Shown: positions 1-64,000 of the stretch, one piece after another
Numbering within the stretch: position 1 is the stretch's first letter
Layout: each line of letters opens with the position of its first letter
From: Squalus acanthias
Lineage: Eukaryota
Assembly: GCA_030390025.1 (NCBI GenBank)
Contig: CM059432.1
Coordinates: 992,001-1,056,000, forward strand
DNA: 64,000 nt
Direction: 5' to 3'
Notes under the pieces: model-generated
What the model saw: only the letters and a program-made list of their open reading frames with translations
The model's database searches: none
What the model was told of the DNA's origin: nothing
Program-made: the position numbers and the translations under genes

Positions 1-975
1 CCAGGTTAACACCACCCCACACCAACACCATAAAGCATTCCTACAATGACCAAGCCATTCTTTTCACACTCACCACCATTGCGGGGGGTACCGTTATGTC
101 TCACCATTCACTGCTACTCACTAAGACACTTCCAAAGGTGAGCACAGATCTGTACAATAAGGCAAAGTGTTGAAAATAAAGATTTCAATGTTTGACGACA
201 CATTAACAGAAAATTTACATGAACATTGCACAAAACACCCAAGTGCCTACCCTTGTGTGTTGTTAGTTGGCATGATTGCACTAGGATGAGTGTGAGTGTG
301 AGGGGTAGCTAGTGAGATGGGGATGTGATAATATAGATAGAGAGGGATGGGTAGAGGTGCAAGGTAAGTTGGTGTGAGTAAGGATGTGCAGGGGTAGGGT
401 AGGGAAGGCAGAGTGATGGGGATGTGATGAGTGGCACAGCAGGATGAGGTTGAGTGTGGCTTTGCAGTAACGTTTCGTGATCTACTGAGATCATTGAAAG
501 GTTTGCGCCACTGCAGCCTGGTCCTCCTGACGACATCCCTGCTTGTGTCCTCCTGTGCAATGTGCAACCAGGCTGCGTTGGTGTCCTGGGGAGGTCTCCT
601 CTGGCCTTGGAAGGGAAGAGAACCTCCCTGCATGTTGTGACTTCATCCATAAGCATATGGAGGAAGTCATGGGAGAGCCTGGGTGCAGCCGTGCACCTCT
701 GTGCAGTGCTTGTCAGTGTTTGCAGCACCTCAATGCTGTAGAACACCGACAGCACAACTGTCAAAATGAATGCGGCCATGGCCCCTTTAAGGAAACCGGC
801 TGATGACGCGTCATCAAATGACGTCATCAGACCCGCTTCCTTTTAATTGGCCGGGAACCCCGCAGGGCGGGCTTAACAAGCCCTAGTAACGGAAAATCCT
901 TTTTACAGAGCGGCTGCAGCTGGGAGCGTGACTGGAATCTGCCAACCACCTCTCCCGCCGCGATCCCGCCTCCAT
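1..975 (-). mobile_element. PIF/Harbinger transposon fragment with degenerate Myb/SANT-like ORF (cut by window start)
   Basis: Frameshifted minus-strand peptides APRLSHDFLHMLMDEVTTCREVLFPS and AAWLHIAQEDTSRDVVRRTRLQWRKPFNDLSRS resemble the Harbinger Myb/SANT accessory protein. A related copy lies at 32909-34434. Confidence 0.7.
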
Positions 976-984
976 GGCGAAATC

Positions 985-2705
985 GCTGCCCTTGTGTCTG
1001 TCTTCACGGAAGAAGACGCAAAAAATATTCCGGAAATAGTAGAGAACCAAGGGTCTAGTGAGAATGAAGAACTGAAAGAAATTATTATTAGTAAGGAAAT
1101 AGTACAATAGTACTTGAGAAATTAATGGGACTGAAAGCCGATAAATCCCCTGGACCTGACGGCTTACATCCTAGGGTTTTAAAAGAGGTGGTTATAGAGA
1201 TAGTTGATGCATTGGTTGTCATCTTTCAAAATTCCATAGATTCTGGAATGGTTCCCGTGGATTGGAAGGTAGCAAATGTAACCCTACTATTTAAGAAAGG
1301 AGGGAGAGAGAAAACGGGGAACTACAGCCTGACATCAGTAGTAGGGAAAATGCTAGAATCTATTATTAAGGACGTGGTAACAGGGCACTTAGAAAGTAAT
1401 AATAGGATTGGGTAGAGTCAACACGGATTTATGAAAGGGAAATCATGTTTGACAAATCTGTTAGAGTAATTTGAGGTTGTAACTAGCAGGATAGATAAGG
1501 GGGAACCAGTGGATGTGGTGTATTTGGATTTTCAGAAGGCATTCGATAAGGTGCCACACAAGAGGCTATGAAACAAAATAAGGATTGGGGGTAATATACG
1601 AGCATGGATTGAGGATTGGTTAACGGACAGAAAACAGAGAGTAGGAATAAACGGATCATTTTCGGGTTGGCAGGCTGTAACTAGTGGGGTACCATAAGGA
1701 TCAGTGCTTGGGCCTCACCTATTTACAATCTCTATCAATGATTTGGATGAGGGGACCAAATGTAATATATCCAAGTTTGCTGATGATACAAAGCTGGGTG
1801 GGAATGTAAGTTGTGAGGAGGATGCAAAGAGGCTGCAAGGGGATATAGACAGGTTATGTGAGTGGGCAAGAACTTGGCAAATGGAATATAATGTGGAGAA
1901 ATGTGAAGTTATCCACTTTGGTTAAAAAAAGTAGAAAATCAGTGTATTATTTAAATGGTGAGATTGGGAAATGTTGGTGTTCAGATGGACCTGGGTGTCC
2001 TTGTTCACGAATCACTGAAAGTTAATATGCAGGTACAGCAAGCAATTAGGAAAGCAAATGGTACATTGGCCTATATTACAAGAGGATTTGAGTATAAGAG
2101 TAAAGACGTCTTACTGCAATTATATAGGGCCCTGGTGAGACCACACCTGGAGTATTGTGTACAGTTTTGGTCTCCTTACCTAAGGAAGAATATACTTGCC
2201 ATAGAGGGAGTGCAACGAAGGTTCACCAGACTGGTTCCTGGGATGAGAGGGCTGTCCTATGAGGAGAGATTGAGTAGACTAGGCCTATATTCTCTGGAGT
2301 TTAGAAGAATGAGAGGTGATCTCATTGAAACATACAAAATTCTTACAGGGCTTGACAGGGTAGATGCAGGGAGGATGTTTCCCTGGCTGGGGAGTCTAGA
2401 ACCAGGGGTCACAGTCTCAGAATAAGGGGTCGGCCATTTAGGACTGAGATGAGGAGGAATTTCTTCACTCAGAGGGTGATGAATCTTTGGAATTCTCTAC
2501 CCCAGAGGGCTGTGGGTGCTGAGTCTTTGAGTATATTCAAGACAGAGATCGATAGATTTTTGGATATTAAGGGAACCAAGGGATATGGGGATCGGGCAGG
2601 AAAGTGGAGATGAGGTAGAAGATCAGCCATGATCATATTGAATGGCGGAGCAGGCTCGAGGGGCCAAATGGCCGACTCCTGCTCCTAATCCTCATGTTCT
2701 TATGT
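985..2705 (+). mobile_element. 5'-truncated CR1 LINE (RT region plus 3' UTR), degenerate
   Basis: Motifs [26 protein letters not shown] and LVRPHLEYCVQFWSP, then a CR1-type 3' end; several stops and frameshifts. Confidence 0.9.
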
Positions 2706-2924
2706 ACCTGCTCCTCCGCGACATCTGTCTACTGTCAGTCAGTCTGGCTGTCAGGCGGAAACCTGGAGAAAAAAATTAGAAACACGCCCTGTAGTTAAAA
2801 ACTTCCGGGTTCCTGTCCATAACTCCTCCCCTGCTCCAAAAGCGCGGCTCAGTAAATAACGGAAAGAAATGTGCTTCATAGACCTGCTGTGAGCAGTTTA
2901 ATTTCATGTACTTTTTCCATTCAG

Positions 2925-3069
2925 GTGCAAGTCAAAAGTAACAGGCCGCCAGTGTGACCACTGCTTCGTTGGCTACTCCCGTTTCCCAGACTGCATTCCC
3001 TGTAACTGTAACCGGCATGCAGCACAGCCGAGTGTGTGTGATCCCGTAACCGGACAGTGTCTTTGCAAG
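2925..3069 (+). CDS. LAMA3: Laminin alpha-3 exon (LE repeats)
   Basis: ttttccattcag|G...AAG|gtcagt. Encodes CKSKVTGRQCDHCFVGYSRFPDCIPCNCNRHAAQPSVCDPVTGQCLCK; phase 2 to 0. Confidence 0.92.
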
Positions 3070-4796
3070 GTCAGTCTTAAGGTGTTTAACCATTTTCTGT
3101 TGGAACAGATGACATCAGACTGCAAACAAAAAAGAAATTATCATACACCATCGTTCTCTCATATTCATAGAATGATACAGCACCGAAAGATGCCATTCAG
3201 CCCATCGTGCCTGTGCTGGCTCTTTGAAAGAGCTCTCCAATTAGTCCCACTTCACCTGCTCTTTCCCCAGAGCCCTGCAAATTACAATTAACTTCTCTTT
3301 GGAGATGTGTTCATAAACAAAGACCTTCCTTATCAATAATAAAGAAATTTCATCGTCTCTTAACTCATTATTAAACTCATTAGAAAAGATTTATTCTACC
3401 GATGAAATGCTTTTTGAAGAGTTTGTTGAAATATTAAATACCCAAAGATTCTACAGGAGCCTTCCCAGGTCGTAGAATGGCACAGCACAAAAGGAGGCCA
3501 TTCAGCCCATCGTGCCTGTGCCGGCTCTTTGAAAGAGCTCCCCAATTAGTCCCACTCCCCCCTGCTCTTTCCCCGTAGCCCTGCAAGTCTTTCTTTTCCA
3601 AGTATTTATTCATCCCCTATTAAAAGTTACTATTGAATCTGCTTCCACCGCCCTTTCAGGCAGCGCATTCCAGATCATAACCACTCGCTGCGTAAAACAA
3701 TTTCTCCTCATCTCCTCCTCTGGTTCTTTTGCCAATTATCGTAAATCTGTGTCCTCTGGTTACTGACCCTCCTGCCAGTGGAAACAGTTTCTCCTTATTT
3801 CCTTATCAAAACCTCTCATAATTTTGAACATCTCTATTAAATCACCCCTTAACCTTCACTGCTCTAAGAAGAACAATCCCAGCTTCTCCAGTCTCTCCAC
3901 ATAACTGAGGTCCCTCGTTCCTGGTACCATTCCAGTAAATCTCCTCTGCACCCTCTGCAAGAGCAGTCTGTAGATTGATAAAGAACCATAAATAATGTTT
4001 GTGATAGCCGCTCCTCACATTGATTGGAACTTTTCAGCATTATAAATGTATTTACAGTAACAGGTTGCGTCTGTCGTTCATCACCAGCAGAGCTTCTGAT
4101 CTTAGGCTGGCTGTCCATTGGGAGAGATGCCAAGCAGAGGCAAGGGAAAGAGGAAAAATTACAATGTCAGTTAGAAAACCAAATTAAAACAAAAAAGATG
4201 TAATTAGTTAGAGGAAGTAAATTGAATGAATCTGTGGCTCTGGCGTTATACAGAGCAAATATTAGCGCACCAAAGCTTAATGAATTCCTCTGTATTCCTT
4301 TCCTTTCTCTGCCCTTTTAATGGAGGTTTAACCTATTGAAAATGCACACATTAGAATCACAGAATCATAGAATGATAGGAGGCCATTCAGCCCATCGAGC
4401 CTGTGCCAGCTCTTTGAAGGAGCTATCGAATTAGTCCCAACCATTCATAATTTTGATCACCTCTACTAAATCTCCCCTTAACCTTCTCTGCTCTAAGGAG
4501 AACAAGTCCAACTTTTCCAGTCTCTCCACATAACTGAAATCTCGCATCCCCGGTACCATTCTATTAAATTTCCACTGCACCCTCTCCAAGGCCTTGACAT
4601 CTTTTCTAAAGCGTGGTGCCCAGAATTGGACACAAGCTCCTCCAGCTGAGGCCTAACCAGTGTTTTAAAGAAAGGAATTGAATAGGAACACATTAAGCAT
4701 TCAAATACTAATATTCACACATACTAATTTCAAGACATTAATGTTGTACACAGAAAGAAATGTTAATGATCATCTTGAAATTGAGATAAAATAAAC

Positions 4797-5950
4797 GATA
4801 AGAACATAAGAATTAGGAGCAGGAGTAGGCCATACGGCCCTTCGAGCCTTTTCCACAATTCAGTAAGATGATGGCTGATCTTCAACCTCAACTCCACTTT
4901 CCCGCCCGATTCCCATATCCCTTGATTCTCCGAGAGTCCAAAGATTTATCGATCTCAGCCTTGAATATACTCAAAGACTCAGCATCCACAGCCCTTTGGG
5001 GTAGCCCCTAAGCTCTGGAATTCCCTGTCTAAACCTGTCCGCCTCGCTACCTCTCTCTCCTCCTTTAAGACGCTCCTTAAAACCTACCTCTTTGACCAAG
5101 ATTTTGGTCACCTGCCCTAATTTATCCTAATGTGGATCGGTGTCAAACTTTTTGTCTTAAAGTACTCCTGTGCAGCGCCTTGGGACGTTTACTACGTAAA
5201 AGGCGCTATATAAATACAAGTTGTTGTTGTAGAGAATTCCAAAGATTCACCACCCTCCGAATGAAGAAATTCCTCCTCATCTCAGTCCTAAATGGCTGAC
5301 CCCTTATCCTGAGACTATGCCCACTAGTTCTGGACTCTCCAGCCAGGGGAAACAACCTCTCAGCATCTACCCTGTCAATCCCCCTCAGAATCTTGTATGT
5401 TTCAATGAGATCACCTCTCATTCTTCTAAACTCCAGAGAGTGTAGGCCCAATCTACTCAATCTCTCCTCATAGGACAACCCTTTCATTCCAGGAATCAAT
5501 CTAAGGCCTCTAAGGCACGTATATCCTTTCTCAGATAAGGAGACCAAAATAGTGCGCAGTACTCCAGGTGTGGTCTCACCAAAATCCTGTACAATTGTAG
5601 TGTGACTTCCTTACTATTGTACTCCAACTCCCTTGCAATAAAGGCCAACATGCCATTTGCCTTCCTAATTGTTGCTGTACCTGCATGCTAACTTTCTGTA
5701 TTTCCTGTACGAGGACACCTAAATCTCTCTGAACACCAACATTTAATAGTTTCTCACCATTTAAAAAATATTCTGTTTTTCTATTCTTCCTACCAAAGTG
5801 AATAACCTCACATTTCCCCACATTATACTCCATCTGCCACCTTACTGCCCACTCACTTAACTTGTCTATATCTCTTTGCAGGCTCGTTGTGTCCTCCTCA
5901 CAATTTACCTTCCCACCTAGCTTTGTATCGTCAGCAAACTTGCCCACTCA
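4797..5950 (-). mobile_element. CR1 LINE 3' fragment interrupted by an L2-type 3' fragment (~5006-5229)
   Basis: Minus-strand ORFs [10 protein letters not shown] and LEFRRMRGDLIETYK. The + strand insert ends ...ggcgctatataaatacaagttgttgttg. Confidence 0.85.
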
Positions 5951-6609
5951 CTTGATGCTGTTGGAATGGTATTTGAAAGCCTGACCAAGCAGAAACATTC
6001 CTGAACAACTCGCATTTATATAGCTCCTTTAATGTAAAAAAAAAAGTCCCAAAGCACTTAGGAACATAGGAACAGGAGTAGGCCATTCAGCCCCTCAAGC
6101 CTGTTCCATCAAAGATACAGGATGGGGTGATGATGGGTGAGTTGGATTAAGAGAGCAGGAGGTGGATCTCATGGCCAAGATGAGCTCGAAGAGGGTGTGT
6201 GAGGGGTGGGATGGAAAGAAATTAGACAAAAAAGGCAGATTCAGGGCTGGGGGAGGTTTGGCTTGCTGGGCGAGGGAATGGGAGGGATGTGGCAGAGGCA
6301 GCTGAACGGATGGTCTGAATCTTAGTGACAAAGAAGTGCATGAGCTCCTCGCATATATTGGAGGTGAGGGTGGAGGGGGATGTAGATATCTAATATCAGT
6401 GGGACTCGGGTATCTTTAATTGTGGGACGACTCAAATGGTATTTTGAGCGTCAGATTTTTGGAATGTTTATTGAATCTTTTCTCTTAATCTGTGCCAGTT
6501 GTGCATTTAAAGATGTTGAACTATAGTTCCTTTTTTCTCCAAACATAGCATTCAACATGAAAAATGACATTTATACAAACTTCAAATCTTTCTGCTTTGA
6601 CCATTTTAG

Positions 6610-6750
6610 GAGAACGTTATAGGTGCACAGTGCGATATCTGCCGACCTGGCTCCTTTCACCTGGATCCAGCCAATCCCAAAGGCTGCACAAGCTGTTTCT
6701 GCTTTGGAGTAACAAATGAGTGTTGGAGCTCAGACAAGTCCAGGACTAAA
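6610..6750 (+). CDS. LAMA3: Laminin alpha-3 exon (LE repeat leading into L4 domain)
   Basis: ccattttag|GAG...AAA|gtgagt. Encodes [47 protein letters not shown], matching recalled human LAMA3 [21 protein letters not shown]; 141 nt, phase 0-0. Confidence 0.95.
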
Positions 6751-7105
6751 GTGAGTGCAACAATACGAGTCCTCCGTTTTCGAATTTCCTCCAAATACAT
6801 GGTTTAGGTCTGAAGTCAGCATTGTAAATGGACAACCGTGCACCTTTTCATTGTAGCCTTGGGAAGATTGCAGTTCTTTTACACATTCGGGTTGCTAATC
6901 CTGGAGGTGTCATCACATGACCTCCTGCCGCCAACCACCCCGCCCCCAGGCTCCCGCCATTGGTCGCCCGACACATCCATCCACGCGGTGCCCCGCCTTC
7001 CCCTGGCCAATCGGAACACGAATAGATTCTTCATTGCCCGATTGAATGATTCTTGACAGTCAGTCAAACAGCCTTCTTTCCCCCCGCCCCATGTCCAATA
7101 TTTTT

Positions 7106-7945
7106 ATGAGAAGTCGCACAACACCAGGTTATAGTCCAACAGATTTATTTAAAATTACGAGCTTTCGGAGCTCCGCTCCTTCTTCAGGTAAAGGTACAGT
7201 GAGGGAATCTATTACACAGTATATATACACAGAGAACAATTTGTCTGCAGAGATACAATCTGTTAGGGAGGCATTACATCAAAGACACATCAGAGTACAG
7301 CTAAGACAATGAGGTGGGTCACAGGGGGTCCAACGTGTCAAATGCTGCCGTCTGCAGTTAAGCTTTTAACTTTTTTTTTGTGTTTGTTTTTAAAAACTGG
7401 AAAGACAGACAACGATGCCGAGTCACGTTCTGTAGCGTGACATGAACCCGAGATCCCTATTGAGGCCGTCCTCATGGGTGCGGAACTTGGCTATCAGTTT
7501 CTGCTCGATGATTTTGCGTTGTCGTGTGTCTCGAAGGACGGCCTCAATAGGGATCTCGGGTTTATGTCACGCTACAGAACGTGACTCGACATCGTTGTCT
7601 GTCTTTCCAGTTTTTAAAAAAAAACACACAAAAAAAAAGTTAAAAGCTTAACTGCAGACGGCAGCATTTGACACGTTGGACCCCCTGTGACCCACCTCAT
7701 TGTCTTAGCTGTACTCTGATGTGTCTTTGATGTAATGCCTCCCTAACAGATTGTATCTCTGCAGACAAATTGTTCTCTGTGTATATATACTGTGTAATAG
7801 ATTCCCTCACTGTACCTTTACCTGAAGAAGGAGCGGAGCTCCGAAAGCTCGTAATTTTAAATAAAACTGTTGGACTATAACCTGGTGTTGTGCGACTTCT
7901 CATTTTTGTCCACCCCAGTCCAACACCGGCATCTCTGCATCATGA
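7106..7945. mobile_element. Penelope-like element remnant with inverted pseudo-LTRs
   Basis: Inverted arms at 7106-7472 and 7535-7903. Minus strand 7423-7533 encodes RDTRQRKIIEQKLIAKFRTHEDGLNRDLGFMSRYRT*, resembling a GIY-YIG endonuclease C-terminus. A 13-bp direct repeat ccaatatttttat flanks it (7095-7107, 7946-7958). Confidence 0.85.
7822..7853 (+). ncRNA. Hammerhead-ribozyme-like motif (mirror copy on - strand ~7156-7187)
   Basis: CTGAAGA-A-GGAGC-gga-GCTCC-GAAA-GCTCGTA: both core boxes flank a perfect helix II; helices I and III are not clearly canonical. Confidence 0.6.
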
Positions 7946-8480
7946 CCAATATTTTTATAACTAATAAACAATAGTGTTAAATAAATTTCTTTTTTTTTAA
8001 AAACACCCTGATGATTTTTTTCCTGGGATTTCTCGCAGCAGTGTCCCAGAGATTAGTATTTAATTCCTGGAGACTCCAGGGCAATCCTGGAGGGTTGGCA
8101 ACCCGAACACACCTTTGTGTCGGGAAGTTGCCCATGCTTATTTTAATGGAGAAGTTTACCAGTTATTTTAACCAAGTTAATGTCTCCATTAAAATAGCAG
8201 ATAAAGAAACTTGCTGCAAATGTGCTCTCAGTTCACAGGATAATACTGCGCAGCAAAATTTCCAAGCTATGGTGTATTATCAGAATGGCCGAGAGGTTCG
8301 CAGGTAATCTCTTAAACATGCTGCAGCAGAACTTTTTCACTTCGAGTGGCTTTGGGTCTGAATCTATGCTACATCGAGGAGCCGTTCAATTATGTATTAG
8401 AAAGAAAGACTTGCATTTTTATAGCGCCTTTCATGACTTCAGGACATCCCAAAGCGCTTTACAGCCAATGAAGTAGTCCA

Positions 8481-9397
8481 ACAGTGCAGCGCTCCCTCAG
8501 TACTGCCCCTCCAACAGTGCGGCACTCCCTCAGTACTGCCCCTCCGACAGTGCGGCACTCCCTCAGTACTGCCCCTCCGACAGTACAGCGCTCCCTCAGT
8601 ACTGCCCCTCCGACAGTGCAGCGCTCCCTCAGTACTGCCCCTCCGACAGTTCGGTGCTCCCTCAGTACTGCCCCTCCGACAGTGCGGCACTCCCTCAGTA
8701 CTGACTCTCCGACAGTGCAGCGCTCCCTCAGTACCGCCCCTCCGACAGTGCAGCACTCCCTCAGTACTGCCCCTCCGACAGTGCGGCGCTCCCTCAGTAC
8801 TGCCCCTCTGACAGTGCAGCGCTCCCTCAGTACCGCCCCTCCGACAGTGCGGCACTCCCTCAGTACTGCCCCTCCGACAGTGCAGCGCGCCCTCAGTACT
8901 GCCCCTCCGACAGTGCAGCGCTCCCTCAGTACTGCCCCTCCGACAGTTCGGTGCTCCCTCAGTACTGCCCTTCCGACAGTGCGGCACTCCCTCATTACTG
9001 ACTCTCCGACAGTGCAGCGCTCCCTTAGTACTGCCCCTCCGACAGTGCAGCGCTCCCTCAGTACTGCCCCTCCGACAGTTCGGTGCTCCCTCAGTACTGC
9101 CCTTCCGACAGTGCGGCACTCCCTCAGTACTGCCCCTCCGACAGTGCAGCGCTCCCTCAGTACTGCCCCTCCGACAGTTCGGTGCTCCTCAGTACTGCCC
9201 TCCGACAGTGCGGCACTCCCTCAGTACTGCCCCTCCGACAGTGCAGTGCTCCCTCAGTACTACCCCTCCAACAGTGCAGCACTCCCTCAGTACTGCCCCT
9301 CCGACAGTGCGGCGCTCCCTCAGTACTGCCCCTCTGACAGTGCAGCGCTCCCTCAGTACCGCCCCTCCGACAGTGCAGCGCTCCCTCTGTACTGCAC
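8481..9397. repeat. 33-bp minisatellite (~27-28 units) expanded inside a SINE
   Basis: Unit cagtgcagcgctccctcagtactgcccctccga. Flanked by a SINE tail (8400-8475) and a tRNA-like head (to ~9470) on the minus strand. Confidence 0.95.
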
Positions 9398-9955
9398 TGG
9401 AGTGTCAGCCCAGATTTTGTGCTTAAGTCTGTGGAGTGGGACTTGAATTCATGACTTTCTAACTCAGCATAAACACCGGCGTAGACCAGTTGGGCCAAAT
9501 GGCCTGTCTATGTCCTGTAAATTCTTTGTAATATATAATTTCTGCCATGTTCCCCCTCCGCTGTGATGACAGTTCAAACCACCCCTCCATGTTGCCAAAC
9601 TCCCAACAGCCTGTCAAACTCCAGAACCCTGCCTCAGTTCTGCCAAACCGCAGCACTATTCCCCAGTGATCCCAAGTCCCAGGTGCTGTTAAATCCTATT
9701 CTTCCTCCCCTGTGCTGCTAAATAGCAGATATCTGCCTCCGATTTGGTGCATCGTACAGACCGTTTTGCTGTGTATTCTCAGCTTTAAAAATTGTACAGG
9801 ATTAAAATGAACTACACAGGTAAAGGAATGTGTAGAAAATAAAGGCCACTTTCACAGAATAATGGACAAAGTTGAGACATTCAAATCCCTAAAGCTTCAG
9901 TAAAAATCCAAGAATACCAGTTCATAAAATTGAATGTGACTTATTCAGATTTTAT

Positions 9956-10603
9956 GGGCTGGATATTAACTCGGAGGTGGGGGTGGGCCTGCTTCGAGGC
10001 CGGGAAACCCGGAAGGATGGGTATCCCTCAGGTCCTGCCGAATTTAACAGCAGGACTTGATTAGCATTTTTGGTCTCCGTTTCCCGGCCACAGCCAGCCA
10101 GATTAAATGGCCAGGTGGCTGTCGGGTGGGTAGGCCTTCGGCACCAGGCCACAGTCGGGGCATGGAGAGGAGGGAGGGAGGGATCGGAGGCCTTGGGGGA
10201 GAGATCTGATGGGTCAGGAGTGGAGGAGATAGGAAGGGTCGCAGGTGTGTGCGATTGCATGGGGGTTGGGCGAAGCAGGTAAGCTGGATCCAGCAGGTAA
10301 GTGGAAAGGCATTTACCTCCTGGATCCAGCAGTCCTCGCCTCCCTTTAGCTGCCGGGTTTCCCAAGGCCTGGAAAATTCGTCTGGCCAGGGTTAAATTTA
10401 AAATGGTGGTTAAATATGAGGCATGCAGCCTCATTATATTTAAGTTGCCAACCCACCTCCTGGTAGCGGGTTGGTTGCCCATCCTCTGTCTCGCCCCCAT
10501 TAAAACTGGAAATGGGCGGGTTGGAGGCGGGAATCAGATTTTTAACATTTTAACATCCCACCTGGCCCAAACCCGCTCATTTTTGGGGGTTAAAATTTCC
10601 CCC
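9956..10603. mobile_element. Harbinger-like MITE
   Basis: Degenerate TIRs gggctggatattaac / gttaaaatttccccc and GC-rich subterminal ggcggg/cccgcc repeats. Confidence 0.5.
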
Positions 10604-10846
10604 TGTAGATCAGTAGCCCTGATATTATCCCTTGCATAAGTGTCAACGGTGGCTCACTCTCAGCCTCTGAGTCAGACGGTTGTGGGTACAAGTTCCACTC
10701 CAGTTACTTGAGCATATAATCTCGGCCGACACTCCATGCAGTACTGAGGGAGCGCTGCACCGTCTTTTGGGTGAGACGTTAAATTGTGTTTGACTAACTT
10801 GATTGAATTCATTGATGAAGTAACATCAAAGCAAAGATGGAACCCC

Positions 10847-11003
10847 ATGGAATAAAGGGCAAAGTGGCGGTATGGAATAAAGGGGAAAGTGGCGGTATGG
10901 AATAAAGGGCAAAGTGGCGGTATGGAATAAAGGGGAAAGTGGCGGTATGGAATAAAGGGCAAAGTGGCGGTATGGAATAAAGGGGAAAGTGGCGATATGG
11001 AAT
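10847..11003 (+). repeat. 25-bp tandem repeat (6 units) within a degenerate CR1 (~10780-11462)
   Basis: atggaataaaggg(c/g)aaagtggcggt starts at 10847, 10872, 10897, 10922, 10947 and 10972. Confidence 0.9.
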
Positions 11004-11463
11004 TGGAATTGGCTCAGCGACCGGAAGGGCAGTGGTGGATCCTAGTTTTTCAGACTGAGTGGTGGTTTGCAGTGGTGTTCCCCAAGGGCCAGTTTTGAGT
11101 CCATTTCTCTTTTCAATTTTTATAAACGACCTAGACTCGGCTGTAGGAGCAGCATTATAAAGTTTGCAGATGATACGAAATTTGGCAACATAGCAGATAG
11201 TGATGAAGATAGTTGTAGACTTCAGGATGGTGAAATGGGCAGAAGCATGGCAGATGAAGATCAATGCGGAGAAGTGTGAAGTGATGTACTTTGGGAGGAC
11301 TTATATGGAAAGACAGTATACTATAACTGGCACGATCTTGAAAAGTGTAGATGAGCAGAGATACCTTGGTGTCCATATACACAAATCCTTAAAGGTGGCA
11401 GGGCAAGTTGATAAGGTGGTTTAAAAAAGCATATGGGTTACTTGGGTTTATAATTAGAGGTGT

Positions 11464-12285
11464 GGGGCAAAAAATTCAGTTGGTTAGCGCCTCCCGTTAG
11501 CGCCTGGTGGGGGCGCTAATGAGGCGCTGATGCAATAGCGCCGGGGCGAGGTGAATCCAGCGAGGCACGCCAAATCCGCCCCCCGCCCCCGTAGCGCCGC
11601 CGCTAACAGTTATGCCAGGGACTTCAACGGCAGGCGGATCGTTACGTCAGTGAGAGTACAGCGCTCACTGGGCGCCCGATCTGCAAAATTCATTTTCGGC
11701 CCCTACCTTAGCACCTCACTCAGACAGCGACAGGGAGAGGAGGCGTCAAAGCAGGCGGATGCCGGCTCCAAGGGCGGTATTTAAAGGCATCCTCAGTAAT
11801 GAGTCGCAGCTGTCAGGTTAGTGGTGTTTCACTGCTTTCTTGCCAGTTTGACATTGTGAAACCAATTCATTCAATCATTTAAAGGTTGTTTAGTATCAGG
11901 AGTGTTGTGGCTACTAAAATTTGTTACATTTATTCTCACAACATATCAAACTGCTACACTTGGTTACATTATTGGGGGCTGTACTGGCAGGATCTACTGC
12001 GGAGGGAGCGAGAAAGATTGGAACATGTGGCCAGAGGAAGGAGAAGAGCCATGTGGGCTCTCAACAGGAGGCCTTACCCACTGAGGGTATTCCGAGAGCA
12101 CTTCTCCTACCTCCAATTAAGCGAGGAGCCGTGTATTAGAAAGCTCCGCTTCAGCAAGGAGGTGGTCACAGAACTCTGCCACCTCCTGCAACCAGACCTC
12201 GAGCCTCAGATCAGGGCGACCACGGCTCTCTGTGGCAGTCAAGGCCACCGTTGCCCCCAATTTCTTCGCCAGCGGATCCTTCCAT
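11464..12285 (+). mobile_element. PIF/Harbinger left end with N-terminal transposase (HARBI1-like) fragment
   Basis: The terminus ggggcaaaaaattcagttgg resembles the left ends of the MITEs at 22692 and 59575. Peptide RPYPLRVFREHFSYLQLSEEPCIRKLRFSKEVVTELCHLLQPDL is followed, after a frameshift, by NFFASGSF. Confidence 0.75.
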
Positions 12286-12541
12286 ATATTTGAGCTACAG
12301 GGGAGTCAAGGGTTATGGAGATCGGGCGGGAAAGTGGAGTTGAGGCCAAGATCAGATCAGCCATGATCTTATTGAATGGCGGAGCAGGCTCGAGGGGCCG
12401 AATTGCCGACTCCTGCTCCTATTTCTTATGTTTTTAATCTGCTAATATTAAAAAATGCATCAATTTCACACAAGAATAGTACAATTTTTAATTGTTGATT
12501 TACTTTTAATGTTGCAATTTTACGTTTGTACTTTCATTTAG

Positions 12542-12703
12542 CATATGCAAATGAGGAAGTGGGACTTATACACGGGGAATAAGCAAAAGATTCCAGTTGT
12601 TTATAACCGACGGAGTAACACTGTCGTAGCTGATGTACAGGAACTACCTGACATTATTCGTGATTTGTACTGGTTAGCCCCGGAGTCTTATCTGGGAGAC
12701 AAG
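12542..12703 (+). CDS. LAMA3: Laminin alpha-3 exon (L4 domain)
   Basis: tttcatttag|CAT...AAG|gtgagt. Encodes HMQMRKWDLYTGNKQKIPVVYNRRSNTVVADVQELPDIIRDLYWLAPESYLGDK; 162 nt, phase 0-0. Confidence 0.93.
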
Positions 12704-13850
12704 GTGAGTGAAGTCTAAGGCTGTGGAATCTCAACATACGGTCATAAAATGTTATAGCGCAGAAACAGGCCATTTGGCTAATCAAGTCTGCGCTGCTGTT
12801 ATTCTCCACATGAACTACCTCGTCTAATCCCACTCTCTGACTCATTCTCCGTATCCCTTAACATTCCTCTTTTTCAATCAACTATTTAATTTCCTTTTAA
12901 AATGATTTATGGACTCTGCTTCAGCAGTAGTTTGTGACACAGAATTATAGAATCATAGAAATCGGAAATTTACAGCACAGAAGGAGGCCATTCGGCCCAT
13001 CGTGTCCGTGCCGGCCGACAAAGAGCTAGCCAGCCTAATCCCACTTTCCAGCTCTTGGTCCGTGGCCCTGTAGGTTACGGCACTTCAAGTGCATATCCAA
13101 GTACTTTTTAAATGTGATGAGGGTTTCTGCCTCTACCACCCTTTCAGGCAGTGAGTTCCAGACCCCCACCACCCTCTGGGTGAAAAAAGTTCTCCTCAAC
13201 TCCCCCCTAATCCTTCTACCAATTACTTTAATCCAAGCTCCCTGGTTATTGACCTTTCTGCTAACTACATTAACATCTGCTAACTACAATCTGTATCAAG
13301 ATTTTTTTTCTAACCTCCCCTTAAATTCCTTTTGTGATCATCTTAAATTTGTGCCCTCTCCTTAACATCGTGCTGACCAGTGCAAACAACCGGTCACTAT
13401 AACTATTCAGAACCCTTCATAATCTTGAAGACCTCTACCGAGTCACCCTTTAACCTCCTCAGCTCTACAATAACAACAGCTTGTATTATATAGCGACTTT
13501 AACATGGTAAAACGTCCCAAGGCGCTTCACAGGAGCGATTATCAAACAAAATTTGACACCGAGCGACGTAAGGAGTTATTAGGGACAGGTGACCAAAAGC
13601 TTGGTGAAAGAGGGAGGTTTTAAGGACCGTCTTAAAGTAGGAAAGAGAGGCGGAGCGGTTTAGGGAGGGAATTCCAGAGCTTAGGGCCTTGGCAGCTGAA
13701 GGCATGGCCGCCAATGGTGGAGCGATTAAAATCGGGGATGCGCAAGAGGCCAGAATTGGAGGAACGCAAAGATCTGAGAGGGTTGTAGGGCTCAATTCGC
13801 AATTTTTTCAACACTGATTTAAAAATAACTTTACATTTGTTTTCCTTCAG

Positions 13851-13952
13851 GTCTCATCATACGGTGGCTTCCTGACTTACCAAGTTAAATCCTTTGGCTT
13901 ACCGAGTGAAGGGATGACTTTACTCGAGAAAAGATCCGATGTCGAATTGAGA
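13851..13952 (+). CDS. LAMA3: Laminin alpha-3 exon (L4 domain)
   Basis: tttccttcag|GTC...AGA|gtaagt. Encodes VSSYGGFLTYQVKSFGLPSEGMTLLEKRSDVELR; 102 nt. Confidence 0.95.
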
Positions 13953-15824
13953 GTAAGTGCCGCTCTTTAAATATGAGGAACTAGAGGGTATAGGTGATGC
14001 AGAGTTAGTATATGGCACTGATATATGACCTGATCACAGAGGGGACATTAAAGTGCACTGTTCCCACTGCATTCAGTTCTGGGCACCGCACCTCAGAAAG
14101 GATAGAGAGTCATAATGGCACAGAATATATTGACCTTGGAGGCGGTGCAGCGCAGATTCACCAGAATGATACCAGGGCTAAAAGGGTTAAATTACGAGGA
14201 CAGGTTGCACAGACTAGTCTTGTATTCCCTCAAGTATAGAAGATTAAGGGGTGATCTAATTGAGATAATTAAGATGATTAATGGAGTTGATAGGGTAGAT
14301 AGAGAAAAACTATTTCCTCTGGTGGGGGGAGTCCAGAACAAGGGAGCATCACCTTAAAATTAGAGCCAGGCTGTTCAGGAGTGATGTCAGGAAGCACTTC
14401 TTCACACAAAGGGCAGTGGAAATCTAGAACTCTCTCCCCCAAAAAACTGTTGAGGCTATTGATGGATTTTTGTTGGGTAAGAGTATTAAGGGATATGGAA
14501 CCAAGGTGGGTAGATGGAGTTAAGGTACAGAACAGCCATGATCTCATTGAATGGCGGAACAGGCTCAAGAGGTTGCATGGCCTCCTCCTGTTCCTATGTT
14601 CTGAAGTACACTCACAATGTGCAAATGCAGTCAAGAAGAAAATTGTAATATGCATGTGCTCTGTTTCAGCAGCACTATTTTGCTCGAACATAACCTTGCA
14701 AAGTTGCTTTAACACTTTCAAATTGGAAGCAAGCTACACTGTGCCACACAACAATTGCCAAATTTCCTCGGCCATTCTTGCAGATACCAGCCGGAGTTAT
14801 GGCCAGAATTGAGAAGAACTGCTCATAAATAGTTAAGACCCGCTCCTTAAATGGCCAGTGTTAATTGAGGGTACGAGAACTCCCAACGCTCGGAGTTCCT
14901 GCTTTATCCGGCCATATGGGACCTGGTGTATCTATGGACCGTGGAATGGCAAGTGAGATGAGGTGCACTGGTCTCCAGAAGAGCACAAGTGAGGCCCCAC
15001 TAGATCATTAAAGCTGTAGTTGTGCTGTTTGGGACCTACCCCATTCTCCGATATCCTGGAGTGCTGGCCTTTATATCTCGAGGACTAGAATACAAGGGGT
15101 TAGAAGTTATGCTGCAGCTATACAAAACCCTGGTTAGACCACACCTGGAGCACTGTGAGCAGTTCTGGGCACCACACCTTCGGAAGGATATATTGGCCTT
15201 GGAGTGAGTGCAGCGTAGGTTTACCAGAATGATACCCAGATTTCAAGGGTTAAATTATGAGGAGAGATTACACAAACTAGGGTTGTATTCCCTGGAATTC
15301 AGAAGTTTTCAAGATATTAAATGGAACTGATAGATAGGGTAGATAGAGAGAAACTATTTCCGCTGGTTGGGGAGTCAAGGACGAGGGGGCATAGTCTAAA
15401 AATTAGAGCCAGACCTTTCAGGAGTGAAGTTATGAAATGCTTCTACACACAAGGGTGGTAGAAGTTTGGAACTCTCTTCTGCAGTTGATGCTGGGTTAAT
15501 TGTTAATTTTAAATCTGAGATTGATAGATTTTTGTTAACCAAAGGTATTAAGGGATATGGGCCAAAGGCGGGTATATGGAGTTAGGTCACAGATCAGCCA
15601 TGATCTCATTGAATGGGGGAACAGGCTCGAGGGGCTGAATGGCCTCCTGCTCCTATGTTCCTGTCGACTTCCTCATCTGCCATTCAAGTAAAGTCTCTCT
15701 TTGAAGATAGAATTGCAAATACTTTTAATATAAAAAAATCATACAACAACGAATATACACCACAATATAAGAAAATGTGAATGTAGACTTTTCATCGGGT
15801 AAATGTGGACTTTTGTTTTTTAAG

Positions 15825-15908
15825 GGTGAACAAATGACCGTTGTATATTTTGATCCACGGAATCCGCTTCCAGATCGAGTTTACCACGGACGAGTCCAAC
15901 TTCTAGAG
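15825..15908 (+). CDS. LAMA3: Laminin alpha-3 exon (L4 domain)
   Basis: tttttaag|GGT...GAG|gtaagc. Encodes GEQMTVVYFDPRNPLPDRVYHGRVQLLE; 84 nt. Confidence 0.93.
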
Positions 15909-16897
15909 GTAAGCGTAAAATTATTGATGATAGTTTGATACTCTATCATTATACTTAATCAACATTACATAGAATTTACAGCACAGAAACAGGCCATTCG
16001 GCCCAACTGATCCGTGCCGATGTTTATGCTCCACACGACCCTCCTCACACGCCGCTTCATCTCACCCTATCAATATATCCTTCTATTCCTTTCTCCCTCA
16101 TGTACTTATCTAGCTTCCACTTAAATGCATCTGTGCTATTCGCCTCAACCACTCCCTGTGGTAGCGAGTTCCACATTCTCACCACTCTCTGGGTAAAGAA
16201 GTTTCTCCTGAATTCCCTATTGGATTTATTAATGACTATGTTATATTTATGGCCCCTAGTTTTGGTTTCCTCTACACGTGGAAACACCTTCTCCACATCT
16301 ACCCTATCGAACCCCTTCATAATTTTAAAGACCTTTATTAGGTCACCCCTCAGCCTGTTCAATCTTTCTTGATAATTATAACCTCACAGTTCTGGTATCA
16401 TCCATGTAAAACATTCTTCATATGATACCGGTTAAAATATTGGAAACATGCTTAAAGTTCACTTAAAAATGAAATAAGAAAGAGGAAGCTGATGCGAGAT
16501 TTAATTGAGGTGTATAAATTTATGAGGGGCCGAGATAGAGTGGATAGGAAGGACCTATTTCCCTTAGCAGAGAGGTCAATAACCAAGGGGCACAGATTTA
16601 AAGTAATTGGTAGAAGGATTAGAGGGGAGTTGAGGAGAACTTTTTTCACCCGGAGGGTGGTGGGGGTCTGGAACTCACTGCCTGAAAGGGTGGTAGAGGC
16701 AGAAACCCTCATCGCATTTAAAAAGTACTTGGATATGCACTTGAAGTGTCGTAACCTACAGGGCCATGGACCAAGAGCTGGAAAGTGGGATTAGGCTGGA
16801 TAGCTGTTTTTCGGCCAGCACAGACAGGATGGGCCGAATGGCGGCCTCCTGTGCTGTAGATTTCTATGACTCTAATAGTTATCTGTTCTATTAACAG

Positions 16898-17128
16898 GAT
16901 AATTTTAGGCATGCTGTCATCAATACTCCAGTAACCAGGGAAGACTTCATGTTGTTGTTGAGCAACTTGGAAGATCTACAAATTAGAGCACTTTATTACT
17001 CACAAACACAACGCCTTTCCCTGGGCCTAGTTCAACTTGAGGAAGCCTCAGTTTCCGGAACTGAAAGTCCTGCTGCGAATGTGGAAGTGTGCTCGTGTCC
17101 ACCAAACTACTTGGGAGATTCATGCCAG
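16898..17128 (+). CDS. LAMA3: Laminin alpha-3 exon (end of L4, split LE resumes); last alpha-3B-specific exon
   Basis: ttaacag|GAT...CAG|gtagaa. Encodes DNFRHAVINTPVTREDFMLLLSNLEDLQIRALYYSQTQRLSLGLVQLEEASVSGTESPAANVEVCSCPPNYLGDSCQ; 231 nt. Confidence 0.95.
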
Positions 17129-17689
17129 GTAGAACCCTGAGATACATATTTTCTGTGATATGCAACACCTCAGTTTTTAATTTTTTTTGAAATATTGAAC
17201 ATTTAGATAATTGTATACAAAAGCAAAATACTGCGGATGCTGGAAATCTGAAATAAAAACAGAAAATGATAATTGTATGTTTTGCTGTTACTTGCCTGTG
17301 GCATAAACTGTTGTTTAAAATCCTACTTTTCCTGATTTTTAACATTGTGGAACAGGCATTCTTCTGAATGGGACCTGTTAACCTAATAACTATGTCACAG
17401 GGGTCGATTCTGCCGGGATAGAACTTGCTTATAAGTTAGTCTTGGAACTTCTTACAAAAGTGCATCGGTTCTTATTTCTGTACGACTTTACACCACAAGT
17501 CTGTGGATATGTAAAGATTCTGTTTATTGATAATTCTTAAAAAGTGTTAACGGCCTCAAATAACTTTTGTTTCCAGTTGTGGATATATTAGATTATTGGT
17601 TTAGCTTTTTTATACGTTGATTGTGTATCTGGTGGCCCAGTCTGCTTAGTAATGTAGCAACTGTACGGGCTAAATAAATACTACATTTT

Positions 17690-20600
17690 TAAAATTCATT
17701 TACGGGATGTGGGCATCGCTGGCCATTTATTGCCCATCCCTAATTGCCCTTGAGAAGGTGGTGGTGAGCCACCTTCTTGAACCGCTGCAGTCCGTGTGGT
17801 GAAGGTACTCCCACAGTGCTGTTAGGGAGGGAGTTCCAGGATTTTGACCCAACGACGATGAAGGAACGGCGATATATTTTCTAGTCAGGATGGTGTGTAA
17901 CTTGGAGGGGAACTTGCAGGTGATGATGCTCCCATGCGCTTGCTGCCCTTGTCCTTTTAGGTGGTAGAGGTCGCGGGTTTAGGAGGTGCTGTCAAAGTAG
18001 CCTTGGCAAGTTGCTGCAGTGCATCTTGTAGATGGTACACACTGCAGCCGTGGTGCGCCGGAGGGAGTGAATGTTTAAGGTGGTGGATGGGGTGCCGATC
18101 AAGTGGGCTGCTTTGTCCTGGATGGTGTCGAGCTTCTTGAGCGTTGTTGGAGCTGCACTCATCCAGGCAAGTGGAGAGTATTCCATCACACTCCTTACTT
18201 GTGCCTTGTAGATGGTGGAAAGGCTTTGGGGAGTCAGGAGGTGAGACACTCGCCGCAGAATACCTAGCCTATGACCAACTCTTGTGGCCACAGTATTTAT
18301 GTGACAGGTCCAATTAAGTTTCTGGTCAATGGTGACCCCCCCAGGATGTTGATGGTGGGGGATTCGGCGATGGTAATGCCGTTGAATGTCAAGGGGTGGT
18401 GGTTGGACTCTCTCTTGTTGGAGATAGTCATTGGCTGTCACTTGTGTGGCATGAATGTTACCTGCCACTTATCAGCCCAAGCCTGAATGTTGTCTAGGTC
18501 TTGCTGCATGCGAGCATGGACTGCTTCATTATCTGAGGAGATGCGAATGGAACTGAACACTGTGCAATCATCAGCGAACATCCCCATGTCTGACCTTATG
18601 ATGGAGGGAAGGTCATTGATGAAGCAGCTGAGGATGGTTGGCCCTAGGACACTGCCTTGAGGAACTCCTGCAGCCTTGGGGCTTAGATGATTGACCTCCA
18701 ACAACCACAACCATCTTCCTTTGTGTTAGGTATGACTTCAGCCAGTGGAGAGTGTTCCCCCTGATTCCCATTGACTTCAATTTTACTAGGGCTCCTTGAT
18801 GCCACAGTCGGTCAAATGCTGCCTTGATATCGAGGGCAGTCACTCTCACCTCACCTCTAAAATTCAGCTCTTTTTTAAAAATCGTTCATGGGATGTGGGC
18901 GTCGCTGGCAAGGCCAGCATTTATTGCCCATCCCTAGTTGCCCTTGAGAAGGTGGTGGTGAGCCGCCTTCCTGAACCGCTGCAATACGTGTGGTGAAGGT
19001 ACTCCCACAACGCTGTTAGGGAGGGAGCTCCAGGATTTTGACCCAGCGACGATGAAGGAACGGCGATATACTTTCAAGTCAGGATGGTGTGTGACTTGAA
19101 GGGGAACTTGGAGGTGGTGGTGCTCCCATGCGCCTGCTGCCCTTGCCCTTCTAGGTGGTAGATGTCGCGGGTTTGGGAGGTGCTGCCTTTTGTCCATGTT
19201 TGGACCAAGGCTGTAATGAGGTCTGGAGCTGAGTGGCCCTGGTGGAACCCAAACTGAGCATTGGTGAGCAAGTGCCGCTTGATAGCACTGTCGATGACAC
19301 CTTCCATCACTTTGCTGATGATTGAGAGTAGACTGATGGGGCGGTAATTGGCCGGATTGGATTTGTCCTGCTTTTTGTGGACAGGACATACCTGGGCAGT
19401 TTTCCACATTGTCAGATAGATGTCAGTGTTGTAGCTGTACTGGAACAGCTTGGCTAGAGGCGCGGCTAGTTCTGGAGCATAAGTCTTCAGCACGACAGCT
19501 GGGATATTGTCGGGGCCCATAGACTTTGCTGTATCCAGTGCGCTCAGCCGTTTCTTGATATCACGTGGAGTGAATCGGCTGAAGACTGGCTTCTGTGGTG
19601 GTGGGGACCTCAGGAGGAGGCCGAGATGGATCATCCACTCGGCACTTCTGGCTGAAGATGGTTGCAAACGCTTCAGCCTTGTCTTTTGCACTCGTGTGCT
19701 GAGCTCCGCCATCATTGAGGATGGGGATGTTCATTGAGCCTCCTCCTCCCGTTAGCTGTTTAATTGTCTACCACCCTTCACAACTGGATGTGGCAGGACT
19801 GCAGAGCTTTGACCTGATCCGTTGATTGTGGGATCGCTCAGCTCTATCTATAGCATGCTGCTTTCGCTGTTTAGCATGCATGTAGTCCTGTGTTGCAGCT
19901 TCCCCAGGTTGGCACCTAATTTTTAGGTACACCTGGTGCTGCTCCTGGCATGCTCTTCTACACTCCTCATTGAACCAGGGTTGGTCCCCTGGCTTGATGG
20001 TAATGGTAGAGTGAGGGATATGCCAGGCCATGAGGTTACGGATTGTGGTGGAGTACAATTCTGATGCTGCTGATGGCCCACAGTTGCTCATGGATGCCCA
20101 GTTTTGAGCTGCTAGATCTGTTCTGAATCTATCCCATTTAGCACAGTGGTAGTGCCACACAACACGATGGAGGGTGACCTCAGTGTGAAGACGGGTCTTT
20201 GTCACGACAAGGACTGTGCGGTGGTCACTACTACCAATGCTGTCATGGACAGATGCATCCGCGACAGGTAGATTGGTGAGGATGAGGTCAAGTAGGTTTT
20301 TCACTCATGTTGGTCCTCTCACCTCCTGCCGCAGGCCCAGTCTGGCAGCTATGTCCTTCAGGACTCGGCCAGCTTGGTGCTACCGAGCCATTTTTGGTGA
20401 TGGACATTGAAGTCCCCCACCCAGAGTACATTCTGTGCCCTTGTTACTCTCCGTGCTTCTTCCAAATGGTGTTCAACATGGAGGAGTACTGATTCATCAG
20501 CTGAGGGAGGGCGGTAGGTGGTAATCAGCAGGAGGTTTCCTTGCCCATGCTTGACCTGAAGCCATGAGACTTCATTGGGTCCGGAGTCAATGTTGAGGAC

Positions 20601-21152
20601 TCCCAGGGCCACTCCTTCCTGACTGTATACCACCTCTGGTGGGTCTGTCCTGCCGGTGATGGAGGAGTCTGGGACATTGGCTGAAAGGTATGATTCTATG
20701 AACATGACTAGTCTGTGGAACAGCTTTCCCAATTTTGGCACAAGATGTTAGTGAGGAGGACTTTGCGGGGTCGACTGGGCTGGATGTGCCGTTGCCGGTG
20801 CCGAGGTTGATGCCGGGTGGTCCGTCCAGTTTTATTCTTATTATTGTTTTTTGTAGCGGTTAGTTACAACTGAGTGGCTTGCTGGGCCATTTCAGAGGGC
20901 AGTTAAGAGTCAACCACATTGCTGTGGGTCTGGAGTCACATATAGGCCAGACTGGGTAAGGACAGCAGATTTCCTTCCCTAAAGGGCATTAGTGAACCAG
21001 ATGGGTTTACAACAATCCAATAGTTTCATAGCTTTTTATTCAAGATTTATTTAATTAACTGCCATGGTGGGATTTGAACTCACGTCTCCGGATCATTAGT
21101 CCTGGTCTCTGGATTACTAGTCTAGTAACATAACCACTATGCTACCATTCCC
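17690..21152 (-). mobile_element. Near full-length CR1-group LINE (APE endonuclease + RT), degenerate, with a tRNA-like 5' head and a nested same-family fragment (~18870-19187)
   Basis: Endonuclease motifs YRPPS, WVGDFNVHH, LDLILTN and SDH; RT motifs [34 protein letters not shown] and FADDCTV. A-box-like site at 21134-21147 and B-box-like site at 21070-21081. Confidence 0.88.
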
Positions 21153-21498
21153 GTTTATTTCTGCAGCTAATATTCTCAGTTACTTTTATTTGGTGTCAAA
21201 TCTCTTCAAATAATAAAAAGGAAAATGTCTGGAGTATTGATTTGCTCACTGGTTGGAGAATTTGGGTTTGAACAAGGTAAAGATTCGTGTTGTAGCTGCT
21301 GTTTTCTTCAGTCAGTTAAGACTTTTATCTTGTCATTGGAGAAGTAGATTTTTGCTTCCATTCATTCTCTGAAGCTTTCAGTGCTGTGAGTGTCGCAGAT
21401 CCATTCAGTGAGACTGTGTGAATTGGATCATTTTACATTAATACCTAGCTCATAGTCTGATTGATTGTTATTGGTTTATTGCCTACTTTCTCCTCCAT

Positions 21499-22670
21499 AA
21501 TATCGCCTGTCTCCACCCCTGCCTCAGCCCTTCTGCCGCTGAAACCTTCATCCGTGCTTTAGTTACCTTTAGACTCGACTATTCCAATGCTCTCCTGGCC
21601 GGCTTCCCATCTTTCATCCCCCATAACAACAACTTACTTTTGTCGAGCACATTTAATGTAGCAAAGCATCCCAAGGCACTTCACAAGAGCCATATCAATA
21701 AAAACATTTTTGACACAGAGCCACAGAAGGAGTTATCAGGACAGGTGACCCAAAAGTTTGGTAAAAGAGGGAGGTTTTAAGGAGCATCTTAAAGCAGGAG
21801 AGAGAGGCGGAGAGGTTTAGGAAGTGAATTCCAAAGCTTAGGGCCCAGGCAGCTGAAAGCACGGCCGCCAGTGGTAGAACGATTAAAATCCGGGATGTGC
21901 AAGAGAGCAGAATTAGAGGAGCGCAGAGATCTCGAAGGCTTGCAGGGCTGGAGGAGGTGACAGAGATAGGGAGGAGCGAGACCACGGAGGGATTTGAAAA
22001 CAAGGATGAGGATTTTAAAATTGAGGCATTGCCGGACCAGGAGCCAATATAGGCAGCGAGCACAGGGGGTGATGGGTGAACGAGACTTGGAGCGAATTAA
22101 GATATGGGCAGCAGAGTTGCGAAGGGCCTGGCTCAGCTTCAGACAGTTGCCAGGAATGGAAACGGTGGCTTAAACTTGAGGTCATCCAAAGATCTGCTGC
22201 TCATATCCTGACTCGCACCAAGTCCCGTTCACCCATCACCCCTGTGCTCGCTGACCGACATTGGCTCCCCATCCGGCAAAGCCTCAATTTAAAAATTCTC
22301 ATCCTTGTGTTCAAATCCCTCCATGGCCTCCCCCCTCCCTATCTCTGTAACCTCCTCCAGCCCTACAACCCTCTGAGATCTCTGCGCTCCTCCAATTCTG
22401 GCCTCTTGAGCATCCCCGATTTCCTTCATCTCGCCATTGGTGGCCGTGCCTTCAGCTGCCTAGGCCGTAAACTCCGGAATTCCCTCCCTAAACCTCTCTG
22501 ACTCTCCACCTTTCCTCCTTTTTAAGACACTCCTTAAAACCTACCTCTTTGACCACCTGTCTTAATATCTCCTCATGTGGCTCAGTGTCAAATTCTGTCT
22601 GATAATGCTCCGTGGGATGTTTTACTGCGTTAAAGGTACTGTATAAATGTAACTTGTTATTGTTGTTTTG
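21499..22670. mobile_element. L2-type LINE 3' fragment (+) interrupted by a same-family copy (-, ~21624-22168)
   Basis: The + strand SRLDYSN-like region resumes at ~22170; the inserted copy is its reverse complement. Confidence 0.75.
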
Positions 22671-22691
22671 AGCAGGGGTATCCAAGCTTTT

Positions 22692-23584
22692 GGGGTAAAA
22701 ATTCAGTTGGTTGCGCCTCCCGTTAGCGCCTTAAGAGAGCGCTAATGGGGCGCAAAGCCGCTAACGCCCGGGCGCAGCGATGTTTGCGCCGCTCGGGAAC
22801 TTAACTAGAGATTGTGCAGCGGCGCTAAACTTTACCGCTGCGACCACCTGCGCGCGCAGATTGTGACGTCATTCCATGGTGCAACGCCCTTGTGGCGCCC
22901 CATAGCGGAAATTGAGTGGCGCCCCCTGCCTTACCGCCTGGCGCATCCAACGACCAGAAGACTGGAACGCTATCAATCGCTGTGGGGCTGGGGGGGGCGC
23001 TATTTAAAGGGGGCCTCTTCCTGTCTTTTATTGTTGGTGGCATTTTTGAACTACGCATTCTGAGAGCGAGAGGGAGAGACTTCTGGAGAGATTCAACGTT
23101 GTGTGAAGGAGTTTTGGGTACTGAGCAGCACTTTGCAGGTTCATTTTGATTTGCCATTCCTTGTATCGATTTAGCAGAGACTGTGGGAGCTGCACTCTGA
23201 GCTCTTTGCCTGGTACTCTCCATTGTTCTTTCCAGCACATTTGATGTGCAAGTCTCTCCAGGCTGAGATTCAAGGCTGCAATGAACAGGATGTGGATGGA
23301 AAGCAAGATTAACCATCCCCTTTAAGAACTGGCCCGTGCAATTGTGTGTGTGTTCCATTGCTGACTGACATTACATGAGCTTCGCCAGCGCTCTGAGTTA
23401 GCGCCTCACCCCTTGGCCTTTGCGCCTTAAGACAGGTGTGCAGCGCCTGATTTAGCGCTCCACTCACCTCCCGGGGCGGTAAAAGTGAAGTTTCCAGTCA
23501 GTGCCGATAATTAGCGCCAGGCGCTAATATTTGCGTCCAGACGATATTTGCGCCCCAAATGGGGCGCGACCTAATTTTTCCCCC
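22692..23584. mobile_element. Harbinger-family non-autonomous element
   Basis: TIRs ggggtaaaaatt / aatttttccccc with TTT on both sides; interior is closely similar to 59575-60417. Confidence 0.8.
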
Positions 23585-24705
23585 TTTCTCTTCCTGGGCT
23601 CCATGAGTGCATGCCACAGAGCCTCCAAGGCCATGTAGAAAGCTTAAGCCATTGATATGAACAAATCTTGGTGTTCTGATTTAGATTCATCCACTAGCCG
23701 TGGCTCAGTGAGTTGCACTCTCGCCACTGAGTCAGAAAGTTGTGGGTTCAAGTCCCGTTCCAGAGACTTGAGCACAAGGTCTAGGCTGCCACTTCAGTGC
23801 AGTACTGAGGGAATGCTGAACTGTCGGAGGTGCCATCTTTCGGTTGAGACATTAAACCGAGGCCCCGTCTGCTCTCTCAGGTGGATGTAAAAGATCCCAA
23901 GGCCACTATTTTGAAGAAGAGCAGGGGAGTTCTCCCCGGTGTCCTGGCCAATATTTATCCCTCGACCAACGTCACTAAAACAGAGGCAGGAGGGGCGATA
24001 ATCAGAGGACACAGATTTATGATCATTGGGGAAAAAAGCCAGGGGGGAGCGAAGGGGACATTTTTTTAACGCAGCGAGTTGTTGCGATCTGGAATGCGCT
24101 GCCTGAAAGGGCGGTGAAAGCAGATCCAATATTAACTTTCAAAAGGGCATTGGAGATATATTTGAAATGGAATCATTTGCAGGGCTATGGGGAAAGAGCG
24201 GGGGAGTGGGACTAATGGGAGAGCTCTTTCAAAGAGCCAGCACAGGCACGATGGGCCGAATGGCCTCCTTCTGTGCTCTATGAGATGAATAAGCAGTTAA
24301 TTTGTTTTGGTGGTATTAAGGGGGGAATGCTGGTCAGGAGAACTCCCTGCTTTTCTTTGAAAAGATTCATGGGACCTTTTATGTCCACTGGCATTGCCTG
24401 GGTTTAACATCCCATCAATAAGGATATTCCTCCAACATCACAACACTCCCTCAGTACATAGGATATACGGCACAGAAACAGGCCATTCGGCCCAACCAGT
24501 CTTGGCCGGCGTTTATGCTCCACTCGAGCCTCCCCTCCTCCCCTCGTCTTTCCTCATCTAAATCTATCCTGGAGTGGAATTTGAACCCACAACATTCTGA
24601 GCCAGAGGCAACAAGAGCTGCCAACTGAGCCAAGGTGCTCCTGATTAGTATAATGTGTGATTTTGTCTTTTTAAATTTTAACAACACCAACATGTATTTA
24701 TATAG

Positions 24706-24969
24706 TGTTGAGGCTGCCGCGAAACACGAATGGAGGCTGAATCCATGTGTGGAAAACAAGAAACTTTTATTCACTGCATGCTACACAAAATGGCAGAGAG
24801 AAAGCTGCTCCCAGAATTCTCTGCTAAAAACTCCCAGAATTCTCTGGGTAAAACCTGAGGCCCTGCCCCCTTCTGCCTTAAAGGTAATGTGCCTTAAAGG
24901 GAAGGGGCTGGAAATTTGTCCACAGACGGAAGAGTGGATTATGCCCGTTTTAGGTGGCAATCCGCCACA
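24706..24969 (-). repeat. 3' LTR (264 bp)
   Basis: Direct repeat of 28833-29097, differing by about 5 substitutions and 1 indel by eye; AATAAA on the minus strand. Confidence 0.95.
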
Positions 24970-25135
24970 CAGCTCCCCCCAGAATCCGCTTAGGAGGTGT
25001 GGACGAGACGGTGCGGCGGTCTGATGGGCCGGCCGGAGCGGCTCTTGTAGGACGCCGGTTGACGTGGAACGGCCGGGCGTGGAGCAGCCGGGTGAACCGG
25101 CTTGAGGGCAGGTCAGCCGCGTGGAGGTGGACGAG

Positions 25136-28100
25136 CTACAGGGACCTGCTCACCGGGCTCCGAGTGTGCTGGCTTGAGTCAGTCCACCGACACTTTTTCG
25201 GTCCTGTCGCCCACTTGCAGGGTGAAAAATTTGTCCCCAGCCTGTAGGGCCTGTCGTACGGGGGTTGAAGGGGTCCGCGGTGGGCGTCGTGCCGGACAAA
25301 GACAAACCGTGCCTGGTGCAGGCTTAGTGGGACGTGTGAGGTGGATTCGCCGTGCCGGGCAATGGGCACCGGGGCGAACTGCAGCGCTGGTAAGGCAAAG
25401 TCGTGGCGTTGCTGGTCGGCTGACCAGGGTGTCGTGGTGGTGGGCAGGAACTCGCCGGGTACGCGCAGCGGCTGACCGTACACGAGCTCTGCTGCCGATG
25501 CGTGGAGGTCTTCTTTAACCGCGGTGCGCAGGCCGAGGAGGACCCACGGAAGTCGGTCGGTCCAGGCGCCGTCTTGGAGGCTGGCTCGAAGAGATACCTT
25601 CAAGGATCTGTGGAACCGCTCACACAGTCCGTTGGCTTGGGGGTGGTATGCTGTGGTGCGGTGAATGGTCACCCCGAGATTGCATGCGACGGCGGTCCAG
25701 AGTTCAGAGGTAAATTGCGGACCTCTGTCCGACGTCATGTCGGAGGGGACGCCGAACCGTGCGACCCAGGTGCTCACGAAGGCTCTGGCGATGTCGGCGG
25801 TGGTGGTAGAGGTCAGTGGAATTGCCTCAGGCCAGCGTGTGGTGCGGTCAACGATGGTCAGCAAGTGCGTGTGGCCTTGCGACGGCGGCAGGGGCCCGAC
25901 GATGTCCATGTAGATGTGGTCGAATCTCCGCGAGAGGACGGTAAACTCCTCGAGGGGCGCTTTCGTGTGTTGCTGTACCTTGGCCCGTTGGCAGGCTAGG
26001 CAGGAGTTGGCCCAAGTACACACATCCTTGCGAAGGCCGCGCCAGACAAAGCGGTTGGCTACCAATTTGATGGATGCGCGGGCGCCGGGGTGGGAGAGGT
26101 TGTGGAGAATGTCGAATACCCGGCGGCGCCAGGACGCTGGGACGACGGGCCGAGGTTGACATAGGGATATGTCGCACTTGACCGTGACTGCAGTCGGGCC
26201 ACAGGCGACGTCGGCCAGGCGTAGCCCTGGTAGGTTGGTGGGTGCGGAGAGCAGATCAGGGTCGATGATCTGGTCTGCTGCGAGTTGAGCGTAGTCGACT
26301 GCTAGGTGTGCGGCGTGGATGGCGGGGCGGGAGAGGCAGTCGGCTACCACATTGTCTCGGCCGGAGACGTGTTGGATGTCCGTGGTGAACTCGGACACTG
26401 CCGCGAGCTGGCGCTGCTGCCTGGCGGACCAGGGGTCGGTTGTCTTTGCCATTGCGAATGTCAGGGGCTTGTGGTCGACAAACGCAGTGAAGGGGTGGCC
26501 CTCAAGCAAAAACCGGAAATGGCGGACCGCCAGGAACAGCGCGAGGAGCTCGCGGTCGAAGGTGCTGTACTTGACCTCCGGGGGGCGTAGTTGGCGGCTG
26601 AAGAAGGCAAGTGGTTGCCAGGCGCCGTCGACCCACTGCTCATACACAGCGCCGACCGCGTGGTCGGAGGCGTCCGTGGTGAGCGCTACCCTGGCATTGG
26701 GCCGTGGGTGGGCGAGCAGGGTGGTGTTGGCGAGCGCGGTCTTGGTGGAATCAAAGGCGGCGGAAGCGTCTGCCGTCCATTCGACCGCCATCTTGCCGCT
26801 CCTGCCCTGGAGGGCTTCATACAGGGGCCTCATGAGGGACGCCGCTTTGGGGATGAAGCGGTTATAGAAATTCACCATCCCGAGGAACTCCTGGAGGCCT
26901 TTGATGGTGGTGGGGCGGGGAAATTGTTGGACGGCCTGCACCTTGGTGGGCAGGGGAATGGCCCCAGCATGGGTGATGTGGTGGCCGAGGAAGTCGATCT
27001 TGTCCAGGCCGAACTGGCATTTGGCTGGGCTGAGGATGAGCCCGTGGTCGCTGAGGCGCCCGAACAGGATGCGAAGGTGTTCGAGGTGTTCCTGCTTGGA
27101 GGAACTGGCTACCAGGATGTCGTCCAGGTAGACGAACAGGAACTTCAGGTCCCGAAGGACCGAGTCCATGAGCCGTTGGAATGCCTGGGCCGCGTTTTTG
27201 AGGCCGAAGGGCATCCGCAGGAACTCGAACAGGCCGAAGGGGGTGATTACGGCCGTCTTGGGGACGTCCGCGGGGTGGACGGGGACTTGGTGGTAGCCGC
27301 GCACCAGGTCGACCTTGGAAAAGACTGAGCGGCCGGCCAGTCTAGCCGAGAAGTCCTGAATGTGCGGCACGGGGTACCGATCAGGGGTGGTGGCGTCATT
27401 GAGGCGGCGGTAATCCCCACAGGGGCGCCAACCTCCGCCTGGTTTGGGGGCGATGTGGAGTGGGGAGGCCCAGGGACTGTTGGAGCGGCGGATGATGCCG
27501 AGCTGTTCCATGGTGGCAAACTCGGTCCGCGCGATCTCCAGTTTGGCCGGGTCCAGCCTGCGGGCGTGGGCGTACACTGGGGGGCCTGTGGTGGGGATGA
27601 AGTGTTCCACCCCGTGTTTGGCGGCCTCCGCGGAGAAGGTCGGATTGGTAAGGGCCGGGAATTCGGCCAGGAGTGCCGAGTAGTCATCCGTGGCCCGGGC
27701 GTGGCACTGTGACGCCATGTCGGCGGGTTGACGGGGGGCCATGGCGCCCAGGATGGGGGACATGGTGTTCATGTCCACGAGGCGGTGACGAGGGATGTCT
27801 ACCAGTAAGCCGTGGGCACACAGGAAATCTGCGCCGATGAGGGGGGAGAGCACCTTGGCAGTGATGAACTCCCATCGGTAGCGGTGACCAGCGAGGTCGA
27901 GGGTGACTGTCCGGGTGCCATACGTCCGGATTTCCGAGCCGTTAGCAGCAGCCAGCACCGGTCCTCGTTCGCCCTTTTGGATGTCGAGGGAGGAGGCCGG
28001 GATGATGCTGTGCTGAGCTCCAGTGTCGCACAGGAACCGGCGGCCGGTTTTGTCATCCGTGACGAACAGCAGGGAGTCCGCGTGGCCCACGGCCATCGCG

Positions 28101-28792
28101 GGGGCTGGAACGGGGGCGGACTTGAAAGAGCAGGGAGGTGTGCACCGTTGTGCCCTGGCGCCGAACCGTGCGTGGTAGTAACAGTGACCCAGGTTAGTGG
28201 GGCGTGAAGGCCCCGTGGGCCTGGTGACAGGCCCTTGTGGCCGTGTGCTGGATGGTGAGGGGCGCGCCCAGGCATTGGCTGCCAGGTCCGGAGTGACGTC
28301 GCGGCTGGAGTGAGCGGACAGCAGCTTGTCGGCCTCATCGGCCAGAGCTTCCAGGTTCGTGAGGCCGGACGCCACGATCGCTGGGCGGATGCTGAGAGGG
28401 AGCTGGCGGATGAACAGCGTGCGGAAGAGGGATCCGGGTGGGCTCTCGTCGGTGAGGGAGAGCATGTGGGAGAGGAGGTCTGACGGTGAGGCATCACCGA
28501 GGCCTGGAAGGTCGAGGAGGTGGCAGTTTCGCTGATATGCCAAGGCCGTAAATTTTTTAAGGAGCGCTGTTCTGAGATGTGCGTACTTGCCTTCCTCTGG
28601 TGGGTTCCACAGCGTTGTCCAAACCTTGGAAACTGTGGCGCTACTGAGTGATGTGACGAGATAGTCGTACTTCGTCCCATCTGTGGTGATATTTCGCAGC
28701 CGGAAGCGAGATTCAGCTTGGAGAAACCAGGCTTCGGGCTGGTTTTCCCAAAACTCCGGCAGTTTCACGGAAACTGTGTTCGTGTCCGCCAT
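25136..28792 (-). CDS. Gag-Pol polyprotein (Gag, PR, RT, RNase H, IN) with a frameshifted C-terminus
   Basis: 1218 aa with motifs KLPEFW, CYYHARFGARAQRCTPPC, FLCDTGA, YLDD, TDASD, DHKPL, H-x3-H..C-x2-C, MDIVGP, SDRGPQF and NGLCERFH, in Gypsy order PR-RT-RH-IN. Confidence 0.95.
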   Translation of the reverse strand: MADTNTVSVKLPEFWENQPEAWFLQAESRFRLRNITTDGTKYDYLVTSLSSATVSKVWTTLWNPPEEGKYAHLRTALLKKFTALAYQRNCHLLDLPGLGDASPSDLLSHMLSLTDESPPGSLFRTLFIRQLPLSIRPAIVASGLTNLEALADEADKLLSAHSSRDVTPDLAANAWARPSPSSTRPQGPVTRPTGPSRPTNLGHCYYHARFGARAQRCTPPCSFKSAPVPAPAMAVGHADSLLFVTDDKTGRRFLCDTGAQHSIIPASSLDIQKGERGPVLAAANGSEIRTYGTRTVTLDLAGHRYRWEFITAKVLSPLIGADFLCAHGLLVDIPRHRLVDMNTMSPILGAMAPRQPADMASQCHARATDDYSALLAEFPALTNPTFSAEAAKHGVEHFIPTTGPPVYAHARRLDPAKLEIARTEFATMEQLGIIRRSNSPWASPLHIAPKPGGGWRPCGDYRRLNDATTPDRYPVPHIQDFSARLAGRSVFSKVDLVRGYHQVPVHPADVPKTAVITPFGLFEFLRMPFGLKNAAQAFQRLMDSVLRDLKFLFVYLDDILVASSSKQEHLEHLRILFGRLSDHGLILSPAKCQFGLDKIDFLGHHITHAGAIPLPTKVQAVQQFPRPTTIKGLQEFLGMVNFYNRFIPKAASLMRPLYEALQGRSGKMAVEWTADASAAFDSTKTALANTTLLAHPRPNARVALTTDASDHAVGAVYEQWVDGAWQPLAFFSRQLRPPEVKYSTFDRELLALFLAVRHFRFLLEGHPFTAFVDHKPLTFAMAKTTDPWSARQQRQLAAVSEFTTDIQHVSGRDNVVADCLSRPAIHAAHLAVDYAQLAADQIIDPDLLSAPTNLPGLRLADVACGPTAVTVKCDISLCQPRPVVPASWRRRVFDILHNLSHPGARASIKLVANRFVWRGLRKDVCTWANSCLACQRAKVQQHTKAPLEEFTVLSRRFDHIYMDIVGPLPPSQGHTHLLTIVDRTTRWPEAIPLTSTTTADIARAFVSTWVARFGVPSDMTSDRGPQFTSELWTAVACNLGVTIHRTTAYHPQANGLCERFHRSLKVSLRASLQDGAWTDRLPWVLLGLRTAVKEDLHASAAELVYGQPLRVPGEFLPTTTTPWSADQQRHDFALPALQFAPVPIARHGESTSHVPLSLHQARFVFVRHDAHRGPLQPPYDRPYRLGTNFSPCKWATGPKKCRWTDSSQHTRSPVSRSL

Positions 28793-28832
28793 TGCAGTGC
28801 TCGGAATACGTTCTGAGCGTCGGGGTCACCAA

Positions 28833-29097
28833 TGTTGAGGCAGCCGCGAAACACGAATGGAGGCTGAATCCATGTGTGGAAAACAAGAAACTTTTATTCA
28901 CTGCATGCTATACAAAATGGCAGAGAGAAAGCTGCTCCCAGAATTCTCTGCTAAAAACTCCCAGAATTCTCTGGGTAAAACCTGAGGCCCCGCCCCCTTC
29001 TGCCTTAAAGGTAATGTGCCTTAAAGGGGACGGGGCTGGAAATTTGTCCACAGACGGAAGAGTGGATTATGCCCGTTTTAGGTGGCGATCCGCCACA
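28833..29097 (-). repeat. 5' LTR (265 bp)
   Basis: Followed on the minus strand by the tRNA-Trp PBS and the gag ATG at 28792. Confidence 0.95.
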
Positions 29098-29165
29098 ATA
29101 GCACCTTTAATGTAGTAAAATATCCCAAGGCGCTTCAAGGAATGTTATAAAATAAAATTTGACAC

Positions 29166-30622
29166 CCCACTATGGTAGCTAATGTTACCCCACTATTCAA
29201 AAAGGGTGGTAGAGAGAAAACGGGGAATTACAGACCGGTAAGCCTGACATCGGTAGTGGGGAAAATGCTAGAGTCCATTATAAAAGATGTAATAGCTGAG
29301 CACTTGAAAAACAGTGACAGGATCGGACAAAGTCAACATGGATTTACAAAAGGTAAATCATGCTTGACTAATCTATTGGAATTTTTTGAGGATGTAACTG
29401 GTAAAATAGATAAGGGAGAACCAGTGGATGTGGTGTATTTGGACTTCCAAAAGGCTTTTGATAAGGTCCCGCATAAGAGATTAGCGTGTAAAGTTAAGGC
29501 ACATGGGATTGGGGGCAAGGTATTGACTTGGATAGAGAACTGGTTGGCAGACAGAAAGCAAAGAGTTGCAATAAACGGGTCTTTTTCCGAGTGGCAGGCA
29601 GTGACTAGTGGGGTACCGCAGGGATCGGTCCTTGGACCCCAGCTATTCACAATATATATTAATGATCTAGACAAGGGAACTAGATGTAATATCTCCAAGT
29701 TTGCAGACGACACAAAACTGTGTGTGCTGCAAGGAGGATGCAGAGAAACTCCAGGATGATTTGGACAGGTTGGGTGATTGGGCAGAAGCGTGGCAGATGC
29801 AATATAATGTGGATAAATGCGAGGTTATCCACTTTGGTGTCAAAAACAGAAAGGCAGATTATTATCTGAATGGCAATAGATTGGGAGAAGGGGAAGTGCA
29901 ACGAGACCTGGGTGTCCTTGTGCACCAGTCGCTGAAGGTAAGCATGCAGGTGCAGCAGGCGGTTAAGAAGGCAAATGGTATGTTGGCCTTCATAGCGAGA
30001 GGGTTTGAGTACAGGAACAAGGATGTCTTGCTGCAGTTGTACAGGGCCTTGGTGAGACCACACCTTGAGTACTGTGTGCAGTTTTGGTCGCCTTATCTGA
30101 GGAAGGATGTTCTTGCCATGGAGGGAGTTCAGCGAAGATTCACAAGGCTGATACCTGGGATGGCAGGAATGACGTATGAAGAGAGATTGGGTCGATTGGG
30201 CTTATACTCGCTGGAGTTTAGAAGAATGAGAGGGGATCTCATTGAAACTTATAAAATTCTGACAGGACAGGACAAACTAGATGCAGGAAGGATGTTCCCG
30301 ATGGTCAGGGAGTCCAGAACCAGGGGTCACAGTCTAAGGATAAGGGGTAAGCCATTTAGGACAGAAATGAGGAGGAATTTCTTCACCCAGCGAGTGGTGA
30401 ACCTGTGGAATTCTCTGCCACAGAAGGCAGTAGAGGCCAATTCATTAAATAGATTCAAGAAGGAGTTGGATATATTTCTTAAGGCTAAAGGGATCAAGGG
30501 ATATGGGGAGAAAGCAGGGACAGGGTACTGAATTTGGATGATCAGCCATGATCGCATTGAATGGCGGAGCAGGCTAGAGGGGCCGAATGGCTTACTCCTG
30601 CTCCTATCTTCTATGATTCTAT
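29166..30622 (+). mobile_element. Young 5'-truncated CR1 LINE
   Basis: RT split over ORFs 29172-29759 and 29701-30531 by a single frameshift near 29720; ends in (ttctatga)n repeats. Confidence 0.92.
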
Positions 30623-31582
30623 GAGCCACATAAGGAGAAATTAGGGCAGGTGACCAAAAGCTTGGTCTAAGAGGTAGGTTTTAAGGAGCGTCTTAAAGCA
30701 GGAGTAGAGGTAGTGAGGCGGAGAGATCTCGGTGTTGTGGGGCTGGAGGAGGTTACAGAGATAGGGAGGGGCGAGGCCGTGGAGGGATCTGAAAACAAGG
30801 ATGAGAATTTTAAAATCGAGGCGTTGTTTAACCGGGAGCTAATGTAGGTCAGCGAGCACAGGGGGTGATTGGCGAACAGGATTTGGTGAGAGTTAGGACA
30901 TGGGCAGCCGAGTTTAACGATTTTATATTATGCAAGTATTTATGACGTGAAATCAAGGTCACTGACGATGTTTGAATTGGAGTGTTATTCAGAGTGTTAA
31001 TACTTTTTGGTGTTGTGGAAAACTGTAATCGCCTTTCTCCAGCGACACAATCCAGTCAACGTTCAGATGTTAGCTTTAGATATCTTTCACTGCATTCCAT
31101 TCAGTTCAACTTCAGTTAAAGTTGCGCTGCTGTCGACTTCTGACAATATTTTAATTGCGAAAAGATCGCAACTGTGTATGTAAAGAAGTTCCCCCATTCA
31201 CAGCAGCTGCAATCTTAAAATATTGCAACAGCTGTCTAAATATTTGCAATAGAAATATAATTTAGAGTTAAGAATTGAAACTTTAGGTGTGATCTTTGGT
31301 TTATAGCTAAAGTGATAAGTAGATAATGCACTCGTCTGTTCATTGCCAATAAATCTAAAGTCGCTTTGATTAGGCTGTTGTAACAGCACTCCTGTGGGTG
31401 GGCTCATTGCTATATGTTTAGATTGAGGTTTATCACAATCCTTGCTCTGCACCTTCAAATGGAATGCAGGACATAAGAGCCAGAAGTAATTAATTTTGTT
31501 AATGCATGCATAGAAATTGGATCGAGTGGGTAATTTACTCTTCTTATGCCACCTATGTTGGATGCTTAAACAAATGCCAAAC

Positions 31583-31697
31583 ACTGCGGATGCTGGAAAT
31601 CTGAAATAAAAACTAACAGGAAATGCTAGAAATATTCAGCATCTATGGAAAGAGAAACAGAGTTAACGTTAAAGGTCGGTGACCTTTCATCAGAACC
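31583..31697 (-). mobile_element. Penelope-like pseudo-LTR relic with a decayed hammerhead motif
   Basis: Minus strand CTGATGA-A-AGGTC-acc-GACCT-ttAACGTTAAC; related pieces at 17217-17270 and 50793-51185. Confidence 0.6.
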
Positions 31698-32908
31698 ATC
31701 TTTGTCTGAAGCAATCACACCTCCCTCGAGAGAGAGAAGAGCTTCCAAATAAGGTGCATTTCCATCTCTAAACATGCACTAGTCACCCTCCAACTCGCCC
31801 TCCCCAACCTGTACTGGTCACCAGACTATATGCAGTTGCCCTGGCTAAATAAGTGTTCTTATGGGGTTCTCATGCAGGAGCCAACACTAGATGCCTATTC
31901 AATGTGTTGCACCAATGCAAGAGCACCAACGGTGTTCTCCTTAGATGTGGAGAAGAATCTAATTTACTGGAGTGGAGCCATGATGTAGATTGCAATCTGC
32001 GCTCAAAGCCCACTCTGCCACCTGCACCAATGATTTGCGCTCCTCTGCTTTTACCCCTGCAGAGAACCCCCCCTGGCAGCAAGCACAGAAATACAAGCAG
32101 GTGAGGCTAGGGAATAACACGAGCTGTTTACGGATGGGCTGCTACTCTGTGTAAGTAAAGCCAGCACATCACCCTCCAGCACCGTCCAGAGGATCAAGGG
32201 GTTCGGGCAACTCTCAGAATGCAGGTTTAACTCTTCCAAAACAGAGGACGTGTTCTTTATTCATACCTATCCCTTTGCATAGTCAGAGTTAAGCTTCACG
32301 TACCTCGGTGTACTAGTGACCCCCAAACTCAACGTCAAAACTTTTCCAGCATCCCAGACAAACGCAGGTTTACCAGAATGATCCCCGGACTCCCAGGGTT
32401 AAATTACGAGGAGAGATTACACAAACTAGGGTTGTATTTCCCTGGAATTTAGAAGGTTAAGGGGTGATTTGTTTTCAAGATATTAAGGGGAACAGATAGG
32501 GTAGATAGAGAGAAACTATTTCCGCTGGTTGGGGATTCTAGGACTAGGGGGCAGAGTCTAAAAACTAGAGCCAGACCTTTCAGGAGTGAAATTAGGAAAC
32601 ACTTCTACACACAAAGGGTGGTAGAAGTTTGGAACTCTCTTCCGCAAACGGCAATTGATGCTGGGTCAATTGTTAATTTTAAATTAGATTGATAGATTTT
32701 TGTTAACCAGAGGTATTAGGGGATACGGGGCAAAGGCAGGTATATGGAGTTAGGTCGCAGATCAGCCATGATCTCATTGAACAGGCTCGAGGGGATAAAT
32801 GGCCTACTCTTGTTCCTGTGTTCCTAGATATAGAAACATCTGCTTATATTGCTCCTGGGGATCTTCCATCCTGCCCTTCAAGCTCCTGACCAGCAGTCCA
32901 GACACTTA

Positions 32909-34434
32909 GGCCGCGATTTTCTCATCGCTGTCGGGATGGGGGCGGGTCAGCTGGTTTCTGGGTGCCAGTTCCGCCCCTAGCTGCCTCCACTCTGCAGATG
33001 TGATTTTCCCTTGATTGGCCTTGTTACCGGCCAATTAACAGGAAGCGGGTCTGATGACGTCATTTGATGACGCGTCAGCTGCTGGTTTCCTTAAAGGGAC
33101 CAGGCACAATTTTATTTTGACAGTTGATTTTTCAGTGTTTGACAGCACTGAGGTGCTGAAAAAACAGGCAATCACTGCACAAAGGTGAACTCTTGTACCC
33201 AGACTCTCCAATGACTCCCTCTATATGCTTATGGAGGGAGTCACAGTGCGCAGGGAGGTTCTCTTCCCTTCCAAGGGCGGAAGAGACCTCCCCAGGACAC
33301 CAACATACCTTGCACCGCCACCCAACCCTCTCTCTCTACTTTATCACTTCCCCATCTCACTAGCCACCCCACACACTCACCCTCATTCTACTGCAAGCAT
33401 ACCAACTAACAACACACAAGGGTGGGCACTCGAAAGGTTTAGCCAATGTCCATGTGAAGTTTCTGGTAATGTGTTGTCATACAGTGAAATCTCTTTTCCA
33501 AATAGTGCCCCTTATTGGACAGATCTGAGCGCACATTGAGAAGTGTCTTACTGAGTTCCAGTGATAGTTCAGTCATAACTTCCCCCCCCCCCCCTGGCCC
33601 CGCTATAGTGATGAGTGTGCATGGAATGGCTTGGACATTAAAGGGATGCTTCACGGTGCTGGTGTGGGATGGTGTCAACCTGGCGCATCATGTGGCAGCC
33701 AGGATTTAAAGCATCAAGTGAAGAAAGTCTGGCCATGGCCTCCCGGCCAGCAATTTTGTCAGGGACTGATGCCCTGTGTCCAGTGCAGCATCAGGTGATG
33801 GCAGCGAAGGTTGGTGATGTTGGTGTTGGGGATGATTGTGGAAGGATTCGGAGGACCAAAGTCTGATTGTTTCATTGGCTCCAATGTTGCTGGAGTAGAT
33901 GGCAGCTGCAGGTGAGATGACAGAAGCGATCTGTCACTGGTGAGAGAGGTTCTCCCAATGAGGTGGCACTGGACATACAATTGGATTTAAAAACTTGTAA
34001 GCTAAAGAAATCTGTATATGTATTAAAAATGCAGTAACCAACATTTTCTTTGCTCTGAAACTCACCATGTGCAACATGGCATCCTTGACATTACTTCTGC
34101 AGCTGTCATCTTTTCACAAACATCAGAGCAGACTCACAACACGCCACACTTACCTGGCGTGTTGTCCGGACGTCGTAGAACCCGACTCAGAAGCTGGAAA
34201 ATTGAAAAAGACCCTGAAAACAGCTCACAAGTACCTGTTAATAGGCAGTTAATTGCCTTTAATCCGTTTCCCGCCGCTAGGTGTCGGGTCCATTTGCAAA
34301 TCGGGGACCCGACACTTGGGAAGGTTGTGTGGAGGCGGGATGCCGGCGGGTGCGGAACCCGCCGTCAATCAAAACGACTTTAACCTCTGACCCGCCTACA
34401 AACCCGCCCTTCGAGCGCTGGCAAAATCGCAGCC
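32909..34434 (+). mobile_element. Internally deleted PIF/Harbinger element
   Basis: TIRs ggccgcgatttt / aaaatcgcagcc; TTA TSD at 32906-32908 and 34435-34437; Myb/SANT remnant MLMEGVTVRREVLFPS shared with 1-975. Confidence 0.85.
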
Positions 34435-34437
34435 TTA

Positions 34438-35076
34438 GACCCCGATTTTAACTCCAATCCACCTGATGGAACCCGGATGGGGAAGGCAGTTAAAATAAGG
34501 CCAGTCCTTTACCCCGCTCTGATCTTGCTGCCTTCTCACCGTGTCCCGATGTTAACCTGCTCTTTTGAGCAGGCGAGCGGGACACCCGGAGGAAGGAAGC
34601 GGGGTCCTTCAATAAATATGCAGCTCGGGGCCCGATGATGTCACTTCACAGGCCTGAGCAGGGGAGGGAGAGCAGTGATGGCTTCCCCTCAGGCCAGACC
34701 TATCGGGAGGGGGATTGTGGGCCGGAGGAGGCCCAGCAATTATGTTCAAAGAATTTAATTTTAGGTTTCCGTGTGGGCTAAGAGGAGCAAGAGTGCTCCT
34801 CCTCCAGGCCTAACAAAGAAGCCTTGGGCCTCCCTTGCCCAGGCCTCCCCACGCCCCCTGGAACAGACAGCGGCGGACCATTCCCACGGGTCCCTGGTTG
34901 CGTCCCCCTGCCGACGAACTCCCGCCCACAACGATCAGGCCAGATTCGGGCAGGAGCTGGATAAAGTTTATTCAAATGAGGCCGGGCCTCCCAGTCCCCA
35001 GACTCCCTGGGTTTGACGCTCGGTTCAGGGCTCACGCTCACCGTACCCACCCCTTCCTCCCTTTAAAATCGAGGCC
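34438..35076. mobile_element. Harbinger-like MITE directly abutting the previous element
   Basis: Imperfect TIRs gaccccgattttaa / ttaaaatcgaggcc. Confidence 0.55.
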
Positions 35077-35159
35077 ACAGTGCATGTATGAAATGGAAAG
35101 AACTTTACAATACCTTGAGCTCTTTAGCTTTAAGCTTCTCTTCCCGTTCCCAAACCGTT

Positions 35160-36805
35160 ATCTATGGAGTCCCCCAAGGATCTATCCTTGGCCCCCTCCT
35201 ATTTCTCAGCTACATGCTGCCCCTCGGCGACATCATCCGAAAACACAGCGTCGGTTTCCACATGTACGCTGATGACACCCAGCTCTACCTCACCACCACT
35301 TCTCTCGACCCCTCCACTGTTTCTGATTTGCCACGCTACTTGTCCGTCGTCTGAGCATAAATGTTCTCAAATTAAGTATTGGGAAGACCGAAACCACCGT
35401 CTTCGGTCCCTGCCACAAACTCCGTTCCCTAGACATTAACTCCATCCCTCTCCCTGGCCACTCTGAGGCTGAACCACACTGTTCGCAACCTCGGTGTCAT
35501 ATTTGACCCTGAAATGAGCTTCCGACCACATATCCGCAGCATAACAAAGACCGCCTATTTCCACCTCTGTAACATCGCCCGTCTCCGCCCTTGCCTCAGC
35601 TCATCCGCTGCTGAAACCCTCATCCATGCCTTTGTTACCTCTAGACTTGACTATTCCAAAGCACTCCTGGCTGGCCTCCCACATTCCACCCTACGTAAAC
35701 TTGAGGTCATCCAAAGCTCGGCTGCTCGTGTCCTAACTCACACCAAGTCCCGCTCACCTATCTCCCCTGTGCTCGCTGACTGACCTACATCGGCTCCCAG
35801 TTAAGCAAAGCCTCGATTTCAAATTCTCATCCTTGTTTTCAATTCCCTCCATGGCCTCGCCCCTCCCTATCTCTGTCACCTCCTCCAGCCCCACAACCCC
35901 CCGAGATATCTGCGCTCCTCTAATTCTGCCCTCTTGAGCATCCCTGATTATAATCGCTCAACCTTTGGTGGCTGTGCCTTCTGTTGCCTGGGCCCTAAGC
36001 TCTGGAATTCCCTCCCTAAACCTCTCCGCCTCGCTACCTCTCTCTCCTCCTTTAAGACGCTCCTTGAAACCTACCTCTTTGACCAAGCTTTTGGTCATCT
36101 GCCCTAATTTATCCTTATGTGGATTGGTGTCAAATTTTTTGTCTTATAATACTCCTGTGCAGCACCTTGGGACGCTTTACTACGTTAAAGGCGCTATATA
36201 AATACAAGGTGTTGTTGTTGTTATCACCAAAACTGCCTATTTCCACCTCCATAACATCGTCCGTCACTCCCCCTGCCTCAGTTCATCTGCTGCTGAAACC
36301 CTCATCCATGCTTTTGTTACCTCTAGACTTGACTATTCCAATTCTCCCCTGTCTTTCACCCTCCATAACCTTCATCTCATCTAAAGCTCTGCTGCCCATA
36401 TCCTGACTCTCACCAAGTCCCATCACCTCTGTGCTCACTGACCTACATTGGCTTCCAGTACAGCAACGCCTCAGGTTTAAAATTCTCATCCTTAGGTTCA
36501 AATCCCTCCATGGCCCTCGCCCGCTCCCTATCTTTGTAACCTCCTCCAGCCCTACACCCTCCGAGAACTCTGCATTTCTCCAATTTTAGCCTCTTGCGCA
36601 TTTCCTATTTCCTTCACCCCACCATTGGCGGCCGTGCCTTCAACTACCTGGGCCCTAAGCTCTGGAATTCCCTCCCTAAATCTACCTCTTTGACCAAGCT
36701 TTTGTTCACCTGTCCCAGTATCTCCTTACGTGGCTCAGTGTCAAATCTTTGTCTGATTACGTTCCTGTGAAGCGCCTTGGGACGTTTTACTACGTTAAAG
36801 GTGCT
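35160..36805 (+). mobile_element. Two tandem L2-type LINE 3' fragments
   Basis: Motifs [21 protein letters not shown] and HAFVTSRLDYS. The first tail is (gtt)n at ~36220, followed by a second copy. Confidence 0.88.
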
Positions 36806-37582
36806 GTTTTTTCTATCAGTAACTGCAGCTATTTCTGTTGCCCAGGTGTTTGGCAAGAAATGAATGAGAGCTTCTTAAAGTTGGGCTCTTTCTGCCTTAC
36901 TTCTAATATTTTTGGAATTTTGAGCCAGTTCTGCTTTAAGTGATCAGAAGCAGTTTAATAGCTGCTGACGTTGGATATCCCACCCCTTGGACCTTGTGCA
37001 CCACCAGAGAATTATTGGCCTCTGTGATTATTGGTTCGCTAGTCTGGCACCTTTGACATAGAAGCATCTAGTTACTTTATCCAACTGGTTTGATGAGGTT
37101 CCAAAACACACAATAACAAATACTGTTACAAATTCTTCAGTTGGAAGTTTAACCCTGCAGAACAAATGGAAATTTGTACGTGAGTCACAAACGCTTCTGG
37201 GATAGCTCTCAAAAGTTATCTGGTTACAAGCTCTCTCCTGTTGGCTGGGGTGAGAAGTTTCTAAATCCACAATACTCATTATGGGTACGTTTGACATCAG
37301 GAATGTCTGGGTGTATCAGCTGGTAAACAGACAGAATTTGACCAGAATTAAAGATTGCAGAGGACTTGAGCCATTACATGTTTTGGAATGTCTTTGTTTT
37401 TAGGTAGTTTTAATATTCTAGCTTTTTTTGGACGATTGCAATTTTTAAAACTACTTAAAACATTGGGGTTAGGAAGGACCAGAATATAGGAACTGGAGTA
37501 GGCCATTCAGCCCTTCGTGCCTGTTCCATCATTCAATTAGATCGTGGCTGTATCGCAACTCCATTTACCTGCCTTTGCGCCT

Positions 37583-38045
37583 TAGTGTCAGCCATGGCTC
37601 AGTGGGTAGCTGTCTCGCCTCTGGGTCAGAAGGTTGTGGGTTCAAGTCCCACTCCAGAGACTTGAGCACAAAATCTAGTTTGATACTCCAGTGCAGTGCT
37701 GAGGGAGTGCTGCACTGTCGGAGGTGCTATCTTTCGGATAAGACATTAAACCGAGACCCCGTCCGCCCTCTCAGGTGGATGCAAAAGATCCCACGGCACT
37801 ATTTTGAGGAAGAGCAGGGGAGTTCTCCCCGGTGCCCTGGCCAATATTTATCCCTCAATCAACATCACTAAAATAAATGATCTGGTCATTATCACGTTGC
37901 TGTTTATGGGACCTTGCAGTGCGCAAATTGGCTACTGTGTTTGCTGCATTACAACTACACTTCAAAAAGTATTTCATTGGCTGTAAAGCGCTTTGAGACG
38001 TCCTGAGGTCGTGAAAGGTGCTATATAAATGCAAGTCTTTTTTCC
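37583..38045 (+). mobile_element. tRNA-derived DeuSINE (SacSINE1-like); further copies near 23695, 42885-43340, 53825 and 56260-57040
   Basis: A box tggctcagtggg, B box ggttcaagtcc, L2-type tail ctatataaatgcaagtctttt. Confidence 0.8.
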
Positions 38046-41000
38046 CCCCTATTCTTGGCAATAATATCAATGGAGGATCTCTAGGTTATTGGTGGAATAG
38101 GCTCTTAATTTGACAGTTTGTTTGTCTTATCGAACAGGATCTTGATTCTTGCATTTAGTGCACCTAAACAAGGTGCGAACTAGTGAGTAAACGCAGCAGT
38201 TTCTGCCGGAAATAAACGTGGCACTTAAGACGCTGTAAGCGGCAACTATGAAATTGACATCAAGGCAAATAGTTAGTGGTTTTCGCTGTTTGGATGATAT
38301 AAGCGACTGCCTGTTTTAATTGTGGATGTTTTAAGTGGTGGGGACTGTAGTTAAATATTAGAAAATTGGTTTAAGTTTCTGTGACCGTGAAACAGTCTAA
38401 TATGTCCTCAGTTATGCAAATATACATAGAAAATGAGAAAATGACGGATAATTTAGGAATTTCCTTTTTTTTAATCTAGAAAGGCAAATAAGATTTTGAT
38501 GTAACTTTTATATTTTTTGATTTTTATGAGCCTTAGTCGAGAGTAATTAATTTTCAGCTGAAAAAAATGTTGAGAATAAGCATTTGAACACACTTGAGGG
38601 GATTGGACGAGAGTAAAAAACTCTGAACATCTTCCAAACATTATTTAATATTTATAATGTTTCCATTGGGGTTTTTTACAATTGAGCGCTCATATCTTCC
38701 ATTACCACCATTAATCACTGCCAAGTTTTTTTCAATGTGGCTCTGCATCAAATGATATATTTTGTAACATTACAATGCTACGCCTGGGCTATAATATAGT
38801 CAGTCAACAGAAGGAGAGGGATTGCCTGGTTACCGGTACCCTCCTGCCCATGGAAACAGTTTCTCCCTATTTAATCTTGGGCTGTGGAGAAAGAGCAGGG
38901 GGAGTGGGACTAATTGGGGAGCTCTTTCAAAGAGCCGGCACAGGCACGATGGCCCGAATGACCTCCTTCTGTGATGTATGATTCTGTGATTCTATGATTC
39001 TATCTGGACTAATGCCGGGCTGAAGTAAAGTGTGTCTGATGTTGGTGTGGCCTCTCAAACTCTGGAGATGTAAATATGCGGACAGTGCCTTCATCTGCTG
39101 CACGCAAAGTCCAGCCATGACTTGTGTGATATGGCAATTCTATCTACATATTTTTCAGGACCTAACTTTAACGTTCTTACGTTTCCTTACCTTGCCCAAG
39201 TGCTACTCCATATGTCTGTATTTTACAGGAAGTTAGACGTGAAGCGCCCACTATTAATAAATGTTACAAAACTAATTGTGCTTTAGAAATATTGTGTTGC
39301 GCACCTCAAAGCAACAACATTGAGATGCTCTGACGCAATTATGGATCATTGCATGTGTTTGTCTTTGGGTGAACTGTGTATGGGTAAACAGGATATAAGC
39401 ACATTACTAACGAGAGAGGGTATGGTGTAAATAGGCAGGGCGGATGAATAGTCATTATGGAACAGCTGCACAAATGGGGCTTTACATATAGGTTGCAGTA
39501 GCTGTTAGAACTTAATCATCACCTCTGTCAGTTTTGATATCAACCCGTCGCATTTGGTCTTGTTTATCCTCACTCTCTTAGATCTAATTCTAAACACTGG
39601 TAGTTTCACAACATACTCTTTTTTCCTTTGTTATTTTTTAAAACAAATATTTTTGTTCTTTCTTTACGTGTCTTTGTTTTTGATTCTCTCCTCCATTCTT
39701 TTTCTTTCTCTTCTTGCCTTATGCCTTTATCTGTATTTTCTGAATTCTCGCTTTTCTTGATCAGTTTGCCTTGTTGGCCATTCTCCTGTTCATTGTATCT
39801 GTTCATTTTGCCTGCTTCAGTTTGGTCACCTCTCTTCCTGTCTTTCCATTCGCATTCAGTCATTTCTGATATGCTTGTCCCGCAACGCCTCGATTTCAAA
39901 ATTCTCATCCTTGTTTTCAAATCCCTCCATGGCCTCACCCCTCTCTATCTCTGTAACCTCCTCCAGTCCTACAACCTTCCAAGATCTCCGCGCTCCTCCA
40001 GTTCTGGCCTCTTGCCCATCCCCGATTTTCATCACTTTACCTTTGGTGGCCGTTCCTTCAGCTGCCTGGGCCCCAAGATCAGGAATTCCCTCCCTAAACC
40101 TCTCCGCCTCTCTCTTCTCCTTTTAAGACGCTTCCTAAAACCTACCTCTTTGACAAATTTTTGGTCACCTGTCCTAAGACCTCCTTATGTGGCTCAGTGT
40201 CAAATTTTGTTTGATAATCGCTCCTGTGAAGTGCCTTGGGACGTTTTATTTATAAATGCAAGTTGTTGTTGCTAGCTATAGTTCAGAAAGGCACACAGGT
40301 ATACATGGAAATCCCAAGCCTCCATTGGGATTCCCACCTAAATTTATCACAGATTGATTTTTTTCCTCCTTGGTTGCACGTAACCTGTCTAAAAATGTGA
40401 TGGGCTATCCAGGGCAACGAATAATATCAAGTCCTGTTTCTAGCATATCACCTGATATCATTCATGTCAATAGAATATTGAAGTTGACATTAGAAAGACG
40501 AATGCACTTGAACAGGAATATACAACGATGGGCTCTTTCTGATCCCACTAAGCTAAAAATATAAACACTGGTAGGGAATCTGTAAGAAATTAAGGAGAGG
40601 TTAATAAAATTACATAGAATGTACAACACAGAAACATGCCGGTGTTTATGCTACACACGAGCCTCCTCCCACCCCTCTTCATCTAACTCTATCAGCACAA
40701 CCTTCTATTCCTTTCTTCCTCATGTACTTATCTAGCTTCCCCTGAAATGCACCTATGCTATTCGTTTCAACCACTCCCTGTGGTAGCGAGTTCCACATTC
40801 TCACCACTCTCTGGGTAAAGAAGTTTCTCTTGAATTCCCGATTGGATTTATTAGTGACTATCTTATATTTATGGCCTCTAGTTTTGGTCCTCCCACAAGT
40901 AGAAACATCTCTACGTCTACCCTATCAAACCCTTTCATAATTTTAAAGACCTTTATCAGGTCACCCCTCAATCTTTTCTCTTTTCTAGAGAAAAGAGCCC

Positions 41001-41509
41001 CAGCCTGTTCAATCTTTCAAAAACAGAAATGATAGGTAAGGGTATCAAGGGATATGGAGCAAAGGCAGGTAAATGGAATTAAGATACAGATCAGCCATGA
41101 TCTAATAGAATGGCGGAACAGGCTCGCGGGGCTGAATGGCCTCCTCCTGTTCTGATGTTCCTATGGAAGGCAAGTCAAGCTAGGAACTAATAGGAGAGTG
41201 AAGACAGCAATGAAAAATAGTGTTTAAAAAATGGAGAACATTTTCTGCTCTAAAAGCCTTGAATTAAAAAGCATGGGTTCACTTGAAAGAAGAATTTGGT
41301 TACTTTTCTAATATCATACCACACTTTTAAAAAGTATAATTGAGGTTATTTGAGTTCTTATAAATGTATAAACCGAAGAGGTGAACACTGCTTTGTGTCC
41401 TTCATTGTTTGTGTCTCTATGACGATAACCACGGTGGAGGAGAATTAAATATGCTAAGGGGAAAGCAATGCATCAGCGTTTCAGTTTTCCAAATAAATCG
41501 CGTTGATGT

Positions 41510-41809
41510 GAAATGACTGAGCGATTGTCTAGACACGTCTGGGTCTCGACGTGGACAGGGTGTGTGGCTGCCACACCTTCCAACTAGTACTAACTAGACC
41601 TGCGAATGCGTTGTCTGATTTGTCAGAGTTGTATTAGTGATTATAGCTGTTATAAATCCTGAGTCAGAGGGAGGCAGAGTTTAAAGGTGGAGTATCAGAC
41701 ACCTTGTGAGTCCGATTCAACCCGAGCACAGAGAGCGGGTATAAAAGCGGCATTCGGTGGTGAACTCCCCAACTTGAAGTATTCCCCTGCGAGACTTGAG
41801 GGCTGAAGG
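41510..41809 (+). promoter_or_regulatory. LAMA3: Putative internal LAMA3A promoter and 5' UTR
   Basis: TATAAAA at 41740-41746, AP-1 TGAGTCA at 41660-41666 and palindromic Smad element GTCTAGAC at 41527-41534, in TE-free sequence just upstream of ATG 41810. Confidence 0.75.
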
Positions 41810-41980
41810 ATGCCCACGTATTTGGTGTGGATGAAGAGACTCCGTGTCCTGGCTGTCTTGTTATCGATTATTGGGCCATGTTTGGCCGGGATGAGACCAG
41901 CGGATGAGCCAAAGAATATACCACAGACTCCACAAAATGTTTTATTGAATAGCAGCAGTAACAGAATCAACTGCAGACAG
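41810..41980 (+). CDS. LAMA3: Alternative first coding exon of the short isoform laminin alpha-3A (signal peptide)
   Basis: ATG...CAG|gtaaca, 57 codons: MPTYLVWMKRLRVLAVLLSIIGPCLAGMRPADEPKNIPQTPQNVLLNSSSNRINCRQ. Phase 0 joins exon 45288 in frame. Sits in the same intron as the mammalian alpha-3A exon. Confidence 0.88.
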
Positions 41981-43726
41981 GTAACATTCTGTGATAGGAT
42001 ATTGTGAAACAACTCAACTAAACTTAAATGAGAAGGAAGACAGTTTTAAAGTTTAAAGAAACCTTTAGTTTTGTGTGCATGAGCTCAGTTCTATCTCCAA
42101 TTGCATAAGATACTTTTAGAATATGAAAATGTGCTCCAGAATTGTTTATTACCATCGGGTTTTTGTAGTTGTGTTTTGGGATGTAGGTTAATGTTTACTT
42201 TAATTGCTATTTGATACGTTTAGTTAAAAAATCTATGAACTTGAAATTAGCTGATACGTTTCTAAGTATTGTTGTGGCTACATTGGACTAGAGGAATGAC
42301 CAAGATCGCATAAAATTTGATGGGAGTGAAATATTAAAAAAATGATGAGCTTTTTTCTCAACTGAGGAGAATTGTTTTTACGCAGCGAAATGTTATGATC
42401 TGGAACGCGCTGCCTGAAAGGGCGGTGGAAGCAGATTCAATAGTAACTTTCAAAAGGGAATTGAATAAATACTTGAAAGGGAAAAATTTGCAGGACTGTG
42501 GGGAAAGAGCAAGGGGGGGGAGTGGGACTAGTTGGAGAGCTCGTTCAAAGAGCCGGCACAGGCTCGATGGGCCGAATGGCCTCCTCCTGTGCTGTGAGAT
42601 TCCGTGATTTAGAAATATATAGAAGCTGCAACACAAAAACAGCCCATGTTGATGTTTACCCTCCACACGAGCAATTAGTCCGAATCATGTTTACCCACCC
42701 TGCTCCTCTATCCCTTAACTTCTTTTCTTTCATCCTCTTCTCCAATCTAATCTTGAATGTTGACACAGTTTTTGCCTCAATCACTAATCCTGAAAGTGAA
42801 TTCCACAGCCGCACGATCCTCTGTGAAGACATTTCTCTTGCACTCTGTTCTAAATCTCTTATATTTAATCTTGTATCAGTGAAAGGAAAGAAAGAACACT
42901 TATTTCAATCAGATCTTTCACAGCCTCAGGACGTCCCAAAGCACTTCACTGCCAATCAAGTTTTTTTTTGAAGTGTGGTCACTGTTGTAATATAGGGAAA
43001 GATGGCTGCCAGTTTGCGCACAGCAAGATCCCACAAACAGCAATGAGATAAATGACCAGATAATCTGTTTTGGTGGAGTTGGTTGAGGGATAAGTATTGG
43101 CGGGGAGCACTCCCCTGCTCTTCGTTGAAATGGTGGCTGTAGGATCCAACTGACAGGGCAGATGGGGCCTCGGTTTAATGTCTCATCCCAAAAATAGCAC
43201 CTCTGACAGTGAAGTGCTCCCTCAGTACTGCACTGGGAGTGTCGGCCTAGATTATGTGCTCAAGTCTCTGGAGTGGGTCTTGAACCCACAACCTTCAGAC
43301 TCAGAGGTGAGAGCGCTGCCCACTGAGGCACGGCTAACACCTATGGCCTCACATTCTAGACCCCTCACCTACTGGAACCAGTTTGCTGCTATATACCCTG
43401 TCCCGTCCTTTCATAATTTTAAATACTTCTATCATATCGGCCGTAAAGCCCCAATTCTTCAAGACTTACTTTGTATTTGTATTTGCTCACACCAGGCAGT
43501 ATCCCAATGACCCTGCGTTGTACCCTCCCTAAAGTCTCATTATCCTTCCTGTGTGTGGAGCCCAATACTGCACACAATACTCGAACTGAGGACTTACCAT
43601 AGAATCATAAGAAGTTTACGGCACAGAAGCAGGCCATTTGGCCCAAGTTGGTTATGATGGTTTTATAACTAGTTTCTTTTATTCTCTTTTCTCTTTCTTT
43701 ATCTTGGGAACAAATGTTAGCTTATT

Positions 43727-45240
43727 ACATACAATTACAGCACAGAAACAGGCCATTCGGCCCAACTGGTCCAGGCCGGTGTTTCTGCTCCACACGAGAC
43801 TCCTCCCACCCCTCTTCATCTCACCCCATCACCATATCCTTCTATTCCTCTCTCCCTCAGGTGCTTATCTAGCTTCCCCTTAAATACATCTATGCTATTC
43901 GCCTCAACTATTCCTTGTGGTAGCGAGTTCCACGTTCTAACAACTCTGGGTAAAGAAGTTTCTTCTGAAATCCATATTGGATTTATTACTCACTATCTTA
44001 TATTTATGGCCTCTAGTTTTGGTCTCCTCCACAAACAGAAACATTTTCTCTACGTTTACCCTATCAAACCCCTTCATAAATTTAAAGACCTCTATCAGGT
44101 CACCCCTCAGTCTTCTCTTTTCTAGAGAAAAGAGCCCCAGCCTGTTCAGCCTTTCCTGATAAATATAATCTCTCAGTTCTGGTTTCATCCTTGTAAATCT
44201 TTTTTTGTACCTTCTCTGGTGCCTCTATATCCCTTTTTGTAATATGGAGACCAGAACTGTACACAGTGCTCCATGTGTGGTCTAACCAAGGTTCTATACA
44301 AGTTTGACATAACTTCTCTTGCTTTTCAATTCTATCCCTCTAGAAATGAACAACAGTGCTTTGTTTGCTTTTTTTAATGGCTTTATTGTGGCTTTATTAA
44401 CCTGCGTCACTACTTTTAGTGATTTGTGTATCCGTATTAAGTGCCACAGTCTCATTTAATAGCTCTCAGAACGTTGCAAGAGAGATTAGATGTTTGTTTG
44501 TCGTACTTTTCATACATATCTCAGGGGATGGGAGATCAGAGATCAGGGAGAGACAATTATGAAAGCAAATAGTATGTTGGCCTTTATTACAAAAGGATTT
44601 GAGTATAAGAGTAAAGACGTCTTACTGCAATTATATAGGGCCCTGGTGAGACCACACCTGGAGTATTGTGTACAGTTTTGGTCTCCTTCCCTAAGGAAGG
44701 ATATACTTGCCATAGAGGGAGTGCAACGAAGGTTCACCAGACTGGTTCCTGGGATGGGGGGGATTGTCCTATGAGGGGAGATTGAGTAGACTAGGCCTTT
44801 ATTCTCTTGAGTGTAGAAGAGTGAGAGGTGATCTCATTGAAACATACAAAATTCTTACAGGGCTTGACAGGGTAGATGCAGGGAGGATGTTTCCCCTGGC
44901 TGGGGAGTCTAGAACCAGGGGTCACAGTCTCAGAATAAGGGGTCGGCCATTTAGGACTGAGATGAGGAGAAATTTCTTCACTCAGAGAGGGTGGTGAATC
45001 TTTCGAATTCTCTACCTCAGAGGGCTGTGGAGGCTCAGTCATTGAGTATATTCAAGACAGAGATCGATAGATATTTGAATATTAAGGGAATCAAGGGATA
45101 TGGGGATCGGGCGGGAAAGTGGAGATGAGGTAGAAGATCAGCCATGAATTCATTGAATGGTGGAGCAGGCTCGAGGGGCCAAATGGCTGACTCCTGCTCC
45201 TATTTCTTATGTACCCCTAGATCCCTCTGCTCCTCTAACC
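43727..45240. mobile_element. CR1 fragment (-) interrupted by a chimeric CR1 insertion (+, ~44437-45210)
   Basis: The host reads ...gatttgtgtatccgta and resumes gtacccctagatccctctgc at 45211. Confidence 0.8.
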
Positions 45241-45287
45241 CAGAGTAAATGATGGCTTACACTTTCTTCAATGTTGATCTTTAATAG

Positions 45288-45401
45288 CGATGTGTCGTTG
45301 GATACTACAGAGAACGGAAAGGCTTCTTCCTGGGCCGGTGTGTTCCTTGTCGCTGTCATGGACATTCAGACCAATGCGCAGATCGATCCGGAAGATGTAC
45401 T
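45288..45401 (+). CDS. LAMA3: Laminin alpha-3 exon, first exon shared by alpha-3A and alpha-3B
   Basis: ttaatag|CGA...ACT|gtaagt. Encodes [38 protein letters not shown]; 114 nt, phase 0-0. Confidence 0.95.
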
Positions 45402-45901
45402 GTAAGTAACCAGATATAAATTTTGATTGCATTGTACAAAATATTACAAAGTATTTACAGCACAGAAACAGGCCATTCGGTCCAACTGCTCCGTGCCGGT
45501 GTTTATGTCCCACACCAGCCTCCTCCCGCCCCTCTTCATCTCACCCCATCAACACATCTTTCTATTCCTTTATCTCTCATGTACTTATCTAGCTTCCCAT
45601 TAAATGCATCTATGCTATTCGCCTCAATCACTCCCTGTGGTAGCGAGTTCCACATTCTCACCACTCTCTGGGTAAAGAAGTTTCTCCTGAATTCCCTATT
45701 GGATTTATTAGTGACCATCTTATGTTTATGGCCCCTAGTTCTGGTCTCCCCCCACAAGTGGAGATATCGTCTAGCCAATCGAACCCTTTCATAATCTTAA
45801 AGACTTCGATCAGGTCTGTAAATCGCTTGAACATGATACCCGACAACAATAAAAACCTCTGCTTAGAAATTGCGGGTTTTGTGGCCTAGAAATTCGGCCT
45901 A

Positions 45902-46750
45902 AGAACATAAGAATTAGGAGCAGGAGTAGGCCATACGGCCCCTCGAGCCTGCTCTGCCATTCAATAAGATCATGGCTGATCATCGACCTCAACTCCACTT
46001 TCCCGCCCGATCTCCATATCCCTTGATTCCCCTAGAGTCCAAAATTCTATCGATCTCAGCCTTGAATATACTCAAAGACTCAGCATTTACAGCCCTCTGA
46101 GGCAGAGAATTCCAAAGATTCACAACCCTCTGAGTGAAGAAATTCCTCCTCATCTCAGTCCTAAATGACCGACCTCTTATACTAAGACTATGCCCCCTAG
46201 TTCTAGACTCTCCAGCCAGGGGAAACAACCTCTCAGCATCTACCCTGTCAATCCCCCTCAGAATCTTGTATGTTTCAATGAGATCACCTCTCATTCTTCT
46301 AAACTCCAGTGAGTATAGGCCCATTCTACACAATCTCTCATCATAGGACAGCCCTCTCTTCCCAGGAACCAATCTAGTGAACCTTCGTTGCACCGCCTCC
46401 AAGGCAAGTATATCCTTCCTTAGATAAGGAGACCTAAACTGTGCACAGTACTCCAGGTGTGGTCTCACCAAGGCCCTGTACAATTGTAGCAAGACTTCCT
46501 TACTCTTGTACTCCAACCCCCTTGCAATAAAGGCCAACATGCCATTTGCCTTCCTTATTGCTTGCTGTACCTGCATGCTAGCTTTCTGTGTTTCTTGCAC
46601 GAGGATACCCAAATCTCTCTGAACACCAACATTTGAAAGTTTCTCACCATTTAAAAAATATTCTGTTTTTCTATTCTTCCTACCAAAGTGAATAACCTCA
46701 CATTTCCCTACATTATACTCCATCTGCCACCTTACTGCCCACTCACTTAG
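45902..46750 (-). mobile_element. CR1 LINE 3' fragment with open RT C-terminal frame
   Basis: ORF 45989-46771 contains WQMEYNVGKCEVIHFG...LVRPHLEYC. Confidence 0.9.
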
Positions 46751-49510
46751 TCTAAATCTGACTCTCTTCATTGAACACTATCAGTTGTGTTTGCATTTAA
46801 TTTGTTGATAACCATAAATTGTTCAAACCTAAATATAGGTTTAATCCCATCCATGGAGACTCTTTGCTCAATGATAAAATGTCATGAATTATCCTGACCA
46901 TTTATGACTCTTGAGACCAACTACTGCGCTCCAGCATGAACTGGTCTTAATAGGAGTAATTCCACAGCCACACGCTCCCAGCATCAGTGTGGGTCACAGT
47001 ATCAGGGCTACGATGTTCTAACCCTATCTTCTACCCTTCATTGCTGCAAGCGCAGCTTCCCCACTGGAAGCACGGGATCAAGAAATTAACCTTTATGTTC
47101 AAATTTTTGGGCTTTGGGAACCAGGGACATTCGGCACAGTCCGAGGTGCCCCCAATATTGGGCCTCGGGCCTCATTTCAATGGAGCCAGCCTGGCGCGAG
47201 GAGCCAGCCCGAGTAAACCAAGATCGGGCATCTGCTCGCGTCGCAGCAGCCCTCAGGCAAGTGAGGGTCTGGAGAGCAGAGGTCGGAGAGGGGGAATCGG
47301 AGGGCGGTGCGGAGGGACGGGAGATTGGAGATCAGGGAGAGGGACTCGAAGCCCGGGAGATCAGAGGTCGGGGAGGGAGAGGGAGAGGAAGTGTGTGCAC
47401 ATTACCGGCCAGAAGTGCACTGCCCGCCATGTTGGGTAAGGACAGACAACAGGATTTGTATATGGGGCCTAACTCCTGCTTGAGGTCCCCTCTCCTATGG
47501 GGAAGGAGTGGGACTGATTGGAGAGCTCATTCAAAGAGCCAGCACAGGCACGATGGGCTGAATGGCCTCCTTCTCTGCTGTGCGATTCTATGAATTTCGC
47601 AGAACACATTATTGTGATACATTTCTTGAATACAACATAGATTTAATTTTAAATGGTTTGTAACATGGTTTTATAGATTCTGTTTTATTTTATGCAGGTT
47701 TTGTTCTAAAATCCTTTCTCAAAAGCATTTTGCTTAAACTGGTCTGCTGTAATAGTGCAGTTAAATAGGAATGTAAACTCATCTGAAACAGTGACTCACA
47801 CTGTGATTCACTGGTGGATTTAGATTAGTTAGACAGGGTTGGGCTCGGACTAGTTGAGGTTATAGTAAGATATGTATGGAAAGTACGACAAACAAACATC
47901 TAATCTCTCTTGCAATGTTCTGAGAGCTATTAAATGAGACTGTGGCACTTAATACATTCGAATAAATGTAAGAAGGAGGTTTGCTCAGTGTGTGAACCAT
48001 TCTGTATAGAATTAATGTAATATAAAGAAAATACTATAAAGAAAATAAACCCTGAACAAGGGCTTATTGTGAACTTCCAGTAGTCACTCCTTGCAGTGCG
48101 GTTTCTCAAGGGTATTTGATTGAATCGCACATTTTAAAAGAGAACTGTAAACATCTACTGATGACTGATATGGCGAGGCGTGAAGTCATGATGCTGAGAG
48201 TGACAACACTCGGGAACAAAGTAAACGGAGATCTATTGATGTGAGTCAAGACTTTTAAAAAAAAATCGTTAATGTATCTTCAGGGTAAATTGGTCTTAAT
48301 TTTTAATCCAGCTGTTTCTGCCTCACTCCAGCCCGTCAAGTGCAGCATGTCTATACTGCCTGAGGATAGGGATCAGGCCACAGATGGGTGGGAACATGCA
48401 GCTGCGATCTTACAAGGTGGAGCCTTGTTGATATAGCTGGAGTGCGAAGATTTTGTTCCAATGATATGTTTTATTTGGCATTCTGTTAGTAGAATTGTAA
48501 TTAGTAACTTTTTTCAGTTTTTTTATATATACTTTTATTAGACAAATTGTAATCTCAATGGTTCTGTCACTAACATAGAATTTAACAACACAGAAAGAGG
48601 CCATTCGAACCAACATGCCTGTCCTGGCTCTTTGAAAGCGCTATCCAATTAGTTCCACTCCCCCTACTATATATCCAATTCTCTTTTAAAAGTTATTGTT
48701 GATTCTGTTTCCACCGCCCTTTCAGGCAGTGCATTTCAAATCATAACAACTCTCTGTGTAAAAGAAATCTCTCCTCGTCTCTCCTCTGGTTCTTTTGCCA
48801 ATTACATTAAATCTGTGTCCTCTGGTTACCGACCGTCCTGCCCGTGGAAATAGTTTCTTCCTATTTACTCTATTAAATCCTTTCCGAATTTTAAGTACCT
48901 CTATCAAATCTCCCCTTAACCTTCTCTGCTCAAAGAAGAACAATCCCAGCTTCTCCAGTCTCTCCACATAACTGAAGTCCCTCATCCCTGGAACTATTCT
49001 GTAAATCTCCTCTGCCCCCTCTCCAAGCCTTGACATCCTTCCTAAAGTGTGGTGCCCAGATTGGACACAATACTCCAGCTGGGGCCTAACCAATGATTTA
49101 TACAGGTTCAGCATAACTTCCTTGTTTTTGTACTTTATGCCTCTATTTCTAAAGTCAAGGATCCCATATGCATTTTTAACAGCCTTATTGACTTATCCTG
49201 CCACCTTCAAAGATTTGTGTATGTGAACCCGCAGGTCTCTTCCTGCACCTGCTTTTAAAATTGTACCATTTAGTTTATATTGCCTCTCCTCATTCTTCCT
49301 CCTAAAATGTATCACTTCACACTTCTCTGCGTTAAATTGCATCTGCCACGTGTCTGCCCATTTTACCGGTCTGTCTATGTCCTCCTGATGTCTGTTAATA
49401 TCCCCCTCACTGTTCACCACGTTTCGATCTCAAAATTAAAGTACGCAGTTCCTTTAAAGCAAGTTGAATGAATATTATGTTGAATAAACTGCTGCTCTTT
49501 TCTGTAACAG

Positions 49511-49629
49511 GATTGTAAACATAACACAGAAGGGGATCACTGTGAGCGATGCCAGTCGGGTTTCTTTGGAGATGCTGCCCGAGGTGCCTGCAGTCCCTGT
49601 CCCTGTCCCCACACTCAACCCTCCAACAA
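49511..49629 (+). CDS. LAMA3: Laminin alpha-3 exon (LE)
   Basis: ctgtaacag|GAT...AA|gtaagg. Encodes [39 protein letters not shown]; phase 0 to 2. Confidence 0.95.
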
Positions 49630-49743
49630 GTAAGGTTCACATGATTGAAACACTGAAATAGAACGCACACATTGACTGATTACAACAATTATTCCTACCT
49701 CAGCTTTATTTATTGATAACCTTTAATCATTTTTCTTTTACAG

Positions 49744-49824
49744 CTTTGCCACGCGATGTGGCGAGATTAATGGCGTCATGCAGTGCGTGTGTAAACCAGG
49801 CTACACCGGCTCAAGATGTGAGAG
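49744..49824 (+). CDS. LAMA3: Laminin alpha-3 exon (LE)
   Basis: ttttacag|C...AG|gtcggt. Encodes (N)FATRCGEINGVMQCVCKPGYTGSRCE(R); phase 2-2. Confidence 0.95.
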
Positions 49825-50792
49825 GTCGGTGTTTGTTTTTTTGAACACAGTGACAGTCAGGTGACTGGTAGAATTGAGATTAAGAGATTGAGTAGATTGG
49901 GCCTATATTCTCTGGAGTTTAGAAAAATGAGAGGTGATCTCAATGAAATGTATAAAATTCTTACAGGGCTTGACAGGGTAGATGCTGAGATGCTGTTTCT
50001 CCCTGGCTGGAGAGTCTAGAACCAGGGGTCACAGTCTCAGGATAAGGGGTCGGCCATTTAAGACTGAGATGAGGAGGTGAACCTGTGGAATTCTCTACCC
50101 CAGAGGGCTGTGGATGCTCAGTCTTTGAGTATATTGAAGATTGAGATCGATAGATTTTTGGACTCTAGGGGAATCAAGGGATATGGGGATCGGGCGGGAA
50201 AGTGGAGTTGAGGTCGAGGATCAGCCATGATCTTATTGAATGGCAGAGCAGGCTCGAGGGGCAGTATGGCCGACTCCTGCTCCTAAATCTAAAAGGGTAT
50301 TGGTTCATAATTCATAAGAGCTATAAATATGAGTAAATAGAAAGATTCAGAATAGTCGAGAACATTTTATTTTGCTTGACACTAAATTAAGTTGTTTTCT
50401 TAAAGCTAGATTGATTGTTGTGATCTGGAGCACGCTGCCTGAAAGGGCGGTGGAAGCAGATTCAATAGTGACTTTCAAAAGGGAATTGGATAAATATTGA
50501 AGGGGAAAAAATTGCAGGGCTTTGGAGAAAGAGCGAGGAGAGTGGAACTAATTGGAGAGCTCTTCCAAAGAGTCGGCACAGGCATGAGGGGCCGAATGGC
50601 CTCCTTCTGTGCTGTATCATTCTATGATTCTATGAGGGTGAGACTTTGTATCCTTTCACTGAATGGCGCAGTGAACTGGTAAAGTGCAACACCAGGACAC
50701 CGATTATGTAGCACGCTAATTTAACAGATGCCAAACCTTGGCATTTTTTCAGAAGCATAAGTCAAGAAAAGCAATGATTTTAGGAACATGAA

Positions 50793-51185
50793 AACAAAAG
50801 CAAAATACTGCGGCTGCTGGAAATCTGAAATAAAAAGGGGAAATGCTGGAAAACACTCGGCAGGTCAGGCAGCATCCGTGGAGGGAGAAACGGGGGCAAT
50901 TTTAACCTAATCCACGCGTCGGGAAACTGACGGGATCGGGTGCAATGCTGGTTTCACACCCCGCCCGATGTTACTCCTAATTGAAGTCAATATTGGGCGG
51001 GGTGTAAAACCAGCATTCCACCCGATCCCGCGGGATTCCCGCCCGGCACGTTAGGTTAACATTAACCACAACATTTCAGGTCAATGACCTTTTATCATCG
51101 AGCTGAAACGTTAACTCTGTTTCTCTCTCTCCACAGACGCTGCCTGACCTGCTGAGTATTTCTTTTTTTTTTTAGCATTTTCTGA
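50793..51185. mobile_element. Second inverted Penelope-like relic with a Harbinger-like MITE (~50893-51068) inserted
   Basis: Arms caggtcaggcagcatccgtggag and ctccacagacgctgcctgacctg are complementary; hammerhead-like remnants gacctgaaa / ctgaaacgttaac lie between them. Confidence 0.6.
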
Positions 51186-51231
51186 TTATAGGAACGTGTA
51201 GCATTAAAGTTTTTTTTAATTAAATCTGCAG

Positions 51232-51353
51232 GTGTGCTCCAGGTTATTTCGGGAACCCTCGGAAGATAGGGAGTGAATGTCGGCGATGCCAGTGTGGCAA
51301 TTCAAACTCTACAAGTTGTGACCCACTGACCAGTCAATGCAGCAACTGTCCAG
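51232..51353 (+). CDS. LAMA3: Laminin alpha-3 exon (LE, truncated last repeat)
   Basis: ctgcag|G...CAG|gtaatg. Encodes CAPGYFGNPRKIGSECRRCQCGNSNSTSCDPLTSQCSNCP; phase 2 to 1. The donor position is less certain. Confidence 0.88.
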
Positions 51354-52836
51354 GTAATGGTGTCAGTCTACATTGCAGAGATAATCTCAATCCCACTGAT
51401 GCTGCAATAGCTAAACAGGATTCTTAGTAAACAAAATTCACTCCTGAAAAACAAATACTCATTCTACATGCTGTACAGTTAGCATAACACTCAACAAAGA
51501 TATCGCCACTGTCCAGCAAACCGTGCCACTTGTATCCTGCTTCTCTCTTAGAACATTGACAACAACAACTTGTATTTATATAGCGCCTTTAACGTAGTGA
51601 TGTCCCAAGGCACTTCACAAGAGTGATTATCAAACAAAATTTGACACGGAGCCACATGAGTAGATTTTAGGGCAGGTGACCAAAAGCTTGGTCAAAAGAG
51701 GTAGGTTTTAGGGAGCGTCTTAAAGGAGGAGAGAGAGGCGGAGAGGTTTAGGGAGGGAATTCCAGAGCTTAGGGCCCAGGCAGCTGAAGGCACGGCCACC
51801 AATGGTGGAGCGATGGAAATCGGGGATGTGAATTGGAAGAGCGCAGAGTTCTCAGAAGGTTGTAGGGCTGCAGGAGGTTACAGAGATAGGGAGGGGGCTA
51901 GGCCATGGAGGGATCTGAACATAAGGATGAAGATTTTAAATTCGAGGCGTCACCGGGGATCAATGTAGATCAGCGAATGCAGGAAATAATGAAACCGACA
52001 AGTGCAAGTAAGCTCTTTGCTGGTGTGTACTGGAAGAGTGAATGGCTGTTGCCAGAATGACGTCCTTTACTATTGGAAGTTTGGTCTTTTACTGGGTCCC
52101 ATCATACTTTCTCAGCGCCCATTTCCTGTCCAAACAACCACAGAAATAAACCACGAGGATACACTTGGTGCCACTGATTTTATTTGTGTCAGTGATTATG
52201 TGAGGGTGGTGTTCGACTCAGTTGTTCGTCCTAGCATGGAGTATGGCTTGTTGCTGATTGTTTTTACTTTGCAGAACCTCACTCAAAAATCATTTGCTGT
52301 TTTTGAGAAAAATTATATAGTGCCAGATCTTGCTGGCAAATAAACGGTGTGTTAACGGCGCACGCCGTTATTAATGCGCAAATCGTCCAGCAAGTTCAGG
52401 GGATGAAGAGCTTCGCCGTGAGTTGCGAATCTCCAGAACTTGCTGGTCGATTTGCTTCGCACAAACGGCATCTCGCCCTCAGCCTCCCCATTATTTGACT
52501 GGACTCTTAACTCACCCGATTTCCTTCTCCGTCGTTCCTCTGTTCCTTTCTCAGTCTGTTAGGGAGATAGACTGTTGGTCCCACCGTTCACTGAGGTCCC
52601 AGATGCCCCATTGCCCTCACCGCGCTGTTATCAGCTCGCACTCCCGGCAAGTTACGCTGCAAAAAATGTTCAAGCTGAAGGATGCAGGAAAAAATCTAAC
52701 TAATGGGGCTCACCGTGAGATGCTCCATTCCAGCAACGATCTGGACCATTATGTCTTAATTTATATATAAAATCTTATTAAGTTTTGAACTTCCTTTGTT
52801 CAATTAATTAATTTATTGTGCTTTTTTTTTTCACAG

Positions 52837-52887
52837 GCTGCACAAATGAAGACCCAAAGGATACTAGTTCTGATGAAAAGTGTGATA
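52837..52887 (+). CDS. LAMA3: Laminin alpha-3 mini-exon (LE to coiled-coil linker)
   Basis: tttttcacag|GC...A|gtaagt. Encodes (G)CTNEDPKDTSSDEKCD, matching recalled human CINQEPKDSSPAEECD, which is diagnostic for alpha-3 over alpha-5. Confidence 0.92.
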
Positions 52888-54161
52888 GTAAGTAAAGGAA
52901 CGCAATAGATCTGTTCTGTGGTCATGTTCGCGAAAGAAAAACCTACCTGTGTACTCGATTGGGGTTCGAGTTACCATACCTCGCTAATAACAGCAAATAT
53001 TAGCAGAGAGGTCAGTAACCAGGGGGCAGAGATTTAAAGTCATTGGTAGAAGGATTAGAGGGGATTTGAGGAGAACTTTTTTCACTCAGAGGGTGGTGGG
53101 GGTCTGGAACTCACTGCCTGAAAGGGTGATAGAGGCAGAAACCCTCATCACATTTAAAAAGTACTTGGATATGCACTTGAAGTGCCGTAACCTACAGGGC
53201 TACGGACCAAGAGCTGGAAGTGGGATTAGGCTGGAGAGCTCTTTGTCGGCCGGCACAGACACGACGGGCCGAATGGCCTCCTTCTGTGCCGTAAATTTCT
53301 ATGACTCTATGAAACTTTTTTTTGCACAGCGAGTTGTTGTGATCTAGAATGCGCTGCCTGAAAGGGCGGTGGGAGCAGATTCAATAGTAACTTTCAAAAG
53401 GGAATTGGATAAATACTTGAAGGGAAAAAATTTACTGGGCTGTGGGGAAAGAGCAGAGGGAGTGGGATTCATCGCTTTTTCAAAGAGCTGGCACAGGCAC
53501 GATGGGCCGAACGGCCTCTTTCTGTGCTGTATCATTCTGCGATTCTAGGAACATTTGATAGCATAGAGTGAGGAAGGGATGAGGGGCTATGGTTATGAGA
53601 AATTGGTGCTCATCTCATTAGATCAAAGAAGGTTACGAGAAAATCCGTATGTGAGTTCACAAATTATACGGGGTTTTGATAAGGTTAATAGGGAGTGAGT
53701 CAGTAACTAGGTGTAAATTTAAGATCATCAGTAAAGGAAGATAAAGGTTAGATTTTATTTTATACCTGGAATGCTCAGAAACCGGTGGAAGCAGAATCCA
53801 TAATAGTTATTTTTAAATGGGAAGTGGATAAATAAAAGAAAAAAGAAAGACTTGCATTTCTACAGCGTCTTTCACGGCCTCAGGGCGTCCCAAAGCACTT
53901 TACAGCCAATGAAGTACTTTTGAAGTGTAGTCACTGTTGTAATGTGGGAAACGCGGCAGCCACATTTCCTACATTACAACAGTGACTACACTAAAGTACT
54001 TCATTGGTTGTAAAGCGCTTTGGGAAGTCCTGAGGTCGCGAAAGGTGCTACAGAAATGCAAGTCTTTTTTTAAATTCCTCATTTATGTGTCCAGCTTTTC
54101 TGTTAATGAATCTGTGGCCAGTGACGCAGTACCGGTGATAATCTGTTCTCTTATATTCCAG

Positions 54162-54313
54162 CGTGCGACAGTTGTGTTGAAACCCTGTTGCTTGACTTGA
54201 ACAAGATGGATTCCGATCTTCAAAAGATCAAACTCCAGCTTCAGAATGCAAACACAAGTGCTGCTGCACAGCATCGTATGAACAACTTAGATACGGCCAT
54301 AAAACACACCGAG
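54162..54313 (+). CDS. LAMA3: Laminin alpha-3 exon (start of coiled coil)
   Basis: ttccag|CG...GAG|gtaact. Encodes (T)CDSCVETLLLDLNKMDSDLQKIKLQLQNANTSAAAQHRMNNLDTAIKHTE. Confidence 0.94.
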
Positions 54314-54521
54314 GTAACTCCAAAACTAGGCTCGCTTTCTTTTTCTTTTGTAATGTTTCATTCTATCACTTCTGTAGATGTCTCCAAAACTTTTCAGGTT
54401 GACCCCAAGCAAAATTTGATATCATTTTCATTGCTGAGTGTTAAAACCAATATACTTTTTTAATTTAAACAAAATGCCAGTGTAAGATTTAAATTTTCAA
54501 TTAGTAAAATAAAGTTCTGAA

Positions 54522-55142
54522 GGTGTGTGGGTGTGAGTGAGTGCGTGTGTGTGTGCGTGCGTGTGTGTGTGCGTGCGTGAGTGTGTGCGTGCGTGAGTGT
54601 GTGCGTGCATGCGTGAATGCGTGCGTGCGTGAGTGCGTGTGTGCGTGCGTGCGTGAGTGCGTGCGTGCGTGAGTGTGTGCGTGCGTGCGTGTGTGCGTCC
54701 ATGAGTGGGTGTGTGGGTGGGTGGGGGTGGGTGGGTGTGTGTGCGTGCGTGAGTGTGTGCGTCCATGAGTGGGTGTGTGGGTGGGTGGGGGTGGGTGGGT
54801 GTGTGTGCGTGCGTGAGTGTGTGCGTGCGTGAGTGTGTGCGTCCATGAGTGGGTGTGTGGGTGGGTGGGGGTGGGTGGGTGTGTGTGCGTGCGTGAGTGT
54901 GTGCGTCCATGAGTGGGTGTGTGGGTGGGTGTGTGTGTGCGTCCATGAGTGGGTGTGTGGGTGGGTGTGTGTGTGCGTGCGTGAGTGCGTGTGTGTGTGT
55001 GCGTCCATGAGTGGGTGTGTGGGTGGGTGTGTGTGTGTGTGCGTGAGTGTGTGCGTGCGTGCGTGTGTGCGTCCATGAGTGGGGGTGTGGGTGGGTGGGG
55101 GTGGGTGGGTGTGTGTGTGCGCCTGTGTGTGTGTGTGCATGC
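54522..55142. repeat. Compound (GT)n/(GCGT)n/(GGGT)n microsatellite-minisatellite
   Basis: About 620 bp of GT/GC alternation with recurring gtccatgagtggg anchors. Confidence 0.95.
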
Positions 55143-55393
55143 TTGTAAGTAAAAGGTGTGAAAGCAAATTGGAAATCAGTTGCATTCATAAGTTCCAGTT
55201 CAAAGTTAGAAAATACAGTTCACTTATTTTATTATAAATGCATCAATTTCTTGTTAACTTGAAGATATTTCTTGGTAGATTGGAAACGATTTTTGCTTTG
55301 CCGAAGCCAACAGTGTGAAAAAAACACATCTTGTGTTACAAATGAAATTGTATAAATTTACCCAGAGCGACTCCCTTTGATTCCCCATTTTAG

Positions 55394-55504
55394 AATCAGC
55401 TGACGGTTTATCGGGCCACAGTCGAGCGTCAGGTTAAAAGGACCGACGATTTGGAAAATGACAACATGAATCTCATTCAAGATGTTAATGCACTCGAAGA
55501 AAAG
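55394..55504 (+). CDS. LAMA3: Laminin alpha-3 exon (coiled coil) with a GC donor
   Basis: cattttag|AAT...AAG|gcaagt. Encodes NQLTVYRATVERQVKRTDDLENDNMNLIQDVNALEEK; 111 nt. Confidence 0.9.
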
Positions 55505-56078
55505 GCAAGTATTATTTTATACTATTTTGAAAAATTTAACAGATGTCAAGGCCTTGGAGAGGGTGCAGAAGAGATTTACCAGAAAGTTATATGGAGAACC
55601 TAGAGAAGCTGGGATTGTTCTCCTTCGAGCAGAGAAGGTTAAGGGGAGATTTAATAGAGGTGTTCACAATTATGAGCTGTTTTGATAGGGAGAAACCTGT
55701 TTCCAATGGCAGGGTGGTCGGTAACCAGAGGACACAGACTTCCGATAATTGGCAAAAGAACCAGAGGGGAAATGAGGCGAATTTTTTTTATGCAGCGAGT
55801 TGTTGTGATCTGGAAATGCACTGCCTGAAAGGGCGGTGGAAGCAGATTCAATAGTAACTTTCAAAAGGGAATTGGATAAATACTTGAAAAGGAAAAATTT
55901 GCAGGGCTATGGGGAAAGGGCAGTGGAGTGGGACTAATTGGAGAGCTCTTTCAAAGAGCCAGCACAGACACGATGGGCCGAATGGCCTCCTTCTGTGCTA
56001 TATCATTCTATGACAATTTATTCCTTTAATGATCTGTAAATTTAAGATGTGCTAAGATCTGAAAACGTTTATTATAAG

Positions 56079-56190
56079 GCGGAAAAGAATTCCCGAAGTA
56101 CTCAGCTGTTGCTCACTTCAATCAATGAGACCAATCGACGTGCACAAGACCTGCTGACAAACGTAGAAGACATCCTGTTGAAGATCTTAG
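56079..56190 (+). CDS. LAMA3: Laminin alpha-3 exon (coiled coil)
   Basis: attataag|GCG...TAG|gtaagg. Encodes AEKNSRSTQLLLTSINETNRRAQDLLTNVEDILLKIL; phase 0 to 1. Confidence 0.9.
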
Positions 56191-56512
56191 GTAAGGTGGT
56201 TTTATGAGCAAAAGGAATGGCTCAGTATACCTGATATGTGTGTCTGTAACGCGGCCTTTAAAAAGAAAGACTTGCATTTCTACAGCACCTTTTACAACCT
56301 CAGGACGCCCCAAAGCGCTTTACAGCAAATGAAGCACTTTTGAAGTGTAGTCACTGTTGTAATGTAGGAAACGCGGCAGCCAATTTGCACACAGCAAGAT
56401 CCCATAAACTGCAGTGTGTTAATGACCAGATAATCTGTTTTTAGTGATGCTGTTTGACGGATAAATATTGGCCAGGAGTGTTGCCCTGCTCTTCTTCAAA
56501 ATAGTGCCATTT

Positions 56513-56835
56513 GGGTAACACGGTGGCATAGTGGTTAGCACTGTTGCCTCACAGCGCCAGGGACCCGGGTTCGAATCCGGCCTTGGGTGACTGACTGTGT
56601 GGAGTTTGCACATTCTCCCTGTGCCTGCGTGGGTTTCCTCCGGGTGCTCCGGTTTCCTCCCACAGTCCAAAGACGTGCGGGTTAGGTTGATTTGGCTTGA
56701 TAAAAAATTGACCCTTAGTGTTAGGGGGGATTAAATACGTGGGGTTACGGGGATAGGGTGGGATATGTGTCGGTGCAGGCTCGATGGGCCGAAATGGCCT
56801 CTATCTGCACTGTGGGAATTCTGTGATTCTGTGAT
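56513..56835 (+). mobile_element. HE1-type V-SINE nested in an opposite-strand DeuSINE
   Basis: tRNA head (gtggcatagtgg, ggttcgaatcc), V-domain gtgtggagtttgcacattctcc...gggtgctccggtttcctcccac, and a CR1-like tail (gattctgt)n. Confidence 0.88.
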
Positions 56836-58108
56836 CCCTTACGTCCACCTGAGAGGGCAGACGGGGCCTCGGTTTAACGCCTCATCTGAAAGACGGCACC
56901 TCTGACAGTGCAGCACTCCCTCAGTACTGCCCTGGCAGTGTCAGCCTAGATTTTGTGCTCAAGAGTCTGGAGTGGGGCTTGAACCCATGGCTTTCTCACT
57001 CAGAGGAGAGAGTGCTATCCACTGAGCCACAGATGACACAAATCATTTCAAATAGAAAACATCTCATTTCATGCTAAAAGATCATAGGCTAGATTTTCCT
57101 CCGCTATCCTGCATGAAATTGAGCCAGATTGGAGTGGAAATAGTGAGGCAATGGGGTACTGAGGCCTACCATATCTGCCCACATTGACCTCGATTTCCCT
57201 TCACTCCACCCTGCCAGGATGACCGCATACACCCTCAAAATCTTCCTGATGGAAGATGGCTCAAGGCAGTGGTGGTAATGATCCCAGTGTTGACAAATAG
57301 GGTCTAAGGACTGTATAGGGGTCTCCTCTCCCTCCAACTGGGCCCCCATGCACTTACCTATGTAGGCCTCAGTTTCTGCCAAGGTCTACAGAACTAAAGC
57401 TTCTGGGCTCTTCTATCTTTTAAGGTCTCTTGCAGTGCCTCCCAGATCTCTCTCTTTGATCCTGGTGGACCCCCTCTTGGTAGTAGGAATTCCCCCAGGA
57501 GCTCACCTTGCATGGTCAATGACCCCCAACCTGGGAAAATATGTTGGTATTACAACAGGGTTCGAACGAAAATCCAGCTCTAAGTGCACGAGAGCTAAGA
57601 GATGTTCTAAGTATATTAATTAACAAAATGATGAAATACCAACATTCATGTTTTATCTGTTGGAAATCCACCCTATTATAGCAGAATTTGGCATTAACTT
57701 GCATTTATATAGCGTCTTTAACGTAGTAAAATGTTCCAAGGTGCTTCACGGGAGTGTAATCAGAGAAAAATTTGGCACTGAGCTACATAAGGAGATATTA
57801 GGGCAGATGACCAAAAGCTTGGTCAAAGAGGTAGGTTTTAAGGAGCATCTTAAAGGAGGAGAGAGAGGTAGAGAGGCGGAGCGGTTTAGGGAGGGAATTC
57901 CAGAGCTTAGGGCCCAGGCAGCTGAAGGCACGGCCGCCAATGGTGGAGCGATTAAAAGTGAAGATGCTCAAGAGGCCAGAGTTGGAGGAACTGATCATTT
58001 TCAGCACTGCAGTTACTGAAAACGTGCATCGCGTCAGAATAACACAAAATCTTTTGCAAGGAGAAACTAGGAAAGGCTTTGCTCCTCCATTTGCTTCTTT
58101 CATTTCAG

Positions 58109-58255
58109 ATATGATCAAGAAGCTGAGTACCCTTGACTCAGCCGGCACAGCACAGAAGTTAGCTGAGGCGGAACGGATGCTCAATGAAATGAGAAACCGC
58201 AACTTTGACCAGGAGAGTAGAGTGGCTGACCGGGAGAAGCAAGAATCAAAGATAT
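58109..58255 (+). CDS. LAMA3: Laminin alpha-3 exon (coiled coil)
   Basis: catttcag|AT...T|gtaagt. Encodes (D)MIKKLSTLDSAGTAQKLAEAERMLNEMRNRNFDQESRVADREKQESKI; phase 1-1. Confidence 0.93.
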
Positions 58256-58496
58256 GTAAGTATTGTAGCTCTTTTTCTTTCTTTAAAAAAAAAGAAAAAA
58301 TATTCTTCATTGCATTTCTTCAGACCAGCAAATCCAGCAACTTGATTCAGAATTGCTGAAGATCAATTCCTGGGCTTAAAGTAGAATGTGGAACTCTCTA
58401 CCACAGGGAGTGGTTGAGGCGAATAGCATCGATGCATTTAAGGGGAAGCTAGATAGGGACATGAGGGAGAAAGGATTAGAAGGATATGTTGATAGG

Positions 58497-58668
58497 CAGT
58501 GTTCCCTGTGAGCTGCGCTTTGTTCTGCACGGCCTGTTTCTTTTAATGTGCGGTCCCTTTAAACTTCTGCGCATGCGCGGTATTTACAATGGAAAAGCCG
58601 GTGAGCGGCCTGCGCGGGACCTTTCAGATTACTGCGTGGCCGCGTGGCGCACCTTAGCGGCAACATTA
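58497..58668. mobile_element. 172-bp hAT-type MITE inside a CR1 tail
   Basis: 8-bp TSD TTGATAGG (58489-58496, 58669-58676); termini cagtgttccc / ggcaacatta. Confidence 0.85.
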
Positions 58669-59574
58669 TTGATAGGGTCAGATGAAGTAGGGTGGGAGGA
58701 GGCTTGTGTAGAACATTACCACCAGTGTAGACCTGTTGGCTGAATGGCCTGTTTCTGTGCTATGTAGAAGGCAATTTTAACCCGCCCCCCAGCAGAAACT
58801 TGGTGGGCGGGCAGTTAAAATCGCCCCGGGCTCTCACCTGTCCAAAAGCCACCACGATCGCAACAGCTGTAATTTTAAGCTGCTCTCCTGAGCAGGCAGC
58901 AAGGACACCCGCCCGGAGCCGACAGGGTCCTTCTTTACATACGCGTACTGCAGCCCGATGACATAATTGAGACCCGACTGTAATTTTAACTCAGGCCTAG
59001 GGTTAAAATCGGGGCCAATGTAAAGTTTGTGAGGTCGTACAGAAAACAATTCCTATTAGTGAACAGCTGGGACCTTTAGTGAATTTGCTGCCATGCATTC
59101 TATTCATTGATTTGGCAGTCTCTGGAAACATTTAGGTCTAACATTTTTAAATCAATTCCCACAGTGCTGCCTGACAGAACTTTTAATCTGTGCAGGTATT
59201 GGCCATATTCTCACCCCAGTTTTCAGAAAAACAACTAATTATTGTCTAGACGGGGAAAGGCTGTTCCCACTAGTTGATGGTACAAGGACTGGGGGACACA
59301 GATTTAAGGTTTTGGGCAAGAGATACAGGGGGGATGTGAGGAAAAACTTTGTTACGCAGCGAGTGGTGAGGAGCTGGAACTCGCTGCCAACGGAAGTGGT
59401 GGAAGTGGCGACACTCAATGTTTTCAAGGGGAGACTGGATAGGCACTTGAGGGAAATAAACTTGCAGGGCTACGGGGATAGAGCGGGGGAATGGGACTGA
59501 CTGGATTGCTCTGCAGAGAGCCAGCATGGACTCGATGGGCCGAATGGCGGCCTCCTGTGCCGTTATGACTCTAT

Positions 59575-60417
59575 GGGGGAAAAATTTGGTTGCTTTGCGC
59601 CTCTCGTTAGCGAGGGCGCTAATGGGGTGCAAAGCAACTAGCGCCCGGGTGCGGCGATGTTTGCGCCGCTCACGAAATTGACCAGACATTTTGCGGCGGC
59701 GCTAAACACTACCGCCACGATCTCCTGCGCCGGCAGATCGTGACGTCAATCGAGCGTGCAATGCCCCGGTAGCGCCCGGACCAGATATTGAGTGGCGCCC
59801 CCTGCCTTACTACCTACTGCTAGCAACGACAGGTTGAGGGGAGCGTTTTGCAGTCGGGAAGGGACTGGGGGAGCGCTATTTAAAGGCGACCGCTTCCTGC
59901 CTTTTTTTGTTGGCGACATTTTTGCACCACGCATTCTGAGAGAGAGAGAGAGAGAGACTTCTGGAGAGATTCAACGTGTGTGAAGGAGTTTTGGGTACTG
60001 AGCAGCACTTTGCAGGTTCATTTTGATTTGACCTTCCTTGCATCGATTTAGAAGAGACTATGGGGGCTGCACTCTGAGCTCTTTCCCTGGTACTCTCCAT
60101 TGTTCTTTCCAGCAGATTTGATGTACAGGTCTCTCCAGGCTGAGATTCAAGGCTGCAATGAGCAGGGTGTGGATGGAGAGCAAGATCAACCCTCCCCTTT
60201 AAGAACTGGCCGGCGCCATTGTGTGTGTGTGTTCCATTGCTGACTGACATCACATGAGCTTTGCCAGCGCTCTGAGGTAGCGCATCGCTCCTCGGCGTTA
60301 GCGCTTTAAGAGAGGTGTGTAGCGCTTGATTTAGCGCTCCAATCACCTCCAGGGGCGATAGAAGCCAAGTTTGCAGTCGGAGGCGATAATTAGCGCCCCA
60401 AACCGAACTTCTCCCCC
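59575..60417. mobile_element. Harbinger-family non-autonomous element
   Basis: TIRs gggggaaaaattt / aacttctccccc with a TAT TSD; sister copy of 22692-23584. Confidence 0.85.
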
Positions 60418-60661
60418 TATGACTCTATGATATGCTGATAGGGTTAGATGAAAAGGGGTGGGAGGAGGCTCGGGTGGAGCATAAACACCAGCATGGACCT
60501 GTTGGGCCGAATGGCCTGTTTCTGTGTTGTACACTTTTTGTAATTTTGTGTAATACTTTGTCTAATAAATCTAGGTACAATCTGCATGTTGTAGTGTTTT
60601 TTCTTTACTAACATGTCAATTGCTGTCTTGTAACTAAAGTTTCTTATTTATAATCTTTCAG

Positions 60662-60858
60662 TGCTTGGCCGTATTAAGAATAGTCTAGTAAAAACTATTG
60701 AAGAGAACAAGGAACTTGCAAGTGATATAAAGGATGCACTAAATTTGTACCAGTCTAAATTAATGGATCTTCAAGAAGCGATGACAGAAGCAGCCAACTT
60801 AACCAGAAAGGCCGATGACCTCAATAGAATCAACTCCATTTCACTGGAAGCTATTAAG
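60662..60858 (+). CDS. LAMA3: Laminin alpha-3 exon (coiled coil); the gene continues beyond the window
   Basis: ctttcag|TG...AAG|gtgatt. Encodes (L)LGRIKNSLVKTIEENKELASDIKDALNLYQSKLMDLQEAMTEAANLTRKADDLNRINSISLEAIK. Confidence 0.93.
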
Positions 60859-62967
60859 GTGATTGTTGTTGTTTAATAGAAAATGAATTCCATAATTTAT
60901 CTGTTGAGTTTTTTTTTACAAAGTCAATGTTTGTAATGCGCCATAGGTTAGATATTCTACTCAATTGTACCCAACTAAGGGTTTTGAAGGAATTATGAGG
61001 GGTTTTGATGAAGAACATAAGGAGAAACTGTTTCCACTGGCAGGAGGGTCAGTAACCAGAGGACACAGATTTAAGATAATTGGAAAAAGAGCCAGAGGGG
61101 GAGATTTTTTTTTACGTAGCGAGTTGTTGTGATCTGGAACGCGCTGCCTGAAAGGGCGGTGGAAGCAGATTCAATAGTAACTTTCAAAAGGGAATTGGAT
61201 AAAAAATGCAGGGCTGTGGGGAAAGAGCAGGGGGGAGTGGGACTAATTGAATGGCTCTTTCAAAGAGCCGGCACAGGTACGATGGGCCGAATGGCCTCCT
61301 TCTGTGCGCTATGATTCTATGATGCAACCGTATATTAGCACAGAAAACCCGACAGAGTGATTTGAATGGTTTGTCCGCCTGTCGTATCATCAAGAACAGT
61401 AAACAGCCCATAGCATTCAGCTACATTTACACTTCAGATTGAAAGAGTCCATAATTGGCTCCTCCGGGTTGAGAGTTTGAGTACTAATGCTGCAGGAAGT
61501 ATTCTAGCTCAATCCACTAGGAACTATGACACACCGGCAAGAGAAAAAAAACTGATAAAGGTATTTAAGTTCCTTAAGATAAAAATATATATTTTTCTAA
61601 TGCAGCACCAGAAGTATTTCGTGTCTTCTTAAAGTTTTCATCAGTTGGTGAGTCTAGGACTAGGGGGCAGAGTCTAAAAATTAGAGCCAGACCTTTCAGG
61701 AGTGAAATTAGGAAACACTTCTACACACAAAGGGCGGTAGAAGTTTGGAACTCTCCTCCGCAAATGGCAATCGATGCTGGGTCAATTGTTAATTTTAAAT
61801 CGGAGATTGATAGCTTTTTGTTAACCAAAGGTATTAAGGGATATGGGGCAAAGGCGGGTTTATGGAGTTAGATCACAGATCAGCCATGATCTCATCGAAT
61901 GGCGGAACAGGCTCGAGGGGCTGAATGGCCTCCTCCTGTTCCTATGAATACTGCTTTCATTGTTTGAATTTTAGTGCGAGTGAAAGGATCTGGTTTCAGC
62001 TAAAGCAAATCATTCAAAGCAAATCTATTCAAAACACACCAGTGACATCTCTTGGCAGAAAAATGGTACTAAACTCCAACTATATCTTGCTGTCTTTTGG
62101 TGCTGTATAATGTTTGAAGTTGCTTGTATAAATATCATTGTTAAGCACCAAAACCAACAACCTCAACCTGCACAAAATGTTATTGATATTTAGGTTGTGT
62201 AGAGTGGATTTATATGTTATTAATGCGCCTTGGGAGGATTTTCTACATTAAAGGCGCTATATAAATGCAAGTTGTTGTTATTTCTTAATCCTCCGCCCTT
62301 CCTAGACTTCAGCTCATCCAAAACTCAGTGTACCCAGACCCTCACTAAGTTCCACTCACCCATCACCCCTGGTGCATTTCACCCTCCCTTCACCCTACCA
62401 TTGGCAGTCATGCTTTCAGCCGCCTAGGCCCTCTGCTCTGGAATTTCTTCCCGAAGCCGCTCCACCTGGCTCTCCTTTAAGATCTTCCTTAAAACCCACC
62501 TCTTTGACCAAGCTTTTTGTCACCCCCGCCTATAAGAACATAAGAAATAGACGCAGGAGTCGGCCATTCAGCCCTTCGAGCCTGCTCGCCATTCAATAAG
62601 ATCATGGGTGATCTTCGACCTCAACTCCACCTTCCTGCCCAATCCCCATATCCCTTGGTTCCCTTAGTATCCAAAAATCTATCGATCTCTGTCTTGAATA
62701 TACTCAGCAACTGACCATCCACAGCACGCTGTGAAGTGTCTTGTGTTGGTTTTCTACATTAAAGGCACAATGCAGAGGCAATTGTTTGTTGATAATGGCT
62801 GTATAAATCAAGAGTAATTGACCCGTAAAGCAGATGTTTCTAACTATTTGAACCTGGTCAGAGTTGAATAGAGTGGAATTTGGCACAGATACCTTTGTAG
62901 GCCAAATCTTGCAGTCTGATCTTGGACTTTGGTGACCTCCTTTAGGAGAGTGAATGGATTGGTTATA

Positions 62968-63680
62968 ATTTTTTTGAATTTATTCTTTCATGGGATGTGG
63001 GCGTCGCTGGCAAGGCCAGCATTTATTGCCCATCCCTAGTTGCCCTGGAGAAGGTGGTGGTGAGCCACCTTCTTGAACCGCTGCAGTCCGTGTGGTGATC
63101 GTACTTCCACAGTTAGGTAGGGAGTTCCAGGATTTTGACCCAGCGACGATGAAGTACCGGCGATATACTTCTAAGTCAGGATGGTGTGTGACTTGGAGGG
63201 GAACTTGGAGGTGGTGGTGTTCCCACGCGCCTGCTGCCCTTGTCCTTCTAGGTGGAAGAGGTCGCGGGTTTGGGAGGTGCTGCCGAAGAAGCCTTGGCGA
63301 GTTGCTGCAGTGCATCTTGTAGATGGTACACACTGCAGCCACGGTACGCCAGTGGTGGAGGGAGTGAATGTTTAAGGTGGTGGATGGGGTGCCAATCAAG
63401 CGGGCGAGCTTCTTGAGTGTTGTTGGAGCTGCGCTCATCCAGGCAAGTGGAGAGTATTCCATCACACTCCTTACTTGTGCCTTGTAGATGGTGGAAAGGC
63501 TTTGGGGAGTCAGGAGGTGAGACACTCACCGCAGAATACCTAGCCTCTGATCTGCTCTTGTTGCCACAGTATTTATGCGGCCGGTCCAATTAAGTTTCTG
63601 GTTAATGGTGACCCCCAGGATGTTGATAGTGGGGGATTCGGCAATGGAAATGCTGTTGAATGTCAAGGGGAGGGGATTAG
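62968..63680 (-). mobile_element. 3' fragment of the same LINE family as 17690-21152
   Basis: Encodes TIYKAQVRSVMEYSPLAW and shares the same 3' end. Confidence 0.88.
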
Positions 63681-64000
63681 ACTATTAACAAATGCAGTAA
63701 CATTGCTTTGGCTAATACTGTTCAAGTGAATAAGCATATTTAATAATACATTGCGGAGTAGTAGAATTCTTATTTGTGCAAGTGATTCTCCATATAGTGA
63801 AATCTCAGTCACAACAATTCCACTGCAGGAAAGCATGGAACATCTACAACAACAACTTGCATTTATATAGCACCTTTAATGACGTAAAATGTCCCAAGGT
63901 GCCTCACAGGAGCGATATTCGGACAGGTAACCAAAAGCTTGGTCAAAGAGGTAGGTTTTAAGCAGCGTCATGAAGGAGGAGAGAGCGGTAGCTAGGCGGA

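Follow-up and report, generated by a model that had tools for sequence, protein, structure and literature searches.

A segment of the laminin gene LAMA3 in Squalus acanthias, positions 41810-41980 of the window (the whole stretch of 64,000 nucleotides that was analyzed), is joined in transcripts to the exon starting at 45288. With a probability that we put at about 0.9, this segment, hereafter exon 1A, is an alternative LAMA3 first exon predicted to provide the initiator Met and the signal peptide for a short chain of the alpha-3A type, probably expressed from a promoter within the intron. Transcription would start inside the 28-kb intron, at or shortly 5' of 41631, and translation would begin at 41810, or at 41831, where the catshark model starts. 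The predicted signal peptide would be cut around CLA/G or LAG/M, and the product would lack the LN domain together with most of the short arm. By analogy with mammals, such a product may serve epithelia as a non-polymerising alpha chain within a laminin-332-type trimer. An initial annotation, made from the sequence, had proposed an alternative alpha-3A-type first exon of LAMA3 in a cartilaginous fish, and this proposal is borne out by the contig join, by the orthologue in a catshark and by the branch point in the mouse.

Host gene and structure of exon 1A

The identity of the host gene was judged from the coding exons on either side of the intron. Exon by exon, the identity is 70-94% to the LAMA3 proteins of Scyliorhinus torazame and S. 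canicula and 78-91% to LAMA3 of Stegostoma tigrinum; the first shared exon is 70-78% identical to shark LAMA3 proteins. The L4b exon, which is the last one specific to alpha-3B, is 91% identical over 77 aa to LAMA3 of S. torazame and Stegostoma tigrinum, compared with 55-59% for cod and bichir LAMA3 and 47-49% for LAMA5 (Varanus alpha-5 47%, Callorhinchus 49%). When an 81-aa query from this exon was searched against 1.84 billion representatives, the best match was a 3459-aa protein (90%, E 7.8e-37), identified by cluster look-up as laminin subunit alpha-3 isoform X2 of Scyliorhinus torazame. Pfam recognized Laminin_B and EGF_laminin on the flanking exons and gave no match in exon 1A, E2 or E5 taken singly, and in a search of PDB the L4b exon matched perlecan only, E5 having no match. 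The exon identities to LAMA3 thus show, as judged by sequence comparison, that the window gene is orthologous to LAMA3 and comes from a shark-like fish belonging to neither Scyliorhinus nor Stegostoma.

The host intron measures 28,159 nt, from the end of the ...GDSCQ exon at 17128 to the start of the RCVVGYY exon at 45288, and exon 1A sits 24.7 kb into these 28.2 kb. The upstream exon ends with the donor TGCCAG/GTAGAA after ...YLGDSCQ, and the downstream exon is preceded by the acceptor ttaatAG and begins in phase 0; the donor at 17128 competes with exon 1A for the acceptor of 45288. The coordinates of all features are collected in the table below.

Exon 1A encodes MPTYLVWMKRLRVLAVLLSIIGPCLAG followed by MRPADEPKNIPQTPQNVLLNSSSNRINCRQ. 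Its ATG at 41810 (+ strand) lies in the context GAAGGATGC, with A at -3, and an in-frame TGA is located two codons 5' of it. From this ATG the frame is open for 57 codons and ends ...AAC TGC AGA CAG immediately before GTAACA, which places the end of the exon at 41980 in phase 0 with the donor CAG/GTAACA; the remaining two frames hold 3 stops each. The ATG, the 57-codon frame, the phase-0 donor and the intron between the GDSCQ and RCVVGYY exons are all located where the initial annotation had placed them. Since the junctions at 41980 and 45288 are both in phase 0, exon 1A joins in frame. A second in-frame ATG at 41831 has T at -3, and the context of the ATG at 41810 is better; the N-terminus resembles a signal peptide with either start. 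By a hand rule for n-, h- and c-regions, a signal peptide is predicted from 3 basic residues, a 9-residue hydrophobic core, and C/A or L/G at -3/-1.

Only one match to 41740-41990 was found in the 3.71-Gb genome, namely the window's own place, which speaks for a unique segment that belongs to no repeat or retrocopy. The readings of exon 1A as a repeat-derived exon and as a retrocopy were therefore rejected, the latter for want of any second copy of 41740-41990 in the genome. The reading as a chance open frame was rejected as well. In a crude control, with criteria picked after the candidate was seen, the two strands of the 64-kb window together yield only 3 loci that combine an ATG frame of >=40 codons, a basic-then-hydrophobic start and small residues at -3/-1; among these, exon 1A alone adds an AG/GTRA donor 35-90 codons on.

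Several side observations concern the exon ends and the surrounding introns. Both alternative upstream exons end in CAG (Gln), and the alpha-3B donor GTAGAA and the exon 1A donor GTAACA are each off consensus at +5 (exon ends with donors at 17126-17134 and 41978-41986). Inside the 28-kb intron, 25096-26587 (+) is GC-rich with long open frames of up to 191 aa. The introns at 42261-46852 and 48575-49435 are dense with interspersed repeats and hold reverse-transcriptase-like open frames, e.g., at 45989-46777 (- strand, 262 aa) and 44490-44997; contigs of 4/4 runs pile up on the intron repeats at depths from thousands to more than 100,000. A long GT/GC-rich simple repeat at 54541-55234 has Cys-Val-rich open frames in several frames and is not coding.

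Table. Positions in the window of exon 1A, its intron and the neighboring LAMA3 exons
Feature	Position	Strand	Basis and remarks
Last alpha-3B-specific exon	16898..17128	+	End of laminin IV/L4b domain, ...NVEVCSCPPNYLGDSCQ; phase-0 donor CAG/GTAGAA; Laminin_B E 7.4e-14; start coordinate 16898 inferred from the acceptor ttaacAG alone
Exon 1A leader	41631..41809 (at least 179 nt)	+	X1 contig; contains no ATG
Exon 1A coding part	41810..41980	+	Frame, RNA contigs, catshark match 34/50, synonymous differences in relatives
Intron of 3A-type transcript	41981..45287 (3307 nt)	+	GTAACA...TTAATAG; repeat-rich; loose ends past 41980 equal 45288-45314
First shared exon (E2)	45288..45401	+	Phase 0 at both ends; start of LE repeats, domain IIIa; 38 protein letters
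Second shared exon	49511..49629	+	Contig pieces, joint 49629 to 49744; Pfam EGF_laminin
Third shared exon	49744..49824	+	..NFATRCGEINGVMQCVCKPGYTGSRCER; start from joint; end inferred from GT at 49825 and frame
Fourth shared exon	51232..51353	+	CAPGYFGNPRKIGSECRRCQCGNSNSTSCDPLTSQCSNCP.; boundaries inferred; 77-82% identical to shark LAMA3

Splicing to the shared exons and the upstream region

Transcript evidence was drawn from a search of public runs that yielded 11 runs, none of them recorded as RNA; two of them, X1 and X2, are labelled "RNA?", which is a guess. A 377-nt contig of run X1 matches 41631-41980 with zero differences and then continues for 27 letters that equal 45288-45314 exactly, a 27-mer present once in the window. 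Run X2, which differs from X1 in both organism and study, has a 186-nt contig that matches 41822-41980 and continues with the same 27 letters bar one. These 27 letters past the joint fall short of the 31 required for calling a contig bridging. A second X1 contig of 984 nt covers 45286-45401 and goes on at 49511-49629; it starts one letter plus AG before 45288 and overlaps the 377-nt contig by 30 letters (CAG plus 27). An overlap of this length and a join cut at 27 letters can be explained by a 31-letter word graph at a point where a second path enters. The alpha-3B exon likewise ends in CAG, and we infer that the alpha-3A-type and alpha-3B forms are both present in X1.

The joint from 49629 to 49744 (GT..AG) was recovered in 4/4 runs compared over 41400-50000, and together with the 984-nt contig it indicates that the runs contain spliced sequence. 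Exon 1A is transcribed, and the donor after 41980 is joined in frame to 45288, which is the junction in RNA that the initial annotation had predicted. Runs X7 and X8, from the same study as X1, have no cover on 41400-42260 though the joint from 49629 to 49744 is present in them; a stretch without cover carries no evidential weight. The depth of the X1 contigs is 103.3 on exon 1A and 138.8 on the shared exon, values that are unsuitable for ranking the isoforms. The one letter by which X2 differs past the joint is a T>G change at 45295, turning RCVVGYY into RCGVGYY; in catshark proteins, this residue is G or A.

The start codon had also been described as preceded by a TATA box. A box, TATAAAAG, is indeed located at 41740-41747, but the RNA contig starts at 41631, 109 nt 5' of the box and 30 nt 5' of an AP-1-like TGAGTCA at 41660-41666, inside the leader. 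Since the box lies within the transcribed contig, a core-promoter role is not supported. Both motifs occur in the window at chance frequency, with 3 occurrences of TATAAAAG against 2.4 expected and 10 of TGAGTCA against 10.7 expected. Where transcription begins cannot be read from a contig, which a few reads are enough to lengthen, so a main start about 30 nt below the TATA box may exist, though it is likewise unsupported. The ratio of observed to expected CpG is 0.70 in 41400-42000 compared with 0.54 in the whole window, a mild rise.

Conservation among sharks and the existing gene models

A counterpart of exon 1A was found in one protein model among the shark LAMA3 records, a hypothetical protein of S. 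torazame (scyTo_0011506, 1676 aa; GCB62716.1, equal to UniProt A0A401NPC6, referred to here as P0152). It is one of 5 members of the S. torazame 90% cluster, the others being the RefSeq isoforms X1/X2/X3 (3460/3459/3458 aa) and a low-quality S. canicula protein (3372 aa). P0152 starts with MRSLCVLVVLLSIIGPCLAGTRPRDTRQTPQNVSLNGNSKRINCRQ followed by KCGIGNYRERNG..., and its beginning, MRSLCVLVVLLSIIGPCLAGTRP...RINCRQ/KCGIGNY, is joined to the shared part at the same point as exon 1A. The two N-termini are identical at 34/50 positions with one 4-residue gap (E 2e-18), and in global alignment the similarity has a z of 15.6, with 0/2000 shuffles as good. This 68% identity is close to that of the adjoining shared exon E2 (70%), E3 and E5 being at 77-79%. 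P0152 thus has an orthologous N-terminus, the join RINCRQ/xC and the same downstream exons; it differs in starting at the Met that matches 41831, in a linker 4 residues shorter and in having no isoform label. Its Pfam content of LE repeats, laminin domains I and II and five LG domains gives the same architecture as mouse alpha-3A.

Over a shorter distance, DNA contigs of two related organisms (X3 and X5) cover the whole 861-nt stretch 41400-42260 with 29 and 28 other letters, respectively, of which 23 and 22 were placed, and with two deletions of 8 and 10 nt, both intronic. Within the 171 coding bases there are 3 differences (41860, 41887 and 41896), all of them synonymous at third positions, and no indel; the ATG, the donor, the TATA box and TGAGTCA are unaltered in both. 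The exon in X2 carries two synonymous changes (41887 and 41902), one codon twice changed (P41L) and one difference that is unplaced. Across X2, X3 and X5, 4 of the 6 placed substitutions are synonymous compared with 21% expected (P = 0.02, on small numbers). In X3 and X5, the 410 nt upstream contain 9 differences and the 277 nt downstream contain 10-11; these flanks are not clearly less conserved than the exon, in a test that has little power at this distance. The conservation of the reading frame in relatives, which the initial annotation had named as one check on its proposal, is seen both in the catshark and in the synonymous differences of X3 and X5.

By these comparisons, exon 1A is kept between two distant sharks, and it is already public in one unlabelled model. 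The suggestion that the exon is hidden from annotation therefore holds in part: the RefSeq isoforms X1-X3 of S. torazame (3458-3460 aa) are all long and, unlike P0152, are without a counterpart of exon 1A, whereas GCB62716.1 already has one. RefSeq LAMA3 models of three sharks (P0001, P0151, P0154, P0153 and P0183) are long or N-terminally cut, and none has a 3A-type start. The Stegostoma tigrinum model has 2610 aa; in the mouse cluster, by contrast, 3A forms are included. For the short isoform, shark annotation seems to have a gap.

Searches among protein cluster representatives returned little for the short N-terminus. The 57-aa exon, compared with longer proteins among these representatives, gave 16 candidates of which none scored, and the E2 frame (43 aa) gave no candidate. 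Residues 1-130 of P0152 gave 11 matches among the representatives with no further 3A-type N-terminus; the best was Stegostoma LAMA3 (2610 aa), which matches in the shared part alone. No 3A-type N-terminus from a ray, a chimaera or a non-mammalian bony vertebrate was seen among the representatives. The same kind of search missed P0152 itself, so its blanks say little.

Comparison with mammals and origin of the exon

In humans, LAMA3A is described as having an internal promoter in intron 38 and its own exon 39, with a product of 1724 aa, and LAMA3B as having 3333 aa, with exon 38 ending at c.4998 (PMC12347647). A variant listed in the same source as c.47 of 3A corresponds to c.4998+1430 of 3B; from these coordinates, exon 38 would end after 1666 codons in phase 0, and exon 39 would encode 57 residues. 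Mouse 3A has 57 residues of its own followed by GCRPGYY, and mouse 3B reads ...GDSCQ/GCRPGYY, so that the branch residue of the two mouse forms is the same as in the shark, GDSCQ/xC..GYY. The mammalian LAMA3A first exon (mouse NP_001334390.1 / CAA58836.1) thus resembles exon 1A in its intron, phase 0, 57 own codons and a start with Met and a hydrophobic leader. The mammalian product retains domains IIIa, I/II and G only, according to PMC2139892 and Pfam, as is predicted of the shark 3A type. Unlike these features, the sequence of the mammalian exon has no detectable similarity to that of the shark. BLASTP of exon 1A against mouse 3A gave no N-terminal match, and the global alignment with the mouse exon has a z of 0.10, with 817/2000 shuffles as good. 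The likeness that the initial annotation had seen to the mammalian exon (an MP start, a second Met, a GxCL motif and a final Q) is accordingly not above chance. The equal length of 57 and 57 codons does stand, but it is partly luck, since the catshark counterpart is 4 residues shorter.

The two exons differ in further respects. The human ATG lies about 1.4 kb into intron 38 (PMC12347647), compared with 24.7 kb for the shark exon, and the mouse exon has no cysteine three residues from its end, where the shark exon has one. This residue, Cys55 (41972-41974, in ...INCRQ), is kept in the catshark model (RINCRQ). It is one residue off from the cysteine at the end of the alpha-3B exon (DSCQ), a cysteine whose usual LE partner the short form lacks; close to the N-terminus, the mature shark chain may thus have an odd, free cysteine. 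Laminin alpha-4 is another short alpha chain that lacks the LN domain (PMC2139892, PMC11260871), but it is encoded by a separate gene, whereas truncation in the shark would arise inside LAMA3, from a second promoter with its own first exon. In literature listings and abstracts, no paper on a 3A isoform outside mammals was found; a rockfish lama3 is listed at 1544 aa with its form unspecified (PMC9504374), and a bioRxiv candidate proved to concern integrin alpha-3a, not laminin.

Could the exon be something other than the beginning of a short chain? One ground for reading it as a cassette or poison exon internal to the long alpha-3B transcript is a pyrimidine-rich stretch ending in CAG at 41610-41626, just 5' of the contig start. 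The X1 contig begins at 41631 with no loose 5' letters and no joint to the 17128 exon, as fits a first exon, and the two letters before it (41629-41630) are TT, not AG. The leader has stops in its frame, including the TGA two codons upstream in the frame of the ATG, and the catshark model starts inside the counterpart of exon 1A. We consider an internal cassette exon so improbable on these grounds that it was rejected. Only slightly more credible, and still very improbable, is a transcribed and spliced exon that is noisy or regulatory, with an incidental open frame and no working protein. Against such an exon, two distant sharks are 68% identical in this frame, a level like that of the adjoining coding exon, the differences in close relatives are synonymous, the other two frames are each interrupted 3 times, and the catshark model joins the exon in frame to a complete laminin chain.

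The origin of the alternative first exon is a separate matter. We regard it as probable that sharks and mammals have the two-promoter design of LAMA3, with a long polymerising 3B form and a short 3A form for laminin-332-type anchoring, from their last common ancestor, and that the 3A exon stayed in its intron with phase, size class and secretory role preserved as its sequence drifted beyond recognition; the design would then be a shared inheritance of cartilaginous and bony vertebrates. A single descent of the shark and mammalian exons is supported by the intron, the branch residue, the phase and the kind of content, not by sequence. It is unlikely that an internal promoter and a signal-peptide exon were recruited twice in the same intron, in which case the design would not be ancestral to jawed vertebrates. 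In favor of two recruitments, signal peptides evolve easily, the peptides of the two exons in shark and mouse resemble each other no more than shuffled sequence does, the length varies by a 4-residue gap even among sharks, and no intermediate taxa with a 3A-type exon were seen among the cluster representatives. These points are to be weighed against the agreement of shark and mouse in intron, branch residue, phase and kind of content, and signal peptides and short linkers diverge fast, so that a loss of similarity is expected over such a distance; one origin is also more parsimonious than two in one intron. The dating of the two-promoter system to the jawed-vertebrate ancestor, as initially proposed, is thus reasonable from the position of the exon, but it draws no support from sequence similarity to the mouse exon.

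Mammalian alpha-3A is a chain of laminin-332, which anchors skin and mucosal epithelia, and its loss leads to junctional epidermolysis bullosa and laryngo-onycho-cutaneous syndrome (PMC12347647, PMC3544776). The gain from the present finding is modest, as the system is well known and a counterpart of the exon is already in one public record. With regard to annotation, one older GenBank model alone has the 3A start among the shark LAMA3 models compared. A 3A-type transcript from the same intron in a shark likely moves the origin of the isoform pair to the base of the jawed vertebrates. It also offers a comparison outside mammals for what is essential in the short N-terminus, which would be a signal peptide and the join rather than the sequence.
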